A stretch of DNA of 64,000 nucleotides from Longimicrobiales bacterium (lineage in GTDB: Bacteria; Gemmatimonadota; Gemmatimonadetes; Longimicrobiales; Gaopeijiaceae), in the NCBI GenBank assembly GCA_965116905.1, contig OZ220732.1, positions 1,920,001 to 1,984,000 of the forward strand, in the 5' to 3' direction. The position numbers and the translations under genes are program-made. The notes under the pieces are model-generated. The model saw only the letters and a program-made list of their open reading frames with translations, was not told where the DNA came from and made no database searches. The first letter of the stretch is position 1. Every line of letters begins with the position of its first letter. Below, in pieces: positions 1-64,000 of the stretch.

Positions 1-52
1 GGTAGCGCTCAGCCGCTCTTCGGAGCGCCGGCGTCAGGTGTCTGGCGATCAT
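1..52 (-). CDS. 5' end of probable AAA_14/DUF4143-family ATP-binding protein (runs off window)
   Basis: ATG at 52 reads MIARHLTPALRRAAERY..., resembling the N-terminus that precedes Walker A in this family; only 17 codons visible. Confidence 0.4.
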   Translation of the reverse strand, partial: MIARHLTPALRRAAERY

Positions 53-58
53 CCGACA

Positions 59-87
59 AGTTTGGCGGATCACCCGAGTCATGTCAA
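59..87 (-). promoter_or_regulatory. putative sigma70 promoter, possibly leaderless transcript
   Basis: minus strand TTGACA-N17-CAAACT, then 6 nt to the ATG at 52. Confidence 0.4.
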
Positions 88-149
88 CTCGATGATACGA
101 TCACCCAAATGACATGCCCTAGCCGTCCATTCCAGCCTCCCCAACCCGT

Positions 150-196
150 GTAATGTACACTTTGATTTACATTATGTCATCCAAAGTTTACATTAC
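150..196. repeat. AT-rich 15-bp inverted repeat (operator-like or terminator)
   Basis: GTAATGTACACTTTG (150-164) and CAAAGTTTACATTAC (182-196), 1 mismatch; extra TTTACATTA copy in the spacer. Confidence 0.7.
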
Positions 197-197
197 C

Positions 198-3100
198 CTA
201 CTCCGGAGGCCACCTCGGCAGCGCCCGCCCCGTGGTCCACGGCACGCCGGCTTCTTCCAGCCGCGCCTCGAGCGCCGGCAGATCGGTCTCGACGAGCTGC
301 TGCAGGTCCGGATACAGCCCGCCGAACAGCCTCCGCGCGATCCGGTACTGCTCACGATGCGTCTCCGTCGGCCCGTGCATGCCGTTCCAGTGTCCGCGCA
401 CGATCTGGTTTACCCGCCCCGTGATCCCCGGCAGGTCGGGTTCCGCTCGCGACGTCCGGGTCCTTGATCCTTCCAGGGTCTCCCGGAGGTCCAGAAGGCG
501 GAGTTCCTGGGCACGGGCTTCGGTCATCAGCTCGACCGGCGCCGCTGGCCAGCGCTCCAGAGCCTGCTTGATGGCCGAGATCCGCTGTGCGGCTGCCGCG
601 GCCACGCGCTGGCTCCCCGTCACCGCGCGGAGCAGTTCGCCCGTCTCCCGCTGGAACGCGAGGATGCCCGCCCGGTCGCGCTGCGGGATCGCGGGCTCGT
701 TGATCGGCGCGATCGTGAACGCCACCGGCCCGGCCAGCTCGGTCACCTCGCCGTCGACGCGTTGCGCGAGCGACACGGTGTAGTCGCCCGGCAGCGCCAT
801 CGGGCCGTTCCCACCGCCGCCGAAGCCCCCAAAGCCGCCGAAGCCGCCTCCGCCGCCACCACCGGCCGTCACCGGATTGTAGCCCGGGTAGCGGTAGTTC
901 CACGTCGCGCGGTGAACGCCCCGGCTCGTCGAGCCACTCACGACGTTGACCACGCTGCCCATCTCGTCGCGGACCGTCAGGAACACCCGCGGCGCCTCTT
1001 CTCGATCCTCCGCCTCCAGCTCCTCCCACGTCGGATACGGCGTGTCTTCGCCCGCACGCTGCGCTCTCCGCTCGGCCGCCCTTCTCTCCGCCTCACGCGT
1101 GCGCAGCGTTTCGCCCACCCAGTACGTGAAGGTCACGCCCAGCGGGGGGTTGTCGGCCTGATAGAAGTCGCTGCCGTTCGCGCCGCCGGGGTTCCAGGGC
1201 ACGTACATGTCCCCATCGGCCACCTCGAAGATGTGCCCGCCGCCGGCCAGGATCTCGTCGGACGCGCGGGCCAGCTCGCGAAGCGGCGTGTAGTCGTCGA
1301 CCACGTAGAAGCTGCGGCCGAAGGTGGCCGCGACCAGGTCGCCCTCGCGCTTCTGGATCTCGAGTTCGCGCACGGCGATCGTCGGCAGTCCGCTGTCGAA
1401 ATCCATCCACGACTCGCCGCCGTCGACCGACACGAACGCCCCGAACTCGGCGCCCACGAAGAGCAGCCCCGGCTCGACGTGGTCCTGCACGATCGAAAAG
1501 CTCGGGCTGTTGTCGGGCAGCCCGCCGGTGATCATGGTCCAGTCGACGCCACGGTTCGTGGACTTGAGCACGTACGGACGGAAGTCGTTGCGCTTGAAGT
1601 TGTTCACCACGACGAACACCTCGTCGGCGTTGTGCAGCGACGCCTCGACGTCGTGGACGAAGCTCGCGTCCGGCACGCCCGGCAGGCTCTCGACGGCGCG
1701 CCAGTTCTCGCCGCCGTCCTCGGTCACCTGCACCAGCCCGTCGTCGGTGCCCACGTAGATCAGCCCCTCGACGAGCGGCGATTCCGAGACCGCCACGATA
1801 TGCCCGAACGACGACGTCGACCGGTTCTTGGCCACGGCATCCACGCTCCACACGCGCCCCATCACCTCGAGCTGGTTGCGGTCGATGTTGCGCGACAGGT
1901 CACCCGAGATCGCGCGCCAGCTGGTCCCCTGGTCGTCGCTCTGGAAGAGGATCTGCGCGCCGAAGTAGATGCGGTTGTTGTCGTGCGGCGACATGTGCAG
2001 CCCGGCGTCCCAGTACCAGCGCAGCGGGGGTCCGTCGGGGTCCGGCTGCGGCTGGATGTCGAGGCGCTCCTTGCTGCCCCGGTCGAACCGCGAGATCACC
2101 CCGTACTGCAGCTGCGAGATGATGATGTCGGGGTTCTCGGGATCGATCACCGGGTCGAACCCGTCGCCCCCGAGGGTCACGTACCAGTCCGAATTGCGTA
2201 TGCCGCCGCCCAGCGTCTGTGATGGTCCGCCCAGCGTGTTGTTGTCCTGCGTGCCGCCGTAGACGTAGTAGAACGGCTCGTCGTTGGAGGTGGCGACCTT
2301 GTAGAACTGGGTCAGCGGCAGGTTGGGGAAGAAGTGCCAGCTCTCGCCGAAGTCGTGAGTTTCGTACAGCCCGCCGTCGTTGCCCAGGATCAGGTGCTCG
2401 GGGTCGTCCGGATCGAAGGCGATTGCGTGATGGTCGACGTGCACGCCCTGCGTGGGCAGCCGGCCCCACGTCTCGCCCCCGTCGTCGGACATCTGGACGA
2501 AGGTGTCGAGCGAGTAGATGCGGTCGAAGCGGTGCGGATCGGCGTAGAGTTCGTGGTAGTACATGGCCGCGCCCGACTGGTAGCGCGAGGTCCGGCTCCA
2601 GCTCTCGCCCATGTTCTCGCTGCGGAAGGTGCCGCCGTTGTTCCCGGACGCCTCGACGATGGCATAGAGCACGTCGGGGTTGATCGGCGAGATCGCCATC
2701 CCGATGCGCCCCTTGTCCCCGCCCGGCAGCCCGCGGTTGATCGCGCGCCAGGTGTTTCCGCCGTCGGTGGACTTGTGGATGCCGGAGCCCGGCCCGCCGT
2801 CGATCATCGTCCACTGGTGCCTGCGGCGCTGCCACGACGACGCATACATCACGTCCGGGTTGCGGGGGTCGAAGTAGACCTCGTTGACGCCGGTGTGCTC
2901 GTCGATTTCGAGGACTCGCTCCCATGTGTCGCCGCCGTCCGTGGTGCGGTAGAGCCCGCGCTCTCCGCCCTCGGCCCACAGCGGCCCCTGCGCCGCGACG
3001 AAGACCGTGCGCGAGTCGTCGGGGTGCACCGCGATCATGCCGATGTGCCGCGACGTCTCCAGTCCCATGTTCGTGAACGAGCGCCCGCCGTCGACCGACT

Positions 3101-3581
3101 TGTAGACGCCGTCACCGTAGCCCACCGAGCGCTGGCCGTTGTTCTCGCCGGTGCCGACCCACAGCGTGAGGTGGTCGTTCGGGTCGAGCGCGATCGCGCC
3201 GATCGAATACGAGCCGTAGTTGTCGAAGATCGGCGTCCAGGTGGTCCCGGCGTTGGTCGTCTTCCACACGTTCCCCGACGAGGCCGCGACGTACCAGGTG
3301 CTGCGGTCCGTGGGGTCGACCGCGATGTCCGCGATGCGCCCCGAGGCCACCGCCGGACCGATGCTCCGCCAGCGGAAGGAGGAGAGGAGGCCGGCGTTCA
3401 GCTCGGCGGGGCCGTCCTCGCCGCCGCCGGCACCGCCCCCGCGCTGCTGGGCGGGGAGGGGGGAGGGAACCGCGAGGGGTGCGATTGCCGCGAGCAGGGT
3501 CGTGCCGAGTAGGGTGGTGGCCAGCAGGGTCGCCAGGGTGACCGGGCGCCGAACGGCTGTACGGGAGCGATGGTCGTGCAT
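198..3581 (-). CDS. secreted BNR/Asp-box (VPS10/sortilin-like, GH74-like) beta-propeller protein
   Basis: signal peptide; WRSIGPAVASGRIADIAVDP; many S/T-x-D-G-G-x-T-W Asp-box repeats; AGGA RBS before ATG 3581. Confidence 0.85.
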   Translation of the reverse strand: MHDHRSRTAVRRPVTLATLLATTLLGTTLLAAIAPLAVPSPLPAQQRGGGAGGGEDGPAELNAGLLSSFRWRSIGPAVASGRIADIAVDPTDRSTWYVAASSGNVWKTTNAGTTWTPIFDNYGSYSIGAIALDPNDHLTLWVGTGENNGQRSVGYGDGVYKSVDGGRSFTNMGLETSRHIGMIAVHPDDSRTVFVAAQGPLWAEGGERGLYRTTDGGDTWERVLEIDEHTGVNEVYFDPRNPDVMYASSWQRRRHQWTMIDGGPGSGIHKSTDGGNTWRAINRGLPGGDKGRIGMAISPINPDVLYAIVEASGNNGGTFRSENMGESWSRTSRYQSGAAMYYHELYADPHRFDRIYSLDTFVQMSDDGGETWGRLPTQGVHVDHHAIAFDPDDPEHLILGNDGGLYETHDFGESWHFFPNLPLTQFYKVATSNDEPFYYVYGGTQDNNTLGGPSQTLGGGIRNSDWYVTLGGDGFDPVIDPENPDIIISQLQYGVISRFDRGSKERLDIQPQPDPDGPPLRWYWDAGLHMSPHDNNRIYFGAQILFQSDDQGTSWRAISGDLSRNIDRNQLEVMGRVWSVDAVAKNRSTSSFGHIVAVSESPLVEGLIYVGTDDGLVQVTEDGGENWRAVESLPGVPDASFVHDVEASLHNADEVFVVVNNFKRNDFRPYVLKSTNRGVDWTMITGGLPDNSPSFSIVQDHVEPGLLFVGAEFGAFVSVDGGESWMDFDSGLPTIAVRELEIQKREGDLVAATFGRSFYVVDDYTPLRELARASDEILAGGGHIFEVADGDMYVPWNPGGANGSDFYQADNPPLGVTFTYWVGETLRTREAERRAAERRAQRAGEDTPYPTWEELEAEDREEAPRVFLTVRDEMGSVVNVVSGSTSRGVHRATWNYRYPGYNPVTAGGGGGGGFGGFGGFGGGGNGPMALPGDYTVSLAQRVDGEVTELAGPVAFTIAPINEPAIPQRDRAGILAFQRETGELLRAVTGSQRVAAAAAQRISAIKQALERWPAAPVELMTEARAQELRLLDLRETLEGSRTRTSRAEPDLPGITGRVNQIVRGHWNGMHGPTETHREQYRIARRLFGGLYPDLQQLVETDLPALEARLEEAGVPWTTGRALPRWPPE

Positions 3582-3654
3582 TGTGGTTCCTGATTGCGTG
3601 TTGATGGCAGCGTGACGCTGGGAGTCCGTGGAGTCTACTGTTGGAAGGGTGCGC

Positions 3655-3711
3655 ATGTCGACAGTCAACGTTCCCGAGGCCAAGACCCACCTCACTTGTA
3701 GGCGGGCCTAA
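3655..3711 (+). pseudogene. remnant of Phd/YefM-family antitoxin N-terminus
   Basis: GGAAGG RBS then MSTVNVPEAKTHLTCRRA*, matching the MxTVNxxEAKTHLS start of Phd antitoxins; stops after 18 codons. Confidence 0.55.
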
Positions 3712-3720
3712 CTGTCCTGG

Positions 3721-6063
3721 TCAGCTCCCCACCCCAATCGGCGCCCGAATCAGCTCATCCGGGATCCGGAACGCGTCCACCAGCTCCACCGCCCTCGGCG
3801 CCAGCTCGCGGCACCGGCGGTTGACCTCGCTCCGAATGGCCTCGCTCTTGGCGGGTTCGAAGTAACCCGCTTCGAGGTACCACGCGCGGTGCTTCTCGAG
3901 CGTGACCAGGCCGTAGAGGGCCACGACATCGGTCACCAGCTCCTTGCCTTCGCCCTCCGGCGATCCGGCCAGCGCCGCGACCGAAGCTTCCATGCCGATC
4001 CGGTCCACGTGGGCGCGGGCCAGAGCGATCAGGTGATCCTGACATTCGTTCACCGCTTCGAAGCTGTCCATTCCCCCGTCCATGCGGGACTTGAGACGGC
4101 GGGCGGCGGAACGTAGCAGGCGCTGTTCCCGGTAACGGAGAGCGGACAGGTGGAACTCCTGGTCGGCGAGGTGCTCCGGATCGGTCCTGCGGGTCACGAC
4201 CGGGTTCATGTCGGCAATGCGAGTGCCCGCCAGCTCGGCCAGGTACCGCGCCATCCCCCACATGGTGAGGTCGCCGATGTGCCTGCGGTAGCGGGACAGC
4301 AGCCCCTTGGCCACGAGTTGAAGCAGCACGGGGTTGGCGCCTTCGAAGGTGACGAAGACGTCCGTGTCGGCCATGAGGCGGCCGAACTGGTTCTCGGCCA
4401 GGTACCCCTGGCCTCCGCACGCCTCTCTGCACGCCTGCAGCGTGTGGAGCGCATTGCGGGAGGCCACGGCCTTCAGGGCGGCGGCGCGGACCTCGACCTC
4501 GCGGGGATCCGTCCCGGAGTCCCCGTAGCGGCGGGTCAGGTCACGGATCGCGAACCCCAGGGCGTAGGTGGTTGCAAGCCGCGGCAGTAGCTCGCGCTGG
4601 AGCGCCAGGTAGTCCAGAACCGGCACCTCCGGTCCTCCGGCGGGGCCAAACTGCCGGCGGTGGGCCGCGTAGCGGATCGCGATGGTCAGCGCCTTCTTCG
4701 TCACGGCGTGCGAGGCCGCGGCGATGCTGATCCGCCCCGATACCAGGGTTCCCAGCATCGTGAAGAAGCGCCGCCCGGGACTCGGGATCGGGCTATGATA
4801 GTCCCCCTCTTCGCTTACCCGCGCGAAGCGGTCCAGCAGGGCGACCCTCGGCACCCGCACGTGGTCGAACCGGATTCGGCCGTTGTCCACGCCGTTCAGC
4901 CCCTCCTTGGCACCACAGTCCTCGATGCGGACCCCGGGCAGGGCTGCGCCGCCCGCGTCCCGAATGGGGACCAGGAAGGCGTGAACGCCATGGTCCTGCG
5001 GGTGTGATCCTCCGTTGGCGGCGGCGTCTCCGCGGTTGGGCATGCGCAGCCGGGCGAAAACGGTCGCCATCCGTCCGTGCAGGGCGGCGTTGCCGATGTA
5101 GTCCTTCTGCGCGTCCTCGTCCGGGGTATGGATCACGAACTTCCGCGCGGTGGTGTCGTAGGTGGCGGTCGTGCGGATGTCGCGAACGTTGGACCCGTGG
5201 CCGCGCTCGGTCATGGCGAAACACCCGGGCAACTCCAGCGAGGCCACACGCGGCAGATACCGGCGGTGGTGCCTGTCCGTCCCCAGCTGCGCGATGCTGC
5301 CGCCGAACAGCCCGAACTGCACCCCGTACTTGACGAGGACACTGAGGTCTCCCAGCGCGAGTTCCTCGAAGACGGCGACCGCCCCGCCGATGTCGCCCCG
5401 GCCGCCGAATTCGCGCGGATAGGCGATCGCGCCCAGCCCCTCGTCCGCCAGCACACGCACCGCGGCGAGGGTGCGCTCGCGGTACTTCGCACGCGGGATT
5501 TCGTCGGGGATGGCCAGTTCGGGTCGAAAAAGCACGGTCCTCACCCGCCGCCGGAGTTCGGCGTGGTCGCCCGCGATGAGGACCGCGGCTTCATCGGCCG
5601 GCCCGGGTGCGCGGGCCTCGGCCTCGAGCACCTCGCACTCGGCTGCCGTGATCTCCCGGAGGGCCTCGGCCCCTGCCACACCCAGCTCCAGCTCCACGCG
5701 CTCCAGCGTCGCCAGCGCATCGCCACGCCAGGGCGCCCGGCCGGCCGGCGCACCCTGCACATGCCGCTCGGCGACGGCCAATCCGGCTCGAGTCAGCGTC
5801 AGCGGGCCCCTGCCGGCCGCCTCGAGCACCAGCGCAGTGGCTTCTCCGAAAACGGTGGGCGTGGGCGGCGCGTCCGGATTCAGCCAGTCCCGCACCTGGG
5901 CGCGGCCCTCGGGCGTCATCCAGTCGGCCTCCCGGAGCGGTCCGGTGACGGCACGCAGCTCCTCGTCCTCCATCAGACCGTCTGCCCAGACCGCGCATAG
6001 CATCGGCAGAAACGCGAGGAAGGTCGGGTCGGTCGAGAGAATGGGCTGCGAGGTGGTCGGCAT
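3721..6063 (-). CDS. acyl-CoA oxidase / acyl-CoA dehydrogenase family protein with extra N-terminal domain
   Basis: GCFAMTERGHGSNVRDIRTTATYD, KEGLNGVDNG, CREACGGQGY and TFEGANPVLLQ motifs typical of acyl-CoA oxidases; start uncertain (6063 or 6087). Confidence 0.85.
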   Translation of the reverse strand: MPTTSQPILSTDPTFLAFLPMLCAVWADGLMEDEELRAVTGPLREADWMTPEGRAQVRDWLNPDAPPTPTVFGEATALVLEAAGRGPLTLTRAGLAVAERHVQGAPAGRAPWRGDALATLERVELELGVAGAEALREITAAECEVLEAEARAPGPADEAAVLIAGDHAELRRRVRTVLFRPELAIPDEIPRAKYRERTLAAVRVLADEGLGAIAYPREFGGRGDIGGAVAVFEELALGDLSVLVKYGVQFGLFGGSIAQLGTDRHHRRYLPRVASLELPGCFAMTERGHGSNVRDIRTTATYDTTARKFVIHTPDEDAQKDYIGNAALHGRMATVFARLRMPNRGDAAANGGSHPQDHGVHAFLVPIRDAGGAALPGVRIEDCGAKEGLNGVDNGRIRFDHVRVPRVALLDRFARVSEEGDYHSPIPSPGRRFFTMLGTLVSGRISIAAASHAVTKKALTIAIRYAAHRRQFGPAGGPEVPVLDYLALQRELLPRLATTYALGFAIRDLTRRYGDSGTDPREVEVRAAALKAVASRNALHTLQACREACGGQGYLAENQFGRLMADTDVFVTFEGANPVLLQLVAKGLLSRYRRHIGDLTMWGMARYLAELAGTRIADMNPVVTRRTDPEHLADQEFHLSALRYREQRLLRSAARRLKSRMDGGMDSFEAVNECQDHLIALARAHVDRIGMEASVAALAGSPEGEGKELVTDVVALYGLVTLEKHRAWYLEAGYFEPAKSEAIRSEVNRRCRELAPRAVELVDAFRIPDELIRAPIGVGS

Positions 6064-6213
6064 GGTGCGGATACTCTTCAAGGGCATGTTCCTACCGAAA
6101 GATACCCGCGACGACGCGGCCCTGTTCATCACCCGCCCCCTTGAAATCCGCCACTCGCCGGGGCAGTATCGACTCTTTCCCGATCCATCCGTCCCCTCCA
6201 ACGCCAAGCGCCG

Positions 6214-6717
6214 ATGAGCCGACCTCTGGTGGGCGTGATCATGGGATCCCGCAGCGACTGGGACACCATGAGGCACGCGTGCGACACACTCGACGACCTG
6301 GGCGTCCCGCACGAGGCAGCGGTGGTGTCGGCGCACCGGACGCCGGACCGCCTGTACGAATACGCCTCCAGCGCCGAGAAGAGGGGGCTGAAGGTGATCA
6401 TCGCCGGGGCCGGCGGGGCAGCGCATCTGCCGGGCATGGTGGCCTCGAAGACGGTGCTGCCCGTGCTGGGGGTGCCGGTGCAGTCGCGCGCGCTGCGGGG
6501 CCTCGATTCGCTGCTGTCGATCGTGCAGATGCCGGGAGGCGTTCCCGTGGGCACCATGGCCATCGGCGTCGCCGGCGCCACCAACGCGGGACTGCTGGCG
6601 GCCCGGATTCTGGGCGGTGACGATCCCGCCCTCCGGGAGGCCGTGCGCGCGTACGCACGTGCACGCACCGAAGCGGTCATGGCGGACCCGGATCCGCGCC
6701 AGCCTCCCCCTCGGTGA
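6214..6717 (+). CDS. purE: N5-carboxyaminoimidazole ribonucleotide mutase
   Basis: [40 protein letters not shown]. Confidence 0.97.
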
Positions 6718-7802
6718 GGGTCGGCGTCCTCGGCGGCGGGCAACTGGCCCGCATGCTCGCGCTGGAAGGCATCCCGCTCGGGCACCGGTTCACCTTTCTG
6801 GAGCCGGCCCCCGACCCGCCCGCCGCCGCGCTCGGCGAGGTCGTGGACACGGCATACGACGACCCGGCGGGCCTCGCGCGGATCGCGGCGGCCACCGATG
6901 TCGTCACTTACGAGTTCGAAAACGTGCCCGGGGCCGCAGCCGCCTATCTTGCGGCCCGGCTGCCGGTGCTGCCCCCGCCGCCGGCGCTGGAAGCCACGCA
7001 GGACCGGCTGGTCGAGAAGCGACTGTTCCGGGAGCTGGGGATCCCGACCGCCCCGTTCCACCCCGTCGACACGCGCGACGACCTGGACCCCGCCCTCGCC
7101 ATCGCCGGCTTGCCCGCCGTGTTCAAGACGCGGCGATTCGGCTACGACGGCAAGGGGCAGGCCGTCGTACACTCGGCCGAAGAAGCCGCGGCGGCCGTTG
7201 CCACGCTGGGACCCGGTCTCATCGCGGAGGGCTTCGTCGGATTCTCGCGGGAACTCAGCGTCCTCGGCGTCGGCGCCCGCGACGGCGGCCGGGTCTTCTA
7301 CCCGCTGACCGAGAACCGCCACCGCGACGGGATCCTGCGGGTCAGCCGGGCACCGGCGCCGGGGGTGACGCCGGAGCTCCAGGCCCGTGCGGAGGGACTC
7401 GCCGCGCGCGTCATGGACCGGCTCGGCTACGTCGGCGTGCTCGCCATCGAACTGTTCCAGGTCGGCGACCGGCTGATGGCCAACGAAATGGCGCCGCGCG
7501 TGCACAATTCCGGGCACTGGACCCTGGACGGAGCCAGCGTCAGCCAGTTCGAGAACCACGTCCGGGCGGTCACCGGACTTGCCCTGGCGGAACCGCGCGT
7601 GCCGGGCCCCGCCGCCATGGTCAACATCATCGGCGAACCCCCGGATCCGGCCGACGTCGCCGCACTGCCGTTCGCGCACCTTCACCTCTACGACAAGGCG
7701 CCGCGCCCGGGGCGCAAGCTGGGCCATGTGAACATCACGGGCCCGTGCGAAGACGAGGTCGCGGAGGGCGTCCAGCGGGTCCGTGAAATGCTGACCGGAT
7801 AG
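6714..7802 (+). CDS. purK: N5-carboxyaminoimidazole ribonucleotide synthase
   Basis: [36 protein letters not shown]; overlaps purE stop by 4 nt. Confidence 0.97.
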
Positions 7803-7851
7803 GCCCCCGGCGCGCACACGGCCGCCCCCCCGCCGCGCCGCGAATTTGCGT

Positions 7852-7880
7852 TTGACTTTTTCTCGCCCTTCCCCTACCTT
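7852..7880 (+). promoter_or_regulatory. sigma70-type promoter of the str/ribosomal superoperon
   Basis: TTGACT-N17-TACCTT about 130 nt upstream of rpsL. Confidence 0.7.
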
Positions 7881-8011
7881 TTCCAGGCTGTCCAGGAAAC
7901 GAGCCTGGAGGGTTTCCACTTCCGGGCGACACGGCGCGCTTGATCGAACAGGCGCGCTTTTGTTCGCCCGTCCGGTGGAGCCGCCGAAATGAACTCACGG
8001 ACCCGGTTCGA

Positions 8012-8383
8012 ATGCCCACACTGAACCAACTGGTGCGGAAGGGGCGCGCGCGGCTGGCGAAGAAGAACAAGTCGCCCGCGCTCCAGAAGAACCCCCAGAA
8101 ACGGGGGGTCTGCACCCGTGTGTACACGACCACGCCCAAGAAGCCGAATTCGGCGCTGCGGAAGGTGGCCCGCGTCCGGCTCACCAACGGCTACGAAGTG
8201 ACGGCCTACATCGGCGGCGAGGGTCACAACCTCCAGGAGCACTCGATCGTGCTGATTCGCGGCGGTCGGGTGCGGGATCTTCCGGGAGTGCGCTATCACA
8301 TCGTTCGCGGCACGCTCGACACCTCGGGCGTCTCCGAGCGCCGGCAGGGGCGGTCCAAGTACGGAGCGAAGCGGCCCAGGTAG
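8012..8383 (+). CDS. rpsL: 30S ribosomal protein S12
   Basis: [37 protein letters not shown]. Confidence 0.99.
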
Positions 8384-8407
8384 GCCGCATCGAAAGGGAA
8401 TAGCCGC

Positions 8408-8878
8408 ATGAGCCGACGTACCCGGGCGATCCGCCGACAGATTCCGGATGACCCGCGCTATGGGTCGGCGGTCGTGCAGAAGTTCATCAACGGCTTGATG
8501 CTGGACGGCAAGAAGTCGCTCGCCGAGCGGATCTTCTACGAGGCGATGGGGATCGTGGAGACGAAGTCCGGGCAACCGGCCGTCAACGTCTTCCAGCAGG
8601 CGCTGAACAACTCGAAGCCGGCCCTGGAGGTGAAGAGCCGGCGCGTCGGGGGCGCCACGTACCAGGTCCCCATCGAAGTGCGCCCGGAACGCCGTCAGGC
8701 GCTTGCGATCAAGTGGCTGATCGGTTTCGCGCGTTCCCGGGGAGAACGGACCATGGCCCAGCGGCTGGCGGGAGAGCTTCTTTCCGCAAGCCGGGGCGAA
8801 GGTGCCACTGTTAAGAAAAAGGACGACACGCATCGGATGGCCGAAGCCAACAAAGCCTTCGCGCACTACCGCTGGTAG
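8408..8878 (+). CDS. rpsG: 30S ribosomal protein S7
   Basis: [30 protein letters not shown]. Confidence 0.99.
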
Positions 8879-8987
8879 TCCTACACCCCGCCGTCGCCGG
8901 CCCGCGGGGGTCGGAGGCGAATGGGAGGGATCCCGGCGGGGACGCTGTTTGACAGGCCCGAAAACAACCAGAGTTGCGAAATAGATC

Positions 8988-11081
<2,094 letters not shown>

Positions 11082-11117
11082 TGCCGCCGCACACACCTCA
11101 ATCTCAACGGGGGTAGA

Positions 11118-12308
<1,191 letters not shown>

Positions 12309-12353
12309 GCGATCATGGCAGCGAACCCCGGCTCGGCTGGAGGGCAGCAAGGG

Positions 12354-12662
12354 ATGACGAACAGGATACGGATTCGCCTGAAGGCGTTCGATCACTGGGT
12401 GGTGGATCAGACGGCCGCCGACATCGTGCGCACGGCGCAGAAGACCGGTGCCAGGATCCGCGGACCGATTCCCCTGCCGACTCGCCGCCAGCGCTGGACG
12501 GTGCTGAGGTCGCCTCACATCGACAAGAAGAGCAGGGAGCAGTTTGAACTCAGGACGCACAAGCGTCTGATCGACATCGTCGAAAGCCGCCCTCAGACCA
12601 TCGACGCGCTGACCAAGCTGGATCTTCCGGCGGGTGTGGACGTCGAGATCAAGGTGGACTGA
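12354..12662 (+). CDS. rpsJ: 30S ribosomal protein S10
   Basis: [30 protein letters not shown]. Confidence 0.98.
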
Positions 12663-12665
12663 CAG

Positions 12666-13283
12666 ATGCCAGGACTTATCGGCAGGAAGATCGGAATGAC
12701 CCGCGTCTTCACGGACGAAGGCCGGGCCGTGCCCGTGACCGTGGTGCAGGCCGGGCCCTGTTCGGTGCTGCAGGTGAAGACCGACGGTTCCGACGGCTAT
12801 GCGGCGGTCCAGGTCGGCTTCGGCGCCATGAAGCACAAGAGGACCGGCAAGGCCCGGCTCGGTCACGCGGCGAAAGCGGGCCTCGATGCGGCTCCCCGCC
12901 TGGTCCGCGAGTTTCCGCCCGCCGAGGGCGACAGCTACGAACCGGGCCAGGAGCTCACGGTCGACCTGTTCGCCGAGGGCCAGCGCGTCCGCGTGACCGG
13001 CGTCACGAAGGGGCGCGGCTTTCAGGGCGTCGTGAAGCGTCACGGCTTCGCCGGAAGGCCGGCCAGCCACGGACATCCGATGTCCCGCACCCCGGGTTCG
13101 ATGGGTCCGGGAACCGACCCGTCGAGGGTCATCAAGGGAAAGAAGCTGCCCGGCCGCATGGGCGGAAGCAGAAGGACGATTCGCAACCTGGAAATCGTGC
13201 GGGTCGATTCGGAGCGGAACCTGCTGTTCGTCAAGGGCGGGATTCCGGGCAGCAGGAACAGCTACGTCCTGATCCGGAAATAG
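12666..13283 (+). CDS. rplC: 50S ribosomal protein L3
   Basis: [22 protein letters not shown]. Confidence 0.98.
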
Positions 13284-13287
13284 CGAC

Positions 13288-13956
13288 ATGTATCAAGCCA
13301 CCTACTTCAAGGCGGACGGCACCCCGGGTTCGGAGATCACGCTCCCGAGCGCGTTCTTCGACGGGGTGATCCACGAAACGGCGCTCCACCAGGTGATCAA
13401 GGCCCAATTGGCCAATCGTCGCCAGGGCACGGCATCCAGGAAGAACCGGAGCGCCGTCAGAGGCGGGAGCCGCAAGCCGTGGAGGCAGAAGGGTACGGGG
13501 CGCGCGCGCCAGGGCACGATCCGGGCGGCTCAGTGGAGAGGCGGGGGGAGGGCGTTTCCGCCGCAGGCCCATTCGTGGAACCAGAAGATTCCGAAAAGAT
13601 TGCGGGCCCTCGCCCGCAGTTCCGCGTACAACAGCCGCGCCGAGGCGGGGCGCGTGGCGGTCATCGAGGGCTTCGACTTCGAGGCGCCCCGGACCCGGCG
13701 GCTGACGCAGCTGCTCGGCAAGATCGACCGGCCCGGCAAGATCCTCTTCCTCACCAACGGGTTGAATCGCGAGCTCTACCTGTCGGGACGCAACCTCCCC
13801 GAAGTGCGCGTCATGCCGTTCGGCCTGGAGTCGACCTACGACGTCGTCTGGTCCGGCACGGTCATCATCGAAGAGGCGGCGCTTGCCACGGTTGGCGACG
13901 CGGCGGTCCGGGACGAGCGCCCGCGCCGGCGGCCCATCGGGCAGGAGGAGGCATGA
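13288..13956 (+). CDS. rplD: 50S ribosomal protein L4
   Basis: [15 protein letters not shown]; position in S10 operon. Confidence 0.98.
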
Positions 13957-14264
13957 TGCGGGAAGCCTACGACGTGATCGTCGCGCCGGTCGTCACCGAG
14001 AAGACCACCGGCCAGATGGAGTCCAGCCAGTACACCTTCGTCGTGAACGAGCGCTCCAACAAGCACGAGATCGCGCGGGCGGTGGAGTCCCTGTGGGACG
14101 TCAAGGTCACCGACGTGCGCACCATGCGGTATCCCGGCAAGGCCAAGCGGGCCCTCCTGGGACGGATGGTCAAGAACTGGGAGCTCGGCCGGCGGCCGTC
14201 GTACAAGAAGGCGGTGGTGCAGCTGGTCGAGGGTGATCAGATCGAATTCTACGAGATGGGTTGA
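13953..14264 (+). CDS. rplW: 50S ribosomal protein L23
   Basis: VIVAPVVTEKT, YKKAVVQL; between rplD and rplB. Confidence 0.96.
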   Translation: MMREAYDVIVAPVVTEKTTGQMESSQYTFVVNERSNKHEIARAVESLWDVKVTDVRTMRYPGKAKRALLGRMVKNWELGRRPSYKKAVVQLVEGDQIEFYEMG

Positions 14265-14267
14265 TCC

Positions 14268-15107
14268 ATGGCGCTGAAAAAATTCAGGCCCGTGACGCCG
14301 GGAACCCGGTTCCGTACGGTCACGGCCAAGGACGTGGTCACCCGCAAGGAGCCGGAGAAGTCCCTCACCGAGCCCCTGAAGAGGTCGGGCGGACGCAACC
14401 ACCACGGCCGGATCACGATCAGGCGCCGCGGCGGGGGCAACAAGCGCAGGTACCGCAAGGTGGACTTCAAGCGCAACAAGCACGGCGTCGCCGGCCGTAT
14501 CGCCGAGATCGAGTACGATCCGAACCGGTCCGCGTTCATCGCGCTGGTGCACTACGAGGACGGCGACAAGCGCTACATCCTGTATGTGCGGGGCATGGGC
14601 GTCGGGGACGCGGTCGTGTCCGGTCCCGATGTCGACATCCGGCCCGGCAACGCGCTGCCCCTTGAGCGGATTCCGCTCGGGACGACGGTGCACAATGTGG
14701 AGATGAAGCCGGGCAAGGGCGGGCAGATGGCGCGTTCCGCCGGGTCCGGGGTGCAGGTGGTGGCGAGAGAGGGCGACTACGTCACGCTCCGCCTGCCGTC
14801 GACGGAGGTCCGGCGCATCCACAAGCGGTGCCTGGCCACCGTGGGACGGGTCGGCAACGCGGATCACAGCCTTCGGTCGCTGGGCAAGGCCGGCGCCAGC
14901 CGCTGGCGGGGCCGGCGTCCCAAGGTTCGGGGGGTCGCCATGAATCCCGTGGACCATCCGCTGGGGGGTGGTGAGGGCAAGGCGTCCGGAGGGCGGCCGC
15001 CGGTCACCCCGTGGGGCAAGCCCGAGGGCAAGAAGACCCGCAAGAAGAGGAAGCAGTCGAACAAGTTCATCGTCCGTGGGCGCAAGCGCGGCAAGGCGAC
15101 GCGCTGA
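14268..15107 (+). CDS. rplB: 50S ribosomal protein L2
   Basis: [30 protein letters not shown]. Confidence 0.99.
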
Positions 15108-15137
15108 CCATGGGCTGCACGAGGACCGGGTAGAGCC

Positions 15138-15422
15138 ATGCCGCGAAGCGTCAAGAAGGGCCCGTTCATCGACGAGAAGCTGCTGCGAAGGGTGGAGCAG
15201 ATGAACGCGCGCAACGAGAGGTCCGTGATTCGGACCTGGTCCCGCGCGTCCACGATCTCTCCCGACTTCGTGGGACACACCGTCGCGGTTCACAACGGCA
15301 ACAAGTTCATTCCGGTGTACGTCACCGAGAACATGGTCGGTCACAAGCTCGGCGAGTTCGCCCCGACGCGCCTCTTCCGGGGTCACGGCGGCAAGCTGGC
15401 CGACAAGCGGTCGAGGGTGTGA
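15138..15422 (+). CDS. rpsS: 30S ribosomal protein S19
   Basis: [21 protein letters not shown]. Confidence 0.99.
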
Positions 15423-15426
15423 GGTC

Positions 15427-15780
15427 ATGGAGGCTCAAGCGATTGCCAGGGACATCAGAATGAGTCCTCGAAAGGTTCGCCTCGTCATCGATCAGATTCG
15501 GGGCCGGTCCGTCAGCGAGGCGACTTCGGTACTTCGCTTCTCGAAGAAGGCGGCAGCGCTCCCGGTGGAAAAGACCCTGCACTCCGCCGTGGCGAATGCG
15601 CGGGAGAAGGCGGATCGGGACGGGGATTCCCTGGATGTGGACGATCTCGTGGTGAGCCGCGCCTTCGTCGACCCGGGCCCCTCACTCAAGCGATGGAGGG
15701 CGGCAGCAATGGGACGGGCAACACCCAGGCGCCGCAGGACGAGCCACATCACGGTGGTCGTGACAGCGAAGGAGAACTAA
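15427..15780 (+). CDS. rplV: 50S ribosomal protein L22
   Basis: [25 protein letters not shown]. Confidence 0.98.
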
Positions 15781-15784
15781 GCGG

Positions 15785-16450
15785 ATGGGCCAGAAAACCC
15801 ACCCCCACGGATTCCGGCTCGGGATCGTCTCGGACTGGCGTTCCCACTGGTATGCCGAGCGGGACTTCCCCGCGCTCCTCAAGGAGGATCAGACGATTCG
15901 CGAGTACCTCCACCGGCGGCTTCATCACGCGGCCGTCGCGACGGTGGAGATCGCGCGCAAGCCGTCCAAGCTCGTCGTTACGGTGCACACGGCCCGGCCG
16001 GGCGTCGTGATCGGCAAGAGGGGGGCCGAGGTGGACAAGCTCCGGGACGAGCTGGCGGTGCTGACCAACAGCGAGGTCTCCGTGAACGTCGAGGAGATCA
16101 AGCGCCCCGAGCTCAACGCGCGCCTGGTCGCGGACAACGTGGCCCACCAGATCCGGCAGCGCATCTCCTTCCGGAGGGCGATGAAGCGGGCGGTCCAGTC
16201 GGCCATGCGGGCCGGTGCCGAAGGAATACGCATCCAGTGCGCCGGCAGGCTGGGCGGCGCCGAGATCGCACGCACCGAGGGCTACAACGAGGGTCGCGTG
16301 CCCCTGCATACGCTGCGCGCGGACATCGACTACTCGCACGTCGAGGCCCGCACCACGTACGGGACCGTCGGCGTGAAATGCTGGATCTTCAAGGGCGAGA
16401 TGGTCGAAGACCGCTTCGGCCGCACGTACTCGGCCGGACCGGGCGCCTAG
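15785..16450 (+). CDS. rpsC: 30S ribosomal protein S3
   Basis: [27 protein letters not shown]. Confidence 0.99.
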
Positions 16451-16472
16451 GAGACCGTGAGGAGATAGGGAT

Positions 16473-16889
16473 ATGCTGGCACCGAAGCGGGTAAAGCGCA
16501 GGAAGACCCACAAGGGCAAGATGCGCGGGAAGGCCTACCGGGGAAGCAGGGTTTCGTTCGGGGAATACGGCCTCCAGGCCCTCGAGGCGAGCTGGATCAC
16601 GAATCGCCAGATCGAGTCCGCCCGTGTGGCGATCACCAGGCACGTAAAGAGGGGCGGGAAGGTGTGGATCCGAATCTTCCCCGACAAGCCCATCACGAAG
16701 AAGCCGGCCGAGACGCGCATGGGGAAGGGGAAGGGGAACCCCGAGGAGTGGGTCGCCGTGGTCAAGCCGGGGCGAATCATGTTCGAACTGGAAGGCGTGC
16801 CCGCCGATGTGGCGCGCAGGGCGATGCAGCTGGCCTCCTTCAAGCTTCCGGTGAAGACCAGGTTCGTCGATCGGGAATCTCAATTCTAG
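16473..16889 (+). CDS. rplP: 50S ribosomal protein L16
   Basis: [19 protein letters not shown]. Confidence 0.99.
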
Positions 16890-16908
16890 GGCAAGGGAGC
16901 AAGGACAG

Positions 16909-17112
16909 GTGAAGGCAGAAGAGATTCGCGAGCTCGACGACGCCGAGCTGAACCATCGGTTGGGCGAGCTGAAGCTGGAGCAGTTCCGGCTCCGTTTCCG
17001 CAGCGCGATCATGCAGCTGGAAAACCCGAGCTTGCGGCGCGAGATCCGGCGGGACATCGCACGCATCAAGACGATTCTGCACGAGCGCCGCGCGGCGGCG
17101 GAGGCCGAATAG
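16909..17112 (+). CDS. rpmC: 50S ribosomal protein L29
   Basis: QLENP...[12 protein letters not shown]. Confidence 0.97.
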
Positions 17113-17114
17113 CG

Positions 17115-17381
17115 ATGAACGCGAACGACGAACGCAGCCGGCGCAAGGTGCGCACCGGGGTGGTGGTCAGCGACCGTGCCGAGAAGACCGTGACGGTCAT
17201 CGTGGAACGCCGCTTCGCCCACCCGCTTTACGGGAAACAGGTGAAGCGGACGAAGAAGTACCACGCACACGACGAAACCAACGAGTGCCGCGTCGGCGAC
17301 ACGGTCTCGATCATGGAAACGCGCCCGCTCTCGAAGACCAAGAGGTGGCGCGTGGTTGAACTTATCGAACGGCCCGCCTGA
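17115..17381 (+). CDS. rpsQ: 30S ribosomal protein S17
   Basis: [17 protein letters not shown]. Confidence 0.98.
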
Positions 17382-17411
17382 CGCATGCGGGTATAGGACC
17401 GGAGTGATCCG

Positions 17412-17780
17412 ATGATCCAACAGGAATCGATGCTCAAGATCGCCGACAACACCGGTGCGAAGCGGGCGCTGTGCATCCGTGTCCTGGGCGGATCGGGGCG
17501 GCGCTATGCCCGGATAGGCGACAAGGTCATCGTGACGATCAAGGACGCGGTGCCCAACGCGCCGATCAAGAAGGGCGAGGTCATGGAGGCCGTCGTCGTG
17601 CGTACCGCCAAGGAAATGCGCAGACGCGACGGAAGCTACATCCGCTTCGACGACAACGCGGCGGTACTCATCAACGCCCAGCAGGAACCGCGCGGCACCC
17701 GGATCTTCGGGCCCGTCGGGCGCGAACTGCGGGAAAAGCGGTACATGCGGATCGTTTCCCTGGCACCGGAGGTGCTTTGA
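17412..17780 (+). CDS. rplN: 50S ribosomal protein L14
   Basis: [22 protein letters not shown]. Confidence 0.99.
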
Positions 17781-17782
17781 TC

Positions 17783-18112
17783 ATGGGCTGGACGAAGATC
17801 GTCAAGGGCGACCGGGTCAGGGTGATCCGGGGCAACCACCGCGACGCGGAGGGGACGGTGCTCCGTGTGATCCGCAAGACCCGCCAGGTCGTCGTGCAGG
17901 GCGTCAACATGCGGAAGCGGCACACGCGGCCGTCTCAGCAGAACCCGGAGGGGGGCATCATCACCTCCGAGGGACCGATCCACATCTCCAACGTGATGCT
18001 GATCGAACCTGCGACCGACGACGCCAGCCGCATCCGGATCCGCGTCGAACCCGATGGACTGAAGGAACGGATTGCCGTGAAGAGCGGAAACCCCGTGCCC
18101 AAGGGAGCCTGA
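17783..18112 (+). CDS. rplX: 50S ribosomal protein L24
   Basis: [13 protein letters not shown] motif, PIHISNVM. Confidence 0.97.
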
Positions 18113-18146
18113 TCCGGCGGCACCGAATAGAGGATACGAGAGAAAG

Positions 18147-18719
18147 ATGGAACCACGGCTTTTGACTCACTACAAGGAGCTTGCCAGGCCGGCGCTGCAG
18201 GAGCAGTTCGGCTTTGCCAACCCGCACCAGATCCCACGGGTCGTGAAGGTGACCCTCAACGTCGGCGTCGGAGAGGCCAGCCGGGAACGCAAACTGGTGG
18301 ATTCCGTCGCCGGAGAACTGGCCGTGATCTCGGGACAGAAGGCCGTGATCACCCGCGCGCGCAAGTCGATCTCGAACTTCCAGCTCCGCGAGGGCATGCC
18401 GGTGGGCGCGTCGGTGACGCTGCGGCGTCGCGGAATGTGGGAATTCCTGGACCGCTTCGTCTCTGTCGCCGTGCCTCGCATCCGTGACTTCAGGGGTCTC
18501 AACACCCGGTCCTTCGACGGCCGCGGCAACTACACGGTCGGGATCAGGGAGCAGATCATCTTCCCCGAGGTGGACTACGACAAGGTCAACCGAATCCACG
18601 GCATGGACGTAACGGTCGTGACGTCGACCGACAAGGACGATCAGGCGTACGCGCTTCTGCGACAGCTTGGATTCCCCTTCCGGGGCGAAGTCCCCGTGAT
18701 CATCGGGGCCCAGGCCTGA
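18147..18719 (+). CDS. rplE: 50S ribosomal protein L5
   Basis: [23 protein letters not shown]. Confidence 0.99.
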
Positions 18720-18742
18720 ACCGAGGAGATACAGAACCAGCC

Positions 18743-19135
18743 ATGATGACCGATCCCATCGCAGACATGCTCACCCGAATCCGGAACGCCGGGAGGGCCG
18801 GGCACCGTTGGGCCGATGTGCCGCTGTCCAAGCTCAAGGTGGAGGTGGCGCGGCTCCTGAAGGAGAACGCTTTCGTCCACGACTTCAAGGTCCTGAACGA
18901 CGGCCGGCACGGTCTCGTTCGCGTCTATCTCAAATACTACGAGGGCGAACCCGTCATCCGGCGCATCGCCCGCGTATCCAGACCGGGCCGGCGGCGCTAC
19001 GTGGGCGTCGCCGACATCCCGCGAGTCCGCAACGGACTGGGAATGGCCATGCTGTCCACGTCCCGGGGCCTGCTCTCCGACCGTGCCGCCCGCGAGGCCG
19101 GCGTGGGTGGCGAGCTTCTCGCAGTGGTCTGGTAG
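18743..19135 (+). CDS. rpsH: 30S ribosomal protein S8
   Basis: [31 protein letters not shown]. Confidence 0.99.
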
Positions 19136-19143
19136 GAGGTTCG

Positions 19144-19692
19144 ATGTCAAGAATTGGCAAGCAGCCGGTTACGATCCCCAACGGCGTGACGGTCACCCTG
19201 GACGGACAGCAGGTGGCCGCCAAAGGCCCCAATGGGGAGCTGAAGCTGCAGGTGCGTGCCCCGATCCGCGTGGGTTGGGATGGGCAGGAGGGCAAGACGC
19301 TGGTGGTCACGCGCCCCGACGACCAGAAGGAGAACCGGGCGCTGCACGGCCTGACCCGCTCTCTCGTGGCGAACATCGTGGAAGGCGTCAGCCAGGGATT
19401 CAGCAAGACCCTCGAGATCGTGGGCGTGGGCTATCGGGTACAGCCCCAGGGCAAGGGGCTTCGCCTGAGCCTCGGATTCTCGCATCCGATCGACTTTCCG
19501 GCACCGGAAGGGATCAGCTTCGAGACGCCGAACCAGACGACGATCGTGGTGAAGGGCCCGGACAAGCAGCAGGTTGGCCACACGGCCGCCGTAATTCGGG
19601 CCTTTCGTCCGCCGGAGCCATACAAGGGCAAGGGCGTGAGGTACAAGGACGAACACGTCCGGCGCAAGGCCGGCAAGACGGCCGGAGCATGA
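19144..19692 (+). CDS. rplF: 50S ribosomal protein L6
   Basis: [21 protein letters not shown]. Confidence 0.99.
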
Positions 19693-20081
19693 CGATGATC
19701 AAGCCGAGCAAGTTGAGGAAGAGCCGCCGACTGCAGCGCGAGCGGCGGCACGCGCGCATCCGGAAACGCGTGCACGGTACCGGGAATCGGCCGCGGCTGG
19801 CCGTGCACCGGTCGATTCGCAACATCCAGGGCCAGCTGATCGACGACGACTCGGGCCGGACCCTGATGGGTCTGTCCACGCTGGCTCCCGAACTGAAGGA
19901 TGCGGCCCCCGGCGAGGGGAATCGCAAGGTCGAGGCAGCGCGGGCGGCGGGCAGGCTGCTCGCCGAGAGGGCGCGCGAGCAGGGACACACCAGCGTCGTG
20001 TTCGACCGGGGCGGCTTCCGGTATCACGGCCGCGTACGGGCGTTCGCGGAAGGCGCGCGCGCAGGAGGTCTGTCGTTCTGA
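19689..20081 (+). CDS. rplR: 50S ribosomal protein L18
   Basis: [23 protein letters not shown]. Confidence 0.98.
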
Positions 20082-20602
20082 TGGCCAGAGACAAGCGTCC
20101 ACCCCGTGAAGGGGCAGAGCAGGTCGAGAACCTGATCCATATCAACCGCGTGGCAAAGGTCGTGAAGGGGGGGCGCCGCTTCTCCTTTACCGCGCTGGTC
20201 GCGGTAGGCAACCAGGCCGGTCGCGTGGGGATCGCGCACGCCAAGGCCAACGAGGTCGCGGAGGCCATCCGCAAGGCGTTCGAACAGGCCCGCCGATCCA
20301 TGATCGACGTGCCGGTCGCGCACGGAACCATCCCGCACGAGATCATCGGACGCTGGGGAGCGGGCCGGGTGCTGATGCGTCCCGCGGCCCCGGGGACCGG
20401 AGTGATCGCCGGCGGTCCGGTGCGCGCCGTGCTCGAGGCGGCGGGCATTACCGACGTGCTGACCAAGAGCCTGGGCACAAACAACCCGATCAATGTCGTG
20501 CGCGCCACGGTCGACGGGCTGGAAAACCTGGTTACCGCGTACGATGTCGCTGCCGAGCGGGGTATTTCGGTTGAAGAACTTGGAGTGCTGAATCGTGGCT
20601 AG
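20081..20602 (+). CDS. rpsE: 30S ribosomal protein S5
   Basis: [24 protein letters not shown]. Confidence 0.99.
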
Positions 20603-20780
20603 ACGTATTAGGATCACTCAGGTGCGCAGCGCCGTAGGGCGTCAGAAGGTGCAGCGACGCACCCTTCAGGCGCTCGGAATCCGGCGGCACCAGCAGGCGG
20701 TGGTCCACGACGACACGCCTGCGATCCGCGGAATGATCGCGAAAGTGGATTACCTGGTAGAGGTCACGGAGGTGGATTGA
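20595..20780 (+). CDS. rpmD: 50S ribosomal protein L30
   Basis: [22 protein letters not shown]. Confidence 0.97.
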
Positions 20781-20783
20781 CCG

Positions 20784-21293
20784 ATGATCGAGCTTCACAA
20801 TCTGCGGTCCCCCAAGGGCTCCCGCCGGTCGCGCAAGCGCGTGGGGCGCGGACCCGGCTCAGGCAAGGGCAAGAGGTCGGGCAGGGGAGACAAGGGACAG
20901 AACGCGCGCTCGGGCGGCGGCGTGCCGGCCTGGTTCGAAGGTGGCCAGATGCCCCTTCAGCGCCGGATCCCGAAGCGGGGGTTCAAGAACCGCAACCGAA
21001 TCGAATACCAGGTCGTCAACGTAGGTGATCTGCACGTCGCGAGTGGCGACGCAACGCTCGAGGGGCTCAGGGCGGTGGGGCTGGTCCGATCTCTTCGCCG
21101 TCCGGTGAAGATTCTCGGGCACGGCGAAATCGCCGTGGCGGTCGACTGCTCGGCCCACGCCGTGTCCGCCAGCGCGCGCAGGAAGATCGAAGCCGCCGGC
21201 GGCTCGGTGGCGATCATCCCGCTGCGCGGTGGGGAAGATCACGGGGAAGACCGCGGGGAAGATCACGGGGACGATCCCGGGGAAGATCAATAG
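20784..21293 (+). CDS. rplO: 50S ribosomal protein L15 with acidic repeat tail
   Basis: [29 protein letters not shown]. Confidence 0.98.
21231..21290 (+). repeat. 5 x 12-bp tandem repeat encoding [20 protein letters not shown]
   Basis: ggggaagatcac/ggggaagaccgc/ggggaagatcac/ggggacgatccc/ggggaagatcaa directly before the rplO stop. Confidence 0.9.
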
Positions 21294-21329
21294 TGCGTCC
21301 GGCGGCGGACAGGGGAAGGGGCCCCGACA

Positions 21330-22643
21330 ATGGCTAATCCGATTCCGAATCTCTTCCGTGCCCCGGAGCTGAAGAAGAAGATCCTCTTCACGCTCCTGAT
21401 CATGCTGGTGTATCGGATCGGTTCGCACATCACGGTGCCCGGCGTCGACGTCGGCGCGCTCCAGGCGCTCTCCGGCCAGTTTTCCGGCACCTTCCTCGGC
21501 GTGTACGACATGTTCGTCGGGGGGGGCCTGAGCCGGGCCACGATCTTCGCGCTGGGGATCATGCCCTACATCTCGGCGAGCATCATGTTCCAGCTGCTCG
21601 CCGCGGTCTTCCCGACCGTCGAGAAACTGCAGAAAGAGGGAGAACAGGGGCGGAAGAAGCTGACACAGTGGACCCGCTACACCACGGTCCTGCTCTGTCT
21701 CATTCAGTCCTACGCCTACGCCTCCTTCCTGCAGAGCCTGGGCGAGGCGGTTCGCGTGCCCGGCATGGGCTTCGCCTTTTCGACGGTGATCACCCTTACC
21801 GTCGGCGGCATCTTCATCATGTGGATGGGTGAGCAGATCACGGAGAGGGGCATCGGCAACGGGATGTCGCTGATGATCTTCTTCTCGATCATTCAGGGCT
21901 TCCCCCAGGCCATCGTGCGCACGTGGGAATCGCTGATGATCGGCGAGATCGGCCTGTTCGAAATCGTGGCGCTGCTCGCGGTGGTCGTGGGCATTACGGC
22001 GGGCGTCGTGGCGATGACCATGGCGGCTCGAAAAATACCCGTGCAGATACCCCGCAAGGTCGTCGGCCGCGGACGCATCCGCGAGGGACAGAAGAGCTTC
22101 GTTCCCCTGCGCATCAACTCGGCCGGGGTGATGCCCATCATCTTCGCCCAGTCCTTCATCGTCGTTCCCGGCACGCTCGCCGCCTTCAGCTCGGTTCCGT
22201 TCATTGCGGACCTGGCGGACATCTTCCAACCCGGAAACTGGGCGTACTACCTCACGTACGCCGCGCTGATCGTCTTCTTCACCTACTTCTACACGGCCAT
22301 CATCTTCAATCCGGTCGATCTGGCCGAGAACCTCAAGAAGCAGGGCGCCTTCATCCCGGGAGTGAAACCGGGCACGCGGACGGCCGAGTACATCGACCGG
22401 ATCCTCACCCGGGTCACCCTGCCGGGCTCGGTCTACCTGGCACTGATCGCACTGGTCCCGTTCTGGATTTTCGACATCTTCGCGATCCAGAACTTCTTCT
22501 TCGGCGGCACCAGCCTGCTCATCGTCGTGGGCGTGGGCCTCGACACCGTCCAGCAGGCGCAACAGCATCTGTTGCTCCGGCACTACGACGGCTTCATGAA
22601 GAAGGGTCGCGTCAAGATGCGCGGCCGCCAGCGCTACGTGTAG
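21330..22643 (+). CDS. secY: preprotein translocase subunit SecY
   Basis: FALGIMPYISASI, GIGNGMSL, FIPGVKPG, GGTSLLIVVGV. Confidence 0.99.
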   Translation: MANPIPNLFRAPELKKKILFTLLIMLVYRIGSHITVPGVDVGALQALSGQFSGTFLGVYDMFVGGGLSRATIFALGIMPYISASIMFQLLAAVFPTVEKLQKEGEQGRKKLTQWTRYTTVLLCLIQSYAYASFLQSLGEAVRVPGMGFAFSTVITLTVGGIFIMWMGEQITERGIGNGMSLMIFFSIIQGFPQAIVRTWESLMIGEIGLFEIVALLAVVVGITAGVVAMTMAARKIPVQIPRKVVGRGRIREGQKSFVPLRINSAGVMPIIFAQSFIVVPGTLAAFSSVPFIADLADIFQPGNWAYYLTYAALIVFFTYFYTAIIFNPVDLAENLKKQGAFIPGVKPGTRTAEYIDRILTRVTLPGSVYLALIALVPFWIFDIFAIQNFFFGGTSLLIVVGVGLDTVQQAQQHLLLRHYDGFMKKGRVKMRGRQRYV

Positions 22644-22656
22644 CCGTCCCATCCCC

Positions 22657-23349
22657 ATGAGCGGAGCGCAATCCCCTGGCCGGGTCATCGTCCTCCTTGG
22701 TTCGCCGGGAGTCGGCAAGGGTACCCAGGGGATCCGCCTTGGCCGGACCACGGGCTGGGCTCACGTGTCGACGGGCGACCTGTTGCGCGCGGCGCTGAAG
22801 GCCGGCACAACGCTGGGCCTCGAGGCGCGAAGGTTCATGGACGCCGGTGAACTCGTGCCCGACAAGGTGATGGTGGACCTGGTGCGCGAGCACCTGGTGG
22901 CGCTGGGTTCCGACAGGGGCGTCGTTTTCGACGGGTTCCCGCGAACGGTTCCGCAGGCGGAGGCGCTGGCGGCCGTTCTCTCGGAGGAAGGGCGCAGCGT
23001 CAACCAGGTCGTGCTTCTGGATGCCGACGAGGAAGTGCTGGTGAAGCGCATCTCGGGGCGCCGGTCCTCTCCGAGCGGGCGGGTGTACAACGTTCACTTC
23101 GACCCCCCCCGCCGGGCGGGCTTTTGCGACGACACCGGCGAACCCCTGATCCACCGTGCCGACGATCAGCCCGAGACGGTGCGCACGCGCCTTGCGGTCT
23201 ATCGCGAGGCCACCGCCCCGCTCGTGGGTTACTACGAAGCGAGGGGCGTGCTCGTGCGCGTCGATGGGGAAGGGGACATCGCGCATGTGCAGACCGCGCT
23301 GCTGGATGCGGTGGGTGTCGCGCGCGGCTCCGGCGTAGCGGGCGATTGA
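22657..23349 (+). CDS. adk: adenylate kinase
   Basis: GSPGVGKGTQ, STGDLLR, DGFPRT. Confidence 0.97.
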   Translation: MSGAQSPGRVIVLLGSPGVGKGTQGIRLGRTTGWAHVSTGDLLRAALKAGTTLGLEARRFMDAGELVPDKVMVDLVREHLVALGSDRGVVFDGFPRTVPQAEALAAVLSEEGRSVNQVVLLDADEEVLVKRISGRRSSPSGRVYNVHFDPPRRAGFCDDTGEPLIHRADDQPETVRTRLAVYREATAPLVGYYEARGVLVRVDGEGDIAHVQTALLDAVGVARGSGVAGD

Positions 23350-24185
23350 TGGCCAGACGTTCGCGCAAGGCGATCCACCTGAAATCTCCCGAGGAAATCG
23401 AGGCGATTTCGGACTGCGGCGACATCATCTCCGGTCTCTTCGACGAGATCGAGCCGCTTGTGCGGCCCGGGGTCGCCACGGCGGCACTGGACCGCTTCGT
23501 GGAGGACTTCGTGCGCGCTCACGAGGGTGCGGTACCGGCGTTCAAGGGCCTGTACGGCTTCCCCGGCAGCGCCTGCATCTCCATCAACGAGGAGGTGGTG
23601 CACGGCATCCCGTCGAAGCGCACGCTGCGGGACGGCGATATCGTCTCGATCGACGTGGGTGTGAGACGGAAGGGCTGGTGCGCCGACTCGGCCTACACCT
23701 TTGCCGTGGGGGAAATCGGACCCGAGGCGGCCGACCTCGCGGCGGCGACGTACGCGTCCCTGGTGGCGGCGGTGGCCGCTGCCCGGCCCGGTGGACACGT
23801 CGGCGACATCGGCGCGGCCGTCGTCGACACGGTGAGCGAGAGCGGCTACAGGATCATCCGCGACCTCGTCGGTCATGGCGTGGGGCGCGACATTCACGAG
23901 GAGCCGCAGGTGTCGAACATCGGCCGCGCGGGTTACGGCGTGCCGCTCCGGCCGGGAATGGTGCTGGCCATCGAACCGATGCTCGCGATCGGGACCGACG
24001 AGATCACGACCCTCGGCGACAAGTGGACGGTCGCGACGCTCGACGGAACACTGTCGGCCCACTACGAACACACCGTGGCGATCACGGCCGAAGGCCCGCG
24101 CATTCTGACCGGCGGCGGCATCTGGGACAGAACCGGGGCTACCGGAGAGAAACGATCCGAGCTATCTTTAAAAGCTGTGCTTTGA
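23349..24185 (+). CDS. map: methionine aminopeptidase type I
   Basis: SINEEVVHGIPS, GHGVGRDIHEEP, AIEPM, SAHYEHT. Confidence 0.97.
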   Translation: MARRSRKAIHLKSPEEIEAISDCGDIISGLFDEIEPLVRPGVATAALDRFVEDFVRAHEGAVPAFKGLYGFPGSACISINEEVVHGIPSKRTLRDGDIVSIDVGVRRKGWCADSAYTFAVGEIGPEAADLAAATYASLVAAVAAARPGGHVGDIGAAVVDTVSESGYRIIRDLVGHGVGRDIHEEPQVSNIGRAGYGVPLRPGMVLAIEPMLAIGTDEITTLGDKWTVATLDGTLSAHYEHTVAITAEGPRILTGGGIWDRTGATGEKRSELSLKAVL

Positions 24186-24221
24186 ACAATTTGGCCCACG
24201 CCGACCAGGGAGCCCGTCAAC

Positions 24222-24338
24222 GTGAAGGTCCGCACCAGCGTAAAACCCATGTGTGAGTACTGCCGCGTCGTCCGCAGGAAGGGCGTCGTCCGCATCATCT
24301 GCAGCCGGAATCCCCGGCACAAGCAGCGCCAGGGCTGA
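24222..24338 (+). CDS. rpmJ: 50S ribosomal protein L36 (zinc-binding type)
   Basis: GTG start; [38 protein letters not shown] (below ORF-track cutoff). Confidence 0.97.
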
Positions 24339-24348
24339 GGACGGGACC

Positions 24349-24729
24349 ATGGCACGCATCGCAGGAGTCGATCTTCCCAGGGGCAAGCGGATCGAGGTCG
24401 CGCTCACGTACGTGTACGGCGTGGGGCGCACATCGTCGAGGCAGATCCTGGAGGCTACGGGCATCAATCCCGATCTTCGCACCCACGAGCTGACGGACCA
24501 GGATGCGAGTCGGCTGCGGCGCGAGATCGAGCAGCACTACAAGGTCGAGGGCGCGTTGCGCACCGAGGTGTCCATGAACATCAAGCGTCTCATGGACATC
24601 GGCTGCTACCGCGGCCTGCGGCATCGCCGGGGCCTGCCCGTGCGGGGACAGCGGACCCATACGAACGCGCGCACCAAGAAGGGGCCCAGGCGTGCCATCG
24701 CGGGCAAGAAGAAGGCTCCCAAGAAGTAG
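24349..24729 (+). CDS. rpsM: 30S ribosomal protein S13
   Basis: [27 protein letters not shown]. Confidence 0.99.
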
Positions 24730-24799
24730 CCGGGTGCATCGGATAACCCTAACGAGCGGATTTTCAGGCGCGGGGTAGTGCCCCGCAGGAAGGTGCCGG

Positions 24800-25192
24800 T
24801 TGGCAAACCCCAGATCGACGCGGACAAAGAAATCGAAGAAGGTCGTCGCGGCCGAAGGCGTCGCGCATATCAAGGCGACGTTCAACAACACCATCATCAC
24901 GATCGCGGACCAGGCGGGGAACGTCCTGGTATGGGCGACGGCGGGTACGGCCGGCTTCAAGGGATCCAAGAAGTCCACGCCGTTCGCCGCTACCATGGCC
25001 GCCGAGCAGGCCGGCCGTGACGCCGTCGCGATGGGTGTCCGGCAGATCATCGTCCGGGTGCAGGGACCCGGGTCCGGGAGGGAATCCGCGATCCAGGCGC
25101 TCGCGGCCGCCGGGTTGACCATCGTCTCGATTCACGATGTGACGCCTCTGCCGCACAACGGCTGCAGGCCGCCGAAGAAACGCCGCGTCTGA
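24800..25192 (+). CDS. rpsK: 30S ribosomal protein S11
   Basis: [32 protein letters not shown] start. Confidence 0.98.
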
Positions 25193-25214
25193 CCGAAGAA
25201 GAGACTCCACGATT

Positions 25215-25850
25215 ATGGCACGATACACAGGTCCGGTTTGCAAGCGTTGCCGCAGGGAGGGGCAGAAGCTCTTCCTGAAGGGCGCCAAGTGCTACACCGA
25301 AAAATGTCCCGTCGAGCGACGCCAGTATCCGCCGGGCCACCATGGTCCGGCGTCGGTCAGGCGCCGCAAACAGTCCGACTATGCGGTGCAGTTGCGCGAG
25401 AAACAGAAGGTCAAGCGCATCTACGGACTGCACGAGAAGCAGTTCCGCAACCTGTTCGAGTACGCCGCCGGGCGGCCGGGTGTCACGGGCGAAAACCTCA
25501 TCATCGCCCTTGAGAGCCGTCTCGACAACGTGGTCTTCCGGATGGGTCTGGCGGCCAGCCGCCGCCAGGCTCGACAGCTGGTCCGGCACCGCCACGTCGC
25601 CGTGAACGGGTCCACGGTGGACATACCGAGCTATCGGCTCGCCGCCGGCGACGAAGTCGCGCTGCGCTCGAAGTCCCGCGAGCTGGACCTGGTTGCCGCG
25701 AGTCTCGAGGCACGCACCCGGCCACCGCTGCTGGACTGGCTGTCGCTCGATGAGAAGAAGCGGGTCGGCAGAGTCGTGCGGGCACCCACGCGGGGAGACA
25801 TTCCTCTCGCCGCACAGGAACAATTGATCGTCGAACTCTATTCCAAGTGA
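25215..25850 (+). CDS. rpsD: 30S ribosomal protein S4
   Basis: MARYTGPVCKRCRREG, LESRLDNVVFR, LIVELYSK. Confidence 0.99.
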   Translation: MARYTGPVCKRCRREGQKLFLKGAKCYTEKCPVERRQYPPGHHGPASVRRRKQSDYAVQLREKQKVKRIYGLHEKQFRNLFEYAAGRPGVTGENLIIALESRLDNVVFRMGLAASRRQARQLVRHRHVAVNGSTVDIPSYRLAAGDEVALRSKSRELDLVAASLEARTRPPLLDWLSLDEKKRVGRVVRAPTRGDIPLAAQEQLIVELYSK

Positions 25851-25926
25851 CCCTGCGGAGGGCCGCAACGCCGGCGATTCACGGGGATTCAAACGGGCTA
25901 CAAACCAGGCCAGGGGGATACCAACG

Positions 25927-26970
25927 GTGACTTTGGAGCTTGATCTTTCAGGTCTCGTTCTTCCCGAACGCATCGAGATGGCGGAGACGTCGGAGGACGG
26001 CCGTTCCGCGGTCTTCGTCCTCGAACCGCTGGAGCGGGGCTTCGGGCATACGCTGGGCAACTCGGTCCGCCGCGTACTGCTTTCCTCGCTGAAGGGATCT
26101 GCGGTATGGGCTTTCCGGATCGACGGAGTGGTCCACGAGCACCAGACCATCGGTTCGGTGGTGGAGGATGTTCACCAGATCATCCAGAACCTGAAGTCGC
26201 TCGTGGTCAGCCTCGACGACGATGTCGACGAAGCGGTCCTGTCCATCCAGGCGACCCGGGCGGGCCCGATCAGCGCGCGCCAGATCAAGGCCCCGGGTTC
26301 GGTTACGATCCACGACCCCGAGCATCACATCCTTACGCTGCAGGACGACCGGGAACTCAATGTCGAACTCCGCGTGAACAAGGGACGGGGCTTCGTGCTC
26401 GCGGATCAGGGCCCGGTGTCGACGGACTCGCCGGTCGATCTGGTTCGAATCGACGCGATCTACAATCCGGTGTTGCGCGCGAACTTCACCGTTGAAGAGA
26501 CGCGCGTCGGTCAGAGGACCGACTTCGACAAGCTCTCGATCCATGTGGAGACCGACGGGTCGGTCGACCCGGAAAGCGCCATTCGGTACTCGGCGGAACT
26601 GGTACGGAAGCATCTGGAGTACATGCTCTACTTCTCGATCGGCGGACTCCCCGACGACGAACCGAGCGCGCCCGCACCGGTCCCGGAGAAGATGATCGAG
26701 CTGTTCCACACCTCGATCCGGGAAGTGGCCGAGTTGAGCGTCCGGTCGCGGAACGCCTTGAAGAGGGAGTCGATCGACACGCTAGGAGAGCTGATCAGCC
26801 GTACCGAGGAGGAGATGCTGGACATCGACAACTTCGGCAAGAAATCGTTGAAGGAGATGCAGGATATCCTGGCGGTGCACGGGCTGCGGTTCGGGATGAG
26901 AATCGAGGAGGGGGACGACGGGCGGCTCTTCTTCATCCACGAGGGTGCCGCCGAGCCGACGGGGGAATAG
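25927..26970 (+). CDS. rpoA: RNA polymerase alpha subunit
   Basis: EPLERGFGHTLGNSVRRVLLSS, RVGQRTDFDKL, NFGKKSL. Confidence 0.99.
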   Translation: MTLELDLSGLVLPERIEMAETSEDGRSAVFVLEPLERGFGHTLGNSVRRVLLSSLKGSAVWAFRIDGVVHEHQTIGSVVEDVHQIIQNLKSLVVSLDDDVDEAVLSIQATRAGPISARQIKAPGSVTIHDPEHHILTLQDDRELNVELRVNKGRGFVLADQGPVSTDSPVDLVRIDAIYNPVLRANFTVEETRVGQRTDFDKLSIHVETDGSVDPESAIRYSAELVRKHLEYMLYFSIGGLPDDEPSAPAPVPEKMIELFHTSIREVAELSVRSRNALKRESIDTLGELISRTEEEMLDIDNFGKKSLKEMQDILAVHGLRFGMRIEEGDDGRLFFIHEGAAEPTGE

Positions 26971-26973
26971 GTC

Positions 26974-27324
26974 ATGCGTCACAGAAAAAAGGGCAGAAGC
27001 CTCTCGCGTTCGCCGAGTCACCGCAAGGCCTTGCTCAGGAACATGGCGACATCGCTTTTCGAGCACGAGCGGATCACGACGACCACGGCCCGGGCCAAGG
27101 AGCTGCGCCCGTACGCGGAGCGCCTGATTACGCTCGCCAAGCGGGGAGACCTGCACGCGCGCCGGATGGCGGCCCGCCGGATCGCCGACCGCGGCGTGCT
27201 TGGCAAGCTCTTCGACGACATCGCTCCGCGGTACGCCGAGCGCCCGGGAGGCTACACCCGCATTCTGAAGCTGGGAAACCGCAAGGGTGACGCCGCCGAA
27301 ATGGCGCTGATCGAGCTAGTGTGA
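26974..27324 (+). CDS. rplQ: 50S ribosomal protein L17
   Basis: [18 protein letters not shown]. Confidence 0.99.
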
Positions 27325-27397
27325 TAGAATCGGGCGGCACGGGAAGGTTCCGCGGAACCTCGACAGGCGAACTTGGAACGCGCAAAGGATAGGCCAG

Positions 27398-27958
27398 ATG
27401 GTAACGTTGCTGAAGTCCCGCTCGGGTGCCGTTCGACCGGGGACCCTGCTGATGCTGCTGAGCTTCCTGGTAGTCGGAGGGTTTCTGTACTGGCTCTCCG
27501 TTACGGCCGAGCCGACCGAGGTCGTGGTCGAGGAGCCCGAAGACGACGTGATGGTGAACGAGGTCGGCTTTGCGGACTTTTCCAGCGGACCGGCGGGCTA
27601 CGTGGGGCAGGAACTCACCCTGCGGAGCGTCGCGGTGACCAGCCTGTTGCGGCCCCACGCCTTCTGGACCAACCTGGCGGACCAGCAGCAGACGGCCTAC
27701 CTGCTGCATCTCTCCGACCCGCTCCTGGCCGACTCCGTGTCGGTGGACATGGGGATGATCGTGGACGTCACGGGAACGGTCATGGAGATGTCCGATTCCA
27801 TCCTGGACGCCTGGGAGGCCGCGGGAGCCTTCCCGAACGAGATCGATCGCCTCACGGCCGAGTTCGCGGAGACCTTTATCGAGGTTACCGTCCTCGGCGG
27901 CGACGAGTCGGTTGACGAATCCTCCGAGGCCGGCGAGGCTTCCGAGCCTTCCTCCTGA
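27398..27958 (+). CDS. hypothetical membrane-anchored acidic protein (possible OB-fold)
   Basis: single N-terminal hydrophobic helix, acidic exported domain, coding-like codon usage. Confidence 0.7.
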   Translation: MVTLLKSRSGAVRPGTLLMLLSFLVVGGFLYWLSVTAEPTEVVVEEPEDDVMVNEVGFADFSSGPAGYVGQELTLRSVAVTSLLRPHAFWTNLADQQQTAYLLHLSDPLLADSVSVDMGMIVDVTGTVMEMSDSILDAWEAAGAFPNEIDRLTAEFAETFIEVTVLGGDESVDESSEAGEASEPSS

Positions 27959-29276
27959 GACGGTCTCCGCGCCGGCATCGGGTGACGCCGTGCTCGGGGT
28001 TGTGGGCCTCGGGTATGTTGGCCTGCCGCTGGCCGCAGAGGCCGTCGGGCACGGGATACGTGTCATCGGTTTCGATGTCGATGCCGAGGTCGTCGGCGGC
28101 GTCAACCAGGGCCGGAGCCACATCGCGGACCTGCCCGGATCGGCGGTTGCGAGTGCGCGGGAACGCGGGTTGCTCGAGGCCACCACGGACATGGGGCGCC
28201 TGGCGGGGTGCGACGTGGTGTCGATTTGCGTGCCCACCCCCCTTTCCAAGACCAGGGATCCGGACATCTCGCACGTTCTGGCTGCGGCCGAGGCCGTCGC
28301 CGCAGTCCTCCGGGAGGGACAGCTCATCGTGCTGGAGTCGACAACCTATCCGGGCACGACCCGCGAAGTCGTGTTGCCGATCCTCGGCCGGAGCGGCCTC
28401 GAGGCCGGCGTCGACTTCCATCTGTGCTTCTCGCCCGAGCGCGTGGACCCGGGCAACGAGATCTGGAAGACCGGAAACACGCCGCGCATCATCGGCGGCG
28501 TGACGCCGCAGTGCACCGAGGCCGGCAGGGCATTCTACTCGCGGTTCGTGGACGAGATCGTGACGGTGTCTTCCGCCGAAGCCGCCGAGTTGGCGAAGAT
28601 CCTCGAGAACGCATTTCGAGCGGTCAACATCGGACTGGTCAACGAGATGGCGCTGATCGCCGACAGGCTCGGGCTCGACATTTGGGAGGTGATCGAGGCC
28701 GCGGCCACCAAGCCGTTCGGGTTCATGAAATTCACGCCCGGGCCGGGTCTCGGTGGCCATTGTCTGCCTGTCGATCCGCACTACCTGTCGTGGAAGATGC
28801 GTGCGATGGACTACCGCACCCGGTTCATCGAGATGGCCTCGGAGATCAACGCCGAGATGCCCACGTTCGTCGTGGGCAAGGTCCGGGACGCGCTCAACGG
28901 GGCGCGCAAGCCCGTGAACGGGTCGCGGATCGTGCTGCTCGGCGTGGCGTTCAAGAAGAATGTGGACGACGTGCGTGAATCTCCCGCGATGGACATCCTC
29001 GAACTCCTGGAACGTGACGGGGCGGAGGTGCTGTACCACGATCCGCACGTGCCGGAATGGCCCACCCGGGACGGGCGCGTGCTCCGATCCCGGCCGTTCA
29101 GCGGGGGACTGCTGGAGGGAGCGGACGCGGTCGTGATCGTGACCGATCACGACGGGTTCGATGCTCGGGAGATCTATCGGCGCTCGCCGATTCTCGTGGA
29201 TGCGCGAAACGCGACCGCCTCGGTGCCGGAATCCCGGCAGACTTCCCGCCCACAGCGCTGGATCGTAAAGGGATGA
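27912..29276 (+). CDS. nucleotide-sugar dehydrogenase (WecC/WbpA-like UDP-N-acetylhexosamine 6-dehydrogenase)
   Basis: VGLGYVGLP, ESTTYPGTT, SPERVDPG, GPGLGGHCLPVDP; start uncertain. Confidence 0.92.
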   Translation: MTNPPRPARLPSLPPETVSAPASGDAVLGVVGLGYVGLPLAAEAVGHGIRVIGFDVDAEVVGGVNQGRSHIADLPGSAVASARERGLLEATTDMGRLAGCDVVSICVPTPLSKTRDPDISHVLAAAEAVAAVLREGQLIVLESTTYPGTTREVVLPILGRSGLEAGVDFHLCFSPERVDPGNEIWKTGNTPRIIGGVTPQCTEAGRAFYSRFVDEIVTVSSAEAAELAKILENAFRAVNIGLVNEMALIADRLGLDIWEVIEAAATKPFGFMKFTPGPGLGGHCLPVDPHYLSWKMRAMDYRTRFIEMASEINAEMPTFVVGKVRDALNGARKPVNGSRIVLLGVAFKKNVDDVRESPAMDILELLERDGAEVLYHDPHVPEWPTRDGRVLRSRPFSGGLLEGADAVVIVTDHDGFDAREIYRRSPILVDARNATASVPESRQTSRPQRWIVKG

Positions 29277-30595
29277 GGATCGCGGTGCTGGGAAGCGGCT
29301 ATGTGGGACTCACGACGGGGGCGTGCCTGGCCGAGACGGGCAACGATGTCGTGTGCGCGGACATCGTACAGGAGAAGGTGGACGCCCTCAACAGGGGCGA
29401 AGTCCCCTTCTTCGAACCTGGTCTTGCCGCGCTGGTGGCGGAGAACGTGGCGGCGGGGCGCCTCACCATCACCACCGACAACGCGATGGCCGTGCGAGAA
29501 TCGCATATCATCTTCATTGCCGTGGGGACGCCGCAGGGCGACGACGGGTCCGCGGACCTGCAGTACGTCCTTGCGGCGGCCCGGGACGTCGGCCGCGCGA
29601 TGGACGGGGAGCGGATCGTGGTCACGAAGAGCACGGTGCCCGTGGGAACCACGCGGCTGGTGCGCGAGGCCATCGAGGCCGAGACGGATCATCCGGTGCA
29701 TGTGTGCTGCAACCCGGAGTTCCTGAGGGAGGGCGCCGCGATCAGCGACTTCAAGCGGCCCGACCGCGTGGTGCTGGGCGTCGACGACGTCGGGGCGGAG
29801 GAAGTCCTGCGGGACCTTTACGCGCCTTTCGTACGTACGGGTAGGGAGGTCCTCGTCATGGACACGGCTTCGGCCGAGGTCACGAAGTATGCCGCAAACG
29901 CCATGCTCGCCACCCGCATCAGCTTCATGAACACGATTGCCCGTCTCTGCGAGCGCTCAGGTGCCGATGTGGACATGGTGCGCCTTGGCGTGGGTTCGGA
30001 CACACGGATCGGTCCCACCTACCTCTTTCCCGGCCTGGGATACGGCGGGTCGTGCTTTCCGAAAGATGTTGCGGCACTTGTTCGAACCCTCAACACGATG
30101 GATGTCGATGCGTCGATCCTCGAGGCGGTCGAGCGCGTCAACGAAACGCAGAAGCGCCTTCTCCTCGACATGGTGGTCGAACGCTTCGGCGACGACCTGC
30201 ACGGGCGCGTGTTTGCCGTGTGGGGGCTCGCATTCAAGCCGGAGACCGACGACATGCGCGAGGCACCGAGCCTGGTGACGATCCGCGGCCTTCTGTCGCG
30301 GGGCGCAAGGATCGTCTCTCACGACCCTGCCGCACAGAAGGCGGCGCGCGGCATCCTGGGAGACGGCATCGAGTACCGCGACGGCAACTACGACGCGCTC
30401 AGCGGGGCCGATGCGCTGCTCATCCACACGGAGTGGCACCCCTACCGCCACCCCGACTTCGCCCGGATGCGGGCGGCGCTGGCGAGCCCCGTGATCTTCG
30501 ACGGCCGCAATCTCTATGCCCCGCGAGCCATGAAGGACCTGGGCTTCGAGTATTTCTCCGTTGGACGGCGTCCCGTGGCGCCGGTGGTGAACTGA
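29273..30595 (+). CDS. ugd: UDP-glucose 6-dehydrogenase
   Basis: GSGYVG, KSTVPVG, NPEFLREG, GYGGSCFPKD, FKPETDDMREAP. Confidence 0.93.
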   Translation: MRIAVLGSGYVGLTTGACLAETGNDVVCADIVQEKVDALNRGEVPFFEPGLAALVAENVAAGRLTITTDNAMAVRESHIIFIAVGTPQGDDGSADLQYVLAAARDVGRAMDGERIVVTKSTVPVGTTRLVREAIEAETDHPVHVCCNPEFLREGAAISDFKRPDRVVLGVDDVGAEEVLRDLYAPFVRTGREVLVMDTASAEVTKYAANAMLATRISFMNTIARLCERSGADVDMVRLGVGSDTRIGPTYLFPGLGYGGSCFPKDVAALVRTLNTMDVDASILEAVERVNETQKRLLLDMVVERFGDDLHGRVFAVWGLAFKPETDDMREAPSLVTIRGLLSRGARIVSHDPAAQKAARGILGDGIEYRDGNYDALSGADALLIHTEWHPYRHPDFARMRAALASPVIFDGRNLYAPRAMKDLGFEYFSVGRRPVAPVVN

Positions 30596-30598
30596 GCG

Positions 30599-31573
30599 GT
30601 GCGCGTGCTGATCACCGGAGCGGCGGGCTTCCTCGGCTCGCATCTTGCAGATCGGTTCCTGGCCGAGGGATACGATGTCGTGGGCGTGGACAACTTCGTC
30701 ACCGGTTCGCCCGAAAACCTCGCACACCTCGAGGGGGATCGGCGCTTTCGGCTCATCGAACACGACATCTCGATGCCGCTGGTCGTCGATGGGGAGTTGG
30801 ACGGCGTCCTGCACCTCGCGTCGCCGGCCAGCCCGCCCGACTATCTCGATCTGCCGATCCAGACGCTCGAGGCGGGCGGGTTCGGGGCTCGACACACGCT
30901 GGCCCTGGCGCTGCGGCACCGGGCCCGCTATCTGCTGGCCTCGACCTCGGAGGTGTACGGAGATCCCCAGGTGCACCCCCAGGCGGAGGAGTATTGGGGG
31001 CACGTCAATCCGGTGGGACCGAGGGGCGTGTACGACGAGGCCAAGCGATTCGCGGAGGCGATGACCATGGCCTACCACCGGGCGCACGGGGTGGACACGG
31101 GGATTGCGCGGATCTTCAACACCTACGGCAGGCGCATGCGTCCCGACGACGGACGCGTCGTGTCCAACTTCATCGTGCAGGGCCTGCGCGGGGAGCCGAT
31201 GACCGTGTACGGAGACGGATCCCAGACCCGTTCGTTCTGCTACGTGGACGACTGCGTGGACGGCATCTACAGGCTCTTCCGGTCGACGCGCATCGACCCC
31301 GTCAATATCGGCAACCCGGAGGAGGTCACCGTCCTCGACCTGGCACGCGTGGTGATGCGGGAGACAGGCTCGTCGCAGGCGCCCGTGTTCCTTCCATTGC
31401 CCGCGGACGATCCCGGTGTGAGGTGTCCGGACATCACGGTTGCTCGACGTTGCCTCGACTGGTCGCCGCGCATCGACCTGCGCGAAGGCGTGCGGCGGAC
31501 GGTCCGCTACTTCAGCAATCTGGCCGCTGTCACCGACGTGCGCTCGCGGGTGTTGCGGGAGGCGGTGTCGTGA
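30599..31573 (+). CDS. UDP-glucuronate decarboxylase (UDP-xylose synthase)-like SDR
   Basis: [46 protein letters not shown]. Confidence 0.9.
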
Positions 31574-32496
31574 CCGGTGGCGGGTGGAACCGGCGAGCGG
31601 TTTGCGCCGGCGCGTTTGTTCTCCTGGCCGCGGCGTGTGGGGCGGATCCGGGCGACGCCACCGCGCTCAGGCGGGGCGACCGTGCGTTCGCGCGGGGCGA
31701 GTACGAGGAAGCGCTCGCGGAATACCGGCTTGCGCTGCTCAGGGAGGGTCCGGGAGTGCAGGGCCTCGTGAGGGCCGCGCACGCGTACGTGGCGCTGGGG
31801 CGGGTCGACGAAGCCCGCTCGCTGTACGAGCAGGCCGTTCTGGAAGACGATGCCCAGGCCAATCAGGCGGTGTCCGATTTCGTCGCCCTCGCGCGGCGCG
31901 AGCACGAGGCCGGCGACAGCTACGGAATGGCCTCGGCGATGGAGGCGGCGCTACACTTCCGCCCGGGCATCGTCGTCGAGGGGCTGGCGCTGCCGATGGC
32001 GCGGCACTACAGCAACAGCGGCGAATACGCGCGGGCGCGGCCACTATACCTGAGGGCGCTCGGCCAGAATCGCGACGATGCCGATATCGTGTATGAGACC
32101 GCGCTCGCGCACGAGGAAATCGGGGACTGTGAGCGGGCGCTGGTGTACCTTGACGAGTTTCGGGAGCTGGCTCCGCGGCGGGCGGCGGAGGTCAGCTGGC
32201 ACGTGGGTTCCTGTTCCTTCCAGCTCTCGAGGGAGTTGGCGGAGGAGGGGGCGCTCGACGAGGCGTTGCGGTACCTGGATGCGATGATCGAGCTGGCCGA
32301 GCCCAGACCGCTGTTGGCGCAGGCATACATGGACAAGGGCGAGGTGTTGGTGCAACTCGGCGACTGCCTTTCCGCGCTGGAGGCCTTCCGCGCCGTGGTG
32401 GGCGCGGATCCGTCCGGCTCCGGGCCGCTGGTGGGTCAGGCGAGAGCGCGTGTGGACGAGATCCGCTTCGGCGAGAGAGGGGATGCTCCATGCTGA
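31570..32496 (+). CDS. tetratricopeptide-repeat lipoprotein
   Basis: lipobox-like LAAAC, TPR-like helices ([10 protein letters not shown]...); GTG start overlapping the previous stop. Confidence 0.75.
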
Positions 32497-33302
32497 CCCG
32501 GTCCGTGGCCGCCGGGGCCCTCGTCGGCCTGCTGGGGACGGCTTGCTCTTCGGCGCCGCCCTTTTCGGGATGGACTCCCGAGCAGCTCTATGAACACGGC
32601 CAGAGGGCCTTTGACCAGGGAGACTGGGATGAGGCGCGGCGGGCGTTCGAGCGTCTGGTCCTGACGTTCCCCGGGTTCGATCAGGCGGTGGAGGCGCGCC
32701 ACTACCTGGCCCTGACCTTCTTTTCCGACGGGGAATACGTGAGTGCGGTGTCGGAGTACACGCGCATCGTGCAGGTATACCCGGATCACGAACGCACCAC
32801 CGAAGCCTATATGGGACTGTGCCGTTCCTACGCGGCCATGTCTCCTCATCCACAGCGCGACCAGCAGTACACGATGCAGGCCCGCACGACGTGCCAGAAC
32901 GTGGCCAACGACTTCCAGGGCACGGCCGTGGGCGACTCGGCCGCGGCGGTTGCCGGAGCAATGCACGCCAAGCTGGGCGACAAGGCCTACCTGGAGGGCT
33001 ACTTTTACTTCCAGCGTGATATCCTCCCGTCGGCGGAGCTTGTTTTTCTTGACCTGCTGGAAGCCTTTCCGGATACCGATGCAGCCCCGCGCGCGGTGGC
33101 ACGTCTCATCGACATCTACGAGACGTGGGGATGGGGCGAACAGCAGGAGGAATTCAGGAACAGGCTGCGCGAAAGCTATCCCGACTCTCCCGAGGCCAGG
33201 GAACTCGACGCGCCCGCCGCCAGCGACACCGTTTCGACGGTCAGGAGCCGGGCCCCTCCCGGTCCGCATCTCCTGACGAGATGGCCGGACGCCCACGGGT
33301 AG
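32490..33302 (+). CDS. bamD: outer membrane protein assembly factor BamD
   Basis: lipobox GTAC, TPR pattern, RDQQYT motif. Confidence 0.8.
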   Translation: MLTRSVAAGALVGLLGTACSSAPPFSGWTPEQLYEHGQRAFDQGDWDEARRAFERLVLTFPGFDQAVEARHYLALTFFSDGEYVSAVSEYTRIVQVYPDHERTTEAYMGLCRSYAAMSPHPQRDQQYTMQARTTCQNVANDFQGTAVGDSAAAVAGAMHAKLGDKAYLEGYFYFQRDILPSAELVFLDLLEAFPDTDAAPRAVARLIDIYETWGWGEQQEEFRNRLRESYPDSPEARELDAPAASDTVSTVRSRAPPGPHLLTRWPDAHG

Positions 33303-33946
33303 GGATCTTCGGCGGTACTTTCGACCCGCCTCACAAGGGCCACATCGTCGTGGCCCGGGAGGTTGCGGATGCCTTGGATCTCGAATGCGTTCTCTGGGTC
33401 CCCGCGTCGATCCCGCCGCACAAGATGGACCGGCGCCTGACGCCGGCGGGCGTGCGGCGGCGAATGGTCGAAGCCGCCATCGGTCATGACTCCCGCTTCC
33501 AGCTTTGCGACCTCGAGCTGGAGCGCGGGGGCCTGTCCTATACGGTGGATACGCTGCGGAGCCTGAAGGCTGCAAACCCGGACTGGTCCCTGGTGCTGAT
33601 CGTGGGTGCGGACCTGGTAGCCGGAATGTCCGCCTGGAAGGAGCCGGAAGCGGTCGCGGAGCTGGCCGAGCTGGTGGTGATGTCCAGGGGCGGGAAGGCA
33701 CCCGGTTCGGCCTGCCGGGGGAGAATCGTTCCGGTATCGCGGATCGATGTCTCCTCTTCAAGGGTCCGGGAGCGCGTCAGGAGACGAAGGGCCGTTAGAG
33801 ACATGGTGGGGGCCCACATCATGTCCATTATTGAGAGCGAAGGACTGTACAGACAGCTCGAACGCCCGAGAGTGGGGGCGGACGGGCACGGAATCCAGGA
33901 GGGCCGGGAGTCTTCCGTCGAGGGCGACCCCGGACAAACGGAATGA
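33281..33946 (+). CDS. nadD: nicotinate-nucleotide adenylyltransferase
   Basis: GIFGGTFDPPHKGH, SYTVDTL, IVGAD, DVSSSRVR. Confidence 0.95.
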   Translation: MAGRPRVGIFGGTFDPPHKGHIVVAREVADALDLECVLWVPASIPPHKMDRRLTPAGVRRRMVEAAIGHDSRFQLCDLELERGGLSYTVDTLRSLKAANPDWSLVLIVGADLVAGMSAWKEPEAVAELAELVVMSRGGKAPGSACRGRIVPVSRIDVSSSRVRERVRRRRAVRDMVGAHIMSIIESEGLYRQLERPRVGADGHGIQEGRESSVEGDPGQTE

Positions 33947-36900
33947 TCAAAGGCGTAGTCAAGAAGATCGTCGGCTCCCGGCACGGTCGCGAGGTCAGAC
34001 GACTGAGCCCGCTGGTCGATGAGATCAATGGGCACTACGAAGGGCTGGCGGACCTGTCCAGGGACGACCTGACAGCCAGGACCGAGGAGTTCAAGGCGCG
34101 GATTGCCGAGCATACCGCCGGGACGCAGGGCGAGATGGACTCCGCGCGGGAGCGCAAGCGCACGTCGACGGACCCCGACGAGCGCGAGACGCTGGGCCTC
34201 AGGATCGGCAAGCTGGAGGAGGAGTATCAGGCGCAGCTGGCAGAGGTGCTGGAGGAGATTCTGCCGGAGGCGTTTGCCGTCGTGAAGGAGGCCTGCCGCC
34301 GTCTCATGGGGACCGAAGTGCGGGTGACGGGACAGAAGCTCGTCTGGGACATGATCCCGTACGACGTGCAGTTGATCGGGGCCGCGCAGCTTCACAGGGG
34401 CCGCGCGTGCGAGATGGCGACGGGCGAGGGCAAGACGCTCGTCGCGACGATGCCGCTGTACCTGAACGCGCTTGCGGGCCGGGGCGCTCACCTGGTCACG
34501 GTCAACTCGTATCTCGCTCAGCGAGACGCCGAGTGGATGGGGGCGATCTACACGTTCCTCGGGCTGACCGTGGACTGCATCGATCTGCACGAGCCGGGGA
34601 CGCCGGAACGCCGGGCCGCGTACAACGCCGATATCACCTACGGCACCAACAACGAGTTTGGCTTCGACTATCTGCGCGACAATATGGTGCATTCGCTCGA
34701 ACAGCGGGTCCAGCGGGCGCATCACTTCGCGATCATCGACGAGGTGGACTCGATTCTGATCGACGAGGCGAGGACGCCGCTGATCATCTCGGGTCCGGTG
34801 AGCCGCGACACTTCGACGCCCTTCAAGCAGATGGCGCCGACGGTGGGGGCGCTGCATCGGAAGCAGAACCGCAAGGTGAACCGCTTGGTCGCCGATGCGA
34901 TGCGGATGCTGCAGGCGGAAGAGGACGAGTACGTAGCGGGCGAAAAGCTGCTGGCGGCGAAACGCGGCGGGCCGAAGAACAAGCGCCTCATGAAGCTGTT
35001 CGCGGACCAGCCGTCCGTCGTAAAGCTCGTGGAGAAGGTCGAGGGCGACTACATGCGGGAGAAGCGCCTTCACGAGGTGGACGAAATGCTGCTTTTCGCC
35101 ATGGACGAGAAGGGCCACAACGTGCACCTGTCCGACCACGGCCTGGACACGCTTTCTCCGGGGGATCCGGACGCCTTCGTGGTGCCCGACCTCTCCGAGG
35201 TCATCGGCGACATCCAGGACGACGAAGCCCTCACGGTGGATGCCAAACGGGAGAGGATCGCAGAACTGGAGACCGAGTACGCCGACAAGTCACAGCGAAT
35301 CCACGTCATCCATCAGCTGCTCAAGGCGTATACGCTCTTCCACAAGGACGAACGCTACATCATCGGCGACAACGGTGCGATCGTGATTGTCGACGAATTC
35401 ACGGGCCGCCAGATGCCCGGGCGACGCTGGAGCGACGGGCTCCACCAGGCGGTGGAAGCGAAGGAGGGCGTGGAGATCCGGGGGGAGACGCAGACGCTCG
35501 CCACGATCACCATCCAGAACTACTTCCGCATGTACGAAAAGCTCGCCGGGATGACGGGCACCGCGGAGACCGAGGAGACCGAGTTCCACCAGATCTACAA
35601 CCTCGACGTCTCCGTCATTCCGACGAACAGGCCCGTGGCGCGGGATGACCGCGAGGACCTGATGTTCCGCACCAAGCGCGAGAAGTACACGGCCATCATG
35701 GACGAGATCGAGCGCTTGAACCGCCTCGAGCTTCCGGTCCTGGTGGGGACGACGAACGTCGAGGTGTCGGAGACGCTGTCGCGCATGTTGCGCCGGCGGC
35801 GGATCACGCACAACGTCCTCAACGCAAAGCAGCACAAGCGGGAATCGGAGATCGTGGCCGAGGCCGGGCAGCCTGGGGCGGTAACGATCGCGACCAACAT
35901 GGCGGGGCGAGGCACGGACATCAAGCTGGGAGCCGGCGTGACCGATCCACGGACCGTCGGCTGGGCCAGGGAGCACGGACTCGACCTGGATTCGGTCGTG
36001 TCGACCGACCCGACGCGCTACGAGGAGCTTGACGATGCCGCGCCGGCCGATCACGTGATTGAAGAGGGTGGGCTCCATATTCTCGGCTCGGAGCGCCACG
36101 AGGCGCGCCGGATCGACCGTCAGCTGCGCGGCCGGGCCGGGCGTCAGGGGGATCCGGGCGCTTCACAGTTCTTCCTGTCCCTGGAAGACGACCTGATGCG
36201 TCTGTTCGGCGGGATGGAGCGGATCGCGGCGGCCATGGACAGGATGGGCGCGGAAGAGGGGGAGGTGATCACCCACCGCCTGGTCACGCGTTCCATCGGC
36301 AGGGCGCAGAAGCGCGTCGAGGGCAACAACTTCGAGGCGCGCAAGCGGTTGCTGGACTACGACGACGTCATGAACCAGCAGCGCGAGGTCATCTACGACC
36401 TCAGGCTCTTTGCGCTCGATGGCGGCGAAGACCTGAAGGCCGAGCTGTGGGACATGGTGCACCACACCATGGAAGCGGTGTTCGACGACCACCTGCCCGA
36501 TTCTGAACTCGAACAGGGTATCGAAGTCGGTGGCCTGCGGCAGAGGATGCTCCTCGATCTCCACACGGTGCTCCCGCAGGTGGACAATGAGGACGACCCC
36601 GAGGAGGTCGACCGCGAAGAGGTGATCGCGCTGGCGGAGTCGTCGGTCCGGGAGGCCTTCGACCGGAAGATCGAGTCGTTCGGTGAACACGGCGAGCGCG
36701 TCATGAGTTTCGTCATGCTGTCCACCATCGACGGCAAATGGAAGGACCACCTGTACGATCTCGATCACCTGAAGGCGTCGATCGGCTTCCGCGGCTGGGG
36801 TCAGAAGGATCCCCTCGTCGAGTACAAGAAGGAAGCCTACGAGATGTTCGTGGGGCTCATGGACGACATCCGCCGCACGGTCACCCAGCAGTTCTTCCGC

Positions 36901-37284
36901 GTTCGGCTTGAGCGGTCTCCGGCGATGCGCTTCCAGCGTCAGCGCCGACTGTCCTATTCGGGCCCCGAAGACTCGCCCGGAGCCGGGCTGCGCGCGCCCG
37001 GGCGCCCCGGTGTCGGACGGGCGTCGCCGGCGGCCCGCTCGGCGCGGGCGGGAAGTCCCGGCCGGGCAGCGGTGGATTCGATGGGCATGGCGGCGAGCGC
37101 GCACCGGGGAGCGGTGTCGCCGTCGCAGGCGGGTGGTCCCGACGTCGGCAGGCTGGCCACCAACCGCGGCGAGGCGAAGGCCAAGGTGCCGGTAACGGTT
37201 ACCAAGGCTCCGGGGCGCAACGAGCCCTGTCCCTGCGGAAGCGGACGGAAATACAAGAAGTGCTGCTACCGTCAGGCGGGATAG
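33943..37284 (+). CDS. secA: preprotein translocase subunit SecA (long form)
   Basis: MATGEGKT, DEVDSILIDEARTPLIISG, QLRGRAGRQGDPG, C-terminal SEC-C motif CPCGSGRKYKKCC. Confidence 0.99.
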   Translation: MIKGVVKKIVGSRHGREVRRLSPLVDEINGHYEGLADLSRDDLTARTEEFKARIAEHTAGTQGEMDSARERKRTSTDPDERETLGLRIGKLEEEYQAQLAEVLEEILPEAFAVVKEACRRLMGTEVRVTGQKLVWDMIPYDVQLIGAAQLHRGRACEMATGEGKTLVATMPLYLNALAGRGAHLVTVNSYLAQRDAEWMGAIYTFLGLTVDCIDLHEPGTPERRAAYNADITYGTNNEFGFDYLRDNMVHSLEQRVQRAHHFAIIDEVDSILIDEARTPLIISGPVSRDTSTPFKQMAPTVGALHRKQNRKVNRLVADAMRMLQAEEDEYVAGEKLLAAKRGGPKNKRLMKLFADQPSVVKLVEKVEGDYMREKRLHEVDEMLLFAMDEKGHNVHLSDHGLDTLSPGDPDAFVVPDLSEVIGDIQDDEALTVDAKRERIAELETEYADKSQRIHVIHQLLKAYTLFHKDERYIIGDNGAIVIVDEFTGRQMPGRRWSDGLHQAVEAKEGVEIRGETQTLATITIQNYFRMYEKLAGMTGTAETEETEFHQIYNLDVSVIPTNRPVARDDREDLMFRTKREKYTAIMDEIERLNRLELPVLVGTTNVEVSETLSRMLRRRRITHNVLNAKQHKRESEIVAEAGQPGAVTIATNMAGRGTDIKLGAGVTDPRTVGWAREHGLDLDSVVSTDPTRYEELDDAAPADHVIEEGGLHILGSERHEARRIDRQLRGRAGRQGDPGASQFFLSLEDDLMRLFGGMERIAAAMDRMGAEEGEVITHRLVTRSIGRAQKRVEGNNFEARKRLLDYDDVMNQQREVIYDLRLFALDGGEDLKAELWDMVHHTMEAVFDDHLPDSELEQGIEVGGLRQRMLLDLHTVLPQVDNEDDPEEVDREEVIALAESSVREAFDRKIESFGEHGERVMSFVMLSTIDGKWKDHLYDLDHLKASIGFRGWGQKDPLVEYKKEAYEMFVGLMDDIRRTVTQQFFRVRLERSPAMRFQRQRRLSYSGPEDSPGAGLRAPGRPGVGRASPAARSARAGSPGRAAVDSMGMAASAHRGAVSPSQAGGPDVGRLATNRGEAKAKVPVTVTKAPGRNEPCPCGSGRKYKKCCYRQAG

Positions 37285-37964
37285 CGGCCACTCCGCCCCC
37301 GGAGACGCGGCCACGTGAGCGGCTTCAGCGCCACGGGCCCGGCCCCCTCTCCGAGCAGGAGCTTCTCGCGCTGGTGATCGGTTCCGGAAGCGCGGCGATG
37401 CCCGCACACCGTCTGGCCGAGCGGGTACTCGACCTGTCCGGGGGACGGCTTCGGGACCTGGCTCGGGTCGACCCGGGCATTCTGGTCGGCATCCCGGGAA
37501 TCGGCCCGGCCATGGCCGCGAGGATCGTCGCGGCCATCGAACTGGGCAAACGCGTGGGGTCCGCCCGCTCCCGTCACGAGGATCCCATATCGGGGCCTGG
37601 AGATGTGCACGACATCTTTGCGCCCGCTCTGGCCCACCTCGCGCACGAGGAATTCCACGTTCTGCTGCTCAACGCCCAGAACATCGCGATCTGCCAGCGG
37701 CAGGTCACGCGGGGCATTCTCGACGCGTCCCTCATCCATCCCCGCGAGGTCTTCCGCGATGCGATCGTTCTCAGGGCGGCGGGCCTGATCCTGGTGCACA
37801 ACCATCCGTCGGGGAATCCGGAGCCTTCCGCAGAGGACCTCAAGGTGACACGGCAGCTGAGCGTTGCGGGAGACCAACTGGGCATCCCGGTCCTGGACCA
37901 CATTATCGTGGCGGGAGGGACGTTTTCGTCGCTTGCGGGGCGGGGCTGTCTGCGGGGACCTTGA
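37260..37964 (+). CDS. radC: RadC/UPF0758 JAB-domain protein
   Basis: RPRERL, HhH GIGPA, HPREVF, HNHPSG, DHII; start uncertain. Confidence 0.93.
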   Translation: MLLPSGGIAATPPPETRPRERLQRHGPGPLSEQELLALVIGSGSAAMPAHRLAERVLDLSGGRLRDLARVDPGILVGIPGIGPAMAARIVAAIELGKRVGSARSRHEDPISGPGDVHDIFAPALAHLAHEEFHVLLLNAQNIAICQRQVTRGILDASLIHPREVFRDAIVLRAAGLILVHNHPSGNPEPSAEDLKVTRQLSVAGDQLGIPVLDHIIVAGGTFSSLAGRGCLRGP

Positions 37965-38001
37965 AGGGGGTTCCGATAACGATCCGATCCGGAGGGGTGC
38001 A

Positions 38002-39909
38002 TTGAACGGGACCAACCCGGCGCGGCGGGAGCGCATCCCCGTTCGCGTCATGAAGGATCATGACGCTATCGCGGCCGAGGTGGCCGGGCGCATCTCGGCG
38101 CTCATGCGGCAGCGTGCCAAGGAGGGCCGCGATGTCGTGCTCGGGCTCGCGACGGGCTCGACGCCCGTGGGCGTCTACCGCGAACTGATTCGGCTGCACC
38201 GCGACGAAGGGCTCGACTTCTCCAACGTCGTCACCTTCAACCTCGACGAGTACTACCCGATGCAGCCTGGCAGCATCCACAGCTACCATCGCTACATGCG
38301 GGAGAACCTCTTCGAGCACGTCAACATCTGTCCCGATCGCTGCCACATACCCCGTGGTGACCTGGCCGGAAAGGAGGTGGAGGCTCACTGTCGCGACTTC
38401 GAGCGCCGCATTCGGGCTGCCGGAGGCATCGACCTGCAGATTCTGGGCATCGGTCGCACAGGTCACATCGGCTTCAACGAACCCGGGTCGGCCCGCCGTT
38501 CGCGCACGCGGCAACTCTACCTCGACACGGTCACGCGGGCCGACGCCGCGGCCGATTTCTTCGGCGAGGAAAACGTGCCGCCGCAGGCGATCACCATGGG
38601 GGTTGCGACCATTCTGGAGGCCCGCGAAGTCGTGCTGCTGGCTACTGGCGAACACAAGGCCGCGATCGTGCGTCGCGCCGTCGAGGGCGAGGTTCATGCC
38701 GATGTGGCCGCTACGTTCCTGCAGCAGCACCCGGCCTCGACCGTCTATCTGGATCCCGCGGCGGCTGCGGATCTCACACGGATCCGCACGCCCTGGCTGG
38801 TCGGAGATGTTGAATGGACGCCCCACTGGGAGACCGAGGCGGTGGTCTGGCTCAGCCAGCGCACCGGCAAGCCCATCCTCCACCTGGCCACCGACGACTA
38901 CCGGGAGCACCACCTCGGGTCGCTGGTGTCGCGATATGGGTCGGCCGAGCCGCTCAACGGGGAGGTCTTCAATACCCTGATCGCCAAGATCCGCGGCAAG
39001 AGTCGACTGCCGCGCGGCCAGAGGATGCTGGTTTTCTCGCCGCACCCCGACGACGACGTGATCTCGATGGGAGGGCTGCTGCGGAAGCTCACGGAGAACG
39101 GCAACCACGTTACCGTCGCCTACCAGACGTCGGGGAACATCGCCGTCTTCGACCACGAGGTGCGGCGCTACCTGGACTTCATGCGCAGGACGGCCAGGGT
39201 GATCGACCTTGGGGACAGGGAAGTCCTGGAGGACGTCTTGAGGTCCGTGGAGGAGGATCTTGCCGGGAAGGAGCCCGGTGACGTCGATTCCGCCGTCGTG
39301 CAGGATCTGAAACGGATCATCCGCGAGAGCGAGGCGTCGGCGGGCATTGCCGAACTGGGCCTGTCCACCGATCACGCGCGCTTCCTCAACATGCCGTTCT
39401 ACCAGACGGGGGAGGTCAGGAAGGATCCGATCTCGGAGGCCGACGTGCAGATCGTCGTCGGCCTGCTGGAGGAAGTGCGTCCGACGATGGTGTTCGCCGC
39501 GGGCGACCTGTCCGACCCGCACGGAACCCACCGCATGTGCCTGGAGGCGGTCGAGCGTGCACTCGCGCGCTACGGCGGCGACCCGCCCTGGCTCTGGCTG
39601 TATCGCGGCGCCTGGCAGGAGTGGAGCGTGAACGAGGCGACGGTGCTCGTACCGCTTTCGGACGGCGAGATGCGCGCCAAGGTGCAGGCGATCTTCCGGC
39701 ACGAGTCGCAGAAGGATTCGGCTCCCTTCCCCGGTCCGGACGACCGCGAGTTCTGGCAGCGTGTGGTCGACCGCAACCGGGGGACGGCGGACCTGCTTCA
39801 GTCACTGGGACTGCCCGCGTATCGTGCCATGGAGGCGTACGTGACGTTGCGGGCGGGGTGCCGGGTGGAGGCGCAGGAGATTCCGACATCGTCGCTGGCG
39901 GAGAAGTAG
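38002..39909 (+). CDS. nagB: glucosamine-6-phosphate deaminase fused to PIG-L-like deacetylase domain
   Basis: GLATGSTP, FNLDEY, GHIGFNEPG; C-terminal SPHPDDDVISMGG and DPHGTH; TTG start after GGAGG. Confidence 0.93.
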   Translation: MNGTNPARRERIPVRVMKDHDAIAAEVAGRISALMRQRAKEGRDVVLGLATGSTPVGVYRELIRLHRDEGLDFSNVVTFNLDEYYPMQPGSIHSYHRYMRENLFEHVNICPDRCHIPRGDLAGKEVEAHCRDFERRIRAAGGIDLQILGIGRTGHIGFNEPGSARRSRTRQLYLDTVTRADAAADFFGEENVPPQAITMGVATILEAREVVLLATGEHKAAIVRRAVEGEVHADVAATFLQQHPASTVYLDPAAAADLTRIRTPWLVGDVEWTPHWETEAVVWLSQRTGKPILHLATDDYREHHLGSLVSRYGSAEPLNGEVFNTLIAKIRGKSRLPRGQRMLVFSPHPDDDVISMGGLLRKLTENGNHVTVAYQTSGNIAVFDHEVRRYLDFMRRTARVIDLGDREVLEDVLRSVEEDLAGKEPGDVDSAVVQDLKRIIRESEASAGIAELGLSTDHARFLNMPFYQTGEVRKDPISEADVQIVVGLLEEVRPTMVFAAGDLSDPHGTHRMCLEAVERALARYGGDPPWLWLYRGAWQEWSVNEATVLVPLSDGEMRAKVQAIFRHESQKDSAPFPGPDDREFWQRVVDRNRGTADLLQSLGLPAYRAMEAYVTLRAGCRVEAQEIPTSSLAEK

Positions 39910-39978
39910 TGGCAGCCCCTGTGCGGTCCCTCTGCTAGATTTCGGTTCCCCACACAGGCCGCGAGGAGAAGCCCAACG

Positions 39979-40143
39979 ATGTCAGAGTGTCCCGTATGTG
40001 CCGGAGAAGTCGAGATCTCTCCCGACCCCGTGGAAGGAGAGTTGCTGGAATGCGACGAGTGCGGCGTCGAACTCGAGATTCTGGCCCTGAAACCCCTAAC
40101 GCTCGGGGAGGCTCCCGAAGCGGAAGAGGATTGGGGGGAATGA
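39979..40143 (+). CDS. lysW: LysW/ArgW amino-group carrier protein (54 aa)
   Basis: [54 protein letters not shown]: two CxxC plus diagnostic C-terminal EDWGE; GAGGAG RBS; not in ORF track. Confidence 0.97.
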
Positions 40144-40985
40144 GGGTAGGCTTCCTTCATTCCCTGATCCGGAAGGACGAGAAGCTCCTGATCGCGGAAC
40201 TCCGGAAGCGGGACGACATGGAGCTGGTCTTCCTGGACGACCGCAAACTCGTCCTGGACCTTGGGCACGCCCCCGAAGTCGACATCGTGCTGGAGCGGTC
40301 GATCAACCATTCGCGAGCCATGCACGCGTTGCGCCTCTTCGAGGGCGCGGGCACGCGGTGCGTCAACACCTATGAAGTCGCGCGCCGGTGCGGGGACAAG
40401 ATCCTCACCGCCGTGTCGCTGCAGGAGAGCGGGGTGCCTCAGCCCGAGGTGCGCGTCGCGTTTACGCCCGAGTCGGCGCTGGTGGCGATCGAGGAGCTGG
40501 GCTACCCGGCCGTGCTCAAGCCGGCGGTCGGTTCGTGGGGCCGCCTGCTGTCGAAGATCAACGACCGGGACGCGGCGGAGACCGTGCTCGAGCACAAGTC
40601 CATCCTGGGCAGCTACCACCATTCGATCTTCTTCGTGCAGGAGTACGTGGAGAAGAACGGCCGCGACATCCGCGCATTCGTGGTCGGCGACCAGTGCGTC
40701 GCGGCGATCTACCGCTCGTCCGAGCACTGGATCACCAACACCGCCCGGGGCGCCCGCGCCACCAACTGCCCCGTGACCGTCCCCCTCGCCGAGATGGCCC
40801 TGCGCGCTGCGGACGCGGTCGGCGGCGGGGTCCTTGCGGTCGACCTCTTCGAGACCGCGGACGGCCTCCTGGTCAACGAGGTCAACTACACGATGGAGTT
40901 CCGCAACAGCGTCGACGTCACGGGGGTGAACATCCCCGAGCGCGTCGTGTCCTACGTGGCGGCGGCCGGATCGTCCCGCCCATGA
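40140..40985 (+). CDS. lysX: LysW--alpha-aminoadipate ligase (ATP-grasp, RimK family)
   Basis: [42 protein letters not shown] overlaps lysW stop. Confidence 0.95.
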
Positions 40986-42004
40986 TCCGGGTCGCGATCG
41001 CGGGGGGCTCCGGCTATGCCGGCGGCGAGCTGTTACGGCTGCTCACTGCGCACCCCGATGCGGACGTCGTCCAGATCACGTCGGAACGACTGGCCGGCAA
41101 GCTCGCGCACCGTGCCCACCCCAATCTGCGCGGCAACACGCGGCTCCGCTTCCGCACCCTCGGCGAACTGAACGAGTGCGACGTCCTCTTTTCCTGCCTG
41201 CCGCACGGCGAGTCCGCGCGTCGTATCGACGACTTCCGCCGCATCGCTCCCCGCGTGATCGACCTCGGCGCCGACTTCCGCCTGGGCGATGCCACCGAAT
41301 ACGAGCGCTTTTACGGGAGCCAGCACCCCCGCCCCGACCTGCTTGGCCGATTCGTCTACGGGATCGCGGAACTGAACCGGGACGCACTCGCCCATGCCGA
41401 CCTGGTGGCGTGCGCCGGTTGCAACGCGACGGCCGCGATCCTCGCGCTTCGTCCCTTGTACCTGGAGGGAGTGGCGGACTCGGCGGTGGTCGAGGTGAAG
41501 GTCGGCTCGAGCGAGGCCGGCAACCGCCCGACGCCCGGGAGCCACCATCCCGAGCGGAGCGGCGCCATGCGCTCGTACAAGCCCACCGGGCATCGCCACC
41601 TGGCCGAGATTCGCGCCGCGCTAGGGGGAGACATTCACTTTTCGGCGACCGCGGTCGAGATGGTGCGGGGTGTCCTCGCCACCTGTCACGCATTCGTGAA
41701 CCGCGACCTCGACGACAAGGCGCTGTGGCGGATCTATCGGAAGGCCTACGCCTCCGAACCCTTCGTCCGAATCGTCAAGGAACGCGCCGGGATCCATCGG
41801 TACCCGGACCCCAGTCTGCTTGCGGGCTCGAACTACTGCGATGTCGGATTCGAGCGCGATCCGCTGGCCGGACGCGTCGTGGTGGTGAGCGCGATCGACA
41901 ACCTCATGAAGGGAGCGGCCGGGCAGGCGGTGCAGGCCTTCAACGTGATGCATGGTCTTCCCGAGACCCGTGGGCTGGAGTTCCCCGGCCTGCACCCGGC
42001 CTGA
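40982..42004 (+). CDS. lysY: [LysW]-aminoadipate 6-phosphate reductase (ArgC family)
   Basis: [45 protein letters not shown]. Confidence 0.93.
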
Positions 42005-42011
42005 CCGGCCG

Positions 42012-42749
42012 ATGTGCCGCCTGTTGTGCGTTCAGGGCCGCGAGGCCTTCGAGATGGCGGGTCACCTCGATGCGTTCGCAGCCGTCGCCAGAGACTGCCG
42101 TGAGTATCAGGGTCACGGCTGGGGATGCGCGTGGCTCGACCGCGGCGTGTGGCGGCTCCACCACGATATCGCACCGATCTGGGAGGATTCCTGGAGGCCG
42201 CCGGGCCGGACGAAGCTGCTCGTGGCTCATGCGAGAAGCGCGTTCCGCGACGAGGGAATCCGCGTGGAGAACAATATGCCGTTCACCGACGGAGAACGCG
42301 TGTTCGTCTTCAACGGCGAACTCCACGGCGTGAGGATCAAGGAGCGGGGCCGAATCGGCGCCGAGAAGGTGTTCAACTTCGTCAAGCGCTTCGATCGCGG
42401 AGATTTCGGGCTGGCGCTGCAGCGGGGACTCGGGGTGATCGAGAAGCGCACCCGCCACGTGCGTGCAATGAACCTGATCGTGGCCGACCGGTCGGCTCAG
42501 GTTCACGTTGCGATGAACTTCCGGGAGGATCCCGAATACTTTCAAATGCACACTGCGGAATCGGACGGTTTCCGGATCGTCTGCTCCGATCCCTATCCCG
42601 AGTCCACCGGGCGCCGCCCGTCCGAGGCGTCCGGCGGGTTGCCCGAGCCCTTTGCGCCCGAAGCCCATGCGGGGGCGGCCGTGGCGTGGGTTCCCCTGCG
42701 GAAGGGTGAGGTGCTGACCTTCAACCGCGAACCGTCCGGCCAGCGATGA
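42012..42749 (+). CDS. class II glutamine amidotransferase / Ntn-hydrolase (EgtC/DUG3/YafJ-like)
   Basis: N-terminal M-C-R (Cys nucleophile), HGWG, AHARSA, ENNMPF, FNGEL motifs. Confidence 0.88.
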   Translation: MCRLLCVQGREAFEMAGHLDAFAAVARDCREYQGHGWGCAWLDRGVWRLHHDIAPIWEDSWRPPGRTKLLVAHARSAFRDEGIRVENNMPFTDGERVFVFNGELHGVRIKERGRIGAEKVFNFVKRFDRGDFGLALQRGLGVIEKRTRHVRAMNLIVADRSAQVHVAMNFREDPEYFQMHTAESDGFRIVCSDPYPESTGRRPSEASGGLPEPFAPEAHAGAAVAWVPLRKGEVLTFNREPSGQR

Positions 42750-42762
42750 ATGGAGTGACAAG

Positions 42763-43554
42763 GTGCTGCTCGTAAAGATCGGCGGCGGTGAGTCAATCAA
42801 TCTGGCGGGCATCGCCAGCGACCTTGCCGATGTCGATGATTCCGTCTGCATCGTCCACGGGGCCAACGCGCTTCGTGACGACCTGGCGCGGCGGCTGGAG
42901 GTGGACAAGCAGGTTCTGACCTCCGTTTCGGGTTACACCAGCGTGTACACGGACGAGAAGCTCATGGACGTGATGCTCATGGCCTACTCGGGGCTCCGCA
43001 ACAAGCGCCTGGTGGAGCTGTTGCAGAGGCACGGGGTGAATGCGGTGGGACTTACCGGCCTGGACGGTGCTCTCGTTCGCGGCACGCGCAACAAGGGCAT
43101 CCGCGTGCGGCAGGGTGGGAAGACCCTGATCAAGCGGGATCTGTCGGGCAAGCCGGTCACGGTGAACGGGCAACTGCTCCGGCTCCTGCTGGACAACGGC
43201 TACACGCCGGTCGTGACCGTGCCGGTGATCGACGAAAACAGTTTTGCCATCAACTCGGAAAACGACGACGTCGTCGCCGCGTTGAATACGGTGCTGAAGG
43301 CGAGCATAGTGGTGCAATTGATCGAGGCGCCCGGCATCCTGGAGGACCGTCACGACCCCGGATCCCTGATCCGGCGCATCCCGCGTGGCGAATTGGCCGA
43401 TCGGGAGAAGCGTGTGGCTGGCCGCATGAAACGCAAGCTGCTGGCGCTCAGACGGCTCACCGAAGAGTCGTCGACGCAGGTGGTGGTGGCGGACGGACGC
43501 CGCGAAAAGCCGCTGACGGATGCGCTGGCCGGCGAGGGGACCGTGATCCTGTGA
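42763..43554 (+). CDS. lysZ: [LysW]-aminoadipate kinase (ArgB family)
   Basis: VKIGG, IVHGAN, TSVSGYTSVYTD, GLTGLDG, GRMKRKL. Confidence 0.93.
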   Translation: MLLVKIGGGESINLAGIASDLADVDDSVCIVHGANALRDDLARRLEVDKQVLTSVSGYTSVYTDEKLMDVMLMAYSGLRNKRLVELLQRHGVNAVGLTGLDGALVRGTRNKGIRVRQGGKTLIKRDLSGKPVTVNGQLLRLLLDNGYTPVVTVPVIDENSFAINSENDDVVAALNTVLKASIVVQLIEAPGILEDRHDPGSLIRRIPRGELADREKRVAGRMKRKLLALRRLTEESSTQVVVADGRREKPLTDALAGEGTVIL

Positions 43555-44747
43555 GCACACGCGCGGACCGGCCCGGCAAGGCAGTTCCCGAGCCTCGGGA
43601 CGCGCAGGCGACCGAGCGCGCCTATGGGCTTGAAGTCTATCCCAAGCGTGACCTTACAGTCGTCAGGGGAAGGGGAGCGGAGGTCTGGGACGACAACGGC
43701 CGCCGCTACATCGACTGCGTCGCTGGGATCGGGGTGGCAAGTGTCGGACACGCCAACGCTGCGGTCGCCGCGGCCGTGGCCGAACAGGCGCGAACGCTTG
43801 TGACCTGCCCCGGGATCTTCTACAACGACACGCGCGCGCGTCTGCTGGAGAAGCTGGCCGAGGTGGCCCCCGAAGGCCTCTCACACGCCTTTCTTTGCAA
43901 CTCGGGAACCGAGGCGATCGAGGCGGCGTTCAAGTTCGCGCGCATCGTGACGGGACGCGTCGGAGTCGTTTCGACCATGCGTGGGTTTCACGGCCGGACG
44001 CTCGGGGCCCTCAGCGCGACGCACAGGAAGGACTACCGGGAGCGGTTCAAGCCCCTCGTCCCGGGCTTCTCGTTCGTGCCGTTCAACAATGTGGACAAGC
44101 TGCGCGCGGCGGTGAGCGAAGCCACGGCGGCGGTGGTGATCGAGCCCATCCAGGGGGAGGGGGGAATCCGTCCCGCAAACGCGGAGTTCCTCCATGCGGC
44201 GCGCGAGGCATGCGATGAAGCGGGCGCCCTCCTGATCTTCGACGAGATCCAGACCGGCTTTTGCCGTACGGGCAGGATGTTCGCGTGCGAGCACTACGAG
44301 GTGACGCCGGACATCCTGTGCCTCGCCAAGGCGATGGGCGGCGGAGTGCCGATCGGGGCGGTGCTCGCGGTCGACCGGGTCAGCCCGCCAGTCGGCAAGC
44401 ACGGCACCACGTTCGGCGGGAATCCGCTCGCCTGCGCGGCCGCCCTGGCCGCGATCCGGTTCATGGAGGATGAGCGGTTGGCGGAGCGGGCGGCACGTCT
44501 CGGCACCCGCTTCCGCACACGGTTCGAGCGGCACTCGCCCGCTCGCGTGCGGGCGCTTCGTCAGGTCGGTCTGATGATCGGCGTCGAACTGCGCGAACGC
44601 TGCGTGCCGTACCTCAAGGCGCTGATGGAGCGAGGCGTGCTGGCGCTGCCGGCTGGAAAGACCGTGATCCGCGTGCTGCCGCCGCTGGTGATCAGCGAGG
44701 AGCAGATCGACGAAGTCGTGGACACGCTGGTTGACGTATTGGCCTAG
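43551..44747 (+). CDS. lysJ: [LysW]-aminoadipate semialdehyde transaminase (ArgD family, PLP)
   Basis: [44 protein letters not shown]. Confidence 0.92.
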
Positions 44748-44827
44748 TGTCGCGTACCGGACCGGTGGCCGTGCAGAGCTCGGCCTGCCGCGGAAGCTGA
44801 TCGACCAGCGGCGGCCGGGACGCCAAG

Positions 44828-46849
44828 TCAGCGACCGGGCCTGAAGCCGTCGACCTCCTCCAGGGCGCCCAGCGCGAAGAGCGGCGCCCAGCTCTGGAAC
44901 CGATGCCCGCGCCCTGCGCCCGTCCGGGAATCGAAGTTCTCGCGGCACATTCCCGTGCTGGCGCGGTCGGCGAGAAACATGCGGGCGCCCTTCCAGGCAA
45001 GGTCGTGGGCGAGGTCGTCGAAGCCGTACCGGCGGAGGCCCTGCAAGACAAGGTAGTTCATGGGGGGCCAGATCGAACCGCGCCAGTACTGCTGGTCATC
45101 GAAGGCGGGGTCGTCCCGCGAGATCGTGGGCAGCACCCACTCGCCCCAGAAGCGTGCCGGGTCGCGCAGTACGTCGACCATGAGCCGGGCGCGGCGCCGT
45201 GAAGGCACGCCCGCGACGAGGGGGAGGAAGTTCGACGCGGCCACGCGCGGCGACTGGCCCAGGGGGAGTTCGTCCAGGTACATGCCGGCCCTCTCGGACC
45301 AGAGGGCCGCGTTCATCGTCCTTGCGAGGTCGTGGCGCATGTCTTCCAGTCGCCGTGCGGTCGGGCCGTCGTCCAGGATGTGCGCAATGCGTGACAGGCA
45401 CTCGAGGTCGAGGGCACGGTAGCTGCAAAGGTCGACCGCCGACATCGCGAGGACCTGCCGCTCCGGATCCCACTCGGCCTCGTCCCAGAGGGGCAGATCG
45501 TCCTGGCCCGATTCCCACGCCGCGCGCTGGTGGCCGCTCGCTCCCGCTTCCCACTCGGGGACCTGCTGGGGCGGCGGAACCAGCGCCGTATCGGAACCCC
45601 ACGAAAACAGGCCCGGGGTGAGCCCTTCGCGGCGGGGCCGCCCGTTTTTCTCCGCCACCCACCACTCGCACCACGTGAGGAGGTCGGGGTACACGGCGGC
45701 GAGCCTGCCGCGGTCGGGGTGGGCCTGGTGCAGACGCAGTGCCGCGTAGGAGCCGATGGGCGGTTGCGAGCGGTCGGGTGTGCCCGCGTGGCGGCTGCGC
45801 CAGTTCGGGACGCAGCCGTTGGGGTATCGGGACCGAAGGCCAGCCAGGAGGGTGCTCCATGCGAGCTCCCGCGACACGGTCGCAAGTTCGAGGGCGTTGA
45901 AGAAGCTGTCCCACCCAAAGACGGTCCAATCATCGGGTTGCGGGGTGGTGGGCGCCGCTGGGTGTTGGCGGGTCGACTCGGCGGCGGCGCCTGGCCGAGG
46001 AAAGATCCACCGGCGGCCCGCCGGAGCGTACAGCCGTCCGGTCTCGGGCTGAAGCAAAACCGTCCACATGAGGTTGTCGGCGATGCTCTCGAGCAGATCG
46101 GGGTGGCCCACCGCCCGGGGCCGCCGCCGCCCCCACTCGCCGCGCGCCTCGTCGATCCAGGCATCCGCCTGGTCGACCAGCCGCGCGGCTCGGGCGGCGG
46201 CCCCGGCCCCTCCCCACGCGGCCACCATCACCAGACGCCCGGTCGCGCCATCCACGATGTCGAGGACGCGCGCCACCTCTCCGGCGCGCAGCGGCACGGC
46301 CGACGCGTCGCCGGGCGCGAGGCGCCGCCCCGCGCCCGGCGCGAACGCGGTGGCGATGTCCACGCTCCCGCACCGGGTCCGCCAGCCGTTCACGGGCGCC
46401 GTGCCCTTGGCGACCGCAATGGCCCGGCCGTCGCCCTGTCCCTGTCCCTCCCCCTCCTCCATCTCCATCCAGCGCGGCTTCCAACTCCAGGGGGCATCCC
46501 CGATGAGCTCCAGCCGGCCCGGGGCCCTGGCCGTGACGCGCAACGCCACCGCGTTCCCGCCGCACGACCATTCCAGTACCAGGGTGCTCGATCGAGGCGC
46601 CGAAGCGGGCGACGCCTCCGCGCTCAGGTCGAACTCCATGCGCGCGTACGACCCGTCGGGCGCGTGGGGCCCGACCCGCGTGACCATCCAATACCAGTCG
46701 CCGTGATCGCGGCGGCGTCCCTCGGGATCGGTGAAGGCGAGACGAACGGCTGCGCCCTCGTTCGGACCCGCGGCAAGGACCAGGCCGGCCCAGCGGGACG
46801 CTTCCAGCGCACCGACCGACAGACCTGTCTCTGGAATCGGTCTCGCCAT
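44828..46849 (-). CDS. GH63/MGH1-like (alpha/alpha)6 glycoside hydrolase
   Basis: WDSFF, RSQPP, ESGQDD, YWRGSIWPPMNYL, ENFD motifs. Confidence 0.8.
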   Translation of the reverse strand: MARPIPETGLSVGALEASRWAGLVLAAGPNEGAAVRLAFTDPEGRRRDHGDWYWMVTRVGPHAPDGSYARMEFDLSAEASPASAPRSSTLVLEWSCGGNAVALRVTARAPGRLELIGDAPWSWKPRWMEMEEGEGQGQGDGRAIAVAKGTAPVNGWRTRCGSVDIATAFAPGAGRRLAPGDASAVPLRAGEVARVLDIVDGATGRLVMVAAWGGAGAAARAARLVDQADAWIDEARGEWGRRRPRAVGHPDLLESIADNLMWTVLLQPETGRLYAPAGRRWIFPRPGAAAESTRQHPAAPTTPQPDDWTVFGWDSFFNALELATVSRELAWSTLLAGLRSRYPNGCVPNWRSRHAGTPDRSQPPIGSYAALRLHQAHPDRGRLAAVYPDLLTWCEWWVAEKNGRPRREGLTPGLFSWGSDTALVPPPQQVPEWEAGASGHQRAAWESGQDDLPLWDEAEWDPERQVLAMSAVDLCSYRALDLECLSRIAHILDDGPTARRLEDMRHDLARTMNAALWSERAGMYLDELPLGQSPRVAASNFLPLVAGVPSRRRARLMVDVLRDPARFWGEWVLPTISRDDPAFDDQQYWRGSIWPPMNYLVLQGLRRYGFDDLAHDLAWKGARMFLADRASTGMCRENFDSRTGAGRGHRFQSWAPLFALGALEEVDGFRPGR

Positions 46850-46929
46850 ATTGGTGGGAAAGGTCGTGTACGGGCGGCTTCGGCGCTATTCTTCATTGGA
46901 GTTGATGTTTGGCCCGTGGTGCAACGGAG

Positions 46930-48963
46930 ATGCTGATGGCTGTTGCGACGGACGATGTAGCGACCAGCGCCCTGACGCTGCCCGAGGAGCTCATCCTGAT
47001 GCTCCTCAACGAGGAGAACGGCTACTTCCACCAGGTGCCCGGCTGGCGGCTGAACTGCGCCGTTGTCGGCGCGGTGCTCGCCGAACTCTCGCTGCTCTCG
47101 CGGATCGACACGGACCTGGAGTCCCTGTTCCTTGTCGACTCGGAGAAAACGGGTGACCCTGCCCTGGACCCCATTCTGGAGGAAATCGCGGGCGAATCGG
47201 TGCAGCACAACGCGCAGTACTGGATCGAACGGCTGGCCCACCGTGCCGAGTCCGTCATCGACCTGACCCTCGACCGTCTGGTCGAACTGAAGATCCTGGA
47301 ATACCACGACGGCGATTTCTGGACGGTGGCTCGTACCGTCGTGCACTCGGACATGTACGGCGACCCCGAGGAGGACACGGCTGGGCAGTTCATCAAGACG
47401 CGGATCGGCAAGGCGATCTTCACCGACGCGATTCCGGACCCGAGAGACGTGATCGTCATTTGTCTCGTCAATACCTGCGATGTCTTCCGGTTCATGTTCC
47501 AGCTCGACGACGATGCCGAGGACCGCATCGAGTTCATTTGCAAGATGGATCTGATCGGCCGCTCGATCGCCGCGGCGGTCATGCAAAACGTCGCGGGGCC
47601 ACTGCTTCGGCGTTCCCGCCTGAGCAAGCACATTCCGCGCGTCGCCATGCGCAGGCTGCTGCTCAATTCCAACTTGCGCACCGGTAATCTTCCCGCGCTC
47701 TTTGCGGATCTCGCCAAAGAGTATGGCCCCGTGTACCAGATCCGTCCGCCGCTCAGGAAGCCCATGGTCTTCCTTGCGGGAACCGAGGTCAACCGCTGGA
47801 CGAATCGGCACGGGCGGATGCACCTGAGAACGAGGGACTACTTCGCCGATTTCGAGAAGGTCTACGGTGCATCCGGCGTCTTGCCCTCTCTGGACGGCGC
47901 GGACCATTTCCGGCTTCGCAAGGCCCTGGCGCCGGCATACTCGCGCCGGAGACTCGCGGATCAGGTGGACCAGCTTCTCCACCATAGCCGGACGCACATG
48001 GCCGAATGGCGGGCCGGTGACACCGTCTCCGCGACGAAGATGTGTCGGCGCCTGATCAACGCGCAGATTTCGCCGATGTATGTCAGCGTGGACTCGCAGG
48101 ACATCTTCGACGACATCGCGACATACAAGGAACGGGCGCTCAACGTTCACATCACCAAGGCCCTGCCCGGGTTCATGCTGAAGACTCCGGGAATGAAACG
48201 GCGGGCCAAGGCCGTGGATACGCTTCTGGCACGCATCCAGAGTGTTCATACGCCCGCGCAGCGAGCCGGGTGCCCGCGGAACCTCGCGGATGATCTGCTG
48301 AGCCTCAATGCGAGCGATCCGCAGTTCGTTCCGGAGTCGAACCTGCGTTTCGCGCTGTCCGCGGCGCTGATTGCCAGCGTGTACCTGGGCGACGCGTTCA
48401 GCTTTGTGGTCTACGCGATGGCGTCCAGGCCGGACGACTACGCGAGGATCCGGAGCGAAGCCGACGCTCTGTTCGGCGACGGCGATCCGGTTGGCGACGA
48501 CTTCACGCCATCCGCGTTGGACTTCACCCACCGCTTCCTCATGGAATGCCTGCGGATGTACCCGATTGTCCCGATGTCCATGCGCACCGTCATGAATGCG
48601 TGCGTGGTCGAGGGCTACGAACTGCCGGTGGGTACGACAATCCTGATCGCGCAGACGGCCCCGCACTTCATGGAAGACGTCTTCCGGGACCCGTTCACAT
48701 TCGATGTGGACCGCTATCGGGCTCCGCGTAATGAGCACCGGGGTCACGGGTATGCACCCTACGGCCTGGGCACGCACAGGTGTCTCGGCTTCCGCTGGAT
48801 GGAGCTGCAGTTGGCCATCAACGCCCTGATGGTCGCGCACTACTTCACGGTCAAGGTGTCCCCGGAGAACTTCAGGTTCAGGTTCAATCCCTTCCCGTCG
48901 ATGAAACCGAGCAAGAAGCTGAAGTTCCGCATCGCGGAGCAGGTGCGGGAACTGCCGGGCTAA
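46930..48963 (+). CDS. cytochrome P450 fused to N-terminal GPP34/GOLPH3-like domain
   Basis: N-term LTLPEELILMLL...GAVLAELSLLSRI...TGDPALD (GPP34-like); C-term ExxR (ECLR), FDVDRY, heme ligand PYGLGTHRCLG. Confidence 0.85.
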   Translation: MLMAVATDDVATSALTLPEELILMLLNEENGYFHQVPGWRLNCAVVGAVLAELSLLSRIDTDLESLFLVDSEKTGDPALDPILEEIAGESVQHNAQYWIERLAHRAESVIDLTLDRLVELKILEYHDGDFWTVARTVVHSDMYGDPEEDTAGQFIKTRIGKAIFTDAIPDPRDVIVICLVNTCDVFRFMFQLDDDAEDRIEFICKMDLIGRSIAAAVMQNVAGPLLRRSRLSKHIPRVAMRRLLLNSNLRTGNLPALFADLAKEYGPVYQIRPPLRKPMVFLAGTEVNRWTNRHGRMHLRTRDYFADFEKVYGASGVLPSLDGADHFRLRKALAPAYSRRRLADQVDQLLHHSRTHMAEWRAGDTVSATKMCRRLINAQISPMYVSVDSQDIFDDIATYKERALNVHITKALPGFMLKTPGMKRRAKAVDTLLARIQSVHTPAQRAGCPRNLADDLLSLNASDPQFVPESNLRFALSAALIASVYLGDAFSFVVYAMASRPDDYARIRSEADALFGDGDPVGDDFTPSALDFTHRFLMECLRMYPIVPMSMRTVMNACVVEGYELPVGTTILIAQTAPHFMEDVFRDPFTFDVDRYRAPRNEHRGHGYAPYGLGTHRCLGFRWMELQLAINALMVAHYFTVKVSPENFRFRFNPFPSMKPSKKLKFRIAEQVRELPG

Positions 48964-49053
48964 CGTGCGGAGCCGGCGGGCCGTGATCACGCGAGTGGCG
49001 CCCGGCTCGCCGCCGACGACATTCTCGTCCACACCAGGCTGATCCAACAGAAA

Positions 49054-52000
49054 ATGAGCGGGAACTCGAGCAATCACGGAGAACCTGGCGGCCCCATAGC
49101 CTATATGGCGAGCAACGGCGTCGCCGCCAATCTGCTCATGTTCGGGATCATTGCAGCGGGTCTGGTGTCGCTGACCGGTCTCGAGCAGGAGGGATGGCCC
49201 GAGGTACCCTTCAACCAGTTCGAGATCTCCGTGCCCTTCCCCGGCGCAACGCCCGAGGAGGTCGAGGAGGCCATCGTCGTCAAGATCGAGGACGAGGTCA
49301 GGGGACTCGCCGATGTGAAGGCAGTCAGGTCCATAGCCGCGCCCGGGATGGCGTCCGTCAGGGTCGAAGTCAACTCCGGTACGGACATGGGCGCCAAGAA
49401 AGACGAGATCGAGTCGGCGGTCGGGCGCATTCAGACGTTTCCGAGCGGAGCCGAGCGGCCCCAGATACGCGAGATGACCAACGCCCAGAGCGTGATTCGC
49501 CTGATTGTCTACGGCGACGTTCCCGAGCGCTCACTGAAGGAGCTCGCGTACCGGATCGAAGACGACCTCGCCGCGCTTCCCTCCGTCTCCCAGGTCGCGA
49601 CCAGCGGAGTGCGCGACTACGAGGTCTCGATCGAAGTGCCGCAGCAGCGTCTCAGAGCTCTCGGCCTGACCCTGACCGATATCGCGAACACGGTTCGCCG
49701 CAACTCGCTGGATTTGTCGGCGGGCAGCATCGATACCCGGGAGTCCCAGGTGCGGGTGCGCACACTGGGCCAGAGTTACGACCAAATGGATTTCGAGGAA
49801 ATCGTCATCCTCAGCCGGGACGACGGCACGGTCGTGCGCCTGGGTGATATCGCCGAAGTGCGTGACGGTTTTCAGGACACGGATCTGATCGTGCGGCATC
49901 AGGGCCGGCCCGCAGTCTTCGTCGAGGTATCCCGGGCGCAGGGCGAAAGGGTCATGAGCGTGGCGCGTGCCGTCAGGGAGCACATAGCCGACGAGGTGAT
50001 CCCCTCCCTTCCCAACGGCGTGGGCGTGACCATCTGGAACGACGACTCCACGGCGTTCACGGAGCGTGGCGCCCTCCTCCTCAAGAACGGGGCTCTGGGG
50101 CTGCTGCTGGTGTTGATCGCGCTGGGTCTTTTTCTGGAAGTCCGGCTGGCCTTCTGGGTAGCCGTCGGCCTTGGCGTTTCGGGGATCGGCGCCCTGGCCG
50201 CCATGATGATGTTCGACATCGCGATCCACGCTGTCTCGCTCTTCTCTTTCGTGCTCGCCATCGGAATCATCGTGGACGATGCGATCGTCGTTGCCGAACA
50301 TATCCATCTGGAACGAATGCGAGGCACATCCGGTGTCGTCGCCGCGATCCGTGGTGCGCGGCGGATCAGGGTGCCGCTGATCTTCGCGGTGCTCACCACC
50401 ATCGTTGCGTTCGTGCCCCTGCTCTTCATTCCCGCGGGGTTCGGAGAAGTCTGGAAGGCGCTGCCCATCATCGTCATCGCCATGCTGGTGATCTCACTGA
50501 TCGAATCGCTGCTGGTGCTGCCGAACCACCTGTCGCACCATCTGCACGGCCCCGATTGGACGCCCCGAACGGGCGCGGAACGGTTCGTCGCCCGCATCCA
50601 GGGTCGGGTCGATTCCCTGCTGGACCGTTTCATCCAGGGTCCCCTGGATCACGCGATGCGGTTCGCGACCGATCAACCCGGCGTAACGCTCTCCGCGGCT
50701 GCCGCCCTCTTCATTCTGACCGTTTCCCTGCTGCCGGCGGGCATCGTACCAACCACCTTTGCGACCGAGGTCGAGGGGGACTTCGTAACCGCCACCCTTC
50801 AGATGCCGGACGGAACCACCGCGCGGCAGACGGACGCGGTGGCACAGGACCTGGAAGCGGCCGGTCACAGGGTCATCCAGCGTCTCTCCGAGGGCCGGCC
50901 CGCGGATGCGCCTCCGCTTCTATCCGGCGTTACGGTCGTCGTTGGTCAGCGGTCGCGGATCGAGACTGGTGGTCTCAACCCCTCGCCCACCCTGAATCCC
51001 GAAGCCAATATCGCCACCATCGAGTTCAAGCTCCTGCCCGCGCAGCAGCGACGCATCACTTCGGGAGAAGTCATGCAGGCCTGGCGTGAGGAAGTGGGTA
51101 TCCTGCCCCAGGTGCGCGCGATCACCTTCATGAGCGAGATCTACACGCTGGGCAACCCGGTGGAGGCCGTGCTGTCCCATCCGGATCCGGAGCGCCTGGT
51201 GACGATCGCGTCATCCATGGTCGATGAACTCCGTCGAGTGGCGGGGGTCTTTGACATTCGCTCGGATCACACGCCCGGCGTCCCGGAGATTCAGCTGGGA
51301 CTGTTGCCCGAGGCACGAACCCTCGGCCTGACGCTCGACGCCCTGGCCCAGCAGGCGAGAGCCGTCTTCTTTGGGGCGGAGGCCCTGAGGGTGCAGCGGG
51401 GCCGCGACGAAGTCCGCGTCTACGTCCGGCTGCCCGAGGAGCAGCGCAACTCGATCACCGATATCGAGAACTACCTGTTCCGTACGGCAACCGGCGCCGA
51501 GGTGCCGGTGAGCCGTGTGGCTTCACTGAGTATGGGCATGTCGCCGCCGGCCATCCATCGCCAGGACGGCCAGCGCGTCGTCACGGTCACCGCCGATGTG
51601 GACCCGAATGTGATTACCGCCGGGGAAGCCAATGGCATCCTGGAAAACACCATCATCGCAGGACTGGTCGATACGAACCCCGAACTGACCTATACCTTCG
51701 GCGGCGAACAGCAGCAGCAGCTCGACTCTCTGGGCGCGCTCTACCGCGGTTTCGCGATCGCGTTGCTGATCATCTTCGCGCTGCTGGCCATTCCGCTGCG
51801 TTCCTATACCAAGCCGTTCATTATCATGGCCATCATTCCGTTCGGGTTCGTCGGCGTGATCCTGGGCCACTGGGTCCTGGGAGTGGCGTTGAGCGCGGAG
51901 TCCTTTGTCGGGATATTCGGCCTGGCGGGCGTGGTGGTGAACGATTCCCTGGTCATGATGGACTTCATCGATCAGGAACTCGAGGAGGGCCTGCCCGCGC

Positions 52001-52233
52001 GCGAGGCGATCATCGAGGGAGCCAAGGGCCGTTTTCGTCCGATCATGCTGACTTCCCTGACCACCTTCCTCGGCTTCACGCCGCTGATTCTCGAGGACGC
52101 GATTCAGGCCCAGTTCTTCGTCCCCTTCTCCGCCTCGATCGGGTGCGGCATCCTCTTCACCACGGCCATACTGATGTTCCTGGTGCCCGCGCTGTCCTCG
52201 CTGCGCCTGCACTTGACCACCCGGAATTCCTAG
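49054..52233 (+). CDS. RND-family transporter permease (AcrB/AcrD/AcrF-like)
   Basis: 1059 aa; PGATPEEVE, IGIIVDDAIVVAE, GVVVNDS, RFRPIMLTSLTT. Confidence 0.93.
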   Translation: MSGNSSNHGEPGGPIAYMASNGVAANLLMFGIIAAGLVSLTGLEQEGWPEVPFNQFEISVPFPGATPEEVEEAIVVKIEDEVRGLADVKAVRSIAAPGMASVRVEVNSGTDMGAKKDEIESAVGRIQTFPSGAERPQIREMTNAQSVIRLIVYGDVPERSLKELAYRIEDDLAALPSVSQVATSGVRDYEVSIEVPQQRLRALGLTLTDIANTVRRNSLDLSAGSIDTRESQVRVRTLGQSYDQMDFEEIVILSRDDGTVVRLGDIAEVRDGFQDTDLIVRHQGRPAVFVEVSRAQGERVMSVARAVREHIADEVIPSLPNGVGVTIWNDDSTAFTERGALLLKNGALGLLLVLIALGLFLEVRLAFWVAVGLGVSGIGALAAMMMFDIAIHAVSLFSFVLAIGIIVDDAIVVAEHIHLERMRGTSGVVAAIRGARRIRVPLIFAVLTTIVAFVPLLFIPAGFGEVWKALPIIVIAMLVISLIESLLVLPNHLSHHLHGPDWTPRTGAERFVARIQGRVDSLLDRFIQGPLDHAMRFATDQPGVTLSAAAALFILTVSLLPAGIVPTTFATEVEGDFVTATLQMPDGTTARQTDAVAQDLEAAGHRVIQRLSEGRPADAPPLLSGVTVVVGQRSRIETGGLNPSPTLNPEANIATIEFKLLPAQQRRITSGEVMQAWREEVGILPQVRAITFMSEIYTLGNPVEAVLSHPDPERLVTIASSMVDELRRVAGVFDIRSDHTPGVPEIQLGLLPEARTLGLTLDALAQQARAVFFGAEALRVQRGRDEVRVYVRLPEEQRNSITDIENYLFRTATGAEVPVSRVASLSMGMSPPAIHRQDGQRVVTVTADVDPNVITAGEANGILENTIIAGLVDTNPELTYTFGGEQQQQLDSLGALYRGFAIALLIIFALLAIPLRSYTKPFIIMAIIPFGFVGVILGHWVLGVALSAESFVGIFGLAGVVVNDSLVMMDFIDQELEEGLPAREAIIEGAKGRFRPIMLTSLTTFLGFTPLILEDAIQAQFFVPFSASIGCGILFTTAILMFLVPALSSLRLHLTTRNS

Positions 52234-52234
52234 T

Positions 52235-53272
52235 CTAGTGGCCCTGAAGAGGCTTGCGCGCCAGGAAGCAGTATAGCGGCGTAAAGATCCCTGTCCTGCC
52301 GCCAGCGACATAGGCGTCTGCAGTCCGATCCATGAGTTCGACAACCTCTGCCGATCCCTTGGGGAACACCCGCAGCAACTCGGCCAGCCTGGATCCCCAG
52401 AAAAACATCTTGCGACCCATCGGAGCCTGGAAGAGAGCGGTGCCGAGCCGCCCGTGCCGGGTTTCCATGGGCCGATACCACGGCGTGGCCGAACCGGTCT
52501 CATCGACGGCGAGGTCCGTCGCCTCCAGAACCTCGAATCCCGCGGTTTCGAGGTCCCGGTCCACCTCCCCAAACGTTGCGATGTCCCGAAGCGCGATGCC
52601 GTGCATGAGTTCCCGCTTGATGGTCCGGTGGCGATTGTCGTCGGGATTGTACATGTCCGTCATGCACATTTCCTGGCCCCAGAAGAGGGCTCCGGGCTTG
52701 AGGACACGTTGGATTTCGGCAAACGCGTGCGCCTTGTCGGGAGCATGGCACGTCGATTCGATCGCGTAGCCCCGGTCGAAGGTCGCGTCCGCGATGGAGC
52801 TCATGTTCATGAAGCTGCACGCGAGGCAGTCGATCATGTGATCGAGCCCCGCCTCGGCATTCAGCGACCTGGCCCTCCTCAGCTGGACTTCACTGCTGTT
52901 GATTCCCAGTACCCGGACACCGGCCTCGCGGGCGACGCGGCGCATTGGACCCCCGATGCCGCAGCCGATGTCGGCCACCGTCATGCCTTCACGCAGTTCC
53001 AGGCTGGCGATCATCCGCCGCTGGTGCCGCACCTTGGAGTCCTTCAGGCTCTCGCCGGGCGACAGCGGCGCGAAGTGCAGGGATTCTCCCCAGCCGAAGA
53101 CCATCAATTCGCTGCAAAGGTCGTAGTATTCCTTTACGGTCCGGGTGTGGTCGTAGTCGGCGCCGCCATCCGTGGCGAACGCTCTGTCCGTCCACCCCTC
53201 GAAGTCCCGCACGCGGCGGCGGACGTTCGTTCTGCCGAACGCGGCCTTCAGTCCATCGGATAGTCGATGCAT
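52235..53272 (-). CDS. sterol C24-methyltransferase-like SAM-dependent methyltransferase
   Basis: YYDL...FGWGESLHFAP (SMT region I), DIGCGIGGPMR, YAIESTCHAPD, RVLKPG, GGRTGIFTP. Confidence 0.82.
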   Translation of the reverse strand: MHRLSDGLKAAFGRTNVRRRVRDFEGWTDRAFATDGGADYDHTRTVKEYYDLCSELMVFGWGESLHFAPLSPGESLKDSKVRHQRRMIASLELREGMTVADIGCGIGGPMRRVAREAGVRVLGINSSEVQLRRARSLNAEAGLDHMIDCLACSFMNMSSIADATFDRGYAIESTCHAPDKAHAFAEIQRVLKPGALFWGQEMCMTDMYNPDDNRHRTIKRELMHGIALRDIATFGEVDRDLETAGFEVLEATDLAVDETGSATPWYRPMETRHGRLGTALFQAPMGRKMFFWGSRLAELLRVFPKGSAEVVELMDRTADAYVAGGRTGIFTPLYCFLARKPLQGH

Positions 53273-53288
53273 TTTTTGCCTGGCCTGG

Positions 53289-55898
53289 TCATGGACCTTT
53301 CGGCGTCAGCCTCAACACGGTAGTCACGCGGCCCGGCTCGCCGGCAAGACCGACACGGATGGCGCCGTCCGAGCGGCTCGACACGGTGGCGTTGGCATCG
53401 CTCGCGGCGGCGTCGACCGGCGTGCCGAAGAGACGGACATCGTAGTCGCGGCCCGCCGTACCCTCGACGGTCAGCAGCCATCCGCCGCCGTCGGCCGCCA
53501 GGTCGATGATCCGCAGCCCCGTACTCCGCTGGCCCGGCCGCAGGTCGATGCGGGGGGGTGCGACGGCGAGACCGCCCTGCCAGGTGGCGGTAAACTCCCC
53601 GTCGGCGGATTCGACCACCGCCTCGTGGGTTGCGCCCACCGGCACATCCGGCACGAAGTCGATGTCCACCTGCGGCCCGGCGGTGCGCACGACCGCCCGC
53701 TGCTCCCCGCCGGTGCCGGTCCAGCGCCGCGTGATGTCCACGTCCACGGTCGTTTCACCCACCCGCAGTCCCCGCACCGACGCCCCGTCCCAGTCCGCCG
53801 GCAGCTGCGGCGCCAGCCGTGCCCGCCCGTTCGGCGCGTCGGGCTCCCACCCGAAGACGCCGCGGAGCAACGGCGTGACAAGCATCGAAGTCGCGAAGAA
53901 CTGGTGCGGGACCGTCTGGTCGAGGGGCTGGTAGAAGGTGCCCGAGAAGAGCTCGCCGTGGCGACCGAGGCTCCAGTCGAAGGTCATCTGCTTGACCGCG
54001 TCCATCAGGTGAAACCCCGCCCACGGCCGCCGGTAGCGGTACTGCGCCCACGACGCAAACCCCGTCACGAAGGGCCACACCGTGCCCATGTTGTACTGGA
54101 GCGGGTCGTAGAGCTCGCTTTCTGTCGAGAGCATGTGCGCGCCCCAGTCCGACGACACGCGGTCGCCGGCCATCAGCGTCAGGGTCGACCGGGCCCGCCC
54201 GTCCTCCAGCAGGCCGAAGGCGGCGGCGGTGGCCGGCCACACGGTCAGGTTGTCGTTGGTGCCGCCGCCGGCAAGGATCCCGAACGCGTGATGGCCCACA
54301 TCGGGGCGCCAGTACGCATCGTTCAGCGTCGCGCGCGCGGTCGGGGCGATCCGCGCGGCCTCCGCCGACAGCGCCCCCTCGCCCAGATGCTCCGCCATCG
54401 CCAGCGTGCCCTCCAGCGCGGCCACCCACACGCCCGCCAGGTAGATGTCCTGGTGCAGCGCCTCGCCCAGGCCGCCGACCTCGACCGCGCCCAGCCCGCC
54501 CACCGTGTTCTCGATGATGCCGTCGCCGTCCGTCTCGGCGCTCAGACACCACGCCCACGCGCGCCTGTACGCCGGCCACAGCTCGCGCAGCAGATCGTCG
54601 TCGCCGCTGGCGAGCCAGTACTGGTAGACCGCAAACATCCAGTGAGGGGTCGTGTCGGCGTGGTAGTAGGCGTAGGGGTAGGTGTCGAACCAGTCGATGT
54701 GGGCCGCCGCCTGCGAGATCTCGTGGGTGATCTTGCCGTCGCCGCGCTGGTATTTCGCGAGGAACGCGAGCTCCTCGGCCACCAGGTCCCACTGTCCCAG
54801 CGCGTCCATCGCGTAGGTGTTCATCATCGCGTCGCCGCCGAAGAACCAGCCGAAGCCCGGCCGCCCGCCGTCGCCCGACAGTCCCCAGCCGGCCACGAAC
54901 CCGCACCCCAGGTCCGGGTTGCAGACGCGCTGCTCCTCCAGGTTGATCTTGGCCCACTCCAGCGCCAGGTCGAGTGACGGGTCGGGCGTCTCGACCGAGG
55001 CCGTCGTCGCCAGCACCGAGTCGGCCCAGGCACGGGTGTCCCGATAGAGCATCTCGGCGCCCGCAATCAGCCGCCCGTACCGCGCGAACACCGTATCGCG
55101 CGGCACCGTCCCCGCCGCCACCACGATCGGAATGAACTCCGTCCGCGCGCGCTCCGGATCGACCGGAATGACCATGGTGCGCGGCGCCTCGCCCAGCTGA
55201 TGCGCCGGATGCTCGACCGAATTCGTCGCCCACGGCGAGCCCACCACGGCGTTGCGCGTCTGCAGACTCTCGGAGAGCACGAAGACGCGCCGCTCCCCGT
55301 CCCAGTACGCGTACTGCCCGCCCAGCGACCCCGGCCACATGTAGTTGAGCACCGGGTGGAACTCGGCGACGATCTCCATGGGCTCCGGGCTGTCGACCTC
55401 GAGCAACACGAGAATCCCGGACGCCGCCGTGTCCCGGGGCGCGAGAATATGCTGCCGCACCTGAAACGTCGCGTGGCTGTACGTGATCGTCGTCAGTTCG
55501 GGCCGCACGTGCACCGTGCGCGCCACCTGCTCGCCGGCAATCGGGGCGCCGTAACCGGACGTCGAAAAGGCGAGGCGGAAGCCGCGGCCCACCTTGAGCG
55601 GATGCACCCACAGCTCGGCTTCGCCGGTCTCCAGCCCGAGCCACGCCGCGCGCGGTCCGGTCACGCCGAGGTACTCGCCGGGGCGCACGGGGCCGGTCAG
55701 CTCGATGGGCGACGGCGGGATCGCGAAGCGGGGCACCGAGAGCGCGGCGAGGTTGCCGGGCGAGGGGTCGGGGAGGCGCTGGGCCGCGGTAGGGGTGGGG
55801 AGGGGGATGAGAAGTGCGAAGATGGCCGCCGCGACGAGGATCCGGGCCAGTGCCGGGGTGGGGCGGGCGGCGGGGCGGGGGGAGGGTGGGAGTTTCAT
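53289..55898 (-). CDS. secreted amylo-alpha-1,6-glucosidase/GDE-like (alpha/alpha)6 glycoside hydrolase
   Basis: signal peptide; GFGWFFGGD, GKITHEISQ, YYHADTT, YNMGTVWPF. Confidence 0.78.
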   Translation of the reverse strand: MKLPPSPRPAARPTPALARILVAAAIFALLIPLPTPTAAQRLPDPSPGNLAALSVPRFAIPPSPIELTGPVRPGEYLGVTGPRAAWLGLETGEAELWVHPLKVGRGFRLAFSTSGYGAPIAGEQVARTVHVRPELTTITYSHATFQVRQHILAPRDTAASGILVLLEVDSPEPMEIVAEFHPVLNYMWPGSLGGQYAYWDGERRVFVLSESLQTRNAVVGSPWATNSVEHPAHQLGEAPRTMVIPVDPERARTEFIPIVVAAGTVPRDTVFARYGRLIAGAEMLYRDTRAWADSVLATTASVETPDPSLDLALEWAKINLEEQRVCNPDLGCGFVAGWGLSGDGGRPGFGWFFGGDAMMNTYAMDALGQWDLVAEELAFLAKYQRGDGKITHEISQAAAHIDWFDTYPYAYYHADTTPHWMFAVYQYWLASGDDDLLRELWPAYRRAWAWCLSAETDGDGIIENTVGGLGAVEVGGLGEALHQDIYLAGVWVAALEGTLAMAEHLGEGALSAEAARIAPTARATLNDAYWRPDVGHHAFGILAGGGTNDNLTVWPATAAAFGLLEDGRARSTLTLMAGDRVSSDWGAHMLSTESELYDPLQYNMGTVWPFVTGFASWAQYRYRRPWAGFHLMDAVKQMTFDWSLGRHGELFSGTFYQPLDQTVPHQFFATSMLVTPLLRGVFGWEPDAPNGRARLAPQLPADWDGASVRGLRVGETTVDVDITRRWTGTGGEQRAVVRTAGPQVDIDFVPDVPVGATHEAVVESADGEFTATWQGGLAVAPPRIDLRPGQRSTGLRIIDLAADGGGWLLTVEGTAGRDYDVRLFGTPVDAAASDANATVSSRSDGAIRVGLAGEPGRVTTVLRLTPKGP

Positions 55899-55999
55899 CC
55901 GGTGGTGGCCTCGCTCCGCCAGGGGGTGTCGGTCCGGTGCGGAGTGTGCCTGAACGATGAAATGTCGGATATCAGAAGGCAAGCGAACGCCGCCTGGAC

Positions 56000-57217
56000 C
56001 TACCGGCGCAAACGCAGCACCCGCGGATGCTGCACGTCCAGTTCGCTGGTCCAGACGCCGAGGATCTCGTCCACACCGACCTGCGTGACCCTGAAGCCCG
56101 CGGGGATCTCCACGCTTCCCAGCCACGCGCCGGCGGGCTCGAGCACCAGCCATTGCTCCGGTCCGCCGCGTTCGCTCTGTCCCAGAAACGGCCGGAGCCA
56201 GACCGCGCCGGTCGGGTCCGCCAGCATGTCGGCGTAGGCGGGCCGGGTCTCCGGCGACGGCATGTCTTCGATCGCCTGGACGAAGAAAGGCGGAAGAGAC
56301 GTGACCCCCGCCGGCAACGGGATGTCGAGACGGGCCTGCCGCTCTTCCTGAACCTGGGCTGGAGTCAGGGTCAGCGGATAGTCGGGGATGCGGAGTATCC
56401 GGACGGTCCCGCCGCTCGCACGGATCTCCTCGACCTGCATGTGGTCCGATGAGCCCATCAGGATTCGTCCGCCGTGCGTCGCGAGCACCGATTCCCTTCC
56501 GAAGAGGGGAGGCCCGCTCAGCATCTCGGCCACGTACATCTCGGAACCCGGCGTCTGTCCGATGCTGTCCCGCCGAGCCCCCTGCAGGTCGTAGGCCAGA
56601 AGGACCTCCGGCGGCCGGATCACCCCGTACACCTCGGGATAGCCCGTCACGGCCTGCACGATCAACGTGCCGTCGCCCAGGTGATGAACGTCGGTGACAT
56701 CGTCGTCGAACTGCATCGTGCGGATGTGTTGCAGATCGGGACCGAAGAGGGTGACCCGGGACCGGATATCCCGCGCGAGCAGCGAATCGCCGACGAGTTC
56801 CACCTGTTGCAGATTCGTGAACTCTCCCGGCCCTTCGCCGTGCCCGCCCGCGGCACCGACAAAGCCGCCGTCGGCCGAGAACGTCCGGATCTCGTTCGAC
56901 CCCCGGTTCACCACCACGATGCCCCCGTCCGGCAGCCGCTTGACGTCCCACACCTGGTAGAAGTTGTACGGATCACCCGTGCCGGACTCCGCCAGGTCGA
57001 GCACAGGCTCCGGGTCGACGCGCCAGTGCGCCGAATCGCCCCAGGCGGGCCCAAAGGACTCGACGATCGTGATGCCCGCGCTGTCGCGCTGCACCGCCAG
57101 CGGGGGACCGTCGCCGCCGGGGGTACAGGCGGCAAGCAAGCTCGCGAGCAGCATGCATGCCCCGGAAACCGCCGGCCGGGCGAAGCGTGGAATGCGTGTG
57201 CCAAGTAGGAAGATCAT
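56000..57217 (-). CDS. 6-bladed beta-propeller lipoprotein
   Basis: lipobox LAAC, RDSAGITIVES, GEGPGEF, paralog of adjacent gene. Confidence 0.78.
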   Translation of the reverse strand: MIFLLGTRIPRFARPAVSGACMLLASLLAACTPGGDGPPLAVQRDSAGITIVESFGPAWGDSAHWRVDPEPVLDLAESGTGDPYNFYQVWDVKRLPDGGIVVVNRGSNEIRTFSADGGFVGAAGGHGEGPGEFTNLQQVELVGDSLLARDIRSRVTLFGPDLQHIRTMQFDDDVTDVHHLGDGTLIVQAVTGYPEVYGVIRPPEVLLAYDLQGARRDSIGQTPGSEMYVAEMLSGPPLFGRESVLATHGGRILMGSSDHMQVEEIRASGGTVRILRIPDYPLTLTPAQVQEERQARLDIPLPAGVTSLPPFFVQAIEDMPSPETRPAYADMLADPTGAVWLRPFLGQSERGGPEQWLVLEPAGAWLGSVEIPAGFRVTQVGVDEILGVWTSELDVQHPRVLRLRR

Positions 57218-58449
57218 TCGCTGTTCCTTTGCAAGCGCAGCACCTGCGGGTGCTGCACGTCCAGTTCATCGTGCCATACGCCCAGCACCTCGTCGATGCC
57301 GATGTCCCACACGTGGAAGTCCTCGGGCACCTCCACCCTGCCGAGCCACCGGCCGGCGGGGTCCAGCACCAGCCAGGACTCGGGTCCGCCGCCCTCGCTC
57401 ATCCCGCGGAAGGGCCGCAGCCAGATCGCGCCGGCCGGATCGACGACAATATCGGCGTAGGCGGGCCGGGTAGTGGGCAGCGGCATGTCCTCGAGCAGCT
57501 GCTGAAGCCGCGGGGGCATCGGCCGGCCCTGAAGCGTCGGGGCTTCCAGGCGGGCATCCCGTTCCGCGACGGCCTCCGCCTCGCTCACCGCCAGGTCGAA
57601 GCCCGCCAGGCGCAGGATCCTCACCGTGTCGCCGGACGCGGTCATCTCCTCCACCCGCATCCGGTCGGAAGACCCGGTGAAGATGCGGCTGCCGTGCGTG
57701 CCGACGACGGCCTTCTTCTGAAAAAGAGGCACGATGCGCATGTCGCCCACGACGTAGTCCTCGTAGCCCGGAGTCCAGCCGATGCTGTCGCCCCCGCTCC
57801 CGTCCAGCCGGTACGCGCGGAGGACCTCGGGGACCCGCGTCAGGCGGCCGAGCTCCGGGATCGGGGGCACGATGCGCGCGACGAGACGACCGCTGCCAAT
57901 GGCGTGCACGGCAAGGGTCCTGCGGGCCAGCCGCGTCTCACGGATCAGGACCGGACCGGGGCCGAAGACGCTGATCACACCGTCCCGGTCGACCACGAGG
58001 ATCGTGTCGCCCGCCACCTCCAGCTGCTGCGCGTTGGTGAATTCGCCGGGACCCTGCCCCTGCCCGGGTCCGCCGAACGAGCCGACGAAGCCGCCGTCGG
58101 CCGAAAACTGCCGGATCTCGTCGGAGCCGGCGTTCAGAACGACGAGGGATCGGTCCGGGAGCCGCGCCATGCCGCGGACCTGGTAGAAGCTGTGTGCGTC
58201 GCCGGTGCCGGATTCGGACAGGTCGAGGATCGGTTGCGGGTCGATGCGCCACGCGTTCGAGTTGGCCACCTCCGTCTGGGCGGGGTCCCCCCAGGCGGGC
58301 CGCAGCGACTCGACGATCGTGATGCCGGCGCTGTCGCGCTGGATCGATGACGGGGGACCGTCGCCGGAGGGGGCGCAGGCGTGAAGGAGCACGGCCGCGG
58401 TGGCTGACAGGAGGCGTTTGCTACTATTATAATAGCAAAATGCTATCAT
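57214..58449 (-). CDS. 6-bladed beta-propeller lipoprotein (paralog)
   Basis: lipobox-like LHAC, RDSAGITIVES, GQGPGEF; start uncertain. Confidence 0.75.
   Translation of the reverse strand: MIAFCYYNSSKRLLSATAAVLLHACAPSGDGPPSSIQRDSAGITIVESLRPAWGDPAQTEVANSNAWRIDPQPILDLSESGTGDAHSFYQVRGMARLPDRSLVVLNAGSDEIRQFSADGGFVGSFGGPGQGQGPGEFTNAQQLEVAGDTILVVDRDGVISVFGPGPVLIRETRLARRTLAVHAIGSGRLVARIVPPIPELGRLTRVPEVLRAYRLDGSGGDSIGWTPGYEDYVVGDMRIVPLFQKKAVVGTHGSRIFTGSSDRMRVEEMTASGDTVRILRLAGFDLAVSEAEAVAERDARLEAPTLQGRPMPPRLQQLLEDMPLPTTRPAYADIVVDPAGAIWLRPFRGMSEGGGPESWLVLDPAGRWLGRVEVPEDFHVWDIGIDEVLGVWHDELDVQHPQVLRLQRNSE
58418..58448 (+). promoter_or_regulatory. toxin-antitoxin promoter/operator (FitA-like RHH binding sites)
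   Basis: TATAAT at 58428-58433, inverted TTGCTA/TAGCAA and TGCTATCA half-site; AAGGAGG RBS follows. Confidence 0.6.
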
Positions 58450-58472
58450 TTCGGCCTTGAAGGAGGTGGGGA

Positions 58473-58763
58473 ATGGCGGACGTGGCCGTCCGGGGAATCC
58501 CGGACGAGTTGCACCTGGAACTTAAGGCGGCGGCGGAGAGAAATCACCGCAGCCTCAACGGAGAGATCGTGGCGAGGCTGGCGGCCTCGGTCCGCACGGC
58601 GCCGGTCGATGCCATCACGCTCCTGGAGCGCATTCAGCGGCGAAACCGTAGGCTGGGCCCGATCGAGCTGGATGACGCGGCCCTGCGCGGACTGCAGGAC
58701 GAGGGCCCTGGCGGCCCGGGTCGAGGGGACGCGCCCCACACCCGCTGGAAGGGCGGCGAATGA
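58473..58763 (+). CDS. Arc/FitA-like ribbon-helix-helix antitoxin
   Basis: VAVRGIPDELHLELKAAAERNHRSLNGEIVARL. Confidence 0.85.
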   Translation: MADVAVRGIPDELHLELKAAAERNHRSLNGEIVARLAASVRTAPVDAITLLERIQRRNRRLGPIELDDAALRGLQDEGPGGPGRGDAPHTRWKGGE

Positions 58764-59155
58764 TCGTCGTCGACACGAGCGTGATGGTGAGGCTGGTCGT
58801 GGGGGGGCGCGACGGAGCTGAGGCGGCCCGGCTCTTCCGGCAGGACCCCGAATGGGCCGCGGCCGCCTGCCTCATGAGCGGTATGCGCCACGTGCTGCTT
58901 GGGCTGGTGCGCCGGCGGTCGCTCACCGTGGACCAGGCGAAGGCCATGTGCGACGACGCGGCGTTGGCGCTCGGCGGGAGGATCGTGACCGTCCCGTCGG
59001 CGCGGGTGATCGATGCCGCGCTGCAGTGCGGGCTGTCGGCCGAGCAGGCCGAGTTCGTGGTGGTGGCGCGGGAACTGGGCGTGCCGTTGGCGACCGGCGA
59101 CCGGGCAGTTCTGAGGGCGGCGCGTGATGTGGCGGTCTGGGTGGGGACGGGGTGA
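58760..59155 (+). CDS. PIN-domain VapC/FitB-like toxin (degenerate active site)
   Basis: MIVVDTSV, DPEWAA, LGVPLATGDR; ATGA overlap with antitoxin. Confidence 0.85.
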   Translation: MIVVDTSVMVRLVVGGRDGAEAARLFRQDPEWAAAACLMSGMRHVLLGLVRRRSLTVDQAKAMCDDAALALGGRIVTVPSARVIDAALQCGLSAEQAEFVVVARELGVPLATGDRAVLRAARDVAVWVGTG

Positions 59156-59156
59156 C

Positions 59157-59214
59157 GGATTGCAAATCATGGATTGTAAACGTTGCAATTCTATGATCAC
59201 AACCGTTGCAAACA
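59157..59214. repeat. AT-rich array of TTG(C/T)AA boxes, probable operator
   Basis: GGATTGCAAA, GGATTGTAAA, CGTTGCAATT, CGTTGCAAAC within about 60 bp. Confidence 0.55.
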
Positions 59215-59223
59215 TGGGAATGA

Positions 59224-60396
59224 ACGACGGCGAGACAGATTGCGGCCAGCGCGGTCATGTTGGACGCTCATCCGTCCGCTCGCCGCGCGGCTGCCGTTGA
59301 TCCGGGGTTTCTGCTCCAGGGAGACACGCCTCGCCTGATTGACGAATGGCAGGTCGTCCCCGAAATCTGGAACCATGTGCGCCATGCCGTGGACGATCGT
59401 TTGGGCCGTGGCCACTTTATCCTGACCGGATCCGCCGTCCCCCCGGACGACATCACCCGGCATACCGGAGCAGGACGCATCGGCCGGCTGCGGCTGCGTC
59501 CCATGTCGCTTTTCGAACTGCAGCATTCGACCGGCCAGATCTCGCTCGAACGGCTGTTGGCCGGTGACCCGGCGCCAACCTCGTCGACCGAGTTGACCGT
59601 ACCGGAGCTGGCGGAACTCGTGTGCATCGGCGGCTGGCCCGGACACCTGGGTTCGTCGGAATCCGATCCCCCGCTCTCAGCCACCGACGCGATGGAGGAA
59701 AACCGTGATTACCTCGGCGAGGTCTGCCGTGCCGACATCCGCCGGGTGGACGGGTCGGGGAGGGATCCGGCAAGGGTCGGGCGCTTCCTGCAATCACTGG
59801 GCCGCAACGTCGCCACATGCGCAAGCATGGCCACACTGGCCCGGGACGCCGGCGGACCGGATCATCATCTCGACGCGTACACGGCCAGTTCATACATGAC
59901 CGCGCTGGAGCGGCTCATGATCGTGGAGAACCAGCCGCCCTGGGCGCCGCACCTCCGGTCCCGGTCGCGGCTCCGCACCTCCGCAAAGCGTCACTTCGTC
60001 GACCCCTCTCTTGCCGTCGCGGCACTGAGTGCGGGCACGGATCACGTACTGAACGACTTCGAGTGGTTCGGCTTCCTGTTCGAGTCGATGGTGATTCGGG
60101 ACCTCCGCGTCTACGCGCAGGCCATCGGGGCGACCGTGCACCACTACCGCGACAACACGGGGCTGGAGGTGGACGCCGTGGTGGACGCCGGGCCAGGGCG
60201 GTGGGCGGCGTTCGAGATCAAGCTCGGTGCGAGCCGGGTGGACGAAGGCGCAAGGACGCTGCTGAAGTTTGCCGATCGGGTCGATACGGAGCGGTGCGGG
60301 GAACCCGCGGCCCTGGGCGTCATCGTGGGAAGCGGCTATGGGTACGCGAGGCCGGATGGTGTCGGTGTCATTCCCGTAGGAGCGCTGGGGGTGTAG
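59224..60396 (+). pseudogene. 5'-truncated AAA_14/DUF4143 ATP-binding protein
   Basis: Walker B LIDEWQ, LTGS, GGWP, KRHFVDPSLA, EVDAVV, FEIKLG present; frame begins TTARQIAAS right after an in-frame TGA (59221), so Walker A is absent. Confidence 0.7.
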
Positions 60397-60439
60397 ACTC
60401 GGCTGCCATGAACCGTTCGCACGTAGCGAGCGAACCCTG

Positions 60440-61576
60440 CTACACGGTCCGCCTTGAACCCGCCTCCGGGTAGAACTGCCGGCAGTACAGGCGGTATTTC
60501 CCGATGGGCCCGTCGGCGCGGCACAGCCGGGGAGGAGACCGGAACCGCTTCCGCTCCCAGATGACCACGTCCTGCATCACATAGCGCTTCTCCTCCTTGA
60601 GCAGGATGTGGCTCATCACCTTGTGACGCAGCCTCATGGGCAGAAACCCCAGACCCGCGATGAACCGCTTTGGCCGGCGGATTTCGCGCGCCTGCGTGAC
60701 CAGCGTCAGCTCGATGAACTCGCCGTCGACGGGTGTAGCGAGCACCCACAGCCTCGCGTCCATGCCGATCGACCTTTCGTGGACTTCGACGTAGGAATAC
60801 CCCAGGCCATGCACGTGGGTGACGGCTGATACGTCGGACCCGAAGTCGATCAGGCCGGCCACCCTGCGCACGCTCTTGAAGTCGAAGGTGCTCTTCAGGT
60901 ACGCGCCGTCGATCGACAGCGGACCGGTCGGCTCCACGTTCTCGTAGCCGTGCGTGTACTCCAGGTGCTCCACGTCCACGGAGTTCTCGGTCGTCTCCTG
61001 GGGATGCCCGCGGAACCGCAGGGCGACCGATCGCAACGGACTCCACTCGGCGCCGGCGGGAGGTTCATCCGGCAGGTGCCACTGCGCCGCCCGCCCGCCG
61101 AGTCCCCACCAGGCGAAGATCATGCCGAGGATCTCGGTGGTCTCGTACACCTTCAGGTTGGCGGCCTTGGGGGCCGGGGCGTTCGGAGTCGCTACACACC
61201 GGCCGCTCGTGTTGAAGGTGAATCCGTGAAAGGGGCAGACCAGGCAGCCGTCGCGAACGAGCCCCCCCACCGTCGGCCCCATGTGTGAGCCCAGGTGCGG
61301 ACAGAAGGCATCGGCTACGCAGACGCGGCCGTCCTCGTCGGCCCAGACGACAATCTCCTCCCCGAGCCAGGTCTTCTCGATCAGCCCTTGCCGCTCGATG
61401 GATTCGCGTGTCGCGACCAGGTACCAGCCCTCCGGGAAGGGTGGCAGCCGGTCCGTTGGCGTCCGCGAAGGCCTCCGGTCCCGGCCGGTATTCCCGCCAG
61501 TCTCACGCCCGGTCTCACGTCCGGCCTCATGTCCGGCCCGTGCCGGAGGTGCGGCCAACGAAGTCGTTGAAGGCAT
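60440..61576 (-). CDS. Rieske non-heme iron oxygenase, Neverland/DAF-36 (cholesterol 7-desaturase)/KshA-like
   Basis: PPFPEGWY, CPHLG...CPFHG, ENSVDVEHLEYTH, QDVVIWERK...DGPIGKYRLYCRQFY; AAAGGA RBS before ATG 61576. Confidence 0.82.
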   Translation of the reverse strand: MPSTTSLAAPPARAGHEAGRETGRETGGNTGRDRRPSRTPTDRLPPFPEGWYLVATRESIERQGLIEKTWLGEEIVVWADEDGRVCVADAFCPHLGSHMGPTVGGLVRDGCLVCPFHGFTFNTSGRCVATPNAPAPKAANLKVYETTEILGMIFAWWGLGGRAAQWHLPDEPPAGAEWSPLRSVALRFRGHPQETTENSVDVEHLEYTHGYENVEPTGPLSIDGAYLKSTFDFKSVRRVAGLIDFGSDVSAVTHVHGLGYSYVEVHERSIGMDARLWVLATPVDGEFIELTLVTQAREIRRPKRFIAGLGFLPMRLRHKVMSHILLKEEKRYVMQDVVIWERKRFRSPPRLCRADGPIGKYRLYCRQFYPEAGSRRTV

Positions 61577-61663
61577 GCGAGAGGTCCTTTCCGCTCGGTG
61601 TACCCGAGAAGCGTTTGGATGCGACAATATCAGCCAAAAACTGTCCGAAACTGTCGCATGCCG

Positions 61664-63052
61664 TCAAGCTGGCGCCTTCCGGAAGCGCCAGCCGTGCATG
61701 ATGCGCCCGTAGTAGTTGAACATCTGCCGCGCCTCGGGGTCGTTGAAGGGATAGTCGGCGCCCAGCTGCCGTGCGGCGCCCAGCCCGCTGACGAAGCAGG
61801 TCTCCTGGCTGTTGATCAGCGTATGGGCGCCGCAATGCCACGTACGCCGGCCGCCCTGAATGTACCGGAACAGGGGGACGAGCAGCGCAACGTGGCGCAC
61901 GTCATGAACGATGTGCTGAAACCACCACCTCCTGATGACCTTCTCTTCGTCGATCCGGCTGACCGGGTTGTAGGTGACCAGACAGGGCCTGTCCGACCGA
62001 TGGACCCAGGGCTGCTGGTTGTGCATGATGTACGTGATCTCGTAGTTGTCCGGACGGGCGCCGTACTGCTCGATGTGATTGCTCCGCGTCTCCAGCGGCT
62101 TCACCTCGTTGTCAGGGAGCACCGACGCGTCCGAGTGCACGACCGTGTGGTTGTGGAGTTCGCTCTCGTAGCGTATGGACGAGAGAACGTAGCGTTCCAG
62201 GAAGGTGGGTTTGTCCAGCATCATCAGCGTCTGGTTCGCGTTGCAGGCGAAGATGACCTCGTCAAAGGTCTCGCGAACGCCGTCTTCGTCCTCGACCACG
62301 ACGCCGGACGCGCGGCGATACACCTTCCGGACCGGCCGGTTGAGGTGGATCCGATCCCGGAAGCCGGCCGACAGGCACTCGTAGATCCGCCGGGTTCCCC
62401 CGTCCCACGTCTGCATCGGCGTCGCCACTTCGATATCGAAGAATTCCAGGTACCTCGAGAACAGCGACGCCGGCATGTCGAACACGTTGGTCGCCATCAG
62501 GAAGTTGACGAACATCGGCTTCAGGATCTTGTACCTGAATTCCCCGCCCAGACCGGCCAGGTTGAGGACCGTGCCCATGCTGACGTAGTTGAACGGGTTC
62601 AGGGCGTTCAGGAACTTCGAGCGGGCGCGGGTCAGTCCTCCGAACCAGTGCAGCCGCCTCAGGATCCGCTGGAACCTTGCGATCTCGGTCGCGAGCTGTC
62701 GCCTGATCTCGGAGTCGAAGTCGTGCGCGTACACCTGGCCGCGGTACCGGACGCTGTAGCTGAATCTGGTGTCCACCAGCTCGATCCCGTGCTTCTGCAT
62801 CAGCAGCAGGATGTGGTGATACACCGACGGGATGCACGCGGTGACCGAGATGTCGAAGGGGATCGAGGTGCCGTCGTCCTGGGGCATGTCGACGGTGATC
62901 GCGTTGCCGCCAACCTGCCCGTGGGCCTCGAAGAGCCGGAAGTCGAACCGGTCGGGGTGCCGGTGCAGCGCCCATGCGGCGCCCAGGCCCGAAACGCCGC
63001 CGCCGATGATCGCGACCCGCTGCCTTCCTTCCCGGTTGCTGTTTGTTGGCAT
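61664..63052 (-). CDS. FAD-dependent oxidoreductase (COG2907-like, amine oxidase/desaturase fold)
   Basis: VAIIGGGVSG, FEAHGQVGGNA, HSDASVLP, IQGGRRTWHCGA. Confidence 0.82.
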   Translation of the reverse strand: MPTNSNREGRQRVAIIGGGVSGLGAAWALHRHPDRFDFRLFEAHGQVGGNAITVDMPQDDGTSIPFDISVTACIPSVYHHILLLMQKHGIELVDTRFSYSVRYRGQVYAHDFDSEIRRQLATEIARFQRILRRLHWFGGLTRARSKFLNALNPFNYVSMGTVLNLAGLGGEFRYKILKPMFVNFLMATNVFDMPASLFSRYLEFFDIEVATPMQTWDGGTRRIYECLSAGFRDRIHLNRPVRKVYRRASGVVVEDEDGVRETFDEVIFACNANQTLMMLDKPTFLERYVLSSIRYESELHNHTVVHSDASVLPDNEVKPLETRSNHIEQYGARPDNYEITYIMHNQQPWVHRSDRPCLVTYNPVSRIDEEKVIRRWWFQHIVHDVRHVALLVPLFRYIQGGRRTWHCGAHTLINSQETCFVSGLGAARQLGADYPFNDPEARQMFNYYGRIMHGWRFRKAPA

Positions 63053-63260
63053 GGAGCGTCCGTTCTGCGCTGCCTGCGTTTCTTCGCTATTCGTGGGTAG
63101 AATTACGGTATTTCTACCCACTTGTAACAAAGATCGCCCGCCAACGTGCTCGTCTCCAGAGTGACCCACCTTGCCGGTCGCCCGTTGGAGACTTCGATTC
63201 AGCATCGGCGCCTGAGGTCGCCCCCGCGCCTGAAGTCGACTTTGTAGGAAGGACCGAGTG

Positions 63261-64000
63261 ATGAAGTTCTTGCGTTTTGCGATGTTGGCGGCGTTCGCGC
63301 CAGCTCTGGCGGCTCCGGCGTCGGGACTCGCTCAGGAGTCGGAGGGCGTCCAGGAGTTCGATCCGACGCTGGAGGAGTGGCAGGTGCCGTGGCTGGAGAG
63401 CCGGCCGCGCGATCCCTATGTGGCGCCGGACGGACGGGTCTGGTTTGTCGGACAGCGCTCCCACTATGCCGCGGTGCTCGACCCCGTGACCGGCGAATTC
63501 AGGAAGTACGACCTTCCCGACGGCGCAGGCCCGCACACGGTCGTGGTGGGCACGGACGGCATGGTCTGGTACACCGGAAACCGGGTGGGGAACATCGGCC
63601 GCATCGATCCCGCAACCGGCGACATCGAGATCTTCCCGATGCCCGACGAGCGCGCCCGCGACCCGCACACCTTCGCCTTCGACGCCGCCGGCGACCTCTG
63701 GTTCACCGTCCAGGGCGGCAACTTCGTCGGCAAGTTCTGGCGGGAGACGGGCGATGTGCGGCTGGTCGAGATGCCGGACAACCCCGAGGGGCGGGGCGGA
63801 TCGACGCGGCCCTACGGCCTCAAGATGGACTCCCGGGACCGGCCCTGGGCGACGCTGTTCGGCACGAACCAGCTGGTCATGGTCGATCCCGAGACGTTCG
63901 AGCCCACGTACTACGAGCTGCCCGACGGCGCGCGGCCCCGGCGGCTGGTCATCGACTCGCGCGATGTCGTCTGGTACGTGGACTACGCACGCGGGTACCT
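63261..64000 (+). CDS. secreted virginiamycin B lyase (Vgb)-like beta-propeller, partial
   Basis: AGGAAGG RBS; MKFLRFAMLAAF signal; RPRDPYVAPDGRVWF, GPHTVVV, IGRIDPATG, DPHTFAFD repeats; open at window end. Confidence 0.8.
   Translation, partial: MKFLRFAMLAAFAPALAAPASGLAQESEGVQEFDPTLEEWQVPWLESRPRDPYVAPDGRVWFVGQRSHYAAVLDPVTGEFRKYDLPDGAGPHTVVVGTDGMVWYTGNRVGNIGRIDPATGDIEIFPMPDERARDPHTFAFDAAGDLWFTVQGGNFVGKFWRETGDVRLVEMPDNPEGRGGSTRPYGLKMDSRDRPWATLFGTNQLVMVDPETFEPTYYELPDGARPRRLVIDSRDVVWYVDYARGY

Follow-up and report, generated by a model that had tools for sequence, protein, structure and literature searches.

How does an operon for LysW-mediated amino acid synthesis release its product when the enzyme known for that step is absent? 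The question is raised by a six-gene operon in a 64,000-nucleotide stretch of a Longimicrobiales genome (the whole stretch analysed, hereafter the window). The established release enzyme, LysK, is a metal-dependent M20 carboxypeptidase, the [LysW]-lysine/ornithine hydrolase, which reads the amino-acid side of the amide; it is represented by profiles TIGR01902 and NF003367 and found in Thermus, Deinococcus, Sulfolobales, and Thermococcales. To our knowledge, the final step of LysW-mediated lysine or ornithine synthesis is known solely as an M20 metallopeptidase reaction. In the operon considered here, an unnamed gene lies between lysY and lysZ:

39979–40143, plus strand: lysW (TIGR01206, 55.9 bits, cut-off 53.2; PF21344)
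40140–40985, plus strand: lysX, ATP-grasp ligase (TIGR02144, 336 bits, cut-off 275.6; aligned to 3VPD)
40982–42004, plus strand: lysY, LysW-acyl-phosphate reductase of the ArgC family (TIGR01850, 377 bits, cut-off 233.6)
42012–42749, plus strand: unnamed putative Ntn cysteine hydrolase of the class II glutamine amidotransferase fold, 245 aa (predicted model, conservation, and context)
42763–43554, plus strand: lysZ, [LysW]-aminoadipate kinase (NF010659, 237 bits, cut-off 223)
43551–44747, plus strand: lysJ, class III aminotransferase, last gene of the operon (best match NF042418)
44828–46849, minus strand: GH63/MGH1-like gene, next after lysJ

The lysW/lysX, lysX/lysY, and lysZ/lysJ pairs each overlap by 4 nt, and the hydrolase gene is separated from lysY by 7 nt and from lysZ by 13 nt. 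The tight order lysW-lysX-lysY-orf-lysZ-lysJ of the preliminary description, with adjacent genes overlapping or at most 13 nt apart, stands, as do its gene names, which HMM searches uphold, and its placement of the following gene on the other strand. LysW is a 54-aa acidic zinc-ribbon amino-group carrier (17 D/E versus 1 K/R) with the C-terminus EDWGE; viral contigs yielded three lone lysW-like genes and nothing else. LysJ scores 476 bits with NF042418, below the cut-off of 700, and 445 with the argD subfamily profile TIGR00707, above the cut-off of 410. LysY is the sole ArgC homolog of the genome (tblastn on the genome, no paralog) and LysZ its sole ArgB-type kinase, the remaining AA_kinase matches being PyrH-like and aspartokinase-like. 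The lysZ gene starts with GTG, preceded by GGAG. A longer hydrolase reading frame starting at 41952 was ruled out because M1-C2-R3 is invariant in 106/106 aligned relatives. A scan for promoters and terminators gave no signal above shuffles, and the one sponge metatranscriptome that contains the stretch is uninformative on operon transcription, since its contig depth is DNA-like and flat over genes of both strands.

Predicted fold and active site of the hydrolase

The assignment of the inserted gene to the class II glutamine amidotransferase-fold Ntn hydrolases, proposed initially from its translation, was borne out: EgtC is the closest solved fold of the predicted model (pLDDT 84; E 2.8e-12; Z 24.7, rmsd 2.2 Å, 202 residues), and the N-terminal Cys is invariant. 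The model aligns to EgtC, GlmS, and PurF at Z 19–25, which predicts a four-layer alpha-beta-beta-alpha fold. Profile scores are weak, with 17.9 bits for GATase_4 (cut-off 23) and 26.7 bits for the EgtC profile TIGR03442 (cut-off 218.65), for which the best E among 106 family members is 2e-15; the profile search gave no M20 or TIGR01902 match at this gene. The family, which comprises approximately 2,900 unnamed 90%-clusters, presumably also resembles Dug3-type GATase_4 proteins.

The key residues are Cys2, Arg75, Asn101-Gly102, and Gly116. C2, R75, and N101 are invariant in 106/106 aligned members and G102 and H73 are conserved in at least 90%, with R75 and N101 lining up with their GlmS counterparts; in the class II amidotransferase fold, Asn-Gly forms the oxyanion hole and the H-x-R arginine is a conserved feature. 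Gly116 is likewise invariant (106/106), and its column, as matched by sequence and helix position, holds the Asp of the T-D-S/T-E motif in 7/7 ordinary class II proteins, including GlmS of this genome, and in 3MDN. That Asp binds the alpha-amino group of free glutamine, although no paper on its role was found in the literature searched; its replacement by Gly fits a substrate in which the glutamate is peptide-linked.

EgtC (PDB 4ZFJ/4ZFK/4ZFL; TIGR03442) is a gamma-glutamyl-hercynylcysteine sulfoxide hydrolase. Both it and the protein described here are stand-alone Ntn hydrolases with an MCR start and G-W-G, P-x-W, and R-S-A motifs, whereas identity is only about 18%, the score is far below the TIGR03442 cut-off, the loop before the motif is about 10–15 residues shorter, Gly replaces the motif Asp, and the proposed substrate is a protein C-terminus. 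Furthermore, LysW-pathway genes rather than an egtABCDE cluster surround the hydrolase gene in the window and in 80/80 close loci (the best 80 of 117). According to the available text of PMC9103826, EgtC cleaves a gamma-glutamyl group off an amide other than glutamine.

The glutaminase domains of GlmS and PurF and the YafJ-type GATase_4 proteins (1XFF, 1ECB, 1TE5, 3MDN) share the fold (Z 19–22), the N-terminal Cys, H-x-R, and N-G, but carry T-D-S/T-E where this family has I-G-A/S-E/Q, and the hydrolase has no synthase domain. The shared fold and catalytic residues would also suit a conventional YafJ/Dug3/EgtC-like enzyme, a glutaminase or gamma-glutamyl hydrolase for small molecules, supplying glutamate or ammonia and leaving LysW untouched; one source labels a family member "predicted glutamine amidotransferase," and another member, L195, stands alone with no lys gene within 7 kb. 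We regard this explanation as very improbable: no reaction of the LysW pathway draws on glutamine nitrogen, every family member carries a substitution at the conserved Asp, and the absence of LysK would be left unexplained. Nor is there a synthase partner, since no synthase domain is fused or adjacent to the gene in the operons read, where the neighbours are LysW-pathway genes. Two apparent fusions of the hydrolase (P0172 and P0228) were discounted, since a frameshift that lets translation run on into lysY or lysZ probably accounts for them.

Gene neighbourhood and distribution relative to LysK

Among the closest loci (the best 80 of 117), which according to their record titles come from Gemmatimonadota, Acidobacteriota, Gamma- and Alphaproteobacteria, Binatia, and one actinobacterium, the hydrolase gene adjoins lysY or lysZ in 80/80; lysY immediately precedes it in 78, and lysZ-lysJ follow it in 79. 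Such conserved flanks indicate that the arrangement is not due to chance. In a distant clade of about 30% identity, sampled as the best 80 of 245 loci, which are metagenomic and partly redundant, the gene directly follows lysJ in 74/80 loci, and 5 of the 6 others have less than 320 nt upstream; 25 of these 80 show a homocitrate-synthase-like gene in view. The position after lysJ is the slot of lysK in genome G126 and in Deinococcus. Genes resembling those for homocitrate synthase, aconitase, and dehydrogenases are present in many of the family's operons and amount to a full lysine set. The upstream NagB-PIG-L fusion was rejected as a release enzyme, for it flanks only 42/80 close loci (best 80 of 117), all from Gemmatimonadota.

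The preliminary description had reported no M20 peptidase in the operon or the window, and indeed none of the 17 Peptidase_M20 matches of the genome falls within the window. The search for a true lysK, which it had called for, gave at best 64 bits with TIGR01902 (cut-off 163) in this single-contig genome, which is 97.4% complete, and a true LysK used as query found at best a 32% match over 181 residues. LysK was likewise found in 0/41 relatives and in 0/50 operon-carrying genomes.

The anticipated anti-correlation takes the form of a strict either/or in all 63 LysX-bearing genomes of 2 phyla: 45 carry the hydrolase gene, 18 carry LysK, none has both, and none has neither. Within Gemmatimonadota, LysX occurs in 30/301 genomes, 28 of which have the hydrolase gene beside LysX and no LysK (0/28), and the other 2 have LysK above the cut-off; the 271 genomes without LysX contain no strong match to the hydrolase. 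Within the phylum of genome G041, by record title Acidobacteriota, LysX occurs in 33/301 genomes, 17 with the hydrolase gene and 16 with LysK, without overlap. A third phylum searched for independent LysK operons, that of genome G061, has LysX in 1/401 genomes, namely G061 itself. The sampled LysK operons represent one to three clades, and the number of changes between hydrolase and LysK is 1 on the LysX+LysY, LysZ, and LysJ trees, 2 on the LysY tree, and 3 on the LysX tree; with only 1 to 3 independent swaps, the Fisher p of 9e-10 for the either/or pattern is an overstatement.

Proposed release reaction and carrier termini

From the genomic context and the either/or distribution, we infer that the hydrolase acts on LysW-gamma-lysine or -ornithine. 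The EgtC-fold cysteine hydrolase encoded at 42012–42749 probably takes the place of LysK and frees the end product, lysine in the most likely case, from the C-terminal Glu of LysW; the original reading of an Ntn hydrolase as a LysK substitute on LysW is supported by the absence of lysK, the either/or pattern, and the EgtC-like fold. LysX would load 2-aminoadipate onto the gamma-carboxyl of Glu54 of LysW, and LysZ, LysY, and LysJ would convert the adduct to LysW-gamma-lysine, as is established for the Thermus homologs. Removal of the Met, which we infer, would expose Cys2 for attack on the gamma-amide carbonyl, stabilised by the Asn101-Gly102 oxyanion hole; once lysine had left, attack of water on the gamma-glutamyl thioester would regenerate free LysW. 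The enzyme would read the glutamyl side of the amide, with Arg75 holding the terminal alpha-carboxylate of LysW and the exchange of the usual Asp for Gly116 leaving space for the peptide-bonded alpha-nitrogen. Ornithine would be freed as readily if LysX loaded glutamate. The proposed reaction, the operon partners, and the slot after lysJ in the distant clade are as for LysK, whereas the folds are unrelated, the nucleophile is an Ntn cysteine rather than a metal site, family members measure about 215–245 aa against about 350 aa for LysK, and the 2 enzymes never occur together among the 63 LysX-bearing genomes.

The carrier itself varies in its last residue. LysW ends in Gln in 21/111 operons with the hydrolase gene and in 0/18 with LysK, a contrast that is non-significant over all dereplicated rows (18/100 versus 0/18, p 0.07); the tree holds 10 E/Q changes, all outside the LysK clade. 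Of the 120 LysW proteins nearest in sequence, counted without reference to gene context, 59 end in WGQ. Because gamma-amide cleavage chemistry would also strip ammonia from a terminal Gln, the hydrolase probably also activates Gln-ended carriers in relatives. The same association could point to an accessory amidase for carrier maintenance, which would convert the terminal Gln of LysW to Glu or remove misloaded or stalled adducts, with product release left to a general M20 peptidase of ArgE/DapE type encoded elsewhere in the genome. Generic M20 proteins are present in the genome, one of which, ArgE/DapE-like with 205 bits against a cut-off of 218, could act on LysW, and the available text of PMC12998189 describes overlapping activities of T. 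thermophilus LysK and ArgE-type enzymes. We nevertheless consider an accessory role improbable: 90/111 hydrolase operons, this one included, keep the gene despite a Glu-ended LysW; co-occurrence with LysK would be expected somewhere, yet is seen in 0/63 genomes; and 3 operon-bearing genomes (G377, G385, and G415) have just one or two M20 candidates, none at E 1e-22.

Product of the pathway and significance

The LysX specificity signature F180-I190-T201-N256/S257 reads F-I-T-NS, which in the available text of PMC12998189 is that of the aminoadipate-preferring T. thermophilus LysX type. Among 76 readable close loci in the alignment, 59 have F-I-T-NS, 17 have F-V-T-NS, and none has an ArgX-type signature. 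As far as that source describes the T. thermophilus LysW/AmCP lysine pathway, LysW, LysX with the same five-residue signature, LysZ, LysY, and LysJ are common to both systems; here, in contrast, LysK is missing, the gene order differs, no homocitrate synthase or homoaconitase lies within the operon, and relatives have Gln-ended carriers. Elsewhere in the genome, lysA, dapB, dapF, and asd score above cut-off, and no homocitrate synthase comes near it: a LeuA/HCS-like protein reaches 189 of 414 bits, similarly scoring synthases occur in relatives without the operon, and one aconitase-like and two dehydrogenase-like proteins lie below their cut-offs. A lysine-type LysX thus stands alongside diaminopimelate genes and no clear homocitrate synthase, and the product freed in this genome may be ornithine besides or instead of lysine. 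The genome has argF and argG and no ArgB or ArgC besides LysZ and LysY; argF/argG were rejected as proof of an ornithine role because argG occurs in 4/6 same-genus genomes without the operon or any ArgC. A motif scan of the genome was blank for argJ, ilvC, ilvD, and dapD/L, but the same scan overlooked the HMM-found argG, dapB, and dapF, which makes these blanks weak evidence of absence.

Among 20 genomes with the six-gene cassette, a second ArgC is above cut-off in 10 and below it in 6 more, which, together with the lack of a clear homocitrate synthase, leaves the need for the cassette there unexplained. This pattern would suit a transamidase that passes the LysW-gamma-glutamyl thioester to an amine instead of water, or an operon product other than free lysine or ornithine, and Ntn thioester enzymes are capable of acyl transfer. 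Such a role seems to us highly unlikely, as no extra tailoring gene was found conserved around the cassette and many operons of the family carry the full lysine set.

Release by the hydrolase in place of LysK would be a second, undescribed way of finishing the LysW pathway; the literature searched contained no description of a hydrolase of this fold as a LysW release enzyme. The available text of a Caldithrix abyssi paper points to a LysWXZYJ-Hcs locus, with non-orthologous displacement as a possibility (PMC5317091). Going further, we give even chances to a broader view in which a widespread class II amidotransferase-fold family was retooled for a protein C-terminus and has two tasks: to free lysine or ornithine from the carrier, as a substitute for the non-homologous LysK, and to mature Gln-ended LysW. 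On this view, several uncultured phyla may depend on the hydrolase more often than on LysK for release (45 genomes against 18 in this sample), and the six-gene cassette would have reached sponge symbionts in several phyla, where it might salvage 2-aminoadipate from outside. If the release function is true, the step would offer a clear example of catalysis by two unrelated enzymes, and the glutamyl substrate of this amidotransferase-fold enzyme would be a protein end. Such a function would also explain Gln-ended LysW carriers, give a role to this large unnamed family, and close an apparent gap in the metabolic reconstructions of many uncultured bacteria, which look one gene short of lysine synthesis.

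The LysW operon and the product of its inserted gene

The genome under study is a single contig of 4.2 Mb with a completeness of 97.4%, and the named genomes nearest to it are Longimicrobiales/Gemmatimonadota MAGs. Its LysW operon comprises six co-oriented genes joined by overlaps of 4 nt or separated by gaps of 7 and 13 nt, the compact arrangement reported in the preliminary description, and the gene following lysJ lies on the opposite strand.

LysW operon of the window (gene names from family profile matches)
39979-44747, plus strand: lysW, lysX, lysY, unnamed gene for a 245-aa protein (42012-42749, hereafter the hydrolase), lysZ, lysJ

LysK, the M20 metal enzyme known to release the product from the carrier protein LysW, was sought in the whole genome by profile search. 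No protein scored above 64 bits with the LysK model, whose cut-off of 163 bits was passed in 4 of 14 control genomes, and none of the 17 Peptidase_M20 matches of the genome falls inside the window. The absence of an M20 gene from operon and window, noted earlier from the sequence, was thus borne out, and the genome-wide search that had been recommended returned no true lysK. A true LysK from genome G126, used as the query, found only a 32% match over 181 residues, and the two best LysK candidates are a generic ArgE/DapE-like protein and a YgeY-like protein.

The predicted model of the hydrolase (mean pLDDT 84, built from a 32-sequence alignment) agrees with its initial assignment to the Ntn hydrolases of class II amidotransferase fold. 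EgtC is the top structural match (Foldseek E 2.8e-12; Z 24.7; rmsd 2.2 Å across 202 residues; 18% identity), followed by the glutaminase domains of PurF and GlmS, and residues ~200-220 form a disordered, lineage-specific stretch. Residues M1, C2, R3, G36, W57, R75, P90, N101, G113, and G116 are invariant in all 106 aligned relatives (~25-84% identity); M1 is presumably removed from the mature protein. Matches of the hydrolase and all 106 relatives to GATase_4 and EgtC in Pfam and NCBIfam are sub-threshold only. By membership tests, the protein is neither LysK, EgtC nor a glutamine amidotransferase and belongs to an unnamed enzyme family, for which one search at E 1e-3 gave 2,868 proteins and another at E 1e-10 gave 264 50%-clusters, with the record names seen being "hypothetical protein" or "predicted glutamine amidotransferase."

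The surroundings of the operon are partly shared with relatives. A NagB (glucosamine-6-phosphate deaminase)-PIG-L deacetylase fusion (37864-39909), standing behind secA and a radC-like gene, stops 69 nt upstream of lysW and flanks the operon in 42 of the 80 best of 117 genome loci, all 42 in Gemmatimonadota. On the other side, a minus-strand MGH1/GH63-like glycoside hydrolase gene (44828-46849) converges on lysJ and occurs near the operon in 35 of the same best 80. Beyond it, translations inspected by eye point to an ORF of 684 aa (46909-48963), whose C-terminal part resembles a cytochrome P450 and is preceded by an extra N-terminal domain, and then to an AcrB-like efflux protein (49054-52233).

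Gene order and alternation with LysK

Among the best 80 of 117 genome loci (close loci), lysY lies directly upstream of the hydrolase gene in 78 and lysZ-lysJ directly downstream in 79, one or the other being present in all 80. Record titles place the hosts in Gemmatimonadota, Vicinamibacteria, Gammaproteobacteria, and Binatia, with one alphaproteobacterium and one actinobacterium. A metagenome search with a clade ~30% identical to the window hydrolase recovered a second arrangement: in 74 of the best 80 of 245 loci, which are partly redundant, lysJ is immediately upstream of the hydrolase gene, giving the order lysW-X-Y-(hcs-aconitase-dehydrogenase-like)-Z-J-hydrolase. This order matches the lysW-X-Y-Z-J-K of G126 and of the annotated Deinococcus operon, but the hydrolase stands where theirs has lysK. 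Five of the remaining six loci have less than 320 nt of upstream sequence; the sixth, L195, holds a full-scoring family member (7001-7642; E 2e-70) that stands alone, the 7 kb to its left and right being free of LysW-pathway genes. Neither the 80 close nor the 80 distant loci contain a LysK or M20 match.

Other loci depart from the common layout. The operon of gammaproteobacterial genome G049 is split, with lysW (Gln end)-X-Y-hydrolase at L068:3819-6672 and lysZ on the same contig at a distance of ~2 Mb. Lone lysW-like genes whose products end in EDWGE were found on two IMG/VR contigs (L269:6400-6555 and L271:8001-8141), with no second lys gene detected near them. In Binatia loci L083-L092, a minus-strand cluster (~8900-12600) of three genes, which we take to be EgtB/glycosyltransferase/SelD-type (selenoneine-like), converges on lysJ.

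LysK exceeded its cut-off in none of 41 relatives in the profile search and in none of 50 operon-bearing genomes, those of 50 of the 80 close loci. Of 301 evenly sampled Gemmatimonadota genomes, 30 had LysX, and 28 of these had the hydrolase within ~2 kb on the same contig and no LysK; the other two were predicted to carry LysK, and both do. The 271 genomes lacking LysX yielded five weak hydrolase matches (E ~1e-13), four of which were inspected and are ordinary Asp-bearing proteins. In the phylum of genome G041, where G041 itself had been picked beforehand as a known carrier of one of the counted genes, LysX occurred in 33 of 301 genomes (32 over the cut-off, one truncated at a contig end), with LysK but no hydrolase in 16 and hydrolase but no LysK in 17. 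The anti-correlation with lysK for which a survey had been proposed is therefore present: pooled over both phyla, the 63 LysX genomes divide into 45 with the hydrolase, 18 with LysK, none with both, and none with neither. Each operon type came with its own release candidate and never with the two together. Because the label switches just 1 to 3 times on partner-enzyme trees (FastTree with midpoint rooting, on subsets of 118 and of 51-57 rows), these counts represent few independent events, and the replacement may have run in either direction.

No link between LysW and an amidotransferase-fold hydrolase was found in the open full-text literature. In PMC3249071, LysW and an amidotransferase occupy separate table rows. 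The description of the cultured Caldithrix abyssi (PMC5317091) gives a LysWXZYJ-Hcs locus of eight tags, Cabys_3146-3153, names no LysK there, and suspects non-orthologous displacement; this organism may be a culturable host of the hydrolase gene.

Active-site pocket and carrier ends

The hydrolase was aligned with 7 ordinary class II proteins from the same genomes, including GlmS of the genome under study. R75 aligns with the arginine of their H-x-R motif and N101-G102 with their N-G pair, but G116 takes the place of the Asp of T-D-S/T-E, present in all 7 controls and in 3MDN; in the predicted model, it sits at the start of the same helix. In class II amidotransferases, this Arg binds the alpha-carboxylate of glutamine and the Asp its free alpha-amino group. 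With the Arg retained and the Asp replaced by Gly116, the pocket would suit a glutamate at a protein C-terminus, where the alpha-carboxylate is free and the nitrogen peptide-bonded. Such a pocket would bind the end of LysW for hydrolysis.

Among loci with readable LysW and LysX/LysY, LysW ends in Gln in 21 of 111 hydrolase operons vs 0 of 18 LysK operons (18 of 100 vs 0 of 18 after dereplication, p 0.07). Loci L068 and L094 are examples with a Gln end. Within the G041 phylum, the counts are 8 of 15 vs 0 of 16 (p 0.0008, with no correction for kinship). On the tree, parsimony requires 10 changes between Glu and Gln ends, all of them outside the LysK clade. Carriers from Deinococcus and Streptomyces have a terminal Glu. 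Since LysX requires a free gamma-carboxyl on LysW, Gln-ended carriers must be deamidated. This is within reach of a gamma-amidase that reads the glutamyl side but unlikely for a carboxypeptidase such as LysK. Deamidation is not the sole job of the gene, because LysW of the window, like 90 of the 111, ends in Glu.

Lysine or ornithine as the product

The window LysX bears the signature F-I-T-NS, given in PMC12998189 as that of Thermus LysX, whose preference for aminoadipate over glutamate is at least tenfold. In the distant clade (L134-L213), 10 of 19 readable LysX proteins carry T-I-T-NV, H-I-T-NV, or N-I-T-NV, which match no type in the compared part of Table 1 of that paper. Homocitrate-synthase-like genes are present in many operons of the family, and a separate arg operon exists in some of the hosts; these features argue for lysine as the general product of the family operons.

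The case is less clear in the genome under study. Its asd, dapB, dapF, and lysA exceed their cut-offs; dapA-like and aspartokinase-like genes fall below. Three of its enzymes could be the source of aminoadipate.

Candidate aminoadipate enzymes on the window's contig (all below every family cut-off)
1450773-1452200: LeuA/homocitrate-synthase-like enzyme
925212-927365: aconitase-like protein, single-chain
264918-266282: LeuB-like dehydrogenase

The first, the only protein of its kind in the genome, scores 189 of 414 bits (operon-borne ones, 312-331), and all 14 congeners examined have like-scoring proteins, whether or not they carry the operon. A motif scan, which missed other genes found by HMM, did not find ilvC or ilvD. 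Four gammaproteobacterial genomes with the six-gene cassette (G049, G055, G059, and G070; loci L068, L075, L082, and L093) lack any homocitrate-synthase match at E 1e-45.

Ornithine synthesis is the alternative: the genome has argF and argG, with argR and argH recognized among neighboring ORFs, and no ArgB or ArgC besides LysZ and LysY. PMC11651109 assigns a LysW-glutamate route to ornithine to host-associated relatives from annotation alone. However, argG is kept in 4 of 6 congeners without any ArgC, and a second ArgC passes the cut-off in 10 of 20 other cassette genomes. We rank first lysine made from an outside or yet-to-be-found aminoadipate supply and second a dual use of the cassette for lysine and ornithine. 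The release step is identical for either product, and the hydrolase very probably works in the LysW pathway as LysK does.

Follow-up and report, generated by a model that had tools for sequence, protein, structure and literature searches.

A putative Ntn-fold cysteine amidohydrolase as a candidate LysK substitute in LysW operons of a Longimicrobiales bacterium and its relatives

The stretch of DNA analyzed here, hereafter the window, comprises 64,000 nt of a Longimicrobiales bacterium (GCA_965116905.1, contig OZ220732.1, positions 1,920,001 to 1,984,000) and carries an operon in the order lysW-lysX-lysY-Ntn-lysZ-lysJ, whose neighboring genes overlap or nearly abut (Table 1). The LysW-pathway gene set lysW, lysX, lysZ, lysY, and lysJ is complete in this operon; lysY is the sole ArgC-like gene detected in the genome, the signature position of lysX was read by alignment to T. 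thermophilus LysX (3vpd), and the best model for lysJ is NF042418 (LysJ; 476 bits, under the cut-off of 700). The operon closes with lysJ, and no lysK follows downstream. The window's LysW has the tail EEDWGE and the C-terminal residue Glu54, the proposed substrate site of the Ntn hydrolase. The Ntn open reading frame begins MCRLL, so that Cys2 becomes N-terminal once Met is removed; an alternative start at 41952 was rejected, as the longer frame shares sequence with lysY and would leave the Cys internal. The fusion gene directly upstream of lysW is probably a chromosomal neighbor; a glycoside hydrolase gene convergent with lysJ and a GPP34-cytochrome P450 fusion lie on the other side of the operon.

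Table 1. Features of the LysW operon, its surroundings, and related loci (window positions, unless a locus or contig is named).
Feature	Position	Strand	Basis or context
NagB-like deaminase fused to PIG-L deacetylase domain	37864-39909	+	in 42 close loci too
lysW, amino-group carrier protein, 54 aa	39979..40143	+	TIGR01206 55.9 bits vs cut-off 53.2; PF21344
lysX, ATP-grasp ligase, F-I-T-NS signature	40140..40985	+	TIGR02144 335 bits vs 275.6
lysY, ArgC-like reductase	40982..42004	+	TIGR01850 375 bits
Ntn cysteine amidohydrolase, 245 aa, putative LysW-gamma-lysine hydrolase	42012..42749	+	ORF, profiles, fold
Cys2, N-terminal nucleophile (GlmS C1)	42015..42017	+	
HARSAF 73-78, Arg75 = GlmS R73, Phe78 in place of T76	42228..42245	+	
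N101-G102 oxyanion-hole motif, then Glu103	42312..42320	+	
VRIKERGRIGAEK 107-119, shortened loop with basic patch, Gly113, Gly116, Lys119	42330..42368	+	
lysZ, [LysW]-aminoadipate kinase	42763..43554	+	NF010659 237 bits vs 223
lysJ, class III aminotransferase	43551..44747	+	TIGR00707 above cut-off
MGH1-like glycoside hydrolase	44828-46849	-	in 20 related loci too
GPP34 domain fused to cytochrome P450	46909-48963	+	in 8 related loci too
LeuA/homocitrate-synthase-like gene	G000:C1:1450773-1452200		below all curated cut-offs
Fused 717-aa aconitase-like gene	G000:C1:925212-927365		below all curated cut-offs
Second lysX paralogues	L261:7833-8666, L262:194-1015, L264:8023-8844, L265:7710-8537		
Second lysX paralogues, continued	L266:998-1825, L270:6446-7267, L275:9134-9967		
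Possibly unlinked Ntn family member	L192:480-1118		1.4-kb contig
Two Ntn copies	L143: 604-1266 and 3026-3688		2.4 kb apart
Frameshifted lysW	L057:4961-5115		
Conserved gene, ~218 aa, upstream of lysW	L200:2402-3058		divergent from lysW

By its structure model (pLDDT 91.6; input of 78 aligned relatives), the Ntn hydrolase is an EgtC/YafJ-like protein with the alpha-beta-beta-alpha Ntn fold, in which residues about 196-224 form a variable, low-confidence insertion. The best fold match of the model was EgtC (Foldseek TM 0.71; Z 25.9, rmsd 1.9, 202 residues), followed by GlmS (Z 22.3) and PurF (Z about 22). The EgtC profile TIGR03442 scored 26.7 bits against a cut-off of 218.65, the sequence match to PDB 4zfj had an E-value of 0.004, and M20 profiles gave no match to the protein; databases name its relatives class II glutamine amidotransferase. 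Like EgtC (PDB 4zfj/4zfk/4zfl; TIGR03442), the Ntn hydrolase is a stand-alone Ntn domain with an MCR start and GWG, PxW, R-S-A, and N-G motifs; unlike EgtC, with which it shares 17% identity, it has no egt genes nearby, its neighbors being lysWXYZJ. EgtC belongs to the ergothioneine pathway, where it cleaves a gamma-glutamyl group from an amino acid by amide hydrolysis (PMC9103826). The alpha-amino group of the EgtC substrate is free, whereas that of the LysW substrate proposed here is peptide-linked. EgtC-model matches from other genomes keep T-D-S-E, the Asp of which is presumably also found in mycobacterial EgtC itself.

The YafJ-like/GATase_4 proteins, with which we would group yeast Dug3, belong to the same Pfam family (PF13230; PDB 1te5, 3mdn), which 44/78 members of the Ntn group match with weak scores, and their G-x-T-D-S-E stands in register with G-R-I-G-A-E of the Ntn hydrolase. 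They differ in keeping the Asp, in having mostly Thr/Ser after R-x-A, in a stretch of 20-30 rather than 15-19 residues from the Asn to the Asp position, and in lacking Lys119; no lysW genes occur in their fetched flanks, and the Ntn family forms a separate clade. With the glutaminase domains of GlmS and PurF (PDB 1xff, 1ecb) the Ntn hydrolase shares the Ntn fold and the equivalents of C1, R73, P87, N98, and G99; unlike these enzymes, it is without a synthase domain and has lost most of the helix that follows N-G. Relative to GlmS, D123 is replaced by Gly, T76 by Phe (in subfamily A, see below), and, in the window protein, H86 by Met.

A first-pass annotation of this DNA had compared the protein with GlmS by eye and had pointed out the motifs HARSA, FNG, and RIGAE and the basic patch VRIKERGRIG; the Ntn open reading frame has all of them, as HARSAF (73-78), FNG (100-102), RIGAE (114-118), and VRIKERGRIG (107-116). 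Its reading that the Cys nucleophile, the Arg of H-x-R, and N-G are kept, and that the Asp of T-D-S/T-E is lost in RIGAE, agrees with the residue mapping: Cys2 corresponds to C1, Arg75 to R73, Phe78 to T76, Asn101-Gly102 to N98-G99, and Gly116 to D123, where the E. coli GlmS numbering (C1, R73, T76, N98, G99, D123) was taken from the PDB alignment of the genome's own GlmS. Gly116 fell on the T-D-S/T-E Asp in four alignments: the family profile against 3mdn (G-x-I-G-A-E on G-S-T-D-S-E), a joint MAFFT alignment, a profile-profile alignment (probability 99.96), and an alignment with a second outgroup set. Single-sequence hhalign comparisons, of low probability for both GlmS (0.3) and PurF (14.3), left the register of Gly116 and Asp unchanged. 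The mapping is profile-based and not a superposition, as Foldseek and VIA-align give no residue pairs. We take GlmS Asp123 to be the residue that binds the alpha-amino group of glutamine; a direct statement of this role was not found in the literature searched, which left most subscription journals outside its coverage. For asparagine synthetase, substrate recognition is assigned to Asp-96 (the GlmS D123 equivalent), Arg-48, Asn-74, Gly-75, and Glu-76 (PMC6748925).

Conservation was read from a family set cleared of fragments, 361 distinct sequences of full length that share 23-91% identity with the query. An N-terminal Cys was an entry requirement, so that conservation of Cys2 holds by construction. 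Position 116 is Gly in 361/361 of these sequences, and its equivalent is Asp in 43/43 outgroup proteins (14/14 in a first set, made up of GlmS and PurF of the window genome and 12 Acidobacteriota proteins of the YafJ/EgtC-like type, with locus L255 left out for want of a start, and 29/29 in a second set of distinct proteins encoded at 35 Pseudomonadota loci). The flanks of the YafJ/EgtC-like outgroup (1.5 to 6 kb) had no lysW, lysX, lysY, or lysZ match. Arg75 is conserved at 100%, Asn101 at 100%, and Gly102 at 99%. Two outcomes that the first-pass annotation had named as contrary to its reading, an Asp conserved at another position and the same Gly in homologs unlinked to lysW, did not appear: the 361 sequences hold no family-wide conserved Asp or Glu as a candidate substitute, D59 alone being acidic in at least 90% and shared by 57% of the outgroup, and the Gly is absent from all 43 outside relatives. 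Two family-wide features had been overlooked. Position 119 is basic throughout (96% Lys, 4% Arg; 1/43 in the outgroup), and the stretch from Asn101 to Gly116 is short, at 15-19 residues against 20-30 in the outgroup; mycobacterial EgtC may, we assume, share the short stretch.

Other changes around the active site divide the family. The position three places after Arg75 is aromatic or Leu in 245/361 sequences (subfamily A, including the window protein), and another residue in the remaining 116/361; in subfamily B (n = 107) the motif reads HARSA-S-F, Ser/Thr filling the position in 103/107, and 9 sequences belong to neither subfamily. Similarly, basic residues occupy positions 108, 110, and 114 in 99, 79, and 91% of subfamily A and in 26, 9, and 43% of subfamily B, and position 112 of the patch is unconserved in both. 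The Thr-to-Phe change and the basic patch, which the first-pass annotation had linked to the substrate and to docking of the acidic LysW, therefore exist in the window protein and its subfamily and were rejected as family-wide features. Glu103 (97% in subfamily A, 3% in subfamily B) resembles the Glu of the asparagine synthetase N-G-E motif and, judged by the alignment, could serve as an alternative acidic contact in subfamily A, the sole such candidate. Since the Ntn family is one clade (support 100/99 against the outgroup; tree of 33 family and 12 outgroup rows), the Asp-to-Gly substitution arose once, and as a single event it is statistically inseparable from other ancestral changes; at the sequence level, the invariant Gly116 shows constraint, not cause. 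The earlier argument that loss of the Asp suits a LysW glutamate with a peptide-linked amino group thus passed both sequence comparisons, but it draws on a single event, and the accompanying changes that it invoked are those of subfamily A.

The 80 closest genome loci have the gene order of the window wherever the contig permits, except L053 (lysW-X-Y-Ntn), where lysZ and lysJ are not nearby. Distant metagenome members (22-38% identity) are arranged W-X-Y-(homocitrate synthase)-Z-J-Ntn; in these operons the Ntn gene takes the slot after lysJ that lysK holds in W-X-Y-Z-J-K operons. A LysW-pathway gene of the same strand is found no more than 500 bp away in 202/209 family loci (some genomes repeated), and 6 of the 7 exceptions are at contig ends, 2 of those behind an apparent lysJ tail. 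One family member, L192, which has Gly at the Asp position, is possibly unlinked: on its short contig it is preceded by a dehydrogenase-like gene, and no lys gene was seen. In split operons the Ntn gene stands beside lysZ or lysJ in 9/9 cases, and the Ntn gene is likewise absent from four genomes of the same genus that have no lysX. Related proteins numbered 2985 in a profile search, of which the best 120 were inspected. A lysK hidden among the gap genes of family operons was rejected, these genes being homocitrate-synthase-like; a LysK query against the family loci gave one weak match only (29%), adjoining a canonical argB.

Several loci carry peculiarities of their own. One has two Ntn copies, and another a frameshifted lysW. 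A conserved gene of ~218 aa, placed upstream of lysW and oriented away from it, is shared by 28 distant loci; it had no NCBIfam match at 1e-10 and is possibly a lysine-sensing regulator. A second lysX paralogue occurs in the operon in 7/16 LysX genomes of one phylum (that of genome G045), with SC, NG, SI, GC, or SS at the NS position; this paralogue may charge LysW with a different amino acid, in which case the Ntn hydrolase would be a multi-cargo release enzyme.

LysK frees lysine from LysW-gamma-lysine (bioRxiv 10.1101/2021.12.28.474397). It is absent from the window genome, a 97%-complete, one-contig assembly in which the best TIGR01902 score was 64 bits against a cut-off of 163.1; as a control, the profile exceeded its cut-off in 4/14 genomes, and LysK was found in 0/50 genomes with the Ntn cluster (50 of 80 loci tested). 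Phylum samples were then defined by LysX alone (42/401 genomes in Acidobacteriota, 19/201 in the phylum of the window genome, and 16/121 in the phylum of G045; the phylum shared by G042 and G031 had LysX in 1/401). The 42 Acidobacteriota comprised 19 genomes with Ntn, 22 with LysK, 0 with both, and 1 with neither, besides a further, 20th Ntn genome in which LysX was not matched; the 19 genomes of the window's own phylum comprised 17 with Ntn, 2 with LysK, 0 with both, and 0 with neither; and the 16 of the G045 phylum comprised 15 with Ntn (one partial), 0 with LysK, 0 with both, and 1 with neither. Pooled, 77 LysX genomes gave 51 with Ntn, 24 with LysK, 0 with both, and 2 with neither, both of the latter being fragmented assemblies; these counts are not independent and nominal P values are too strong, since the genomes are kin and the release type changes only twice on the LysX tree. 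Like LysK (TIGR01902), the Ntn hydrolase has the same operon slot and the same inferred reaction; unlike LysK, an M20 metallopeptidase with metal-activated water, it has an unrelated fold and would proceed through a Cys thioester. The Ntn hydrolase resembles EgtC in chemistry and LysK in role, and is a member of neither.

Since the Ntn gene lies in LysW operons without LysK and its product has lost the Asp for free glutamine, the enzyme likely releases lysine from the carrier; we regard it as most probably a non-homologous LysK substitute that cuts finished lysine off LysW. By analogy with class II amidotransferase chemistry, we infer that Met removal would expose Cys2 for attack on the gamma-amide of LysW-gamma-lysine, the bond between the gamma-carboxyl of the C-terminal Glu of LysW and the alpha-amino group of lysine. 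Asn101-Gly102 would stabilize the oxyanion and Arg75 would grip the free alpha-carboxylate of Glu54; lysine would depart, and water would hydrolyse the gamma-glutamyl-LysW thioester, regenerating LysW. Gly116 and the short loop may leave space for the Gly53-Glu54 peptide at the place that holds a free alpha-ammonium in relatives; Lys119, together with the basic residues of subfamily A, may contact the acidic EEDWGE tail. The literature searched, with most subscription journals outside its coverage, contained no report of an Ntn enzyme in LysW operons, and lysine release by a Cys amidase, the likely reaction, would be a chemistry so far undescribed for the LysW pathway.

The released product is probably lysine here, with ornithine, instead or in addition, possible in this genome; the chemistry would be the same either way. 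F-I-T-NS is the aminoadipate-type LysX signature (PMC12998189); F-I/V-T-NS is found in 110/128 Ntn-linked LysX spans scored, and a homocitrate-synthase-like gene occurs in 44 distant loci, which together make lysine the family's likely product. Ornithine as the main product of the window organism, with the enzyme's role as proposed and thus overlapping with the preferred explanation, is the less likely alternative, although it is the strongest of those considered. It arises because the operon supplies the genome's only ArgB- and ArgC-like enzymes: argF, argG, argH, and argR are present in the genome, and argJ and any ArgB or ArgC besides LysZ and LysY were not found there. The DAP-pathway genes lysA, dapF, and dapB and an aspartokinase-like gene are also present, the window operon has no clear homocitrate synthase, and Thermus LysZ and LysY accept LysW-Glu (PMC12998189). 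Against ornithine stand the aminoadipate signature of the window's own LysX, the homocitrate-synthase-like genes of the distant loci, and the LeuA/homocitrate-synthase-like and fused aconitase-like genes elsewhere in the genome (Table 1), which may supply aminoadipate or leucine; for the aminoadipate supply as a whole (homocitrate synthase, homoaconitase, homoisocitrate dehydrogenase), the genome holds only distant, below-cut-off candidates.

The carriers themselves bear on the substrate. LysX requires the gamma-carboxyl of the last Glu of LysW (bioRxiv 10.1101/2021.12.28.474397), so a carrier ending in glutamine can be loaded only after deamidation. At 180 Ntn-linked loci, 122 LysW tails were read, of which 24/122 end in EDWGQ (21/111 distinct), with CAA and CAG as terminal codons; beside LysK the count is 0/24 (0/22 and 0/2). 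The tail state changed between Glu and Gln at least 14 times on a 138-row LysX tree; in the LysK part of this tree, 3.3 changes were expected by branch length and none was seen (P about 0.04), and an independent-pairs test of release enzyme against Gln tail found 1-2 pairs and had no power. The contrast between Ntn and LysK loci is moderate evidence, and modest once branch length is used. A hydrolase of protein-bound gamma-glutamyl amides would deamidate or tolerate Gln-ending carriers, and the same active site would, by the proposed mechanism, deamidate carriers made with a C-terminal Gln; of the genomic hints, these tails point most directly to the last residue of the carrier as the substrate. 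Dop of the Pup system is a conceptual parallel only: one enzyme both deamidates the C-terminal Gln of a small protein, whose tag ends in Gln or Glu by lineage, and cleaves its gamma-glutamyl amide, with a carboxylate-amine ligase fold and a role in protein degradation.

Gln-ending carriers at about one fifth of the Ntn-linked loci also suit an enzyme of carrier maintenance, which would deamidate such LysW versions or strip mis-loaded or stalled cargo while lysine release falls to an unlinked M20 peptidase. The changes at the active site are just as compatible with such a role, and M20 genes are numerous in Ntn genomes; as a counterpoint to LysK substitution, the window genome has 16 M20 matches above the Pfam cut-off, one of them ArgE/DapE-like, and such an enzyme could moonlight in lysine release. 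We nevertheless consider maintenance alone improbable: LysW ends in Glu in most operons, including that of the window, yet the Ntn gene is kept; Ntn occurs in 0/24 LysK genomes and LysK in 0/51 Ntn genomes; and the Ntn gene occupies the place of lysK after lysJ. A standard glutaminase, or a gamma-glutamyl hydrolase of small molecules, whose gene shares the regulation of the operon and whose Asp-to-Gly change is an inherited quirk compensated by Glu103, would match the database label of the relatives, the presence of Glu103 in subfamily A, and the single origin of the substitution, but is the least credible reading, given that to our knowledge no LysW step needs free ammonia (LysJ being a PLP transaminase), that subfamily B is without both Asp116 and Glu103, and that the LysK exclusion and the Gln-ending carriers would be left unexplained.

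For the preferred reading, release of lysine from LysW by the Ntn hydrolase, a wider version has somewhat better than even prospects: a class II amidotransferase-type domain rebuilt as a protein-directed gamma-glutamyl amidase, replacing LysK across many phyla, maturing Gln-ending carriers, convergent with Dop, and with Gly116 and Lys119 as a specificity switch. The Ntn form outnumbers LysK in the three phylum samples (51 vs 24 of 77 LysX genomes). If the assignment is true, a metal-free release enzyme of this kind could find use in engineered carrier-protein pathways; class II amidotransferase-type chemistry would reach beyond free glutamine and small gamma-glutamyl compounds and include the C-terminal residue of a protein; and an apparent gap at the last step of lysine synthesis would be closed in many uncultured bacteria.
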